A stretch of 64,000 nt of DNA from Lytechinus pictus (taxonomy: Eukaryota). Where the stretch lies: NCBI RefSeq assembly GCF_037042905.1, contig NC_087245.1, positions 5,954,001-6,018,000 on the forward strand, written 5' to 3'. The translations under genes were made by a program, and so were the position numbers. Below, piece after piece: positions 1 to 64,000 of the stretch. The first letter of the stretch is position 1. The number at the start of each line of letters is the position of its first letter. The notes beneath the pieces were generated by a model. The model ran no database searches, had not been told where the DNA came from, and saw only the letters and a list, made by a program, of their open reading frames with translations.

Positions 1-166
1 AAAAGAAAAACCATCTGAAAAGTCAGCTGTGCAACAAAGATGTTGGATGGGATAAAATAATGAAAGACACTTATTGGAAAATTAAAGATTTATATAAAGA
101 GAGAGAGAGGAAAGAGTGAAGGAATTAAATAATCTCTCTCTCTCCCTCTCTCTAACCATGGACCTA

Positions 167-627
167 CTAGGTCCATGCTTTAACTGACAGATTTTCAGTA
201 AATAATGAAGTTTCTATACCGTCAAGAGTCTCAGCTGTAGTAGATTCTGAAGTTCTCTCTGTCACAACTTGGACATCCGGTTCAGTGGAACTTCTGACCG
301 TGGTCACCTCATCTCCCGTCATGGAAACAACAGTGACGACCTTATCAGACAATTCTGATGTTGTGGTACTTTCACTTTCCTGTCCTTTCCTTAATACTTT
401 TTGCGCATTGCGTACAGCATTGGGTGTTGTCTGAGGGTGATATGGCATAGCGCCAATGTTGTTAACAGAACTTGGACCGTCAGTGGCGGGAGCAGGCCGC
501 TGTAGAACATGGATGGCGTTGTCTTCACCCACATTCACAACATCAGCTTTATTTTCTTGATCATCATGTGCCGGGGCATCTCCGACGGGAAGAACTAAAT
601 CGACTCGAAATGGGGGATTTGTAGAGT
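167..627 (-). CDS. Probable terminal coding exon of an unknown Ser/Thr/Glu-rich mucin-like protein (DSTNPPFRVDLVLP...ENLSVKAWT*)
   Basis: Acceptor ttcctttcacag at 628-639, phase 1, in frame with the 167..538 ORF. Ends at TAG 167-169. Phase matches the donor of the 958-1677 exon. Confidence 0.75.
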
Positions 628-957
628 CTGTGAAAGGAACGATGCAGAATAAAAAGTATAAGAATTGAAGAGAGTAAGAAAGTAGATGAATGTCCTATTC
701 CAAATATTATCATAAACAGCTAGAAGTATTTAGTACATAATTTAAACCAAAAAATGGGTAGTTATTATTTGATTTGATCCATGAAATTGAAAAGCCATGC
801 AATGATAATGCCATAAGTCTGACAATGATATTGCTCAAGCCATGCATTTTATAAACAACTTCAAAGAGACATGTGAGCATGAGAGAAGGGGGAGCGAGAA
901 AGTGGCAAAGATGAGAGGGGAGTCAGAGCAAAAAAGGGGGTAGAGAGAATGTATTAC

Positions 958-1677
958 CTATTATGGCTTCATCACTGGTGGTGAATTCTTCATCATCTTC
1001 TTTCCTTCCTGATTCATCAGTTCTTGAAGAATGCTCTACACCAAAATCACTTTGCAATACGCTGTCAGTACTGTCTGCGATAGTAACATGATCTGAAATA
1101 GCTGACTTGGCTGTTGAGGATTCTGTTTTCTGTTCTCCTTCAGTGACCACCTCAGAGTAAAAAGAGGCTGTCGTTCTTGACTTCAAATTTGCTTCTGTCG
1201 CAAGATCTTCTACTTTTGGTTGTTGCGTCGCTGATGAAACTGTGAAAGTCTCTGCCTCTTCGGTTGTCAATCCCGATGTCGTAAATGAAGGATGTTCAGT
1301 GAGAATTTCAGCTTCAGATTTTTCTGTGGCCATTAAATATTTCTGATTGCCTTCCGTCAGCGTTTCGGAAGATGTCGTAGTTTGAATGTTTGAATTAACT
1401 TTCGTTAAACTTTCAACGCTCACCGTTGTCCCAAATTTGGCTCTCACGTCTGTTTCTGTTATATAGTCTTTAGAAGATGATGTTTCTGTCGTTGCATATT
1501 TTGGAACTTCAGTTAACAATTCTTTAGGTGTTGCAGCAGTTGAAACACGTGGTGATTTTTTAAAATAAATATCTGATATAACATCTTGTAATTGTTTTAA
1601 TCTGTTATTATCAACAGTTTGTAAGATTTCGTCATTCACTTGCCATTCATCATCTCTTCTTGGTAATGACTGAGTTC
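958..1677 (-). CDS. 720-bp internal coding exon of the same mucin-like gene (TQSLPRRDDEWQVNDEIL...TTSDEAII)
   Basis: Acceptor ctctttttaacag (AG at 1679-1678) and donor G|GTAAT at 957. Open for 240 codons in AT-rich DNA, phase 1-1, rich in Thr/Ser/Glu. Confidence 0.8.
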
Positions 1678-3942
1678 CTGTTAAAAAGAGAAATTAATCG
1701 TATTAATGCTTCCATATCTCTTTGTCTATAGTAGAAATTTAGAAAACAACCCATTCTCATTCTTTTATATTCCCCGTGAGATGATATGATTTCAGAGTGT
1801 TCCTCAGACTATCAATACATGGCAATAATACAGTATATACCATAAAGTACGTTCTACACTATAATACCAAGTACAACATTCAGTTGTAACATCCATAGTC
1901 ACGCATGATCGTCATCATCATCACCATTATCATCCTAACCCCATCCTTATCCCCATCATGTTTGAAGTAAAACAAAATAGGATGACGGCAGCTTGCAAAT
2001 GAAACTTTCAAGAGACGTCAGGCAGAAAAGTGAGCGATATGGGACATAATTTAGAAGAAAATCGATCGAGAAGAAACAAGCGCGGAAATAAAAAGGGGTT
2101 TGAAGGGATACTGCATTATCTAGATGAAAAAAACATAATGCTGTATTGTCATTATAAACCCACACAGGAGGGGTTCGAGCCGCAGAAGTTTCTCTTTTCT
2201 TTTAACTCCCTTTCTGGAATCTGTTGTCTCTCTTTTACAATTCAAGAAACAGTGCCAACAGCTAGCTTTTCTTGCAGGATGAAACCTGATAAATGAAGCG
2301 GAGGATTATTTTTTTTTTAGTTCATTTATTGGCCATCATTCAGGCATGGCCGCATGGAAGGTTAAGCTTGGGCGTAGACTCATCCTCGATTATTATTTTT
2401 TTCTAACTAAAACCAGCTTTAATAAATATGAAATTGATTGTGTAATACTGCGTAAGTTTTAAAAGAGTACTCTGGCATGAACATGAATTATATGTAAATA
2501 AAAAGTAAAATTCAATGAGCAAAATGCTGAAAAGAAAATACGGTTATTGAATTGTAAAATTTAGCAATATTTTGTGAACACCATAATAAATAATAATAAT
2601 AATACATTGCATTTATATAGTGCTTAATACACTGGTGTTTCTAAGCGCTTTACAAAACAATTAAATATATAGCATACATTAATATAATTAAATGTGCAAT
2701 AGATGGGCTGATGATGGCATGTCCCCGTTTCCCTTGTCTTATGTTATTAGATGAAACCATAATTATTTCACACTTTCATACATGTTTGTATGATATGTTT
2801 CCCTTGTATCGAAATAAGTTACAGGAATGATTATCTGACATATTAAATCAGTATAAAGTAAAATCAACTTTTTTTATTCATGAAGGACAAAATTTGAATA
2901 AACATTACATAGAATGATGACATTAGTTATATATTCGATATAATAAATGTGTGAATTTTATAGAATGCAAAACTTGACCATCCTTGACCATTATTTTATC
3001 ACGATAAAATCTACTGTAAAAGATTTCCCATACCCCTATACTTATTCTTTATGAAATATGTTTACGTTGTCTCTTTACTCGCTCACATATTATACTAAAT
3101 GGGAGCAGATCATACTCTATGAACTATCGCAAATGCTACCATGGACACTATGGTCAGAATTCAAGGAAAGTTCAAGGAAATTTTACAATACTTTTTTTTT
3201 CATTTATATCTCTTCCACTAACAACTTATAAAACAACCCTAGCAAAGTGAATTTACGTTTAGTCAGGTACATTTATGGGCGAAAGCAGAAATTAAAGGAG
3301 GATGAAATCCATGGAACAAGTTCGTTTGTATTGAAACAGAAAAATCAAAGAAAAAGACAACGTATAGTTTGAAAACAATTGGACAACAATCAGGAATTTC
3401 TGATCATTTCAATGTCGAAATCACTAATGCTATCTATGGGAGTTCTTCCCATTGGCATGCGACCAAGATTTGTGATGTAACACAAGTACAACTATCCTAT
3501 CCCAAAACGTATATTTTTACTTGTGAATTGAATATGGTATGCAAATTGTATCAGTTTCCTCATTGGAAGAGGTAAAATACCGAGCTCCTAGATAAAGTGA
3601 ATTATACAAAAAATAATGATGATAACGATGATGATGATGATGATAACAATTATGATAACAATAATGATAAATAAATGAATGAATAAATAAATAAATGAAA
3701 GTCCTAAAAGTGAAACCAGTTTCAGAAAGAGCATTGTCTGATGGAATTGCCAATAGACAGAATAGTTGCAAATGGATTAATCTGAGCAACTAGTTAAAAA
3801 GATTGACAATAACCCTTGGCACTTCTTTTTTGGAAAGAGGTAAGGATGTTTCTGCAACATACATGTATGCAAGCATGAATCTCTAGCCTGTCAAAAAGGA
3901 CAGATTAGTTCGAATCTAAATACAGGTTATTGGGTGTTTTAA

Positions 3943-4758
3943 CCCTAAAAGGACTGGGCTATTTGAGATGTATTGAGGACTGGGGGCATGATTCCCCCCC
4001 CCCCCCTTCTGATCTCGGCCGCCGTTCGCGCAATCGCGCCAAAATTTGGCACGCATATTCTTAATAAACTACAGAGTAAAAAAAATTATACAACGCTGTT
4101 TACTATATGAACCTTACAGTAATTGTTTAAACAGTTTAAACAAGTGTTTAAATCTTAAGCAACAAAGTTTAATTAATCTTCAATAAATTAAACATGATTG
4201 TTTAAACGGTTAAACAAATACTGTAAGGTTCTTATATAGTAAACAGCGTTGTATAAAATCTTAAACAGCGTTTTTACTGTGTACAGCTAGTATAAACAAA
4301 AAATCTGAAAATAACTATTTTTTATCCATTATGAATAAAATATGCAAATCTATTCCTAATAAAAAACATTATTTGCATATTTAACTTCTTCTTTTTGGCA
4401 GATGTTTTTTCACCTTTTGTTTTCAGTGGAAATTATTACAGACCATTTAACAACAAAATCAAACCCTAGATTGATTAAGAAGACCAATTAGAACTAAAAC
4501 TAATAACCTTTTTATGAATTTCATCTCCCATAGACTTTGTACAAAAAGTATCAAAATGAATCATTTGCGGCATGACATTGTCTCGTAAAGAGTCATGTGA
4601 CGTCGCGAGGCTTGCCTGTATGTCGCAAATTTGGGCTCAAAAGTTGCGCGAGACTTCAAAAAAAAGTCAAAAAAATTTGCGGCGCTAGCTTTTTTGCATT
4701 CCGGAAATATCGCGTGAAGCATCGAGGGGCCATCATGCCACCCCCGGTCCTTTTAGGG
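3943..4758. mobile_element. piggyBac-like MITE
   Basis: TTAA|CCCTAAAAGGACTGGG ... CCCGGTCCTTTTAGGG|TTAA: TTAA duplication and CCC/GGG termini. Confidence 0.8.
4072..4281. mobile_element. Foldback MITE with TA duplication, nested in the piggyBac-like MITE
   Basis: ta|cagagtaaaaa ... tttttactgtg|ta, with long internal inverted arms (tatacaacgctgtttactatat / atatagtaaacagcgttgtata). Confidence 0.75.
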
Positions 4759-4996
4759 TTAAAGTTTATCCTTAGCCTCACAGGTCGTGAAATATATCAT
4801 ATCTTCCCCTCTTCCCTCCTGCCCTCCCCACCCCCACTCTATATCTCGATCTCCTACACACACACTTCTCGACCATGCCGTACTATTTTTCTCTTTCAAT
4901 AATTTCTTTTCTAGAAAGCCTGTTCTGGTTGGCAACAATGAAAGGATCGTTTTTTTTTTCATTCAGAAGTGGTGGGGGGGGGGGGTTATTACTTAC

Positions 4997-5119
4997 TTTG
5001 ACTTGATAAATGAGTTGCTGTGTGTATTGCTGAAGCCCCCTGTAATGTTTCTTGTCGTAGGTTTGTCGTCGATGACCATGCTGAATCCGACGACTTTGAT
5101 GGCTTGTCAGTTGCTTCAA
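4997..5119 (-). CDS. 123-bp internal exon of the mucin-like gene (EATDKPSKSSDSAWSSTTNLRQETLQGASAIHTATHLSSQ)
   Basis: Acceptor tttctgtttcttgtccaaag and consensus donor A|GTAAGT. The phase 1-1 frame is open, Ser/Thr-rich, and compatible with the 1677 acceptor. Confidence 0.7.
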
Positions 5120-6613
5120 CTTTGGACAAGAAACAGAAAAATGTAAAATGGTTTTATTTCGTTCTTATAATAATGATGATGATGATGATGATGATGATAA
5201 TAATAATAATAACAATAATATGGAGCTTTTATAACGCTTGACACATTACAGTTTCTCAGCGCTTTACAACTTAAATTGGAGGTAAATAAAACAAGTAAAA
5301 TATAAGAAAAACTAGTAAGACCAGTATTTTTTTAAATAGTTTTCAGTATAATTTTACTGGTTTGCAGTATATATTTTACTGGTGTGCAGTATATTTTTAC
5401 TGGGCCAGTTGATTTTTAATTGGACCATATTACAGAGTTCATATTAATATGGCCCCCTAAGAGATAAACAACGGTATTACATGTACACGACATATTACTA
5501 GACTTTCGTATAATATTCACGGTTAGGCAAACAATTTGCAACTTTAAATACGTCACAGGTGAACGAAATCATTGTGAAATGTAGCCCAGTTTTCAACGGG
5601 TGGGAGCGTATGGCTGATGACAGTGCTCAATGATCAATTGCGCGAAACTTTCTGTGATTGCAAACTGTTTGGAAAATAGCAAAACAGATTATGAAAACCA
5701 AGGCGAACTAATAAATATTTTAAACCTATACATGCATATCAATTCAATGATTAGACAGTAAACATAAATCAAGGAAATTTTTTGAATTATTACTAGCTAC
5801 AGCGGATGGTGTGTGTATTTGTTTCATATTTAGACGTATCATTCACACTGGAGCATGTTTGTTATAATTTTGTATTCTCGAATGTAGCAGGAAGTAGTAT
5901 CAGAAATGTTCCATTGCATGTCCGGCAATGATTTTTACTTTAATCAATTTTTTTTTTTTGGGGGGGGGGGTGAAATTCATGCAGTCTATGAGAAAAGCAA
6001 AATCTGCCTAGATATGCTTCATGGTGACTCCATTGCACAAAACTAAAAAGTTTAATTTGATTGGTTATGGGGACATCTATGCCATTCTAGAGTTAGCATA
6101 GCAAGTTACGAAAAAAGACTATCAGTCTCATTCAACAGGCGTCAGAACATGAACTCACAACCGATGTTTCAACTCTAGCTGAAAATCACAAATGGAATCA
6201 TTGATCGGGTTTATACAATTTTTTTTTCAAAAATAAAAAAAAGTTTAGTTTTCTCTATATTTTTTAATGATATGTGATGCATCTAACATGTATGTGACTC
6301 TTGAAATGTTTCCGTGCTATAATTTATAGGAATAAATGATTACGGTTAACTTTCTACAATGTAACAATTTTATGTAACGAATATCTCGACGTCCAGTGTT
6401 TCAATTTTGTACAACCTGTCCACGCTCACCGATCATGTCATTCCTGCATCAATGAACACGCCGTTCCTGATCCCACATGCGAGCTTTAGTGAAAAGCTTT
6501 TTTGAATCTCATCAAATCAATGGATTTAAGGCGCGGTCACACTAAGTTTACAAAAGAAGCTTTGTTACATCGAATTCTTTTCTTTTTTTGTGCGTCTACA
6601 CCATACAACCCAC

Positions 6614-6718
6614 AGGTTCTCAGGCTGTGGATTGGGGGTTGTAGATAAAAGTGTCAAGGTAGAATCAAAATGCCTTTCAATCTTGTTCTTCTTAAATGGA
6701 TGTGTCATCAGCTTCCCT
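6614..6718 (-). CDS. Possible further upstream exon (GKLMTHPFKKNKIERHFDSTLTLLSTTPNPQPEN)
   Basis: Acceptor ttcccattgtttaag, donor CT|GTGGGT, one open frame, phase 2-2. It joins the 5119 exon only through a 14-bp micro-exon at 6430-6443. Speculative. Confidence 0.3.
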
Positions 6719-6748
6719 CTTAAACAATGGGAACGGGAAGTGTTTTAA

Positions 6749-7715
6749 CCCTAAAACCGCCGGGAGGGGGGGGGGGGGGTTTCGCTGCTCGAAATTTTTC
6801 GACCGCGCCACTCGCTGACTTTTTACTCTGAAGTCTTGCGCATCTTTCGAGACCAAATTCATGACGTCTGGGGAGCGTTTCTTTAAAGGATTTGATCCGA
6901 CAAGTCCTGTTATATCCGACAATTACCATAGTAACAGACTCTCAGCCAATCGGAATCAGGGAAAGTTGTCAGATCTGACAACTTGTCGGACACAGATGTT
7001 GATGAAACGCTCCCCAGGGGCCCATTGCAGAAAATTTACTATTATGGTAACTTTGCCATCCAATAGTAACTCCCATGGTTACAAGGCTCATCAGCCAATC
7101 AAAATTAAGGATTTCACTGAAGTTACCATCGGATGCCAAAGTTACCATAAAAGTAACATTTATGAAATTGGGCACAGGTATGCGGATGAAAAATTACGCA
7201 ACATTTTTTTTTAATGCATGTCATACCAAAAATTGCTCCAAAACGTGATTTTGTGTACAAAGTCAACGTAAGTTGAATTTTCTCACCTTACTCATAAAGA
7301 TATGGTTATTTTCACTTTCATCAGCTGAAATTAATTGATTTTAGCATAATTATGCTTCAAAAAAGGTTCTGCTATAAATTTGGCGAAAAAAAACAAGAGT
7401 AAAAAAACAAAGAAATACATAAAACACTAAAATACATAAAAAAAATAATTTTCAAAACAGAATATATTTTTTAGTGAATTAGAACAAAAAGTATGTGATT
7501 TACGCATAAATTAGCATAATCAATTCATATACAAAATCGAATTATTTCGGAAAAATTAAACATACAGCCTTGTATCACATCGCACACAATTATCATGTCA
7601 ATTTTCACGGTGTTCGCGCGATCGGCAGCCGAAATCTCAAGGGGAGGGGGTGATTCACCCACCGGTCATATAACACCACCCCCCCCCAAAAAAAAAAGCC
7701 CCGGTCTGGTTAGGG
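6749..7715. mobile_element. piggyBac-like MITE related to 3943-4758, in opposite orientation
   Basis: TTAA|CCCTAA ... TTAGGG|TTAA. Segment 6790-6865 is approximately the reverse complement of 4620-4700. Confidence 0.75.
6871..7174. mobile_element. Two adjacent CWG-target MITEs (PIF/Harbinger-like) nested in the piggyBac-like MITE
   Basis: ctg|gggagcgtttc...gaaacgctccc|cag|gggcccattgca...tgaaattgggca|cag. Confidence 0.7.
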
Positions 7716-9769
7716 TTAAGACTGATTGGGGTAAACAACGGGAGAATGAGGAGAGCTGTTTACTGAAGAAATCATATGTCAGAACATAAGCCTAATTATC
7801 CCAATCTTGTAATTTTGCAACTTCAACTGGAAATCAAGCATTATCACGTAGACAAAATAATGACATTTATCATGATTTTATCAAAGTTATATCAGTTCAG
7901 TTCACGTAGTTTACCTAACAAGCTTATGACAAGAGATATCAAGCTAATAAATCTAACTACATTTAGATCACGATTTGTTTTTTTAATTAAACAGGTTTTG
8001 TTGTTTAAAATCAATCGGGGTCACTACAGGGAATGTGCTTAATGGATACTCTAGTGACACTCAATGCAAGAAATTGTGATGATAAACTTATAAATACGAT
8101 ATTCATTTTAATAGGATGTGCATTTATTATGTAAGATAGAGATTGACTGGCTATCCCGTGAGGTCCCATGATTGATGATTTTATCATTAAATTTAATCAC
8201 TTCAAACTATCCCCACAGCCGATCATATGCATTTTCAAGAGCTTTTTGTCAGAAACAGAAATCAGACCATCTACCTCCCGACCTCCCCCCCCCCCCCCCC
8301 CACACCTCCAATTGCCCTTACCCTAACACACTGTTGACCCGTCTACCTGCATGGTGCATGCCCTTAATTCAGATTTCAATTCAGAAAGAAGACAAAATAT
8401 GTTGGCGAAAAATCTGAAATTATTCCCAAGTTCTAGGAGAAAGTTAAATTTACTTTCCTTCATTAATAGTCTTCAGAGTCAATTCGGTTCATTTACATCC
8501 AAAAATATCAGGTGTGATATAGGCTATAAGCATTATTTTAATAATTTCCCTGAATTTTTAAAGAGTAAAGTATTCATTTCAAAACACATGTATTGAGACA
8601 ATATGACATAATTTATGATGTACAAACAACATAATTGAAACAAACTTTTTTGTTTCATAATGTTTTTGATGACTTATAAGGGTTAAATCGGTGTTTTTAA
8701 GTAACCTGTATTCAATATTTTACTTGGTCATGCTACATATTCTACCCTCTTATTTATTGCTCTGTTAAATCATCTGTTAACTCATATGAGAAAGAAATTG
8801 TAGGCCTACAGGTCGTGCGATCTGGTTCACTCAAATGTGCAGGGAAGATTTGGCGCCTTGTTGGATGTAATCGGTGTGTTATTTGGTACATCCTTAAGCT
8901 CCTAGCAATGAATCGCCGCTATTGCTTTTTAACAACGGCCGACACGCTGGGTAAATATACACAATGGTTGAATTGAGCACCACACCCAACTTAAAATCCC
9001 AGTCAAAGAAACGTTTTATCTCCCACTCTCCTCCTTTGGCCTTGTAGTTTATCCTTGTTTCTTTAACAGATTTAGTGGGGCTTCTTCAATAATTTATCCT
9101 ATCCACTTGATAATTTCTTCTAATCTACTTTTTTCCATTTATTAGATAATTTCAAGTTATATCGGAATTCTTCACATTTTCATGATATATATTGATTCTC
9201 GTGTATTCCTGCCGGTAAGAATTCGCAAACAAATCACTTATAGTTATTTGAACAAGATAAACACCATCGCTTTAAGAGTCTTCAAGTAGTGATAACTTCT
9301 TGGAATATTTTGCGCTGTTATTTTCAGCAATTATTCTTCCAATGCATCAATGAAAGCTTAAAAACCTAAGCACGTCCCATAGCCTATGGGACGTATCTTT
9401 TATTTTGTACAACAAATCTGATATGATGGAAAAAAACCACAATAGAAACTGTGAAGCTAGTAGATTTATGATAAAATAGAGATGAAAGGGGGAGTGCATG
9501 TTTTGGCGTCACAACTAATTTAACAGCCATCAATGAATATACGAGTTGTCATATTAGTGGAAAAAAATATTGATGGAATCTTTATAATCTATCTATAATA
9601 ATGACATGAGTAATTAAAGAAATATTATGACTCCTTTATCATGTTGATATCACATAGTCTTGACCATCTCCCCTTTACAATGTTTAAAAATCACTATTTT
9701 TATGTATCTATGTTGTTGATGTTGTTATCTTGGGTTTTAAGGCGCATACCATTCTGAAGAATAGACTTC

Positions 9770-10140
9770 ATTTCAGCCATAGTATTATTTTCTTCAGCAA
9801 GGAATTTGTCCACATTGTGCTACACATGTACAACCCTGGGGCCCGTTGCATACAACTTTTGCCATAAAGAAAACTCTGGCAAATAAACAAAAACTCTGGC
9901 AAACAAAATTATACCATTGAAAATTACATATTTAAAAACTCTGGCAAAAAAATTGCCAGAGTTTTTTTTTATGGCAAAAGCTTCATGCAACGGATCCCAG
10001 GTGATGTATCTGACATGAATGACATTGTAGCCACACTGGTGAAGGCAGGAGAATATTTTAGTGCATTATTGTAAAGCAATTTAAAGACCTCTGACAAAGT
10101 GTTAAGAGCTTTATATACAAACAAGTATAAAGATGATTAT
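9770..10140 (+). mobile_element. Degenerate SINE body and tail, interrupted by a MITE
   Basis: ttcagcaaggaatttgtccacattgtgct...caacc[MITE]caggtga resembles the central domain of invertebrate CORE-like SINEs (recalled, not searched). Ends in an (att)n-like tail. Confidence 0.4.
9839..9997. mobile_element. CWG-target MITE
   Basis: ctg|gggcccgttgcat ... atgcaacggatcc|cag, with internal aaaactctggcaa repeats in both orientations. Confidence 0.75.
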
Positions 10141-10155
10141 TATCATTTCACCATT

Positions 10156-10370
10156 GATGGCCGTACGCAGCAGGGGGCCCCCAGAAATTTGAAAACTTAC
10201 ATTTTTTACTGAAAATTTTCACAAAACTATGCACAAATACTTCAATTTCACTTGACAAAATGCAAAAATGTCCCATGATAAGCTCGGTCGATTCTCTCTC
10301 TCACTTTCGAGATTTTTTTGAAAAAGTTTACGTGTGCTACCCCAGCGAAAATTTTCTGCGTACGGCCATG
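10156..10370. mobile_element. hAT-like MITE
   Basis: Exact 8-bp duplication tcaccatt (10148-10155 and 10371-10378). TIR atggccgtacgcag / ctgcgtacggccat. Confidence 0.85.
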
Positions 10371-10986
10371 TCACCATTTTGAACAAAGTTTTACACATTG
10401 CATAGCCTGATTGAATCGCACATGTTAGCAGGTTTATATCACTTACAAATTTTACAAGTAATCTTTGTGCATGATGATGAAAATGATTATGGTGAATTAA
10501 TATGATGACGGTGATGATCGTGATGATGATGATGGTGATGATGATGATGATGATGATGATGGTGGTGGTAGTAATGCTACAAGGGTGGAAGTTGGAGTTC
10601 TTTTTTTTTTACATTTAAAAATGCAATGCGGGTTATGGATATACCGTCTTGTAAGGAATAGTGTTTATGTTGCCATGGTACTATGTACTTTTCATAAACA
10701 CTGGTATTCATTTTGAGTTTGCACCGCCATCTTGTTGAATGTAAATATAATGTGTTCCAAGTGGTTAAGCGTTTAACCTATTCTTCCCACTGAAAAGTAT
10801 ATTTAAAGATGTCTGGAATGTCAATTCTCGAAAAATTTGTTTACAGAATGTGTTTATTGAATGATAGAAGAAGTGAAAGATGCGAAAATTCGTTATCCTA
10901 GTTATTTTAATTTATTATATAGTTTGTGTCACCAAAGGGGTATTCTATATCTCTTTCCCTCTCCATACCACCCGCCCCCCCTTCTT

Positions 10987-11020
<34 letters not shown>

Positions 11021-14000
11021 TTTCTTTTCTTTGTACGCTTTAGCTTTCGATCTCGGTATGCTTGCACTGTTTATGCTTCCATGTATCCACTATCAGACAG
11101 CAGATACCCCTGTGAAATGGAGTGACCATATACGTAGCCCCTCATTAGTAATGCAACATACCTCATCTAGTTCTTTTTGCAAGAAAAGACAGATACTTTG
11201 GTCACAAAGTTAGAGTTGAAGGTGACATTGGTTGATATTTGGGGGAATATGGAGTCATTATAAGTATTGTGTTGAAGACTGAACAATATTATGTAGATAA
11301 TAGAAGTAATTATGATGTTCGGATTCGTATAAAAAACTTGTAAAAGACGTTTGACTTCTAATGACTTAATAATGAGGGTGATAAATCTAAGTAAATAAAA
11401 TGTTCGGAGCTAGCAGCAGACCCTCTAGACCCCCATAGCCCTTGTATACAGAGGTACATGTACATCGATGTGGTTTTAAGCCTTAAGAAATTCGTCTGAC
11501 TGTGATGAATATAACACTACTTAAAGTCTTTCCTCACCATGTTCTATTGTCTTATTTGTTTGTTAACGATAAACATAGCACTCTTTACACATCAAAAAGC
11601 TTCGAAAGAATCTTGCCCGTGAAGTCTCGAATGTGGACTTATAATTGAGACAATGTGGTTGAAACCAACTCGACTGGATCCTACAGTCTGTTATTCGGTT
11701 GACAAGTGAGCCAAACAGCACGATTTAGGAAATAAAAATTATTTGCATGAGCACAAAATGAAATGAATTTCAGGATACCTTGATGTGCGCTTATCTTAGA
11801 AAAGTACACTTTAGCAAGGAAGTTAAATCACCAGTTTTTATTCATATTGTCATTGTCATATAGCATATTAAATTATGGAATATCATTACTCCAGTTTGAA
11901 TTATAGAGCAAAAACTACAAATAAAGTACTGCCATCCGTGGAAATCTTTTTTTTTCTCCAAATAAACTATAAACGCATCCCCACGAAACACATATCTTTA
12001 AATTTTTACATTTTCTTTATAATATAATAGACTCTTTTAAGATATACATGTAGGTTGTGCATGACATTTTCCTTGAATTGTATGGAGTGTGATGCTTCCG
12101 GTGTAACCCTTGCTTCACAGGTATATTCGATTCGTGTTCTCATAATTAATGAATGGTATCTTTCTTCAATTAAATACATGTACTACACATAATATACATA
12201 GTTTTTGACAAAATTAATTGACACGGTTAAGGGAACCCGGAGAAGCTAAATGACAAAGCAAAACGTATATTTTTTGGTTCAATATGTACAATTATATACC
12301 AATTGAAATAATGGCGCATTAGTCCGAACCGATGGGAAATGCCACATAATTTTATATGAAATTCCATGGAAAGCCTAATTACAACGTAGCAGGTAGAAAT
12401 GCAGTATTTTCTCCAAATATACCTTTACATTTTTAGACTAAAATTCCGAATGATTGTTATTGACTAACTTCATGTAAGTTAATATTGTTCATATTCCAAA
12501 TAGGAGGCACCACTCTTTCTTTTCTTTTGATTTACACTTCATTTAGTATTTCCAACCGCAATATAAGAACAAACAACCCTTATTCGCATGGTAATCGTGA
12601 AGCAGACAAAAGCATATCTCGTGACGTCAACAGCTGAATGCATATTTCCTAATAGTCCTTTCACACAATCATACCACAAACCAACGTCAGCCACACCCAC
12701 GGTACATTCTTCAGAAAAAGCTTTCCCTTTTGTTTCATTTACTGACAAGAATTTTCTTAAAAAGCTCTGTTTTTTACATTTCTTACGAAATTAAGAGTAT
12801 GAAAAATGATGAATTATGATTATTGAAGCTGGCCGATATTCCGACGATATGACTAAGGATGTTTCTTGTTTTATTCATAAACAAATAATTTTTGTCGATA
12901 TCTTCGTCATATTTACAACTGCATGCTAATATACATTATGTACATAATATGCAATCTAAAAATTGATGTATTCATATTTTAGGGATTTCGTGAGAAGACC
13001 TTTTACATATAGGCCCTAACTAACTTGACATATTCTCATTGATCTCAAGAATAGTCGGGGTAGTGTATTCGTTCCTCTCTAATTATTTACTATTACCGTA
13101 TGATAAAGTTCAAATTAATCATTTTTATAGCTATTGATTATATTGCGAGGGAAATAATTTCAAACTGATACAAAATAGGACATTTATACATGTATATCAT
13201 TTTCACGATGGATAAGAGTTTTCGATTACTAACGGTCTAAAATGATATGGAGATCATGTATAAATTAAAATCGACTGTCTTTAACACGGGAAACCAGCAA
13301 ATTCATCTTTTATTTATTTATTCATTATTTTTTGTTAATTTCTTTTTATAATTTGTCTATCTATTTTATTCATTTATTCTATTTTTCTTATTATTATTAT
13401 CTTTGGGGGGATGTTATCTCGGAGGCAGTATAATTACGATTACATGTATTCACCGAATATAATTATGCACGCATTTGATTAATGATATCCATTATAATAT
13501 ATCAAGTGCAAACGTTTTTCGTATTGATAATTGTTGTTTTGTGGTTTAACCATTAAAAAAGCACAATATTCACTGTATGTAAAGAACAAAATCAGCCAGT
13601 CATGAAGATAACATGATAATAAAATCCGGGCGACCCTCGTCACGCCTCACAAAGTTGCAACGTCATCATCAATACCCCCCCCCCCCCCCTCCGAGTGGTC
13701 TCTATGCTTTCTAATAGTTTATGATTGGAAATAATTCCAAAACGAAATGGTCTTTGTTGAACTATTGATACCCGTTTTCATGTACCTGGGATACACAGTA
13801 TTACCATCGAAAGAACAGGAAAACATGATAATTATTTCAATTTGTCCATGAGTTTGAATTCGTACATCATACCCCTTTCACTTAAGGGTAGTTCGAAAGA
13901 AATGCAAAATGTGATTTTGTGTAGGCCTATTATAATTAGTTTCTTGATTTCAAAACCATTCTCATTTTAAAAAATGAAATAAAACTACTAAGTACTGTCG

Positions 14001-15633
14001 ACTGAAGTTCTATCTAAAATTCAAAATAATCTTATTCAGTCAGATTATTTTTCAATGCACTGCAGATTGTCATTTCACCAAACATAAGGAAAATGAAGAT
14101 TGTCAAGACTCAATAATGCAAGGCGATTAAAAAGTACCAGTATACAGACAACTTCAAATATTTAGTAAGGGCTCTTATTCTGAACATTCGTTTGTTTAAA
14201 GTTTAGATAGTACCTTCTCGTTATCTAAAAAAAAGTACTGTATGGAAAGTTGCTGGAGCTTAATAATGTTACATAACTTAGTTCTCGTAAGGGTGTAATA
14301 AAACTTCATAAACCCGTCTTTATGATGTATTACGTTGAAAAAAGAGAAATGTACCGGTATAAGTATGCGCCATCAAGTAGACAGTCAACAACCTAATTTT
14401 CATGTATCCAAAAAGCGGGTATATCATAAATAATGCTGTAACAGGAATTCAGAGGATTAAAATCTATCCGGTCACCCGTATATAAGTAATTACATATTTC
14501 ATACAATAATTTATGTTCTTGCAACTGTTTATACTTACCCATTTACATAGACATTGAATACTAACACTATACCAAATATAAAAAAGAGCAGGTACAGCAT
14601 CAGTTTGACAGTAAAGACGCAAAGACAAAATCGTGTCTACTGATTAAAATATGAAATGTTGACAAATTATGGAAGTGTTATTTTCATTCTTTATGTATAT
14701 TATGCTTGGTACATTGTAGGAAGCATCCTCTTTTCTAACCTATCTCTATCTTTAAGCGGAAAACATGTAGAGGCTATATATGAGTGCTATGCATTTAACA
14801 AATAAAGTTTATTATTTTTTTTTTATTAGAAGAAATGAATAACGGTATCCACGTTTTGTATGCAACGTCCTTATAACGTTTTTAATACACTTATCTTTCA
14901 ACGGACGGACCTCTTGATTCACTCACGTTTTAACTACTACGATATTTATCTGTTTTAATGCAGTCTAACTACAACTACACTTGTATTGTATTTTACACTT
15001 TTTCTCTTTAGAGTTCCAAGCAGTCACCAACCTAGTGACCATTTCAAAATCAACACAGTACTAAAAAAAGACGTCAAAATTCTTTGAAATTGTTAACACT
15101 CTTGTAAAATTGAGTTGATTTTGCATAATTATGATCGACGTAAATTTGAAAGGAAAAATTAAGCCTTGGCCCATTTTCTTTTACACAAAAGAGATAAAAC
15201 TACGACAGGTCAATTGGACTAGCAGCCATGGCGGATGATTACAAATGAGACAAAAATGCATGGAAAAGTGGATGCTACCCGCTAATCTATTCAAATCTGA
15301 ACAATATAGGTTGACAGCCTGTAAAGAACGCTACATAGTGAAATCGCTAAACTACAATCCATTAATTGTTTTGAAACCAATTAACGTTATAAATCCATCC
15401 CCATAAAGCATATCAAGTGTTCTGATATATCACACATCACACATAAAAAACAACAATCGAATACTGTATGGAGTTGGGCGAATTCGATACAAATTACTTG
15501 TTCTAAAAAATAACACGTTAAAAGCGAAGCACCCCTCGAAAAAACTACAAATAATTATATTTCTCATTTAATATAAATTCACATATCGCAGAAAGCATTG
15601 CGACATGACGTAATGCAAATGCTCCATGCATGC

Positions 15634-15800
15634 CATGAGGGTAATTATGATTGTGTCCAACCAACATTGGGCATTTCTTTTGGGCATATTTATTTATCCA
15701 GTGTGATGAAAATTTTGCTCATTATAAAGTAACTCCTGCTTATTTCCCATTTTGATATAAATACTGCAACAAAATGGTTGGACACATAATTACCCCCGTG
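15634..15800. repeat. Palindromic MITE remnant
   Basis: gggtaattatgattgtgtccaacca at the left is inverted relative to tggttggacacataattaccc at the right. Confidence 0.6.
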
Positions 15801-15972
15801 CTGATTAAAATTTTACCCAACATCTATTACAGCCAGTGTGTATTTCACAACATTTTGAATATACTATTTGATAAAATTCTGGTGTATGGCTAATTTTCCA
15901 AAGTGGTCATGGAGGATCAATGAAACAGTGTGGTATTTAAGTGTTATCTTCAGTGCATAGATTAATAAACTT

Positions 15973-15975
<3 letters not shown>

Positions 15976-16019
<44 letters not shown>

Positions 16020-16077
16020 GCGAAAATTTGATCAACTTTTCTCTCTATGGTTGTTTTATTCATCTCGTATTTTGCTT

Positions 16078-16125
<48 letters not shown>

Positions 16126-16140
16126 TATGTATGTATGTAT
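15976..16140. repeat. (TA)n and (TATG)n microsatellites
   Basis: Read directly. Other simple repeats: (GAT)n 10500-10560, (CT)n(CA)n 10986-11020, (GT)n 18637-18658, (TCT)n 20264-20343, (ATR)n 23095-23240, (CAT)n 34684-34750, (TA)n 36599-36630. Confidence 0.95.
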
Positions 16141-19100
16141 AGTGTACATGTATTTCTGATGGCGCTGTAGTTCTTTATGTATCCATAATTTCTCTCAATA
16201 TAAAGTATAGGAAATAAATCTAATAGTATAAATTAGACAGTCTGAAGAAAAATTCTGAGCAAACTAAGCCCATTTCAATTACTACAATCTTAACGACTTA
16301 AATTTGTATCAACAATGAACCTTTAACATGTTCATTTGATATGAATTATAATCAGTCATGACAACTAGTAATGGAATTAATATTTCAAGACATTGAAGAA
16401 TTATTAGGATTTTAGCATGTACCATGATAGACATATCTAAATTAATATTGCCTTGTTAACTACATCTTATCATTCGGTAACTACCTAATGATCTGAAACT
16501 GCCCTAAATCAATATGAATGAATATTTATTTTTGAATAAGAATGAATAAATAGATACAATACTTATGTGAACAAATTTGTTGTTGTTAACGAAGGTAAAA
16601 AATTGGAGAGGCTCTAACATTTGGCCACTAAATGCTTAGAAACTATTGGACAAGAATGTCATACATATTAAAATTTTGATCTTAACGATAGAACTTTGAT
16701 GAAAGATATACCTGGATCTTCGGTAATGGTAATATGGTAATAATATAACGATTGCAAGGATTTAACTAGATTATTCTAAGTTAACCTGGCTCGCGAGCTC
16801 TCTTCTCTCCTGTATATCTTTTACGTCATGTCATATCTAACCAATATTGTATCTCTGTCAAATCTCTCCATTTACGAGAATTAATTAAAATAAATGTTTG
16901 TTAATAAACTGGTTATGATAATTCATTTAATACACATCATGTCTGCAAGCACTAAATTTGACGGAATAAGGCCAAGCACGTATTCTGGTATGTATCCATA
17001 TTCATTTGCTAAATACATCAGAAAACTATATGATATCTTCGATATGACTTCATAAACTTTTTAAATATTTTCTTTCTCAACTTTAGAATGTTATTCTTGT
17101 ACAAATTAATTTCACAAATCAAATGAATTAATTCCTAACATTATGATTTCACTGTTAAGTATTTCGAATTAATTCAAATGCATCCAAGTTTAATTTCATC
17201 TTCGAAATAGGCTGCAGAGCGCATGGAAGATGATAGCGGAAGAAGAAAAATAGCAAGAGCAACGGCACATTTTCTTGGCTTAAAAGAAACAATGCACTAA
17301 GTCTACCATTAAAAGGTTTGTATTGGAGCTGGAACAAAAGGAGAAGAGGAATTCCTACTATCGACAGCAACTGACCCCTAATTACCTTCATTATTACCCC
17401 CAATTAGATTCAGGGGATTAAAAGACTCACGGGGAAAATGAACTGTTTAATAATAATAGGAGAGGGAAAATGAAGGGGGTATGAAGAGATAAGAATATAG
17501 AGAAGCAAAGATCCAGAAAAGAAGTAATGCATTAGAGAAGAGGGAAGTGAGATACTGCAACAAAACCAGAATATATGTAGTTAATGATCATAATACGAAA
17601 AAGGGAGCAATGATGACGACGATAATGGATGGAAATTGTGGTGGCGGTGGCGTTGGTGGTGGTAATGGCGGTGGTGGTGGATGTCGCGGTCGTGATGATG
17701 TCGAAGATGATGATGTAGATGAAAAAGCGGGAAATGGATGAAATAAAAATCGTTTAATCAGTTTTGCTTTCGGTGACACGAATAGTGTTAGTATGGGCAA
17801 TGATAAAAAGTGAACATGACAAACAAACAAGATTTAAATTATTTTTTAAGTGGCTCAACATGTGTAAAACTTTTGACCTACATGTATATACTGTAGGATT
17901 GTCAGTTGTAGAAGCAGTAGCGCATGGGCGTACTGCTAGTTATATTGTATGTTTAGTGAAATACTGAAAATCGATAGTCTATAGGCGTGTAACAGCAATC
18001 TAGAGAAAAAAAATCGATAAAACGTTAGCGTGTGAGTGAGAAAAGATTCGGACTGAAAATTACAAGAAACATGCGAGAACTTACTTTGTAAGAGTATGAG
18101 GCTGAGTATCCCACCCAGAAGGGAGAGTTTTGATATTCCATATATCCCCATTCTGACCATGCTTGCAAACTTTTAACAGTGCATTTCCTTAATATAGTTG
18201 CGCGGGACTGATGACAGATAAATCCGCAAGTCTGATCGATGTTACACAGTTTGTTTTATATCCTTCCAATAAGATAAATGGAGAATTCCTAACGTCGAGT
18301 AACAGTTTTTGTCCAGTCCATATTTATCCTGTAATTGCCAGTGTGGAGAAATAAAAACTGTTATTTGAGTAGAAAGTGATCTCCTTTTTGGCGACTCAGA
18401 CAGACGAAAGACGGCAATGGCAAGTACGTTTTCGTGAAGAAGATCCTGTTATCTCATTCGTGAAGAGAGTATTAAGTTGTTCGGAATCACGCCGATTTTC
18501 TGATCATGCGCACAAGGGGAAGAAAGTCTGCATCATTGGGAATTAACAATAGCAAAGTTATGTTTGAGAAAGGGATTTGGGAGTCACCGTACAAAAATTG
18601 CGGCATATAACTAATCGCAATGGTAAGCCAGCAGGGTGTGTGTGTGTGTGTGTGTGTGCGCGCGCAGTGTGGGATAGGGTGTACATTTGTGTGTGAGGGT
18701 TTTTGCGATGATGTACGTGCATGTCGGCCGAAGAGAAGTACGCCACAGACTTTCGGTGGTGATCTTTTTTCTTAGAGTTATTGAACTATTGCCACTCGTT
18801 TTTTCTGCAATAGAGCGAAAGAGCAGGAGCTATCCCATTTTACGTCTTTTCGGTTTCTTTGTATTTGGACTGAAACATTATTTTGGTAGAGTTCAATCAG
18901 GAAGCGAACCATGTCTTTAAAAGACGGTTTACAATGTTGCTCGATGACGAAATATAATGTTTTATTTAAAAAATATAGGAATTAATTCCCTACTCTGGCC
19001 GTATGCAGATTTTTTTTTCCGAGGGAGGGGGGGGGGGGGAACGCGTAAAATTTTTTGAACAAACTCCAGAGCGAGGGAACGAATCGACCGAGCTTGTCAT

Positions 19101-22100
19101 TTGGGCGCTTTTGCATTTTATGAAGTGATATATATATTTATTTATTTGTTGTGTGTGTGTAATTTTTTTAAACAAATGTTATCCTTTTCTGTTTTCCCAT
19201 CAATTCGAGTCTTTTGGAGTGACTTCCACTAATGTAACCGACTTGAGACCAATCATTGCGGTGCTTTGAGTTATTCAGCACCTTTCGTGGGAGAAAGTGA
19301 GAAATATCTCTCAATAAAAATCGCACAATGATTATCACGGGGTCTTTTTTCCAATTACTGATGACTTAAATAATTATGAAAGCAGTACACCTAAAATTAT
19401 GTTATTCGTGTAGTAATATCTTCAATGTTTTGCACTTCAAATAAGCTGATAGTTGAAGTGACAGCTGTGAGTTTATATTGTTATCGTCAATGTCCGCATT
19501 CTATCAGCTTAAAAACAATTACTTACACAATACTGGTCTGCCTTCCCATTATGATTATATTTTATCCTTTAGAAAAGTTTGGATTAAAAACTTACAGAGG
19601 GCCCAAAGGGGGGGGGGGGGGTCATTCACAACTTTTGTTCAGAAATCACTGTGGTGGGAGAAACTAACTAAATAATAAGGCGTATCAAACGTATAGTATC
19701 AGGACCCTGTAACATAATAAAATTAACCGTTCAATAATTAAACGAACTCATGGATCTTTATTCAACTGGTTACCATCAACTGAAACAAAATCAAGTGTGT
19801 CACTTTAGGGTACATCACCCAGAAAATAGACAAAGCGTTGTCTTATGGTTTGCCTCCAATTATGGAGCATACTTTGTTTGTTCTTAATACCCAAATGAAA
19901 TAATTCATGAGCCGTTGATTATGGTATTGAAAGAGTAAAATTTGCACAATGACGCTCTGGTCATTGAGATCAGTCTTGCATAAAAACCAATGGACATACT
20001 TGCACGACATATTTGTGTAGAGGGGTCAAGGAACCATTGGACGATCCGTATAGCCTCTTTCATTTCCAAAATTCATTTCCTTGAATGTTCATAGAGAGCT
20101 TTCTTTTTTATTCCTAATAAAAATGAATCTTTAGACAGTCTGACAATCTTCTTCTTCAATACCCTTAATCATGCAAAAACAAGAGTAAATTTTAGCCCCT
20201 ATCAATTCTGGAATTACCAGCCATTATATTTTAAATTCCTTCCAAATATTGATAGACTGAACTCCTTCTTCTTCTTCTTCTTCTCCCTCTTCTTTTTCTT
20301 CTCCCTTTTCTTCTTCGTCTTCTTCCTCCTCTTCTTCTTCTTCTGCGGTCGGAGATCTCGGCAATATGCTGAATGACTACTTCATTATCTGGATCATATT
20401 TTCCCCTCAAAATAGATATCTGTTATTATTTTGAATATAATTATTCGAATAGATTAAAGTAATTGATTCATGGCATCTAGGATCTTGTAAAAACTCGTGC
20501 AAAGCGTACATATCTTCCCTCGAATGGAAGTGCTGCCTTTCCAAACCCCCTTCCCTTTACTTCTCGAACTCACTTTGGTTTTATACCTATTAGTCTCTAT
20601 GGTCCCTGACAGAGCTGATGACGATGACGTAGTTTGGTTTGCTCATTAAGATTTGGAAGCTGACTAATAATATATTTAAAAAAAACTAAAAATAGGCCTA
20701 AATGCAAAATACTAAATTATAATTGTTGGTGACCAGTCTCGCATGATATTTCCGTCAATATATATATAAAAAAAGTTTCGTCAGAAGAAAACATAATCGC
20801 ACTGTACCAAAAATAATCGTATGAAATTATTTCCTTCTTCCTTTTCACAAGAACTCTTATTACTTTATTTTGAAAGATTGTTTGTCTGCGCTTCCACGTC
20901 ATACCTGGCTAAAATAATATTTTTTAATTTGTTATCATAATTTTTATATACATGTTCTTTGAACTAGGATACAGTATATAGATTTTATAAATTTTAACAA
21001 ATAATTTTATATATAGATATCGTTACGAATATAGGTGCCTATGACGAAGCAGATGATGCAGTTTTTTCTTCAAATTGACACATCTTTGGTCTCGATGAAA
21101 TACATAAAATATCCGCTATATCACCATATTTTCTGCAATCAAACTTCCACCTCTATGCATTTCTATAATTATACTTCCAAAGGAACTTTTTTGGGGGTAG
21201 TCACCACTCCCTGTTCAGTCACTAATGCACTTTATATCACAAATATTTTCCGTTTACGTTAGGCCTACTTTGTAAACTAACCATCACTTTCTAATTTTAT
21301 CAGGGTTCCTACAAAGGACGAGGGTAGCAGCTTGAACATTTTCCTTAAAATCATGAGCAATTTTGTAAATCGGATGAACTAATTTGTAGTTGGTTTGTGT
21401 ATTTCTAACCAGGTTATTAAAAAATATCAACGTTGAGATGTTTTATGATATGTCTAGTTCCCTGTGGAGGTCAACACATTTTATCTGAATCCCTCTAAAC
21501 CATAATGTCACTGTGATTTGTATTGTATTGTTCTGCCTCAACTCGTGGATAGCGTTGTGTATTCCTTGGCAGCAGGAAACAAATACCAAAAAGAAAAATG
21601 AAATCATGGTATTGCCATTCCAGTCGGGGTATTATTTTGCGTCATACAAAATTATATTTTCATGAATTGTGGTGTTTCATAACTCTTTTGATGAGGATTT
21701 GAACCCCTTCTCTATGCATGATTCATATTTGATTAACTTCAAATTCTGGATCCGCTTTGTGTTTGAGAGATTTCCTGATGTTTTGATAAAGTTTATTAAA
21801 AAATTTTAGAATTCTATTGAGAGTAGCAAACAAATATTTTAGGATTTGTTACTAGGGCGACTCATTATTATCTTATTGAAGATTTTACATGAAATTTAAT
21901 CTGAATATTTTCAGACGATTCGAAGTGACTCGCTTTATCCTTCAAACAGGTTCTATGAACACACACGAATATCACATTCACTGGCGTACAGATGAGTGGG
22001 ATTGGGGGCATGGGCATGACCCCCCCCCCCCCCCATTCACTTCATTCTGAATATGGTATAAAAATCTATACAAAGAATTGTTTTAAAAAGTCAACATTGT

Positions 22101-22415
22101 GGTCGCTCGCTTCGCTCGCAGCTTTTAAGATATTTTGCCCCATACCCAATGTCTGCCCCTCAATTTTTTGTTCAGGTTCATTGCGTTACTTATCACATCC
22201 ATGAAGCAAAAATAATCGAAATCTATTCAAGAAAAATAATAATTCGTTGAATATAAGTGTTACTAGTTAAGCAAAGTTCATGTAGAGGTGGCAACACTGT
22301 TATGTATGGATGAAATAAAAAAGGGAAAGTTTTCCAGCCGCATTAAAGAAGCCCATGTATCCAGGTCCTAATGAGCAGAGACGAGCGCCCTCCGTTTCAT
22401 TGCTCGCCTTCTTAA

Positions 22416-22516
22416 AGCCCCTTTCACAGTCGGTTGTGCGACTGCTTACAACTGTTGCGATTCTGTGCAACATGATATTGTGACCAAATGATCGCACGAG
22501 CAATTGTGAAAGCCCC
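22416..22516. mobile_element. Small MITE flanked by TTAA
   Basis: ttaa|agcccctttcaca...tgtgcga ... tcgcacga...tgtgaaagcccc|ttaa. Confidence 0.6.
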
Positions 22517-23508
22517 TTAAGATGGCTCTCGCTGTGCACGTCTTTTGATATATAAATTGAATAGAGAAAAGCGGTTCACGAATCACCTTTTGTCCAATTT
22601 GAAGCCAACGCCCAAGATCTTTTCGGGTTTTGATTGTCTCGATATTACGTAATAATACATAGGGTTTTTTAAGTTGAGGTATCTACACCGCGTAGTAATT
22701 TGGAAAGGCAATGTTATATACGTGTATTTATGTAAAATACACTACATGAATCCAATATCAAGTCGATATTATTTCGAGAATTATTTCAAAGGAATATCCA
22801 TGAAAATAGTTCTTGATCATTCGTATCTAAATATCTATCAATGTTTTCAAATATTACATGGAATGACCATGGTCCCTACCATGGAATTACATCCGAGTTC
22901 ATATGTTGTCTTTTGAAATTTTATCATAATAGTTTGCCTGATTTTTATAATCTGATTAGGTGTTGACAACGAATTGTTTTGTTCCTTGATTTGAGAAAAA
23001 AAACAATTCCAGAAATAGATCTACATGAGTTTATCTTAATTTTATTCTGTCATTGATCGTTCCCTACTCTTCGATATTGATCATGATATCACGTTGATGA
23101 AGATGATGATGATGATAATAATAGAGTAATGATAATCATCATCATAATCATAATAATGACGATAACAATAATGATAATGATGATAATAGTAATAATAATG
23201 ACTATGATATTGATAATCATGATTATAGTAATGGTAATTGTATCAACAGTAATACTTCTGATATAAATGTTTATAACAAAAACAGGCATAAACACACGTA
23301 TGGCTCAATTTATCTTGGAACGCAAATATCACGGTCTTGACTGTTTGACCAGTTGTCTAGACTGACCACTCAATGATGTAAACAGAATAATGTTCATTTC
23401 CTTTAGGATATATTTATATACAAAATCCATTGACTTTCAACTTCCCTTTTTTTTCACGTAGAACTTTGTTTTTTCAGTCTTCAACTAAAGAGTTACAATC
23501 ATTTTTTT

Positions 23509-24100
23509 GTCTCACCTGCATAGCAGAGTGAGACTATATAGGTGTTGACGTCGGCGGCGGCGTCAACACCAAATCTTAACCGAAGGTTAAGTTTTTGAAA
23601 TGACAGCATAACTTAAAAAATATATGAACCTAGTTCATGAAACTTAGCCATAAGGTTAATCAAGTATTACTGAATATCCTGCTTGAGTTTCAATTCACAT
23701 GATCAAGGTCAAAGATCATTTAGGGTCAATGAACTTAGACCATGTTGGGAGAATCAACATCAAAATCTTAACAAGTTTTTGAAAATGTCATCATAACTTA
23801 GAAAATATATGAACCTAGTTCATGAAACTTGGACATAAGGTTAATCAGGTATTAATGAACATCATGCCTGAGTTTTCGAGTCACATGTCCAAGGTCAAAG
23901 GTCATTTAGGGTCAATGAACTTTGGACAAATTGAGGGTATTTGTTGAATTACCATCACTTTGGCCATGTTGGGGGTATTTGTTGAATTACCATCATAACT
24001 CTGTAAGTGTATTGGTCTAGTTCATAAAACTTGGACATAAGAGTAATCAAGAATCATTGAACATCTCTTGTGAGTTTCAGGTCACATGACCAAAGTCAAA
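23509..24100 (+). mobile_element. pearl/Tsp/Helentron-associated (HINE-like) element with ~190-bp tandem core repeats, 3' end missing
   Basis: Starts after a T-run with gtctcac...gtgagac, then a GC hairpin (23541-23570). About three copies of a core containing cataactt...cctagttcatgaaactt...aaggtcaaag follow. Confidence 0.65.
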
Positions 24101-24522
24101 TTTTTCAATGCAATAATTTTTACATTCATTCATTTTACAACGATTTCAGAAGTTTTTCGCCCAGCCCCAAATAAGACTTTTATTTCAATAAGAAAAAAAA
24201 CCGAACGTGCTGAAATGTCATCGAAATCGAATGTCAAATAAGAAAACATGTTTGCACAAACATTATATGCACTTAATGGGCGGTGAGCAAATGAATGAAC
24301 GGATGATGTCACAGACAGGCATTATTTACTCTAATTATGTCAGTCATAAATCCGGTTTAGTCCCTGGCTAAACGTGGAGGGACTGATATCACACTCACAC
24401 TCCTTCTACTCCACCCTCCTATTCTCCTCCACCACCTCCATCTTCCATCTCGTTTATTTCCATTTCCAAGACTTTTCTCTTACTCCCTCCAACGCTCAGT
24501 CATTAAAAACCAAATCATCCAC

Positions 24523-25680
24523 ACAGTGGTGTAACTACTGGGGAGGGGGGGGGGGGGGCACGTGCCCCCCCCCCTTCCCATCGGCTGGCAAAAAAAAAAC
24601 CGGGGGAAAAGGAGTAAAAGAGGGAGAAAGAAAGAGAAACGTAGCGGGGGAAGAAGAAGTAACTATAATTATATTATATCATATTATATTTATATTATAT
24701 TGGATGGCTCAGAATGGAATACAAGAAATATTCCAATAGTTCGGGAAAATATTTGATTTAACAAGTCATATCACTTATCACATTATGCCATTATCACTTC
24801 ATAGGATCAATTTTGGTCGTTGACATGCGACTGGCATGTAGTTCATCATGACGTCATGGAGCGTAGTTGTGCTCGATGCTGCACATCGCACTGCTTTTTT
24901 TGCATTGTTGTACGCGTTGTGTGATTTCACGCATTCGCGCATAATAAATGATATATAAATATTCGCTATTTGTGTTGTACATCTCGAAATTTAGCGAAAA
25001 TATGAGGAAAAAAAAAATCGAATTTTCCCCTGCATTAATCTATGAAAAAGGAGCAAAAATTATTGAAAGCGAAAATCAAAATCCCACAAGCGCGTAGGTA
25101 TCTAGGGCAGCTGTAGTGCGCAGCTAGCCAACTAAACAGGCCACACGTGTATCACACCTTCTTTTTTTGCTGAGCGCAATGAATTGAATCGTATCGTGAC
25201 GTCACATCCTAAAGCCGTGCAACGGTACATTTCGTAGTTCAGGTAAGTTCAGATAGGTCCTATATTTTGATACAATTTCAAGTCAGAAGTGTTCCCATCT
25301 TACATAACACATAGTACATGCTAATTATCGTCTAATATACAATATTCTTATACATAAATTTCAAATTTCTCTTGTGCGATTATATTATGGTATATTGAAC
25401 TCCTTAGCATTATTATATTATATTATGATATTAATATGTTATGTTATACTATATTACATATATATTTTTTAATAATTTTATGAAACATAATTGGCTTAGG
25501 GCCTATATTTTCATCACTCCTGGTGCTTGTCTGTTTAATGAGATAAATAATCATGTTCAAGAGGATTAAATGGTACAAAAACATCCTGTTTTTAAGTCAA
25601 TATACACCAAATGTATTTCCTCGAGCTTCGAGCTTTTATTATGTTATGTAGTAACATATGCTTCTTTTTCGTGACTTCTT
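24523..25680. mobile_element. Truncated copy of the ~1.2-kb hAT-like element, interrupted at ~24700-25380 and cut by a LINE
   Basis: Begins cagtggtgtaactac...ggcacgtgcccc and is collinear with 47042-47420 on both sides of the insertion. Confidence 0.7.
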
Positions 25681-27562
25681 ATTTATTTCATTCATATCTT
25701 TTTATGTATTAGAATATCTTTATACCGGATAACAAGCTCAGAATGACTGTTTTTCAGCATGGTCATGTTTACATGAAATGGCAATATATACGTAAAAAAT
25801 AAAAGAGTAACTTAAGATCTATACAAATGATTAATGAATTCAGTGACATTAAAATCAGAATTATCACTGACACAAAAACTGCTCAAAGATAACATATTCA
25901 ATTTTTGAGAAATCAGTGAATTTAAAATAGTTATCCTATAGACAACACAATAACAATAAAATATAAACTTAAGTGTATGTTATCATTGAAATAGTAAAGA
26001 ATTCAACAAAATATACGAAGGAAATTAGATGTCTAATAATCATTGAGCATAGCACACTAGATTTAAGTTGAAAATTTACAAAATAAATATCGCTAAGCAA
26101 ATTATTGGAAACTTGTTTGCTTAGAGTACGCATTTTATTATGTGAATATCATTAGTTATAAAATAATGGATAACCCAAATCATTCACACAACCAAGAAGA
26201 GAAAAATATAGTAAAATGGAACACAAATTATTTAATACTAATTATTGAAATAAAACTTCTTATCAATCAATTTGATTGTTTCGATAGTTTGTGCATTTGT
26301 CGTTCCATCGTTTCGCACCCAAAAATCCAAAGCTTGTTTGAAAATTGATAGATGAACAACGGGTGCGACTACATTAAGGCTATTATTATTTCTTGTTGTT
26401 GGCAAGAAAGTATTCTTTTTCTTTCATCAATATTAGTCCTTAACAAGTGTTTTTAAGAGAAATGTTTTGATCAAAATTTCCAGATATGTAACGTGCGGCC
26501 CCTTTTTTGTAATCTATAAATTTTGCTTTTGTTTTTATTAGTAGTATTTCCCCAAACAGGTACTCCATAATCGATGCAAGGTTGTATTCTAGATTTATAA
26601 TGTGTGTCCAATAAAGAAGGACCTAAAATTGTCTTACTTTTCCAAGGGAACGGATCTTGAATCTAATGGATTTGTATAAGTTATTGACGTGAATGTCCCA
26701 TTTAAGATGTTCATGTATTGCAACACCTAAATAACGTATTGACTTAACTTGCTCAATTTCAGTCCCATCAATAAATATTTCATAACTTCATGAGAGCGTG
26801 TTTTTAAAAATATACATTTCGTTTCGTCGACATTTATCTTTAAATGGTTAAGTTTATACCATTCATTAAGGGAATCCATATGTGATTGCAATTTTGAAGT
26901 TATTGTCTCAACATCTTTTCCAGTCTCAAATATATTAACATCATCAGCATAAATTGCTATAACACCAGCCTTAATTGATTGTAAGATATCATTTATAAAC
27001 ATCAATTATAGCGTGGGAGCAATAACTCCTTCTTGGGGTACCCCTACAGAAGTTCTTTTTTGCAGAAAGCTTTCCTTGTGAAAAACAACCTGATTTCTAT
27101 TTTTAAGGTAAAATGAAAACCACTTAATCGTATTTCCTTCTATACCATATTGTTGCATCATAAAGAGAAGAATCTCATGATCTCCACAATCGAAACATTT
27201 CGATGTATCTAAAAAAAAACATGCTCCTGTTTTTTTTTTCTTTTTCATTAAATGCACCAAGAAGTTCATCAATGACTGCAGACACGTAGCCTTTGAGTGG
27301 TGTGGTGGGAACGCATGCTGATGAGATTGTGTGTAAGGAGATATCGGAGTAATTGCCCTTGAATTTCCTTTTCTATTATTTTAGAGATGTGACTCAAGAC
27401 ATATATTGGGCGATAGTTTGCTTTTTCATTCCTTGGGCCTTTTCCTTTATAGATTGGAGTGGTGATTGCCAATTTCCAGTCTTCTGGTACATCAGCACAT
27501 TGTATAAAGATATTTAAAAAGAAAATGTAATCAGAAGAGACTTGATTTAAAACAGGTCTCAA
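25680..27562 (-). mobile_element. 5'-truncated, decayed CR1-group LINE (RT region and 3' tail)
   Basis: ORF fragments contain WKLAITTPIYKGKG, NYRPI, FLDTSKCFD, GVPQ and IYADD. Frameshifted, with an A-rich tail at ~25680. Confidence 0.9.
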
Positions 27563-28299
27563 AGGTTCTTTTAATCCTTTAGTTCCTGTTTCGTTATTTC
27601 ATCTATGTATATTTTTATATGTGACTTTTGTAAAAAACGATTGTAAATATCATATGAATAAATAAAGTCCCTCTTATGAGGATTAAAGAGAAAAAAAATA
27701 AAGATTGGTGAATATACTTTATGGTGCTGCTATTTGAAGTAATCTTGAATCAAATCCTAATACATCAATATTACTTGTTTTATCTAAATATTAAGTATGT
27801 TCTCTTCTTTCAATGTTTGCCCAAGCAGGGTGTCATAACATCTAGATACGCCACTGTCCGTATGTCATGTGATAGAAATTCCATAAAATGCCATTTTCTG
27901 AGATTTTTTTTAATCTGCGCATTCAGAGAGTGTATACTCTTTTTCATAACCGACTATTTGAGAAAAATGTCTTTAGTCATCATGAACAAATTGCAATTAC
28001 TTGATATTTCATTTCATTTCATTTCGTTTGTTTCCTACGTTAACAATATAATGGTTTTTTTTTCTTTTTTATGTACGTACAAAAACATATAGCCGATATT
28101 GTCATACAAACAGGCAAGTTTTTTTTTACCGATCTTAAGAATTGTAAGTGAATTAATAGATTGATAGCTTCAATATAACTTTTCGTATAAGGTGCTCCTT
28201 TATGAAATTCCCAGAATTTGGATTTGGAGTGCCTGGGGTACTTATTACATCATCGAAAATTACTATGCCTATATCCAATATTCATATAGAAATGACCTG

Positions 28300-28438
28300 G
28301 GGGCCGTTTCATAAAGCTGTTCGTAAGTTAAGAGCGACTTTAAGAACAACTGGTGATCCTTTCTTACGCGCTAACCCATCGCTAAATGTCGTTCTTTAAG
28401 TCGCTCTTAACTTACGAACAGCTTTATGAAACACCCAC
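28300..28438. mobile_element. CWG-target palindromic MITE
   Basis: ~45-bp near-perfect arms gtttcataaagctgttcgtaagttaagagcgactt / aagtcgctcttaacttacgaacagctttatgaaac, flanked by ctg and cag. Confidence 0.8.
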
Positions 28439-28741
28439 CAGTACAGGTATTATCGTTACATATAATAAGTGTGATTGAAGAATATTGTATATATTATATT
28501 ATAAATCATGCCAAGGTTCACTATATCATTTATATTTTTATAACTATCTTGAAATCCGATACAGACAATGCTATTCTTTTTACCCCGAGTGCCGACAAAA
28601 TTCTAGAGATATTAAAGTATATCTTCATTTTTTCTCTAAGTCGCATATACCGTAGACATTATTTTTTCTGATTTTGACGTGTGTTATACATGTACTACAT
28701 GTGTATTATTATACGTATTGTTACTATTATACGTTATATAT

Positions 28742-29030
28742 CAGGGGCGGATCCAGCTTTTTATAAAGGGGGGGGGTTGGGGTGGTATGCGAGGGAGCGT
28801 AGCGACCGAGTCCAAGCGAGCGGAGCGAGCTAGGGGGGAGGGTGTGGGAGGGGGTTGTCCCCCCTCCCACAGTAGGGAAAATTTTTGAAAATCTGTGTGT
28901 GAAAATGGCGTTTTCTTGCATCTAATAAAATTACAAGTTAAAAAAAAAAGATAAGATTTAAAAAATGGTCCCCGGATTTTTTTTTGGGGGGGGTTGCAAC
29001 CCCCCAACCCCCCCTCTAGATCCGCTTCTG
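28742..29030. mobile_element. GC-rich MITE (caggggcggatcc termini)
   Basis: caggggcggatcca ... tagatccgcttctg imperfect TIR, with tatata flanks. Confidence 0.7.
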
Positions 29031-32000
29031 TATATACCGTTACACATCTAGCAGGAAAGAAATCAGTTGTTTTGATTCACCTTCCAAATATATTATAGAC
29101 CATGACTTAGAAAGTTTTTGGAATGCAACAGAATACAATACATGCTGATGTTCCCACGTGAACAATTAAACCACTCGGTAGTTCATGCATGGAAATCTGA
29201 CAAAAGTTCCTAATGAAATATAGAATTATGGGTCATTGTCAAGAAGAAGACACAAAAGAAATCATATTTACCAACTGGGTGTGGAGGGGTTAGAGCGCAT
29301 TGAAAGAGAGTTCTTTCCTTTCAACTGAATATTCTGTGTATATAGTAACAGGCTGAGATCCCACGTGACAACTCTTCCCTAAAAAACGAAAATGGTATAT
29401 AGGTACCCAACAGTTTACAGGAGTCGTTAAACTATACATAATCAGTCAAACATAACCGTAACGAATAACACACACGCCTGATTAATATACAAATAATCAT
29501 GGGATTTGCTACTCATTGCTTACCATATTCGTCCTAATTAAATTCTGTAACTTTTTCAGTCACAATATATATATGAGTTAGAAGACAGTTTCAAAAGTAT
29601 TACTATAATCGATTTACCATGCTCACTTTTCTGGTATTTATATGTTTTTTTTTTAATTTAAGGTTGATTCATATAGTGTTATGTAAATTTATTAAATGAA
29701 TAAAAATAGCACACTACTTAACACAGAATAGTAATCACTTCGTTATAATCAGAATTAACTTTGAACAAAGTTCCTGAGATTTTCTTTCCTATCAACTAGT
29801 TCCAATTCCTCAAACTCATACTAAAGATCTATCTTAAATCAAGGATTGAGGTCAATCTCATTCTGAGTTTGATTTGACATGTTTGAAGCTATCGCAACTG
29901 TTTGCAAGACGGACCCAAAATGTTTCATTAACCGATAAATGGTACTCTGAAATCAACCCCAGTAGAAGTCTATCCAAACCTCAATTTTGTTGGGAGAAGA
30001 GACAACGAAATCTTTCCGAAGTCGATCAAAGAATATGGAAGTTATAATTTTTCAAAGTTTTTATAATATGACGTCACATGGGAGCAGACCTTTCCTTTGT
30101 CATTTGCTGTTAATTGCATCAAATATCCATTTTTATTAGTTAATGGTGATAGGAATTTTAAAGAATTGTCCTTACAGGAGTGTATGTACAATAAGGTGTG
30201 TGATAATTCATTTAAATCTTCATGGAAAAATGTCAATTAATACAATTTTATATTTGCTAAGACATGATGGGAGCTGATAGGAGGTGACATTATTAGATTA
30301 AACGTTTAAAAACTCTTCATTCTGTTTTCTTTGGGTTAATTTCAACAACCTTTCGACATTCTGTGTCTTTTATTTTTCCGATTTTATTAAACCAAAGGTA
30401 CTGAACTTTACCATGTTCACCTTCAATGAATGTATTATTCTCATCTCCAGGGGACCGATTCAGAAAGGAATTAAAGGCCACCGCACACCTTACGACTGTT
30501 CGCGATCCGATTTTGGAACGAATCGCATTTTGCTCATTTTGTCATGGTTTAGGGTCTGTTTTCTTCATAATAAATTACATTTCTTGCCTTATATCATTGT
30601 TTAGAAATTTCTGAAAGTGTGTAGAAAATCATCCTCATAGTGTATTAGTCAGATTGATGTCATTATGGTTTTCGCCTTTTCGATCATTAGCATATGGGGG
30701 TGGGGGTATTCCAAAACGTGTCATTGTGCGTATTCTAAACCAGAGCCAAGTGTTCATCCTTCAGAATTCTAGATCAAGAATAAGAAATCACACAATAGTT
30801 CTGAATTCTGAATTAATGGGTCATTACCAAGAGAATAGAACTCAAAAGTATAGATTGCTTGCCAGGAGCATGAAGAGGAAGTATACTGAAAATGTTATTT
30901 AAAAGATGACATGAATGTTATCGTATTGCTTTTAGGTCCCTTTCGCTTCAGCCTGAATGGCGGGTTTAACGTATTTGAATTATGCGACATTTGAATTCTA
31001 TTTCATTTATAAGTAATAATGGGGGTTACAATATTTTCATGATTTTTTTCTAAGGAAAATGTTTTGTTAAAATTTTTGAGGAAATAGTGCTTTAAAGCGC
31101 AAACCAAATAAATGTTCATGTCAAACTGTAAAATGGATGGCCTTATGCAGTTTTTTTTTCTTGGGAAGGCAAGACGCCTCAAACTTTTCGAAACAAATTG
31201 AAATCTCGGGAGCGAAGCGACCGATCATAATTATATCGGGGGAGGTTTTGCACTTTAGATTTCGTGCTTACTTTTTGTAAATTGTGAAAATGTTCAGTAA
31301 AGATGAAAGTTTTCGAATGAAAGAGGAAGGATTTCAATACTCTGTAAAGTATTATCCGTGGAAAGATATTTGATGAGTGTTACATGGATATCAAATGCAT
31401 CCTATACAGATTACCATCAGATGAACATTCAACTGTATAGGATTGTGTGGTTTGCGCTCATCATGTCCTCTCCATAACCATTGATTCCTGTGTTATCATG
31501 AGATCGCTTGCATCGAATGATGTTGACTGATTTCTGATTTGGCTAACCAACAACATAACCAGTGGCCATGGCCCAAGCCCCCCCCCCCCCACCTTTCTAA
31601 ACCGCAGTGGAATAGACATTACATGGTTATTGTACCTGAACTATCTCAGAACCATGAAACCATCGATGTAAAGCTTATTATTGAAAGGATTATTAACTTG
31701 CCGCAAACATAAATATAAGTTTTATTCAGAAGAGGCGACGAGGAAGAACAAGTACTTTATCACGTAAGATATCACTTTATGAACATCCATGTTCATGCTT
31801 TGTCATGCTGATAAATAATAGTGAAACAGGGCTATTGGTATTTTGCTCACTCATTCGCCCCACTCGTATGCACATAATCAAGTTATGACACCAATGTGTA
31901 AATTTTCAACATAAGAACTTACTATTCCTTAAGGTTATCATATTTTACGTTTTCGTTCTGTTGGTGGAAATTGAAAATAGTTTGACATCTCTTCTTCAAG

Positions 32001-32559
32001 TAAAATCTCCAATCAAAACTTACCCAAATGACTCTCCTAACTTTTGAAAGGTAGTTTTTTACCTTCAATACGTGCTCACTAAAATATATGATGCCACAAT
32101 TTAAAAATTACATTTTGACACAGACATGAGTTGATTAAAATGGGTGAAGGAACATTCCTGCTGATAATTTTGTTTCTAGTTTAATGCGTTTTCTGTTAAT
32201 TGCATTATTTAGTGAAGGTGGCGACCAATTGGCATATTCTTTGCCCACCGCCCATGGTGTGAAATCTGTGATTATGCTAAAATTTTGACAATCCATTTGG
32301 GTTTTTTTACACAAAGTTTGGTCATTTTCCACTTCTTTTCATCATTTACTTGAACATTTCAACGTATTTGCTTTAGATAATGCACTCAATCAGAATTTAT
32401 AATAAGCTGTAACTAAATATTTCTCAATTCAATAATAGCGACACTTGTCATGTATCATTTAAAACAAATAATATACTGATATCAATACATTGGGTCATTC
32501 TTATGAAATTTACTTATAATGCTCTGAAATTTTTTGTACAGATCCGAACCAAAACTTGA

Positions 32560-33648
32560 TATTATAAAGCACTTGTTGTTACCATGAAGGGGATAGGCGA
32601 TTAACTAAAAAGTTTATGCGAGCGCGTAGCGCGAGCTCAAAAAGTTTTATTATTCCAACCCAAAACAGGACATTCTAAGGACTTTTGTGACCATGAACAG
32701 GGTGGGTATCTATCTGAACAATTGAATCGAGCGCGAAGCGCGAGCTAAAAAAAATATAGATTTTCTGACCTAAAATTTTGACATTCTAAGCACTTTTGGT
32801 CATCTTGAGTAGGATGGGCATCTAACTAAGTAGTTCATGCGAGCGCGTAGCGCGAGCTAAACATTTTTTTATTCCAACCCAAAACTGGACATTTTAAGCA
32901 CTTTTGCGACCATGAACAGGATGGGTATCTGATGCGAGTGCGAAGCGCGAGCTGAAAATTTTTGGTGATCTGACCTAAATTTTGGACATTCTGAGCACTC
33001 TTAGTAATCATGAACAGAATGGCTATCTAACTTAACATTTCATGCGAGAGCTACATTTACTTTGAATTTAAAAGTGGATAGACCTATTCTAAGCTTCATG
33101 GTATCCATGGTGAGCAGATGACTACATCTCACTTAATATGGAATATGAGCGCGAAGTGTGAGCGAAATTTTCTTTTTTATGTAATTTCACGATATTTTTT
33201 CCCATTTTCCAATTATTCCCTCCCCTTATTTTATTCACATTTCTCTTTTTATTATTATCTTGCTCTCTTCTTTCATTTTTTTTAAACATTATTTTCTTCT
33301 TCGTGGTGCGAAAAAAACTTTTTTGTTGGTTGTCTAGTTTTTCTGAAATAAATCGAATTGGGAGCGAGTTTAAAATTTGTTTATTTTTCACAGTAAAACT
33401 TTCATTTTTTACTATTCTTCATTATATAGGTTTTAAGATTTCTTTGTTTTAGCTGTTAGGTTTACCTGCTATCTTTTTCCTCCTCCTTTCTTCTTTTCTT
33501 TCTTTCTTTCTTTCTTCCTTCATTTCTTTCGTTCTTTCTTCTTTCTTTTTTCCTTTCTTTCTCCATTTCTCCTTTCCTTCCTTTTTTGTCTTTCTCTCAT
33601 TTTCCTCCTGAAGGGGATGTGTCCCCCCCCCCCGCTTCCGCCGCCTAT
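32560..33648. repeat. ~110-bp tandem array (gcgagcgcgWagcgcgagct core) in a MITE-like element
   Basis: Core motif at about 32618, 32728, 32839, 32934, 33044 and 33148. The same core occurs inside the hAT-like elements. C-rich end at ~33648. Confidence 0.75.
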
Positions 33649-33714
33649 TACTTTGCGCATTGCAAAAAACAAGGGTCCTTGCCTGCAGAGTAGGCATTGC
33701 TAGAGTATTGTGAT

Positions 33715-34050
33715 AGGGGTTTACTTCCAATTCGTCTAATAAAAATTCGTCCAATTGCCAACTCGTCTTCTATCATTTGGTCTACCATCAGTTCGTCCAC
33801 TATCCACATGGACTAATTGCCAATTCTTCCACTCATCCTTTCGTGTAATAACCAGTTGGTCCACTAGCCATTTAGTCCATATACCATTTGGTCTAATTGG
33901 ACTAAGTGTTAATTGTGCAAAATGACTGAAAATGAAATGGATATTTTACCAAACGATTATGAGACGAAATGGTCTTAGACGAAACGGTGATTAGACGAAG
34001 TGATGATTGGACCAAATATTTATCGGACGAAGTTGTTGTTAGACGAGATG
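33715..34050. mobile_element. Foldback element built from ~17-bp motifs
   Basis: Left half repeats caWttcgtcYaMt and right half repeats the complement tagacgaaatgg. Confidence 0.6.
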
Positions 34051-36595
34051 TTGTGTGTGTATGTGTGTGTCATATCAATAGAGGCTGGTATATTATATCA
34101 TAATATTCATAGCTCTGCGCCACAGTGCAATTACCAAACAAAATATATATTGCTGGTATTCAGGGAGAATTAACTCGTTACTCAATGTTTGGTTGAATGA
34201 ATTCATCGATATTACCAGCAGCGCAACATTTCTCGAAATAATGTACATGATAAATCCCATCAATATTATTACATTCGAATTATAAGATAACTATGCAGTG
34301 ATTGACCGTCACACCCTATGACCAGAAATGCTATCATTCTTTGATCGAGAACTTTAATGCTTTTGACAACATGAAAGAAAAAAAAGACATATGTAACGGC
34401 TCACACTTTGCAAACCGATCAAATACCCGTAATATTCTTTCATGAAATTATACTATAAATTTTGGAATGCCTTACACTTTGCCCAGTATCGACTAGCCCT
34501 TCGTTTGATCAAGACATACATTATGTTACTATCCATTATTTTTCTTTTACAAACCTTTTTTATCATTATCATAATTATTAAGCTGAGTTATTTTGTTATT
34601 GATGTTTCGTATACCAATATCTTTGCTACTCTTGTTACCATCATTAATATTATTATTATCCGTATTTCTATCATCGATATTCATAATCATCATCATCATC
34701 ATCATCATTATCATCATCACCACCATCACCATCTTCATCATCCTCATCATTAACATTTTAACTGTTGCTATTATTTTCATTATTGTTGTTATCGTTACGA
34801 AAAACTATTATATATTTTTTTTTCAAGTTTTTTTTTATTTCCCTCCGATAGGGCATATATTTGCATAAACATTTTAACAATTATATAATTGACATAATAC
34901 CAAGCATATCATACACACTATTATATTTAATGTTCTTACGTGGGTCTCAATGTATTCATTACAAACAATAGTCAATAAGTGTATGGGACACTCTAAGCAT
35001 TTTTAAAAATAATTTACATGAAATAGTATTTTGCATGCAAGTTGTGAATGGTAATTTCCTTTTTATTGTTTTTTGTTACTTTTCTGTTTTTATCATAATT
35101 CTTGTTTGTATATGCATATACAAATTCATATATATAGCTCCAGGGTCAAGGTTGTGAACTGACAGTCCTAAATAATATGTGCGTCGTCAGGACAACACAG
35201 GTGTGGAAAATAAACGGATCTAATTACACAGTTCATATGCCTACGTCAAATATGAATGAGTGACACAATACAATGAATAGAGCTTTCGGGTGGAGTAAAC
35301 TCTTAAGCAAATAATGCCAGGGTCCCAGGGTCGATGCCATTCATAACTTGGTTTCCTTACAGGATAATGCCGTTTGATAAATAATGTGATGACTATAATT
35401 ATAATCAACAAATTATTCCTCGTCAAATAAGTTCAATACTTCTGTCACGTCACATGCCGGACTAAAAACCAGGCGAGGTTCACACCGAAGACAAGTGATC
35501 TACTTTAAAAAAAAGCTCTGTTCATTATTTTTACTTATAGGAGTTAAAGATTAGGAAATGTATTCATACCTTTTTACTTAGTATATTATTCTAAATAAAA
35601 TGTGTAAGCTGGAATGTTTTGAGACCCATAACGTTTTCTAAATTTTTAAAGATTTGATCGATTGATATCTATAACCATGATGGCAATAAAAGAAACACTT
35701 ATACTAGTAGTGATATTAATGATAATAGTAATAATGATGAATGCAGTAAAGATAAAAATATGCATCATCATCACTAAAAATGGCAGTAATACTTAGGCAT
35801 TTCAAATAAAATCACAAGGACTATATCATCGCATAATACATACAAAATTAAGTAAGCAGTGATCAGAGTAATGATATGGCATGGACAGAAATGTAATCAT
35901 GACAAAAATGAAAAGAAAATGTGAATGTTAATAGATAATATTTTGAAGGATTTAAAATAAGTGAATGGGCATTCATCTACTGATTTGAAATTTTTAAAAT
36001 ATAGCGTTCATTAGTTCCCTCGAATTCAGAATAAAGTTTGTATGTTAGTCTGTGTAGTTTAACACGACTTACTATATACATCCACTTTGTTCCAAGAGAC
36101 AGTAAAGTAAAGTATATTAAACGTAATGTTAAGACTTTTGGCACTAGGGCAGAAATAAAAATGAGTGTCCATTGGATGTGTTCTCCTTGCAAGTCCCAAA
36201 ATCAGCGATTCCGACAACTTTTCAAATATATTCTGACATATTATAAGTTTAAATATAAGATATACATATAACATTTAAAAAGTATCCATAATTCATATGT
36301 ATTGATATTATACTACAAAATAGGGGATAGTTATGGGGAATAACAGGAATTAGCAACATTAATTGTGTTATCAAAGCTAATAATCATTTTTAGGAAAGAA
36401 AAGCAGTGAAATAATAACAAATATTAACCAAATGGCCATCACATCAAAATGGGTGTCTACACATTATTGATAAGATAAGACCTAAAGATTATACATGTAT
36501 GTATTGTTGGTATATCGTTTCATGTAACTATTTAAATTCATTACTAGATTATTTGAGAGTGTGTGCCTCATAACGGTTATGGTATGAAGGATACA

Positions 36596-36635
<40 letters not shown>

Positions 36636-36868
36636 AAAACCGATTTTACATCAAATAAATGAAATATCTGCGTATTTTTGTCTTGATCATAATAATAATT
36701 AAAAAACGTTCATTGACCACTACATATTTGTAATATTAGAATGTGTGATGATCATATTCAGGTAAAACTAACTTTACTGACCTTTACTAGGGCTTTGGAC
36801 GAGATTTAAGATGGCCGAAGTAATAATACATCATGATATATCGGCAAATGCTTGGATTCGTTGTTCTG

Positions 36869-37134
36869 GGCCCCGTCTTACAAAGAGTTACGATTGATCC
36901 AATCAATCGTAACTATGGAAATCCATCAGTGTCGTAATTTTTCTACTGGAAATTTGCAAAATGTCCTTTGTAAACAAAGGAAAACACACCAAATTTTCAA
37001 GAAATCAATTACTTTATGGATATACATTCATATCTAGAACAATTTTTGAAAAAATGCACTTCATATGTTGACTTTGCTGGCTTTTTATAGTTGCAATTGA
37101 TCAGATCAATCGCAACTCTTTGTAAGACGGGCCC
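36869..37134. mobile_element. CWG-target MITE
   Basis: ctg|ggccccgtcttacaaagagtt ... aactctttgtaagacgggccc|ctg. Confidence 0.8.
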
Positions 37135-37400
37135 CTGATGTCTTTTACCGCGCTGTATAAAAGCGGAATATTAATATTATTATTCATATTTGTATCCAAC
37201 TGAGAAGATTTGGAATTTGAAGGTAAAGCGTGAATTGTATGATTGTGGTTCCTCTGAATTGAAAACTATAAAGAAACACACATATCGCTTCCATTTTGCG
37301 ATTTTACTTTTTTTCATACGTTCTTATGGTCATAATGATAATTGAATTCTTCATATCATCGCTTAAAATTTAGTTATTTCAGCCGATAGTCACTGAATTA

Positions 37401-39541
37401 GGGTGATTCCATACGTGTCGTACGGGACATTTAGAGAACATTTGACATTTTTTTGAAAAAAAAAAAAAAAATATTCCAGTAACTAAAGGTGACCATCAAG
37501 TACTACCAGAGTGTTAGGAAAACCAAGACTTAACATGACTTGAATTCACATCCTGTATAATACAGATTTAAAATAGTAATGTTTCGTACGGACGCAGAAA
37601 AATTGTTTTTTTAGAAACCTCAAGTTTGTACTCTAAAGTCTGTGGATTGGGCAGATAATTTTCATAGAAACCGAACTCAAATTGATATTCAATTACCCAA
37701 GAACAAACACATCTATGAAAGAAAGCAAAATAAACATTTATGAATAAATAAAGCAAATTACAATTTTCGAGAACATTGTGGCGTACGGGACACTCAAAAT
37801 GTGTCGGACGGACATCTCTAAATTGAAGCCAAACTTTCTTACTATGTCTCTTTGATTTCTTCAATCACTTTATTTGGCTGATGATAATGATAGTCTTATT
37901 AAACTAAAGACATTAATTATGTTAGAAACCGCTTTTGGCTGATTATTTCTGTCAATATATCATAAACAAAATAATGTGTCGTACAGGACACTTGTGTGTC
38001 GTACGGGACACCTGTGCGTTGAACAGGCACTTGCGTGTTGTACTGGACAGCCTGAATAAAACAACGAACTTGTTATCAACGAACTTGTTAAGGGGAGCAT
38101 TGCCCCTAAATTCTTCCTTTTTAATGAAAAGCCTTTTAATAAGCATTCATTCAGGACAATATAATTAAGAAACCTCAATATATAATATCGGGAGCAATAT
38201 ATTGTCATTTTTTCATGAAGGGAAATGTACAATAGTTCACAGCATTTTTACGAGCTGAAAAACTTGAGGTTTTGTGTGAAGTTATATTTTAGTGAATGAA
38301 TTGATGATTTCCAATACACTATTTAAACAATGAATGAATGAAACTGTTTGTGGAAATTATGGGGCTAAAATGTTATGATTTTTCATAGAAAATGTATATA
38401 TACATGACTATATGTCACAACTGTCACTTGTAATTCCACAAAAAAAATTATAAAGAAATGCGATTCTACTTTTTCAAACCTTTCTGCGTTTCATAAAACC
38501 ATATGATTTGTCTTATTTTCCGTTTTTTTAACGACATAGTTTGTCTTATTTTCCAGATTCCTTTTTACAACTTGAAAAAAAGTAAGGAGTTTCAATACTG
38601 TATACAAAAATTAGTGATCATTAAGGACAGTCCAAATAGATGATTGATATGTAAATAATTTTTATAATGATTTATCTTATAATGATTTCATATTAGCATG
38701 CAAGAGGAAGTCATCTTCCAGACTTGGGTTAATCAATTATAAAGGTTTTCTTTTCATGCTCGATGACAAAGAAATTAACCTGCTCCGACCGGTGAAAATT
38801 ACCAGTTTAGCTGAAGGGATTCACCAAAGAATACGCCTACATGAAGTCAATTAAAATGGTTAGAATCACCTAATTCATGTTCTTTGGAGATTAAAAAAAA
38901 AAATCAGTTCACTTTATGTCAAATCAATTACTTAAATTAAATTAGGCCTCCATTTGAAGTTTCTGAATCCAAATCCTGCAATTAAATGCAGTATATATTG
39001 TGTGTCGTACGGGACAACTTTTAATAGAACAATTATTGAAAAATGGAGGGCAGTAATTAGATCCTTATGGGATAAATCGATCACCCATGGGTCAAAGATA
39101 GAGAAACTGAAATTGTGAAATTGAATCATCAAAAATAAAATTGTAGGAAAAACTTGCATTTTCATGTGTCGTACGGGACATTGCCAAAATAGGTTCGGAA
39201 AAATCAGGGCTGCCCCTATTATGGATCATGAAAATGTGTAGATATTATTTGGAACCATCAATGATACATTATTCCATTGACCTGCAATATTTTCAATCTT
39301 CTCATGCTTTGCCAATAAGCGTTTCAGGCAGTGTTTGTACTTGACCTTTTAATCAGCAAAATTATTGAAAATTGAATATTCCATTGTTTCCCCCAAAAAC
39401 ACTATATCTGACTTCAGTTTTAATTAAACCTCATAATTTTCATAAAGTTTAGGTATCATAGTAAAATATTACACTACGTATGATTTATTGAAAGCACGTT
39501 GAATTTTTTGATATTTTTGAAGTTCTAGTGTTGAATCGCCC
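37401..39541. mobile_element. 2.1-kb non-autonomous DNA transposon with a dispersed GTGTCGTACGGGACA motif
   Basis: TIR gggtgattccatac versus gtgttgaatcgccc (11/14 match), nine motif copies, no transposase ORF. Confidence 0.65.
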
Positions 39542-40521
39542 ATTATGGAGTGAGCCTGTGCCTATGGAGGTTTTGAAAAGAAATATGGCGCAATATAAAT
39601 GCTGTGGATTATCCTTTTTTTTAATATAATCGAACATGCTTATAAAATATTTATAGATGGAATGTCCTTGCCATTGCTGAATGGTATGTAATGCACGTTG
39701 GGAGTGATCTGATATAACTGATGGGCTATTTTTTCATCCTTGCTTTCATTTATCTTCTCTGGAAAGAAACAATAAAATACCAAAGAAAAAGCTTATAGAC
39801 AAGTATTTTCTTTCTTTGTTTTTATTTGACTATAGGGTGTTGTCTGTATTTCATAAACTTTTGCAATACCACTGAATACGGGCAGCTGCTGTTCGCTCAA
39901 TTTCCTCTACTGACGTCATACCGCCTACCTTCAATGTTGGGAACCTTAGAAAACAAAGATGATTATAAAAATTGCGAAACAATCCTGGCGGATACGTGTT
40001 AACACTTCATAAAGCACTATTTTGTAAAGAGATGAAGAAAGAGTACACTTTATTACAAACTATACCGAATGAAATCGGGAAACCGTCAAGTTTGAATGAA
40101 TTCTGACATATATTGAAGGTCTCTTTGAAAGAGAATATTGTTTAGGGTGCGGCTTTCCTTAAACCGCTCAATATTTTTACGTCACTGAGTTATTGACCTA
40201 TAATTTCACTTTATTTCAACATAAAAATCGAAATATTAGGAATGGTTCCGAGGTACGAATTCCGCATAAATATCATCCGTGCCTTGAATAAATACTGGCA
40301 ATGAAAGATAAGGAAAATTCTAATATAATTACACAAATTGATTTGTAAAACTGAGATAAGAAGACAATTGAAACACTATTGATAAATTATACATGTGTTC
40401 ATGTTCCTATGCTCATTTGTAATACAAATCATGCAAAAATATTTTGTCACGAATTTTTGCTTTCATTTAGTAAGTATTTGTTTCGATATAAAAAATAGGA
40501 CACCAAGTATATTTTAAGAAC

Positions 40522-42082
40522 ATCTGTTGGCTTCTACTGATTGCTTTGGAACGACTTAACCACCTGTACTGACCGTACAGAAACGTAAGTGCTAACAGAG
40601 GCCCTGTTACAACCGGTAATGTGGCGGCGATGTCCAATGTTACAACAATGCATTAGGTCGCATGTCATACGGTGGTCAAATTTCGCGAACAGGGTAAAAA
40701 TTGTCAAAAATTTTATTGTTTGATATGTTATAGCTATTACCATTCTCCAAATAATTAAAAAGTTTTAAGTTTCACATACCTTTAATTTTCCTTAAAATTA
40801 CTAATTATTACATAGACGTAAATGTGAATTTTGAAATGTGTTTTTCTCAAATTGGACCTGCTGCACATAAAATGGTGTGAAAAGTTAATGCAACATTGGA
40901 TCACCCTAGTATTTTGCAATTATAATCTTGAAACATCAATAATTACATCTGTACCAAAAATCGAATAATTATCTATTATTCTATGAATATTAATTATACT
41001 TATTAATTAACAGTATTTAATTTCACATTTTTGCCCCCAAAATACCTGTCACTGTATTTATATGCTTGGCAAAATGACAACATCATGGGTAGAAATGTTT
41101 GTTACAATGATACACAACATTTGTACTAAAAATTAAGATTACAAATTAGTTAATTAACAAAATTTCTCCAGTTTACTAATCGATTAGGTTGCAGATCAGA
41201 GCTGAGATACACATGTATTTCATTGCTGCATATTTTTAAAATTGTCAAATTATTATGACATTTAGTTGTTCCCTGCTTTAAAACACCCAGAAATTTGTGG
41301 ATAACAGTCATATTACATATTATAGTAAGTTGTTAATTAAGTTTAATTAATATTCTATCATTCACCGCATCCACCGGCTCCGCCACCCCTGTTATTTCAA
41401 ACTTAATGTGCTATAGTTTTTGTTCCTGATATTGTATTGATCTAAATCATAGTAATATATTTAGCCTATAGTTTTAGCTTCAAAATGAGATCTTACTCAA
41501 TAAATTTGGTCAAGATGCTGTGATGTAGCAACAATTTATCCATGGCACCATGTGGAAAATTGTTCATACGCCACCCTTTTTGCATACCCAACTTATGAAA
41601 TGCGACCATTACTTACACATTGAAATAATTGTTTTGACTTCGCAATCCGTTAGTTGTGACTAGGCTTACTGTTAGCGCTCTATTAGGCTTTCAACGTTTC
41701 TGTGCGGCCGGTGTAGCGGTGAATCTGGTTCTAGCGGCGGATACGGTATCCGCCGGCAGATATCGTTCTTTACTCGGGTTGACGCGGCTTAATTTTATTA
41801 ATTATTTTTCTTTTAAAATAGATAGCTAAAAATGGTATAGGTCATATATAATTTTGAAGGAAATGGGTACCAGGTGCATGCAGATCGAGAAACGATAGCA
41901 AGAACGATATCTGCCGAAGAGAAATTGGTTGTGAATCCACCGAAATTGGAACACGATCTGCCGGCAGATAGCGTTCCTAGAACCTATCCGCCTAGCACCG
42001 GATCCGCCGCTACACCGGCACAAGTCACTTCTGATACGGTTAAAACGACGAACCAAAATGTACTTTTCAAAAGCCCACAGAT
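40522..42082. mobile_element. Nested pair of inverted-repeat elements (inner element ~40573-41707)
   Basis: Outer ends atctgttggctt / aagcccacagat. Inner ends ccgtacagaaacgt / acgtttctgtgcgg. GC-rich arms at 41707-41768 versus 41950-42020. Confidence 0.5.
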
Positions 42083-44873
42083 TTACCTGCTGTCAACTTC
42101 CCGCGGGAAGTGGCGAGAAAGCCGAACAATAGGGATGCTTTTATTAAGGGTTGAGGGTTTACCAGAGTGAGATGTATCCCCTTGGCGTGCCATGGCGTCT
42201 CCGTAATGACGCATCACAGATACATATCTATAAGCAACCATTTCTCTGAATTCACAGTCAATTTTTTTTTCTCAACCGAAAATAATGTTCAATATCATTT
42301 TGTTAACAATACAAGTGCTGGAATTCCTGTGGTATTTTATATTAAAAAAAAGGGATTTATTTTTCTTCACAAACTGAATTTGTGTTATCATAATTTCAAT
42401 TTCTTGATATTAACAGAATGGCTTTATGCGATAAACCGATGGGAATTTTCGATATCAAGAATTTCATTCATGCACTAATTTCATTTCGCGATAACAAAAA
42501 TTCATATTTCAGAAGAAAAATGGCTTGTCCTTGTATTACACCCAATGTGGCAACCTGTTGTAAAGGTGCGGCAACATCATGACAAGTATAATTGGGCGAG
42601 GCCAGACGTTATCATGGTTATAGCTTTATCAATATTGATCATTATATTATGAGTGTGTGTGTGGCCCATATGGGGGCTAGAGGGAGGGGGAAGTGGCTCA
42701 TGTTGGTCTTGACGGGAATGTGACGCAGTTAAGACACCAAAATTAATTCTTCAGAAACGTATCATGTAACGCTGAGAAGTATATTAATATCAGCTAGGTA
42801 GAAATACTATACCTAATGTCCTACAGAATAATTTCATAAGGTTTGCTGTCATATTTTAACACTACTTACCTAAAAATCTAAGGGTATTTTTTAGAAAAAA
42901 ATTATTTCTCGCAGGACCCAAAATATGGAATTCTCTTGATAAAAAATAATTCATATTTCTTAAGACCATTTGTGGATAGGGGTACCGAGACTGTTAGATA
43001 CTTTCAAAATACAAATAAAAAATATGGAAGGGTATCGAATAGAAAGGTCCCACAATACTCTTAATTTAAGAGGCAAATACCACACCCGGACACCCCCCCC
43101 CCCCTCTCAGTTTTCAGAAAACACTCTTTTATCATTGTTTTCCCAAAATGGACTTTTAACAAGAGGTGGGGCTTGCAATGAAGTTTAGCAAAGGGTGGAT
43201 CCGCATATATTGGTTAATCAACGAGTCACGTCTCAAAACAAGTCTGAATCAAATGTGTATTGATGGAGTTGTCGAAGTGGAATAAATAAACAGTAAAATA
43301 AGAGACAAAAAATGAGATTCAAGGCCAACTACGACCAATATGTCGAATTTGATTGATGCAATGTTCCACCCCTTTTTTTTCTTTGGTAGAAAGCTGGTAC
43401 ATATTCCATTCAAAACATCACAAAAGAGCTGAAGGGATGCATGCATAATGCGTTAAAACCTTGTACGTCATTCAATACAATAACAGTTGTGTGAGAATTT
43501 AGGAGATGGACCTCAATCACAGACTGGCGGAAAGGTGAAATTTTATACTGTTTCAAGACAAAAGCATTTTATAATTCATATTACAGTTTGCAATAACATG
43601 AAAATAATCAGTTATTGAAAACTAGTTAAATCACTCGCACCCAGAATTCTTTCCTACCCAACTTGTATTATTTTGTGCACTTTATCCACATTTATACACA
43701 CACCTCATCACTAAACATACTTACTAATTACATATATTTTATTGACTGTTTTTTACCGGGACGCAAGTTCATATTATCAATTATATTGTCAGCAATATGC
43801 CTATTTGCTTTTCTTATGCAGTGACATCTCAGTTGGATGAATCTTCAAAAGTGATGAGGATGATAAGTCTCTGTTTTAGTATATTTGAATAACATCTTAA
43901 CTCAAATATTGACAGGTTGTTTTTATCAGCAAGCACTTAAATTTCCATTTAGCTATAATTTTCATTTTAGCATATCGCTGTTACATTTTAATCGGTGCAA
44001 TGCAATAACTTGAAAAAAGACATTTAATTCATTCGTTTCATCAAAGCGAATCACGAATGTTGGAGGAAAGTATGACAATAAATCAGGTGCCACGAAAATC
44101 AAATTGGAGTAATCATGTTAATGGGTACCAAATTGATAAACAAATAAATAAAATAAATAAAAAACGTGGATATCTGCTTTAAAAGAAATTAGAAAAATAG
44201 CAACTGTTAAACTGATTAAGAAAAATGTCTAAATAATTATCTTTGTTTATTCATTCTTTTGAGCCATGCTTACGTTTCATGTAGCACATAATAGGATCGC
44301 AATATGAATTTTATTTAACAAAATAGAGGGCGTGATGGAGGTGATGGATTTAATACTAACATGCCCATATAGAGTGGTTTCATCATTATTTGCTTTGGTA
44401 TGTTTAGTCGGCAAACATTAATAAAATTAATTTTTTACATGTTTGTGATAGTGACGTTCTTGATTAAATAGTGTCTGATGTTCAAGAACAAAATATCGCG
44501 ATCAGTTTTCGTCTCTAAGATGGTTGACATTCCTGTTCAAGGAAAAAGAATTTAATTTTCAGAAACACAAAGTCGGCATCGCGGAGTTGAGCAGGACATG
44601 CGTGTTTAAGGGTGCGTGTAGGTGTATGTGGTTCTTTTTTTCACACAAGTATTTATCAGTTATAATTGTTTACGTCGGGGAAGGACCTTTAACGTCACCA
44701 TCCGAAACACATGACCAAGGTTCAAACCACACATCAATTTGTAACTTCCCAACAGAGCTTGGATAACTGGCGCACGTCACAACTCTTAACGCACAGGAAG
44801 ACAGAATCAAAGCATTCTCAAGTCAAGATGAATTAACAAACTGAAACAAGTATTCTGATTTCATTTTAAATAA

Positions 44874-44879
44874 TTTATT
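44874..44879 (-). terminator. Candidate polyadenylation signal (AATAAA) of the AIG1-like gene
   Basis: tttatt on the + strand, ~1.8 kb past the stop codon, followed on the minus strand by T/G-rich sequence. It is one of several possible sites. Confidence 0.3.
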
Positions 44880-45444
44880 GTCCAATACAGCAGTATTTAT
44901 CATAAATTACATCGTACAAAGTATATTCAAAATCACGAAGAAAACGAGAAGTAAAGAGTGAAATGTATTAATTCACCGTAGTTATTGCATAAAAATACGT
45001 TTTTCCAATGTCGCCTTGAAAAATACACACTTTTTTCAATGATAAAAACGGATTTTTAGCAGTTTGGATTTGAGCCTACAATCAAAACTTGCAGGTTAGA
45101 AAACTCGGAATAGCATTAAGTACATTTTTCTTTAGCTCAAGTATGAAAGCGATAGAGGTATACAGTGATACACTTCGAAAAATATTACTCATCACCTCAT
45201 TATAGCCTGTATACGATTAAACACTTGATTAGATGGCAAAATATGAAATCGAACAACAATATTATAATACCAGAGACTATTATAATACCAGAGACATGAC
45301 CAGCATTTCGGACCCCAAAAATGCCATTTATGACTTTGATAGATATTTATTTACGCAGTGTTTTTTCTGTATAGGTATGAGTTAATCATGTCAAGACGTT
45401 ATAACGTTTATTAACGAGGTAGGTTGTTCTATCGTATTATAAAG

Positions 45445-45622
45445 TCAGGTCAATTCAATTCAAATAAACATTTATTTTCTTCCATTTCATTACATTTTTC
45501 GTATTGTAATTCATACAAAAATCAACTTGTTATGAAGAATATAAATATTGTATACATGTTAGGTTTAAAGAAGAAGGCGTATACCCTAAAGCTGAGGCTT
45601 GTGGCGGGAAACGCCTGTAGAC
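45445..45622 (-). mobile_element. LINE/SINE 3'-tail fragment, with related copies at ~49680-49826 and ~56175-56298
   Basis: Shared attcatacaaaatcaRYttgt motif in all three copies, gcttgtggcgggaWacgcctg in the first two, and a ttgaattgaa-type tail in the first and third. Confidence 0.55.
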
Positions 45623-46652
45623 AAAAATACAATAGTCATCTAGGACCGAGTATTTGTGAATCTAAAGATTATCCATACTCAGTAAAAATGTCAAATCTTT
45701 AAACGTCGGGTACTCGACTTAAAAACACCTTAGGTAAAGAGTATTCTCAAGAATGAAATAGGATTGATACGTTAGGTTCTTCGTATTTAAAGGTTTTAAA
45801 CAACTAATTTCATCAAGAAGGTAAGATAATATCAATTCGACCAATCCAATATTCCCATTATTTCTGATGTGATATAGCTGATTGACAATAATGTATGAAT
45901 ATGATTCGCTATCTAACACTGATTCTATAAAGGATATTTATTGCACTTCTTTGACTAAATGTGGAAGAAATGTTGCTTAACTTTTTAAAAACTATTTAAT
46001 CAATAGAGAATGAAGACTATTTCATGGTTTTACGTGATTATCCTGTCTTGTCTGGCAGAACCTTATAAATCCTTATGATCTTTTCGTGAACTGTCATAAC
46101 ACGTCTGGAAACGGGGAAGTATTTACTGGACACCTATATATTAAAGGGAAATAATTCCTGAGTGAGGGCGCTCAAACTTATCAACGATAGGTCTACTCAA
46201 TATTCACCTATAATATTACTGATACATCTCAGAGTCGTTCAATTGGTGGGGTACGTTAGATGAAGTATGATCATTTTAAAGTAATTCTTTTGTCAATTTA
46301 ACCCCCCCCCCCCTCCGACAAATCTTGTAAGGGTTTGCATCGGTCACTGCCCTTGATGAAGATGTACTATGGAACTTATACCAATGACTATGGTCAAATA
46401 TCAAGTAGCCTAAGTTCGTTTCCATTAGGGCCTGTACAGGTATAACGAACTTGGTGAGTTTTACTCACAAAAATGTGAACAGTTTCAGTAACTAGTTGAT
46501 GGTAGGATAACAATGAATTAATCAAAATTTCGCTTACAACGTTAAGCATGTACAGATTGAGCTTGAAATATAGAATTGCAGAGCGATTTGCTGATAGTAA
46601 CCAATACCATGCACTCTTTACTGGTATGAGGTGATTGTCATCATTGTAGAGT

Positions 46653-46684
46653 TTATTTAACCTTCTTTGATCTTTCGCCTGGAC
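46653..46684 (-). CDS. AIG1: AIG1/ADTRP-family gene, exon 6 (GPGERSKKVK*)
   Basis: Acceptor ttcttactttcacag, phase 1, stop TAA at 46653-46655. Ends in a KKxx motif. Confidence 0.8.
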
Positions 46685-47041
46685 CTGTGAAAGTAAGAAT
46701 AATACATAGAGAGAGTATTAGTTTGAGTATTTCATTTGGGGGTAATAAGCAGCACTTCACTTAGACTACAAAAACAATACAATACAATAAAGTAGAATAT
46801 CACACAAATGTAATTAATAACGGCAAACAGTATTATGCTGCACAACGCTTCATTCCAGAACGGGGGGAACGAATGTGGAACATGACTGAAGGAGGAAAAG
46901 AAGAGGAATAAGACGATGATAATGATAATAACGATGATGAAAAATAAAGGAGAAGATGATGATGAGAAGATATGGGAAGAGATATATTATATCATATTAT
47001 ATAATCTATTTCCGACGCGAGCTTTGCTATATGGGCCCTAA

Positions 47042-48243
47042 CAATGGCGTAACTACGGGGTGCATGGGGGCACGTGCCCCCCCCCCCCAATCGGCTGGTA
47101 AAAAAATATATAAATAAAAACGGGGAAAAGGAGAAAAGGAAGGAGAAAGGAAGAGAAACGTTAGTGGGAAAGAAGAATTATTGTTCATTATGATGTTATA
47201 TTACATTATAATTATGTTATATTACATAAGAAACATTTTTTTTCGTAACTTTATGAAACATAATTTGCTCAGGACCTATATGTCTTCATTGTTCTTGGTG
47301 ATCGCATTGTCTGTTCAACGAGATATATAATCCTATTGTACTAAAAATCTACCGTTTTCAAGTCAATTCTCGCACTTCGAGTTATTGTTTTATGTAGTGA
47401 CATATGTTTCTTTGTCATGACTACTTAAAGTGATTGCCCCATTTTAAGATCTTAATATAAAACATTTCCTGTCCGTGCTTACGTTCGCATTAGTGGATTA
47501 ATGAGATATGTCTGCTCTTCATGAATTCCTAAAATCAGTCCTTGAAATGTCCCTTTTTCTGTTCTGAATATCAAAACTTTTCAGCTCGCGCTTCGCGCTC
47601 GCATCGTTTGGTTAGTGAAAAAATACGACGTCTTAGTGAATTCATACAAACACGCCTTAGAATGCCCCTTCTCAGGTCTGAATTTCCTAAATTTTCAGCT
47701 CAGGTTTCGCGCTCGCAATATTGAGATGAGTATGAAAATCCTGATTACAATGACTTCATAAAGTGCTTGTGTTTTCATGTAATTCTAACAAAATCAGCAA
47801 GCGCTTGATATTCGCATTAGATGGCAATGGTGAGATATGTATATTCTTAATGGATTCTTAAAGTATAGTCCTTAAAATGTTGCAATATATTATACTAAAA
47901 ATTCAGCTCGCGCTTTGCGCTCGCATTGTTTGTTTAGCGAGACAGGTACGTATCATGATTACACAAACTTGCTTATAATGTCCCTTTTTTAGGTATGAAT
48001 ATCAAAAATTTTCAGCTCGCGCTCCGTGCTCGCATTATTTTATCAGTGAGATACATATCCGTTTAATTGCACTAACCTTAAAATGCCTCTACCTGGCAAC
48101 TGAGAGCGCTTTGCGCGCTCACTAATACCGTGTTTACATGTGATGATCGGCTTTTGGTTCTGAACCAAAAGCCGATCACATGTAAACACGGTATTTTTGC
48201 TGGTGCCCCCCCCCCCAATGCCGTGACCCACGGTACGCCTATG
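47042..48243. mobile_element. ~1.2-kb non-autonomous hAT-like element in AIG1 intron 5
   Basis: TIR caatggcgta / tacgcctatg, 8-bp duplication ggccctaa / gaccctaa. Reverse-complement homolog of 60660-61823. Confidence 0.85.
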
Positions 48244-48541
48244 GACCCTAAGTCAATTGGCATTCCACATATTTGTAGCTTTGCGAAGTATACCCTTTAT
48301 CAACGACACTTTATTTCTGAGCCCCATATTGGATTTTGGATCCGAAGATTATGGCAGGATCATTCTACATTACATTTGCTGAAAATAATAAATTATCAGA
48401 TATAGTACACTAAATCGTTCGTAATACTGGCAGAATTACAAACGTAACCACTCGGTTGATTTGCTATCTTACTTCTTGTGTCGGGGGGGATATTACGCGT
48501 TCCTTTAATCCTTGTGGCTACCACGGTTGATTGATATTTAC

Positions 48542-48693
48542 CATGAAAGACATTGATGCACCATTCTCCAAGAAAGTAGACTGGAAGGGGTGCGGTTGTA
48601 CATAAAACAATGAAGAAAACAAACTTAATTCCAGAGAGAACCCGAAGGATAGGATACACCCAGATATTAACACCGTATCCCAACCAAAATATC
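48542..48693 (-). CDS. AIG1: AIG1/ADTRP-family gene, exon 5 (IFWLGYGVNIWVYPILRVL...VYFLGEWCINVFH)
   Basis: Acceptor ttttcttgcag, donor G|GTAAAT, phase 2-1. Contains the family WVYPxL and YxLGE motifs. Confidence 0.92.
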
Positions 48694-49905
48694 CTGCAAG
48701 AAAATATGAAAAATATACATTGGTTTAATTATTTCCTTTCACTTCATTTTCAAATATTAATGCTTTAACTATTTGATTAAAAAAAAGTATTTCTAGTTTG
48801 CTTTGTCCAATGGGAAAAGCACTCTTAATATACATCTTAGCTTGTAAAGCATCTCACCTGGTTAAAATACCGATCACTTCATATAAACCAAATTAACATT
48901 GTATGTTTGGAATTTGCGGAGCAAATAAAGGATTGATATTTTTTTCAATATTTAATGCAAATAGCTGAAATTATCAACACTACAATTTCTTCTTTCTTAT
49001 TCCATATGTTTTTAATTACTAATAAACTATTAGGAGTCGTGTGGAAGGTTTGTGGTTCATCATTTTGGTTAGTTCTGAAACGTAGGCCTACTGATAACAA
49101 GGTGGAATGAAGAGAAAGTGATGAGAAATTGAATAAAAAAATGTAAAAAGATGGGAGTTCTCAACGTTATGAGCAGCTTGACTGCCCTGTCATTAATCCT
49201 TGATTGGCAGTGAATATATGTTATTTCTCCAAGGCTTCACCATCGAGCCGCTATCTACTCCTCCCTTGCTCCTCCGAGCCGTCGTATTTCATCTGATTAC
49301 AGTCTTTTTAAAATGAAATTCACCTTATCCCATGAAAGATTCATACACTCTCTTATCTTCTTTCTCTTTCCTTTTATTTCTCATCTTTCAATTATTTTAT
49401 TTCTCTTGTCATCAAATACACAGTGAACCGTAAATCCCCTCATTCATAATTTTTATCATTGAATATGATAGACTTGTATAAAGGCGTGAGAGTTCTATAG
49501 TGTACAATATCCTGACATTCATGACATTACTAGATACAGATGTCTAAATCGTTTTCCAAGATAGTATATGTCCTGAGAATTTCGTGAAGTGTTTAACAAC
49601 AAAATAAATTTGGTTAAAACTAGATTAGATGGTAAACGCAAGGTTTATTCATATCATTTCGTATAAACATTAATTTTTTTTTATTTGACAAATTTGTTTA
49701 TATTTGTAAACATAAATTCATACAAAATCAGTTTGTCGTGAAAAAAAAATTAACATACAAGTTATGTTTATTGTAGAAGGCGGAAGTCCCTAAAAGAAAA
49801 AAGCTTGTGGCGGGATACGCCTGCAGAAACATATATATTACAAAAATGCAATCCAAAAAAAGAAGGGCCGTGTAAAGGGAAGGGTAAAATTATAATTCTA
49901 CAAAC

Positions 49906-50021
49906 CAAGCCATGTAAAGAGCCGAGAAGAGTGAGAGAGTTGTAACACCACGTAACTTAGATGGAGGTTTGTGACGTATCAACCACATGTCAACTAATAA
50001 GATTGGTAAGACGTTTGTATG
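49906..50021 (-). CDS. AIG1: AIG1/ADTRP-family gene, exon 4 (HTNVLPILLVDMWLIRHKPPSKLRGVTTLSLFSALYMAW)
   Basis: Acceptor ttttgcatcaccag, donor TG|GTTTGT, phase 0-2. Aligns with human HTTVLPFILIEM and its first codon is the catalytic His. Confidence 0.92.
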
Positions 50022-50429
50022 CTGGTGATGCAAAACATATTATAGGAAAACTTTAAATTTTAAAAGCATCGATTTATGTATAATTATCATACATTTGTAA
50101 ATGCTAGCAGTTGCCATCTTGTACCATTCAAAGCATCTCCTTACTATCAATCTTACTATCAATTTTGTTTTGTATATTATTATCATGTATTATGTTTTTT
50201 TTGTAATTTATTGTGTAATTTTTAATGTTTTTAACTGTATAGACAGGGCCACTTGGCAGAACAATACTCGATATTGAAAGGGCTACAATGTATAAAGAAG
50301 ACCAAATAAATAAATCATGAAATAACTGCTTTATAAGGATTCAGAATTTTTCTGGGAGTCATACATTTAATCTGTAATTTGGAAACTCTTCGAACAATCT
50401 CACAAGATATTAAGTGAAAAAAAACTTAC

Positions 50430-50531
50430 TAAAACATGGTTGAGCCAAACTGGAAAGAACTCGTCCAACTCTTTTGGAAAGACCAATTTTCTATCAATAG
50501 ACCAGAGTATCCAAAACATGCTAACCACCAT
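50430..50531 (-). CDS. AIG1: AIG1/ADTRP-family gene, exon 3 (MVVSMFWILWSIDRKLVFPKELDEFFPVWLNHVL)
   Basis: Acceptor ctcttttgtag, donor GTAAGT, phase 0-0. Aligns with human [34 protein letters not shown]. Confidence 0.95.
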
Positions 50532-51544
50532 CTACAAAAGAGGAGAGATAAAATTATACATCTATTAATTGTAATAAAAGTATGTTCCCAATTTGCGACA
50601 ACCGTAAAAAAAACTGATTATACATTTGTTCTTAACTAGACAGTGGCAAGATACGTATAATGTAGTAAATGATGTAGTGAGATTAGTGACCGTTTTGTTA
50701 AAGTAATGAAACATTTTCCAAGGCTATTTAAAATGTAGATATTTGCATTTTTTTTCGAAATGAAAAGTTTTTAATACACAGGAGAATACAACTTACGTCA
50801 TTAAAAAAAACACATTGCAATGCGCAATATCATCCTTGATAATCACTTAAGTTAGATCAAAACTTCGGGTTCAATGGAGACCGATGATTTATAATCCAAC
50901 AAACATGACAAAAAAGACAAACATAATTGAAATTTGTATAACTAAAAAAAATTATTTGCATTTGGGCAATTGGAATGAAATTACCTGTTCCCATAGCTAC
51001 AGGTCAATCATTCGTATCAAAACGCCCTACAGAATCATATTATCCGAATCATGCTCAGATGCTGTGTATATATAGTAAATACATAACAGGTCACAAATAA
51101 ATATGAGGGGATAATCAGGGTTCCCAGCCCATCAGGGAAATCAAGGAAAATCATTTTACTTTTTTTGTATTTCATTATATAAAATATGAAATATCTTAAT
51201 TTTCTCCTCATTATTGAAACAAACATTTATTCCTCCTGGGCATGTGGTATTACCATTGTTCTTTTATTTTGTGGAGCACTTAAGTTGGTCATTATTGTCA
51301 AATCTAAAAATTTAAATATTGAGTAGTTCAAACAATAACAAAACAATAAGTAGTGAGTGAGGAAAATCATCGACTCCCTCATTTGCCGAAACTTTAAAAT
51401 GTCATAATTTTCTTATTATAGATCCGATTTTGATGAAATATTCAGTGTATGATTGTTCAGTTTTTATTTATTGATTCAAATCAACATTTTTTGGGGGGTG
51501 TAATTGACCTTTAAAGATTTACATTATTTCGATGAAACAGTTTT

Positions 51545-51870
51545 ATTCATTAATATTCAATTAGCAAATTGATAATGCCACATCCCCACTTGTTCTTAAC
51601 TTAAATCTTATTATATGAAATTATTTTTATTCAAATGTTGTCCTCCAAGAATAAAAACATGGATTGACAACTGATTTAAAGCATCAGCTATTCATTATTG
51701 CATTTTATTTTCTTACAAGGGAGACACACACTTGTATCGAAATCTGAAATAATTATGATTTCATGTTATAACATAATGAAAATGAAAGTGGGGATATGAC
51801 ATCATCAGCCCAATTAATGAATATTCATGACAATGTGCGTATATCTGGTAAATTGCTAAACTTTAGAATT
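51545..51870. repeat. Uninterrupted copy of a common AT-rich interspersed repeat
   Basis: Collinear with the pieces at 60100-60186, 60603-60659, 61824-62010 and 62580-62610. A related copy lies at ~2460-3010. Confidence 0.7.
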
Positions 51871-52514
51871 TGAATTTTCCGCGGGGAACTTTCCCTTATA
51901 CAGAGTGGTTGTCATATTACCGGGTTGTTGTATACTTTCCGGGGTAAATTTCATAGGGGATAGTTGACCTAGTGGTTTCGGGGTAGCTATTCAGGGGAGT
52001 ATGTATCATAACCTAGAACCTATATAGGATAAATAATCAACTTTTTGACAATAAAGATGAATAAAAGCTACAAAAATAATTGTTAAAAATTGTGTTTTAC
52101 TGTTGCCGAAAAACATGTTATTACTGGGCCTTTAAGTAAAACAGAGCCATTTTATCAATGGCTCTGAATAGTGATCCATTCGTATCTTTTTAAGTGTTTA
52201 TATATTTATATTTAATCTTATATCTTGTGCAATGTATTTTTACGTGATATTTATACGGTAAAGAAAACAAAACCAAACCATTAGATTTTCGTAAGCCTCC
52301 CATGTACTTGTACATGTAAATAGCAAATTATTAACTAAGTTTGTTTAGTAATAAAGAATGGTTTGGGTTTTATAATCGTAATTATGACATCCACTTTGTT
52401 GCTAAGCGATTCGACAGTCATTGATAAACCATATTTCAATATTAAAATTCTGTTATCCTCTCCTTACAACTTCCCACTAATGAAGTCTTTTGGAAAAGAG
52501 TATGATAATCTTAC

Positions 52515-52643
52515 CATTCCTACAGGGAAAGCAATAGAAGATAGAAACCAATCTCTCATGGTATGCATCTTTTGGGGTTTCATGCCCATCATCTCCATCA
52601 CATTAGCTACACAACAGAAGAAGAAGTAGACAATCTGAAAGTA
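52515..52643 (-). CDS. AIG1: AIG1/ADTRP-family gene, exon 2 (YFQIVYFFFCCVANV...MRDWFLSSIAFPVGM)
   Basis: Acceptor gatctttgtag, donor GTAAGA, phase 0-0. Contains the RDW and AFPVG motifs. Confidence 0.95.
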
Positions 52644-52869
52644 CTACAAAGATCATACAATGAAAATATGTTAATTGTTGAACAATTATCTGAAAATGAG
52701 GGGCAATGTACCGCTACATGGCAAAACCTTTATCAAGCAAAAGGGCATGATAATAAACTTGTATTTATACATAGTAAAACAAATCTTAATAACAAAATCA
52801 TGTCTATGGCTGACTGTTATTTCTCGACGGAAACCACATTATTGACAAAGTGAATCCCTTCAAAAAAAT

Positions 52870-53802
52870 AAATAAACAGGCTTGTTGACCAGGATACTTT
52901 TAGAAACTATGTTTTTTTCTCACAGAATCCAGTCCTTGAAAATCAACCATTCGGAGATGAGCCACATAAATTGTGGTTATATACTTCAAAGAAAATTATC
53001 AGACCATTAAGCTTAGGGATTTCCTACTGTAGCCACAATTGAATATTCTATTTTATTTCTCATTAATCTTTACAAAAGCAAGTATGCACAATATATATCG
53101 TAAAATGTTTTCGACATAATACTTTATATTTTGTATGAAATAAAAAAAAGGTTCGTAGATTTTTTTGTAATCGTTCCCTCCCACAATTGTGTAAATTATT
53201 TAATTTCGGATCTCTGCTTGAGAAAAGAATCGTAATATTCTGCTGTGAGGTAAAATTGGACCATCTTCTTTCCAATTTATTCCGGATACTATGATTTTCA
53301 CATTATATTGCATAAGGAATTATCATATCAGTTATTCGGAATTGATTAACGTGAAGCAGTCCCTCCTGCATTCATGGAATGTGAACATATGCATTTTTAT
53401 GGTTCAAATCTATGAAACAGTTTACCCCAGAATAAGCAAGGTGTAACATCTTTTCCCATATTTAAGAAACAATCTAGAATTTTAACTCTTAACTCCGAAT
53501 TTAAAACAAAGCAGTATTAATTTTGATTTAATGTAAATATGATACTTTTTATTACTTATTAGTTATTTTGAATTTAATTTAAACTTAATATAAATAATCT
53601 GCTTGTATGTGATTTTAGTTTTTTAATTTAAATTTAATGTGATTTTACTTGAGTAAATATTTGTAGTTAAGTATATAGTTTTAAGTTTTTTGTGTGTAAA
53701 TTGTTATTATATGGATTTGTTTTTATTGTGCAGGGCCCCTTGGTAGAGCAGTTTTGTAACTGGAAGGGCTACCCTGCTGAAATAAAACAGAAATAAATAA
53801 AT
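52870..53802 (+). mobile_element. Highly decayed LINE 3' region and tail in AIG1 intron 1, with a similar tail at 50243-50315
   Basis: cagggccccttggtagagcag...gaagggctaccctg...aataaataaat resembles the 3' ends of the other LINEs in this window. Confidence 0.45.
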
Positions 53803-54224
53803 GATACCAAATCGTCTTAAAATTAAGGATCAACAGTTGGTTAAGTTTGTAATAATGAAACAACTTGGTCAAACTAGACTGAGCTCAATGACTTTTGACC
53901 TTGATTTCGAGACCTGAAATTTATTTCAAACCTGTCAAATGATCGATGACACTTGATCGCACAATTATTAACCAAATAGGGGAAAATGTAAGGTACGCAC
54001 TTAAAGTTATGATGGCATTTTTAGAACTGACATGACCAAGCTTTTGTTCATAATAACAAACAAATTAGGTATACATGGATGTATAGTAATAAAGTTATGC
54101 CTAATTGCATGCGAGCGAGCGACAGGACATTTCATTCATGCACGTGCACCGCAGCCATGCTGAGTATAACTATGATCCACTAATTATAGAGGTATATGTA
54201 TATTTATTATGTTCATGTTCTTAC

Positions 54225-54389
54225 CCAGCACCACATAGTAAGAAATTTAGTGTCGCCTCCATATTGATAGCTCTTAGGTCGAAAATCTGACGCATTTACC
54301 CGATAGTAAACATGCTCACAATAGTAGTAGTATGAGAAGCAATAGTAGGCAAAAGCCAAGGCGTGGAATATTTTGCCAGCAGAATCCAT
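54225..54389 (-). CDS. AIG1: AIG1/ADTRP-family gene, exon 1 (MDSAGKIFHALAFAYYCFSYYYYCEHV...YGGDTKFLTMWCW)
   Basis: aaaATGG start context, donor GG|GTAAGA. Contains the YGGxxKFLT motif with the catalytic Thr. The six exons total 696 nt (231 aa plus stop). Confidence 0.93.
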
Positions 54390-56873
54390 TTTGAATGGGA
54401 AGTAGTGTAGAGATTATCAATGTTGTCAACATGTTAATCAAGTACTTTGTCTTATTATGCAAACAGGCTTCATAGTCTGATCTCAAGTCCCGAGGTCATT
54501 GCAGAAAAATTAATCCTATCATCTGGTTCGATCTCTTCGGAAATATGAAATGCAAAGAATAATTGGGCCTAGAGATGACATCACGCGCTTGCTCAATGTA
54601 TATTTATGAAAACATGCATAACAATTAATAACTTTTTTTTTTGGTCCGATTTTCATTGTTTTGTTTTTCTGATTTTGCAAGATCTGTTCAAATCACATTA
54701 TTTCATCCTGGAGCCCCCCCCCCCCCCCTTAAATCAAGCGGGAGTATAGAGTACAGAAATCAATATCATGACACATTATCCCCATCCCACCCTCTCTGTA
54801 TCCGAATCTGATCTGAGACATTGAGAGGTTTTTGATGGAAATACGTGTCAGCTAGCTACTGAGGATAGGAAATGCACTTCGATCAGTAAATAGACTTGAT
54901 CTTGTATTGACCTTCATTGCCTCCATGGGACAGTCATTCTCATCGTAAGTTTATAGTGACAAATGAATAAAAAGATTAGATACAGGCCGATCTCAGGGGC
55001 AACCACCTTCTATCATGTCTATTGGTGTGTTGTAGGTTCGCAGTTTAGAAACATCATGTTACTGAATACACGTATCAGTCAATAGAGAAAAATTACGTCA
55101 TCCTTAGGTTGTCGTGCGCCCCCCCCCCCCGCCTTATTCGAAATACCTAGTGACGCACCTGGGTAAACTAAACACATAAACTATATGGGAACACTATGGA
55201 GTTATGAAAAAGTAAACATGTGCACTCGTTTATTGATTTCCCACCAGGTTATCTCTTTTTCAGATGATTATTAATTGCTCTGTTCAAGAAATAATATTTA
55301 CAGTTTTGCACTGAAATCTGATTATCAATACTTTTGGGGGGCACTATCTTACACCAATTAAGGAAACAATTAAAAAGAAAGGGCAGTGCAATTGAGAGGG
55401 TTACAATCCTGCTAAATATAACACACATCACACTTAAAATGATTTTTCTTTTGGTACAGCGTTGTGCCAAATTAGGCAGGCATTTATAAAAATGTTGAAA
55501 GGTTTGAAAAACGGAAATCCCCAAAATATATAGAACCAATATTGAAAAAGAAATAATATAAATGTGCTAACAGAATTATAATGACAGAAACATATCAACA
55601 AATCAACACAGGAATATGTAAAGCAGGAAAATGGTACCTCTATGGGAAGAATATATATAATTTGTAATTTCTGTTAATAAAAATGAAGAATTATACATAT
55701 TCTTGCAGGGGGAGGAAATCCCAATAACCTTGAGTGTTACGTTACATGACCACGCAAAAACCAGGGATTCGGGGTACGTCCATCCCTCCCCCGGGAAAAG
55801 TTAATTATTGAAGTGTCGACCGTTATTGTACGTAGTAAAACGTTTTTTCTGAGCTAAACCGGTATTTTTTTACTTCCGTTTAGACGACGGAAACCATTAA
55901 AAAGTGGGCACCCTCCGAAAAAGTACATTATATTCTTTTAAATAAATTTTATTACAAGCTTCATTATATTTGTTTTTTTTTATTTGGATGTATTGTCTGG
56001 ATGTGGTGTTGCAGATGAACGTAATACAAAAAGCAATTTTGCTTCTTTAGTTCCTGTGGTTCAAATAGCAGAAAGAAAATGCACCAATATACCCACTAGA
56101 CTGGTTCATGATAATTCATATTTTCTCCGAAGTTTCCGTTGAAGTATAATCTATAATCGTTATATAAAAATATACTTCAATTCAAATAAACATTTATTTT
56201 CTTCCATTTTACAAATGTTTTCATTATTGTAGACATAAATTCATACAAGTATCAGTTTGTCGTGAAGAATGTAAATATGTACATGCTTTATCTATTGTGC
56301 AACACAATTACTTTAACAAAAAAATAGTTATTTAATTATTTGTAATCACCAAATTGGTGGTCTTCCGTGTGGCCCTGTTTGATACCAAGAAATCGAACAC
56401 TTATTTTCACTGATACAATGAATCAAGCAGTGTATATCAGCTCTCGGAACTTACAGAAAATCATGGCACCAACAACCATGACAACGGAAATACGACGAAA
56501 ATATGACGTCATGATCGTCACACACTGTTGTACAATTTTGATAGCAAATGAAATAGCAAAAAAAAAAGATATTTTACGTTCTCACCTAAATGAATTTAAT
56601 TTATACGTTCACTAATTATATTTATTTTAATCATCATTATTTAAAACGATATTTCCGAAATTATTTTGTCATTAACGTCTATTTTCATTTATCATTTCAC
56701 AATTTTGTCAGGTATATTTCCTAAAATTTCTCTTCATGTATGTCATCTGCAGAACAATATCTCTGAAAAATATTATGATTTGCTCAGATAAAGTAAGATC
56801 AGACAAACAAAAAAGTGAAAATTGGAACAAAATCAGACAAGGAAAAACAAAGTTATTTCAATGAAACGCTTCT

Positions 56874-59800
56874 ATGCAAGTAAGTACACCTAATATTTCA
56901 TCTGACTCTTACAAAAATGAGTATGATCGTTGTGCTGTTCTCTTAAATCAAACTAAAGGATTGAGAATCAATGCCTGCAGCTTGTTTGATAAAATGGATG
57001 AACTGAAATTTTTAATCAACAAACTTAATCTTGATGTATTTTCTATAACTGAAACTTGGTTAACTCCGTTTATTGCGAACAGTTCAATTTTGATAGATGG
57101 GTACTCCATATTCTGCCGTGACCGCGCTGATGGTCGCCGTGGAGGGGGTGTGTGTATTTTCACCAAAAACTCATTGTCAATCAACGAACGAAATGATTTA
57201 AATGATAGTACTGTTGAAAGTGTTTGGGTGAACTTAAAAGCACCATCATCTGAAAACATACTTATATGTTGTTTATACAGACCTCCAGATGCAAATAACG
57301 ATTATTTTGAAAGAATGATCGATACATTTGAAAAGGCTTCATCTGAATCGAAAGAAATTTTAATACTTGGAGATCTAAATATTGACTATCCTACCACACA
57401 TCAATGACAGTGTTAACCCTATTAATCTCATTGAAGATATTTTTGCTCTTACTCAAATGATAGACAAACCTACTCGGGTGACGTCTTCATCATCCAAATG
57501 TATCGATCACATCTTATCCTCCATGCCTGAAAAACATGTCATTAGTGATGTTGCCAAAATAAGTGTAAGTGATCATTATCTTGTATTTACTTGTATTAGT
57601 TTTAAGTCTACCATTAATGAACACAAAACCGAACGTTCTCTTAATTATAAACACTTCGATGAAGAAAAATTTATTTCAGCCATTCAAAATTCGGATGTTC
57701 TTAGTAAAAAGGAATATCAGAGTCAATATGTAACTGATGGCACGAATGGAAGGTTGAATTTATCAATATTTGTAATGAGTATGCTCCTATCAAGACAATT
57801 CGCGTAAAGAATAAAACATACCCTTGGATCACACCTCATATTGTGAAGATGATTTATAAAAGAGATTACTTAAAAAATAAATATAATTTACAATATTCTA
57901 ATGAAATTAATAAAGAATATCGTATAATGAGAAATCGTATTACTGATCGCATTAGAAAAAATAAACAGAAGCATTTTAATAATATCACTCATATATAAAT
58001 ATAAGTCAGACTCAAAAACACTTTGGAAAGAATTGCAAAAAGTTACAAATAAAAATGTTAACTCAGAAAGTTGTAATATTGACTGCAATGTTATAAATGA
58101 TTATTTCACTAATATAGGCAAAGAGATATCTAAGATTTTTGATAATTCATACATTCTAGATTGGAAACACCCCAAATGTATTCGAACTTTTAAAATTGAA
58201 CCAATTAAATCTTAAAAAATACTAAACTATTTGAGTTGTCTTGATACTAGCAGTCATCTCGACATACTGGATTTCGATACTAAGTTACTAAGACTTGCTG
58301 CTCCCTATATATATGAATCTCTATGTTCTATTTTTAATGCTAGTCTGTTCACAGGTGACATACCCTGTGATTGGAAGATTGCCCGCACTACCCTGTATAC
58401 AAGGGCAAGGGGAACAAAGATGACATTACAAACTATCGCCCTATATCTGTAGTATGCCACGTATCTAAAATGATAGAACAAATTGCAATTATTAAAATAT
58501 CTTAAAGAGAACGATATGATCAATGTCGATCAATATGCATTTCTCCCTCACCATTCTACTATCACCTGCCTTCACAGGGTAATTGATGATTTTCACGAAG
58601 CTCTTAACAATAAAGAATTAATTGGCTCATGCTTTCTTGACATTTCTAAATGTTTTGACTGTGTTAATCAAGAATAACTCTTGCTTAAACTAGAGAAATA
58701 TGGTATTTATGACAAAGAATTAAAATGGTTTTCTAACTATATTACTGAAAGAAAACAACTTGTTTCTTCAAAAGGTACAAACTCCTCTATAAAGGAATTA
58801 CCAGTAGGGGTACCACAGGGCAGTGTACTCGCTCCTGTTCTATTTTTTATTATTTATTAACGATATATCAGAAGGCCTTAATAATGCTGTATATGTTCTA
58901 TTTATGCTGATGATGTAGTTATTTATGTTACTGGCGATAATATACATAATGTTACTCTAAATTTACAAAATACGGTAAACACACTAGACAACTGGTATAA
59001 GAGAAATCGTCTTAAGATAAATGTTAGTAACACGAAGACAATGTTAATTTCTACAAAGTCAACAGAATGTCTTAATAATATCTATATTGATAATGAACTC
59101 ATAGAGCAAGTTCATTCTATCAGGTATTTGGGCATTATTATACATGAAAATTTAAAGTGGAATGACTATTCAACTGAAGACACTTATGCAAATCAACTGC
59201 TTACAAGATTTACTACCTTGGCAAATTAGCAAAATTTTTATACAAAACTTTAATTTATATATATCGTCTATACAACCATGCCTTGATTATGGTGTCTCAG
59301 TATGGGGCAACTGCCCCAACAAACTAAAATTACCCTTATTGAGACTCCAAAAAAGAGTGGCCCGTCATGTAACCTCTAACTATGATTACAATACAAATTC
59401 AGGTCTTCACTTAATGAACAAACTTTCCTGGCAAACGATTGATGATCGCCGTGATTACTTTCTATCAACCCTAATGTACCAATATGTTCACGCCCCATCC
59501 CGATTACATGGATTATGCAATGAAATGTACTTCGACAGGCATGGATTGAACACTCGTTATGCTAGCTCCCTTAACCACCAAAACAACTCTTTTGTCAATC
59601 TTTTAAATATGCCGGTGCCAAAGTATGAAATAAATTACCCACAAATTTCCAAAATGCTCAACCCTTAGATGTATTTAAGTCTCTAAACAAAAAATCTAAA
59701 TCTAATATGTCATAATAATCCCATCCCTGAACTTATATATTTTCAGTAATTTACATTACAATTTTATTCTGTCTATCATTATTCACAACTTTCAGCCCCT

Positions 59801-60094
59801 ACTTTTTTGCAATTGTTAATATACTGTAGTTGATAAGGTTATTCGTATACCAACCCTTCTTTCATGTAGGCCTATCTATTTTTTTTACCATTAATAATAA
59901 GGTGATCAATAGTGTTTCGATGTTTTTGTATTACGCTGATATTTTTATGTCTTACCCTGTTTTTTGATATATGCCTATTATTGTCATTACCATTTTATCA
60001 TGTTTTTTTATACACCAGGACCAAGATGCAAAACAGTAATTTTATCTCTGATCTTGTGAACCTGTTTAAATATGTGTGAATAAATAAATAAATA
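56874..60094 (+). mobile_element. CR1-group (L2/Crack/Daphne-like) LINE with near-complete but disrupted ORF2 (APE endonuclease and RT) and 3' UTR
   Basis: APE motifs ITETWL, RGGGVCIF, LYRPP, GDLNID, PTR, IDHI and SDH. RT motifs FLDISKCFD, GVPQGS and YADD (58903-58914). Many frameshifts and stops, and an (AATA)n tail. Confidence 0.95.
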
Positions 60095-60186
60095 GATAAC
60101 ATTTCATGAATATTCAATGAGCAAACTGATAATGTCATATCTCGACTTGTTCTTTTTTTATTGCATGAAATTATTTTGATTCAATT

Positions 60187-60602
60187 ATTTTTAGTTTTTC
60201 TTGGGTTTTCATGATTTTGTGAAACAAAACACATGTAAACTATACAAATAATATAAAAAGAAATAAGAAAAGAAAAAAAAACAGCATACAAAAAGTACAG
60301 TTTATCAACAGATAATAAGTGATATACATGTAGTAAAAGCAGTCACTTTGTCTCTTCTAAGTATTCCTCATCCCTTATAGTATAAGGCAAGAATGTAATA
60401 ACAGAGAGATAAAAATCAGGTGATTCACCTATTTTTAGAGATCTACAAAATTCCATCCTCAGAATTAATGCATATTAAGATATTCTTCAGTTACAAAAAA
60501 ATAACAATGATATAATATTTTACAACTTAAATCTCAATTTCCGAAAATGGCTTGAATGTGTATTTTTCTTGGCAATACGATATCCAATATCCTTGTTAGA
60601 GG
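60187..60602 (-). mobile_element. Short 5'-truncated retroposon insertion
   Basis: 10-bp duplication tgattcaatt (60177-60186 and 60603-60612), T-rich left end, absent from the uninterrupted host copy at 51545-51870. Confidence 0.55.
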
Positions 60603-60659
60603 TGATTCAATTTTTGTCCTCCAAGAACTAAATATTTGGAATGTCAACTGATTAAGTGC

Positions 60660-61823
60660 CAGTGGCGTACCGTGGGTCACGGCTTTGGGGGGTACCAGCA
60701 AATATTTTGTGTCACTTAGTGAGCGCGCTTTTCGCGTGCTCAGCTGCCAGGTATAGGCCTACTGACCTAATGATCTAACAGAGACATTTTAAGGACAGTG
60801 CTATTAAACTGTTATGTATCTCACTGATTAAATAATGCGAGCGCGAATTTTGGAAATTCAGACCTGAAAAGAGCCATTTAAAGGCTTGTTTGTAGGAACT
60901 CACGAAGGCCATACGTATTTCACTAACCAAATGATGCGAGCGCGAAGCACGAGCTAAATTTTTTTGTATATATTGACCCCAAACATGGATATTTTAAGGA
61001 CTATTTTTAAGGAATCAATTAAGAGTATATATATCTCACCATAGTCATCTAATACGGGTGCCAAGCGCTTGCTGATTTTGTTAGAATTACATCTAAACAC
61101 ATGAAGCACTTTTTGTAGTCATTGTAATCATGATTATCATATTCACTAATCAAACATTGCGAGCGCGAAGCGCGAGCTGAAAACTTTGGACATTCAGACC
61201 CGAAGAGGGGCATTCTAAGGCTTGTTTGTAGGAATACACTTAGACCATACGTATATCACTGAACAAATTATGCGAGCGCGAAGCGCGAGCTAAAAATTAT
61301 GATATTCAGATCAGAAAAGGGGACATTTTAAGAACTGATTTTAGGCATTTATGATGAGCAGACATATCTCACCAATCCACTAATGCAAACGTAAGCACAG
61401 AAAGGAAATGTTTAACATTAAGACCTTAAAATGGGGCAATCGCTTTAAGTAGTGATTAAAAAGAAGCACATGTCACTAATAAAACAATAACTCGAAGTGC
61501 AAGGAAATATGTTTGGTGTATATTGACTTGAAAACGGGAGGTTTTAGTACAACAGGATCATATATCTCGTTAAACAGACTATGCGAGCACCAGGAACAAT
61601 GAATACATAGGCCCTGAGCAAATTATGTTTCATAAAGTTATGAAAAAGATGTTTCTTATGTAATAAAACATTACATAATTATAATATAACATTAAAATGA
61701 ACAATAATTTCTTCTTTCCCACTACGTTTCTCTTTCTCCCTCTTCTCCTTTTCCCGTTTTTTTTGGCCAGCCAATGGGGGGCACGTGCCCCATGCCCCCC
61801 CCCCCCCCGTAGTTACGCCACTG
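60660..61823. mobile_element. ~1.2-kb non-autonomous hAT-like element
   Basis: Perfect TIR cagtggcgta / tacgccactg, exact 8-bp duplication ttaagtgc, and internal ~110-bp gcgagcgcgaagcgcgagct repeats. Confidence 0.9.
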
Positions 61824-62017
61824 TTAAGTGCATTAGATATTCACAGCATCAACTTATTATATAATTTTGATAGGGAGACATGTCATACAAACATGTATGA
61901 AAATATGAAATGATTACGCTTTTTAATATGTAACAACATAACAAATAGGAAAGTGGGGATGTGACATCATTAGCCCACCTAATTAATAATCATGACAATG
62001 TGCATATATATACATAT

Positions 62018-62357
62018 ATTGTGAAATAAATGAATGAAGAGAACAATGGTTTTCCCAGAGCTATCTGCCCTTTGGAAAAATTGGTGATGCCGAAAAAATG
62101 TCTCCGCCGGGAATCGAACCCGGACCCCAGCTTTGAACGCCGGTGCCTTAACCACTAGACCACATAGACGGGTTAGTGGCTCGGGCGACCCCGACCCGAT
62201 TGACCGTCAGATAAACAGATTTTCGACGCCACCAATTAACTTTCCTATGTCGGGTGTAGGTGAGTATTGAACAATGACAAGCCGCTATGCCTCAGCTGGA
62301 TCAAAGCTATTGCTTAGATACAGTACATGTATGGGACAAATTATACAAATGTGAGAC

Positions 62358-62363
<6 letters not shown>
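62018..62363 (-). mobile_element. TA-flanked insertion cassette carrying a tRNA-like gene
   Basis: Flanked by TA-rich sequence (short tata run on the left, long (TA)n on the right), ends gtgaaat / atttcat, and absent from the uninterrupted host repeat at 51545-51870. Confidence 0.65.
62099..62169 (-). tRNA. tRNA-like cloverleaf, anticodon TCA (opal); either a pseudo-tRNA or a suppressor-like Pol III unit
   Basis: GTCTATG TG GTCT AGTGGTTA AGGC A CCGGC GTTCAAA GCTGG GGT CCGGG TTCGATT CCCGG CGGAGAC A then TTTTTT. Box A and box B are intact and all four stems pair, apart from one acceptor-stem mismatch. Confidence 0.7.
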
Positions 62364-62400
<37 letters not shown>

Positions 62401-62528
62401 TATATATACTGTAAAGAAATTGATGAAGAGATCATTGATCTCCTCATCCATTTCTTTACAATATTTAAATAAAAGAGTTACCAAAGCTGTTGTACATGTA
62501 TAACTTTACACATATGTATACATTATAT

Positions 62529-62579
<51 letters not shown>

Positions 62580-62703
62580 TCTTTTTCATAAAATATTGCT
62601 TAAGTTTATAATTTGATATCTTTGTTATGTGTTATCAGATTTTGATGGAATTTACGGCATTTGCTGTGTGAACTTTGCACCTTTTTCAGATATAATCACT
62701 TTC

Positions 62704-64000
62704 TTTATTTATTTATTTATTTATTCAGTTTTATTTAAAAACAGGGTAGTCCTTTCAGAGCCCAAAGGCCTGCTTTACAAAAGAGCCATGTAGACATAGA
62801 AAGATTTACAAAATAAATGAAATACAATTAATATAAAGTAAAATACAATACACAATCAAAATTACATGACATATCAATGATATCACATTAAATGAATCAA
62901 AACAAAAATTAAAAACCTAGATTAAAATCAAGACAGTTTAAAAGACGAACAAAATCATAGAAATAAAGGAAATTACTTTAAAAACGTGTGACTAAAATTA
63001 AACTAAGTAAAATTTATAAATAAGTTATAAAATTGACAATTTAAAAAACTTTGAAAATTATTGATATAAAATGGAATAAAGCAGGTAGCATACAAGGACA
63101 AATAATAGAACAAAAGGTAAAATGAATCAAACAAAAAAATACATAAAGTATCACAAATACATAAAACCAAAAAGAAAAAAAAAACGTCACGATAACATCA
63201 AAACAAAAACAAAATAAATTAACATCATGGCAAAAGACATTATAAATAGGACCAGTGCATGCGTTAAAACAATAAAGAGAGTGGCCTGATTTGATTTTTA
63301 AACATTTGGAGTGAAGTTGCCGTACGTATATGAGTCGGTAGATTATTATAGATATTTGGAGCGATGTAAGAAAAGATCGCTTTTTAAATTCTGTCCTAGG
63401 TTTCGGAATAAATAGAGGACTTAGGGTAGAATGACGAGTAACATAAAAGAGTGGTCGTTTACAGGCAAAAGATTCTAAATAGTGTGGGGCTAGATTATTG
63501 AGAATTTTGAATACGAAAACAGAGTAGTGGTAGTTGATGCGAGTTTCAATACTTTGCCATTGAAGATTGTTTAAAAGGAAATCCTTTGTGGTACGATAGT
63601 CTGCATTGAGGACTAATCTAGCATATCTGTTTTGCGTCCTCTGTAATTTGAGCAAATCTTTCTTTTTACACTTACCCCAAACAACCGAACAATAATCTAT
63701 ATGTGGGAGAACAAGAGCATGGTAAAGGTGCTTGAGAATGCGTCGATTCAAGTAACATTTAATCCTTCTAATGCATGAAATAGCCCGGTTGATTTTATTA
63801 GTTAGATAAAAGATGTGCGGTGTCCAACTTAGACTTTGGTCAAGGGTTACCCCTAAATATTTGATATCAGAAACATTCTCAAGGTATTCTCTTCCGTGAA
63901 AGATATTCATACTTAGATTCTTAGTTTTATGTTTCGTCCCAAAAACCATCACTTTGGTTTTCTTTGCATTGATTTCCATATTATTTATTTCAAACCATTT
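62704..64000 (-). mobile_element. 3' part of a CR1-group LINE running off the window edge
   Basis: ORF 63041-63979 has INAKKTKVM, KYLGVTLDQSLSW, LYHALVLPHIDYCSVVWG and LQRTQNRYARLV. (TAAA)n tail at 62704-62735. Confidence 0.92.

Follow-up and report, generated by a model that had tools for sequence, protein, structure and literature searches.

An Internal tRNA-Like Module with a UCA Anticodon in a High-Copy Repeat of Lytechinus pictus

The Locus and Its Repeat Unit

Near one end of the window, the whole 64,000-nucleotide stretch of Lytechinus pictus DNA that was analyzed, lies a tRNA-like cloverleaf with a UCA anticodon. The cloverleaf sits in the interior, as the middle module, of a single diverged copy of a ~400-bp repeat that is present in high copy number, and the parts of this copy are collected in Table 1. 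A unit length of 400–405 bp is estimated by adding together the unit body, the remainder contained in an adjacent inverted fragment, and the bases missing from the window copy. Members of the family reach from ~62016 to beyond 62345, and the tRNA module is therefore internal; family sequence extends for at least 170 nt upstream of it, in RNA as well as in DNA-type runs.

Table 1. Features of the repeat copy and its insertion site (window coordinates)
Feature	Position	Strand	Description	Evidence
Repeat unit body	62016–62345	-	Window copy ~14–19 nt short near 62050 relative to the family RNA	One-strand depth ~10,000–37,000 over 62028–62345; insertions; loose ends
Leader	62170–62245	-	Diverged antisense copy of tRNA module and trailer that lacks the anticodon arm; forms the 5′ strand in the predicted rod	
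tRNA-like module	62099–62169	-	7/5 fold; anticodon TCA at 62136–62134; box A and box B; discriminator A	ARAGORN; Rfam RF00005, 47.6 bits
Trailer	62074–62098	-	Pairs with the leader start and closes the predicted rod	Pair probabilities mostly 0.94–1.0
T6 run, Pol III terminator-like	62093–62098	-	Traversed by the abundant long RNA with no depth step; partly paired in the predicted rod	
Terminal segment, copy 1 (32–33 nt)	62016–62048	-	Closes the unit at its 3′ side (RNA sense); adjoins a short TA-rich run	Aligned with copies 2 and 3; target of go-back joints
Terminal segment, copy 2	62406–62438	-	Orientation as copy 1	
Inverted fragment	62433–62520	+	Terminal segment copy 3 (62433–62464) plus ~55-nt unit remainder; ~30-bp near-perfect palindrome with copy 2	
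(TA)n tract	62363–62408		Separates unit body from palindrome	
(TA)n tract	62512–62576		Outer end of inverted fragment	

In the sense of the family RNA, the inverted fragment (62433–62520) sits 5′ of the unit, and the outer ends differ. When compared by eye, the loose ends of RNA reads behind 62335–62336 match the inverted piece 62520–62465. The two opposed terminal segments also form a near-perfect hairpin of ~30 bp at 62404–62466 that draws sub-threshold Rfam miRNA matches, and both copies stop at a common position in the unit, possibly a preferred end.

Parts of 62030–62340 are contained in 20 listed public runs from 11 studies under four organism labels, and four runs were aligned to 61830–62345 at 80% likeness. 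Run X1 of organism A holds pieces identical to the window copy over 62146–62225 and 62196–62316, and organism A is thus probably the window's own species. DNA-type runs of two further organisms were rich in relatives, with 6,419 aligned contigs in X3 (organism B) and 1,521 in X17 (organism D), many of them 83–95% alike; the relatives of the leader and tRNA module in organism D share ~83–87% identity. This family-wide occurrence bears out a preliminary description, made from the letters alone, that had called the element mobile. Within the 64-kb window, no second copy of the tRNA module was found (a single box B match, and none by blastn), and pattern scans for family members returned 0 matches in viral, metagenome, and genome contig collections.

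Several other features share the window. A short dispersed repeat (61901–62009 and 51740–51844, 80% identity) adjoins the element and served as a symmetric RNA control. A ~1-kb dispersed repeat with ~110-bp subunits and a palindromic, GC-rich core occurs at 47039–48090 and 60780–61826, and also at 32567–33174, in opposite orientations and with 74–90% identity. Broken LINE-type fragments at 56865–59668 (plus strand) and 27006–27598 (minus strand) retain pieces of an APE-type endonuclease (PF03372) and a reverse transcriptase (PF00078). Finally, two Ser/Thr/Glu-rich open frames on the minus strand (167–694 and 923–1693), with no Pfam family, are probably exons of a mucin-like protein; for the 923–1693 frame, no homologue was found among longer proteins at E up to 0.001, and Atlas gave only low-complexity look-alikes under 0.9.

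The tRNA-Like Module

With default settings, ARAGORN reports the module as the sole tRNA gene in the window, labelled SeC from its anticodon, and Rfam RF00005, the sole Rfam match in the 64-kb window, scores it at 47.6 bits with E 4.6e-07, where the gathering score is 29. By these two matches the cloverleaf lies beyond chance expectation. Its geometry agrees throughout with what had been described: a 7-bp acceptor stem with an A.G mismatch at 5:68 and a U.G pair at 6:67, a 4-bp D stem with an 8-nt D loop, a 5-bp anticodon stem with the loop GT-TCA-AA, a variable loop of 3 nt, a T stem of 5 bp without mismatch, box A and box B of consensus type, and T6 (62098–62093) directly after the discriminator A. 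When isolated, the 71-mer folds as a cloverleaf, with a stability no greater than that of shuffled sequences (z −0.38; 63 of 200 shuffles fold equally well). A match to mascRNA was rejected, its 22.6 bits standing against a gathering score of 42.5.

The defects in the cloverleaf belong to the window copy and not to the repeat family. Among RNA reads, the family majority restores C5-G68 (27,444 of 27,805 reads) and U6-A67 (35,982 of 36,595), so that the majority letters give a fully paired acceptor stem. Similarly, the short variable loop in the earlier account is correct for the window copy, at 3 nt, whereas the family majority has 4 nt (31,817 of 35,721 reads).

The module was also rightly set apart from tRNA-Sec, of which it lacks five of six features. 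As described in the available text of Santesmasses et al. 2017 (PMC5330540), eukaryotic tRNA-Sec is 90–101 nt long and has a 9/4 fold in which the acceptor and T stems add up to 13 bp, a variable arm of great length, a 6-bp D stem with a 4-nt loop, and G73. The module shares only the UCA anticodon, and differs in its 71-nt length, 7/5 fold, 4-bp D stem, variable loop of 3–4 nt, and A73.

In the window, ARAGORN and Rfam give no second tRNA or rRNA match, and this bears on a nuclear copy of mitochondrial tRNA-Trp(UCA) as another conceivable source. Animal mitochondrial tRNA-Trp has a UCA anticodon and a short variable loop, both of which fit. Against such an origin are the canonical, nuclear-type D and T loops, the 59% G+C, the repeat context, and the occurrence of TCT in place of TCA elsewhere in the family, and its probability is close to negligible.

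An Abundant, Strand-Specific Family RNA

RNA of the family was examined in run X23, a stranded, rRNA-depleted library of organism A with 151-nt reads; about 6 in 100 of this one run, from one study, was read. In this portion, 76,582 of 8,710,588 records (0.88%) align to 61830–62345, all but ~1,000 of them on the repeat unit, placing the family RNA among the most abundant non-ribosomal species of the sample. Depth over the tRNA module is 30,000–37,000 with the first mate on the plus strand and 9–33 on the opposite strand; in bin 62136–62153, for example, it is 35,718 versus 26. The RNA is assigned to the minus (tRNA-sense) strand on the assumption of the usual library orientation, and the folding asymmetry described below backs the assignment. 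The neighboring dispersed repeat (61928–62008) provides an internal control, with a depth of 396 versus 397 in bin 61956–61973. The strand ratio is 1,358 for the unit and 1.0 for the neighbor, and the unit's depth is ~90 times greater.

Symmetric depth of the kind seen in the control repeat would be expected from passive read-through or from DNA. A neutral satellite holding a tRNA pseudogene, spread by recombination and transcribed by passive read-through alone, is accordingly hard to reconcile with the strand ratio and depth of the unit, or with RNA letters that are mostly 97–99.9% uniform at majority sites inside it. Such a satellite would agree with a window copy that differs by 5–15% from most RNA reads and yields almost no RNA, and an inverted duplication alone would create the rod predicted below; on balance, we regard it as very improbable. 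Only 7 of the 76,582 reads are at least 99% alike to the window copy, so the window locus yields almost none of the RNA. The suggestion that the element is possibly transcribed therefore holds for the family, abundantly and on one strand, while the window locus itself gives next to none.

A stand-alone tRNA gene with its own terminator, as had also been proposed, does not emerge from these reads. The abundant RNA begins at least 170 nt upstream of the module and continues through T6, across which depth is continuous (mean 37,091, then 35,016), and no step marks the tRNA 5′ end (27,805 reads at 62165 and 24,397 at 62182). Depth troughs at 62226–62243 and below 62063 are sites of indels between the window copy and the family. 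No common molecule ends appear in the X23 table, and no dominant RNA end lies within 62016–62345. Moreover, 18,429 of the reads extend past the ends of the aligned stretch 61830–62345, and six listed joints, together supported by at least 1,750 reads, go back by 304–341 nt and thereby cross the unit boundary. Such go-back joints have depth 0 in three contig runs. At least two length variants of the unit can be seen in the RNA, with either ~33 nt or ~60 nt between 62345 and 62024 (loose ends at 62335–62336; joint 62345–62024).

Taken together, the lack of a dominant end and the 1,750 boundary-crossing reads leave three forms for the RNA: circular, multimeric and long, or linear and monomeric with ends in the ~55 nt outside the alignment. 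Reads that cross the boundary fit a circle and tandem read-through alike. We tentatively favor a circle, which falls somewhat short of an even chance; a long multimer transcribed from head-to-tail arrays is a serious possibility, and a linear monomer with its ends in the ~55 nt outside the aligned stretch is more doubtful.

A Predicted Rod

The 75 nt upstream of the module, termed the leader, align antisense to the tRNA module and trailer with a score of 43, as compared with 20.4 ± 4.0 for shuffled sequences, none of 2000 scoring as high. In keeping with this arrangement, the minus strand of 62245–62066 is predicted to fold into a long rod of −76.5 kcal/mol (shuffles, −56.1 ± 4.3; z −4.8, 0 of 500), and the plus strand reaches −55.5 kcal/mol (1 of 500 shuffles). 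In the window copy the rod contains 52 Watson-Crick and 10 G-U pairs along with 5 mismatches, and its apical loop starts at tRNA position 1. When the cloverleaf is forced on the same stretch, the predicted energy is −63.9 kcal/mol as against −76.5 for the rod. Pairing probabilities in the predicted ensemble do not exceed 0.01 for the acceptor, D, and T stems, and the anticodon hairpin alone survives; the rod is thus predicted to hide the tRNA shape except for the anticodon arm. Farther downstream, around 62046–62071, the family RNA appears to form another long hairpin beyond the rod, once the bases missing from the window copy near 62050, read by eye from loose ends, are added.

The letters of the family are compatible with the rod. 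Eight majority substitutions in organisms A and B fall in the rod region, of which six are at rod-paired sites, one is at a site paired in the cloverleaf only (62165), and one is unpaired; all six at rod-paired sites convert a wobble or mismatch of the window copy to a Watson-Crick pair. Of five differences in organism D at rod-paired sites, three keep the pair through a one-sided change (62225, 62229, and 62106, the last taken from a loose-end consensus), while 62189 breaks a pair and 62228 stays mismatched. No two-sided compensatory change was found among 40 of the 129 variants. Thus, the predicted rod would belong to the family, and selection on it is weakly shown. The cloverleaf, too, is perfected by the majority letters (the one at 62165 mends the cloverleaf alone), which the rod model does not require, and a fully paired cloverleaf in the family majority leaves room for a role of the tRNA shape. 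SINE RNAs can give up a cloverleaf for long stems.

The Anticodon

Within organism A the anticodon is nearly uniform. In X23, T>A at 62134 (anticodon position 36) occurs in 19 of 35,986 reads, and positions 34 and 35 show no variant among the rows listed. Elsewhere it changes: in organism D the anticodon is TCT (28,477 of 28,896 in summed contig depth), and TCT is also present in 23 X3 contigs of organism B (1,268 of 413,366). Hence, conservation of TCA across copies is upheld within the RNA of one organism and fails in another. The UCA anticodon is likely a passenger, and its change between lineages is better read as drift of master copies than as selection for the reading of UGA, because the position changes while the remaining module stays.

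These observations weigh on the idea that the module is a working opal-suppressor or decoy tRNA, either made by Pol III from boxes A and B to T6 or released when RNase P and RNase Z cleave the long RNA, that reads or blocks UGA. A fully paired acceptor stem and 4-nt variable loop in the family majority, a T>A change confined to those 19 reads, and intact boxes followed by T6 would all suit such a tRNA, and a 75-nt RNA would be lost in a library of the X23 type. Against it speak the TCT anticodon that organism D and a minority of organism B contigs carry, cloverleaf stems at or below 0.01 in the long context, and the lack of a depth step at either tRNA end. Position 32 of tRNAs is usually a pyrimidine, and G32 in the window module is a further point against it. 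In addition, the available text of Santesmasses et al. considers it very unlikely that UCA predictions of this sort, made in animal genomes rich in repeats, are correct tRNA-Sec (PMC5330540). An opal-suppressor-like or decoy tRNA, as offered in the preliminary description, is therefore not borne out and is given a very slim chance; its companion suggestion, that the module acts as a structural RNA more than in translation, fares well, as a structural role fits better than decoding.

Structure could conceivably serve the host. A domesticated non-coding RNA, for instance a stored decoy with a protein-binding, exposed anticodon hairpin, might account for the high abundance, for the ~83–87% identical relatives of leader and module in organism D, and for a predicted rod from which only the anticodon arm protrudes. 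Yet the anticodon is not conserved, the copies lie scattered and in decay, and nothing points to a host partner; domestication appears slimmer still.

Comparison with Known Elements

Among known systems, the metazoan non-LTR retrozymes (Cervera and de la Pena 2020, PMC7229834; Li, Clavereau and Pollet 2026, 10.64898/2026.07.22.740005) come close. As presented in the available text of these papers, they share with the unit a non-coding, tandem organization in the 150–450-bp range, a very abundant RNA with a strongly self-paired predicted fold and boundary-crossing reads, and a proposed dependence on Penelope-like elements. A circular monomer RNA is a further mark of retrozymes, and for the RNA of the unit it is one of the candidate forms. 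Unlike the window unit, in which none was found and a tRNA module with its antisense copy is present instead, retrozymes are described there as carrying a type I hammerhead in each unit. Rfam lists 14 matches with E values up to 5 on 61830–62600, none of them to a ribozyme of the hammerhead, HDV-like, twister, or related families, and a hammerhead core-motif scan of both strands found no core in correct order, in a copy that lacks ~14–19 nt of the unit, read only by eye. In its workings the element resembles the metazoan non-LTR retrozymes, yet it falls outside that group, since no hammerhead was found. The available text of the two retrozyme papers makes no mention of echinoderms.

A second set of likenesses is found in Penelope-like elements (PLEs). 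According to the text available for Craig et al. 2021 (PMC8557442), insertions of such elements go into (TA)n, can be partial tandems, adjoin a truncated copy in inverted orientation, and carry a 30–40-bp tail, and head-to-tail non-autonomous derivatives exist. As portrayed there, the insertion units of EN+ PLEs, Naiad, and non-autonomous Chlamys elements such as MRC1 resemble the repeat unit in their (TA)n target, repeated 30–40-bp end, neighboring inverted truncated copy, head-to-tail units, and lack of a canonical hammerhead, a close though inexact fit. The unit differs from the elements of that account in having no reverse transcriptase (RT) or GIY-YIG frame, in its unmatched outer ends, and in its tRNA module.

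Helenus and Cassandra (TRIMp3; Kojima 2024, PMC10886601) likewise place a piece of a small-RNA gene inside a non-autonomous retroelement, with possible tandem arrays and a likely Pol III promoter role, as outlined in the text available. There, Helenus is described as having two tRNA-bearing LTRs around a PBS and PPT, with a 4-bp target duplication in animals; the window unit, by contrast, has one tRNA between 32-nt repeats in (TA)n, with no PBS, PPT, or 4-bp duplication seen. The family-majority cloverleaf is intact, whereas that of Helenus is said in the same text not to fold as a tRNA (PMC10886601).

The sea urchin SINEs SURF1 and SINE2_SP, as characterized in the available text of PMC3747384, are likewise dispersed repeats with A and B boxes of tRNA origin, and differ by description from the unit, whose tRNA is internal and followed by T6. 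The module might be the head of an ordinary tRNA-derived SINE of this kind, moved by a CR1/L2-type LINE, as its Pol III boxes, the high copy number, the LINE fragments in the window, and the listing of tRNA-derived SINEs for sea urchin in that text (PMC3747384) would allow. Opposed to this are the 170 nt or more of family sequence upstream of the tRNA and present in RNA, the T6 immediately after it, the head-to-tail joining of units, and the ends in (TA)n with a repeated 32-nt segment; a SINE origin is thus most unlikely. The tRNA-derived SINE class was set aside on the ground that the tRNA is not at the element's 5′ end, and the identities of Helenus, canonical SINE, and tRNA-Sec were all rejected for the element. 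A literature search found no publication on a sea urchin element of this type, for which a Repbase-type catalogue entry may nevertheless exist.

A Proposed Mechanism of Spread

The best explanation, which we hold to be probable, is a non-autonomous, Penelope-dependent tandem retroelement, retrozyme-like, with a tRNA module and without a hammerhead, and not a suppressor. The unit likely spreads into (TA)n by way of a borrowed Penelope-type reverse transcriptase. Supporting a Penelope connection are the (TA)n flanks, the repeated 32-nt end, and the adjacent inverted fragment, all features as given in the available text of PMC8557442; against it, the inverted fragment lacks the matching outer ends of the textbook PLE figure. 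No Penelope-type partner was identified, and the RT fragments in the window accompany an APE-type endonuclease, i.e., they are LINE-like.

In the proposed course of events, an ancestral tRNA-headed RNA would have gained its antisense leader through fold-back at its own 5′ end, an origin suggested by the rod apex, which coincides exactly with tRNA position 1. Transcription would be from a few young master copies, and not from the window locus, and these would supply a stable, end-less RNA. Judged by the intact A and B boxes, Pol III may be the likeliest initiator, and would have to read through T6; were a linear Pol III transcript to begin at the tRNA, its ends should be sharp, and no sharp ends were seen in X23. 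The rod could then protect most of the long RNA from cuts by RNase P and RNase Z, such that the RNA persists as a template, and a Penelope-type RT would insert the family RNA into (TA)n.

In a more specific variant of the same scheme, the element would be a retrozyme without a ribozyme, in which a tRNA-processing nuclease of the host cuts a head-to-tail precursor once per unit and the rod-held ends are ligated into a stable ~400-nt circle. The precursor RNA would transiently form the cloverleaf before the cut, which could be made by RNase P at tRNA position 1, at the apex of the rod, or by a nuclease in the exposed anticodon loop. The resulting circle would reach nearly 1% of non-ribosomal reads and template the Penelope-type reverse transcriptase, and the rod would also lock away a potential UGA-reading tRNA. 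Appealing as it is, this variant is for now unlikely.

Significance

The strand-specific abundance of the family RNA and the predicted rod are new here. Should the reading of a Penelope-dependent element hold, a tRNA module would take the place, in a non-autonomous mobile element, that the hammerhead has in retrozymes, and the question of how ribozyme-less Penelope-type elements make unit-length templates becomes testable. The same reading would also account for a sizeable group of spurious tRNA calls of the "suppressor" or "Sec" type in the host genome. Finally, if a short tRNA were released after all, the animal would hypothetically carry many UGA-reading tRNA genes, with a bearing on selenoprotein decoding and on termination.
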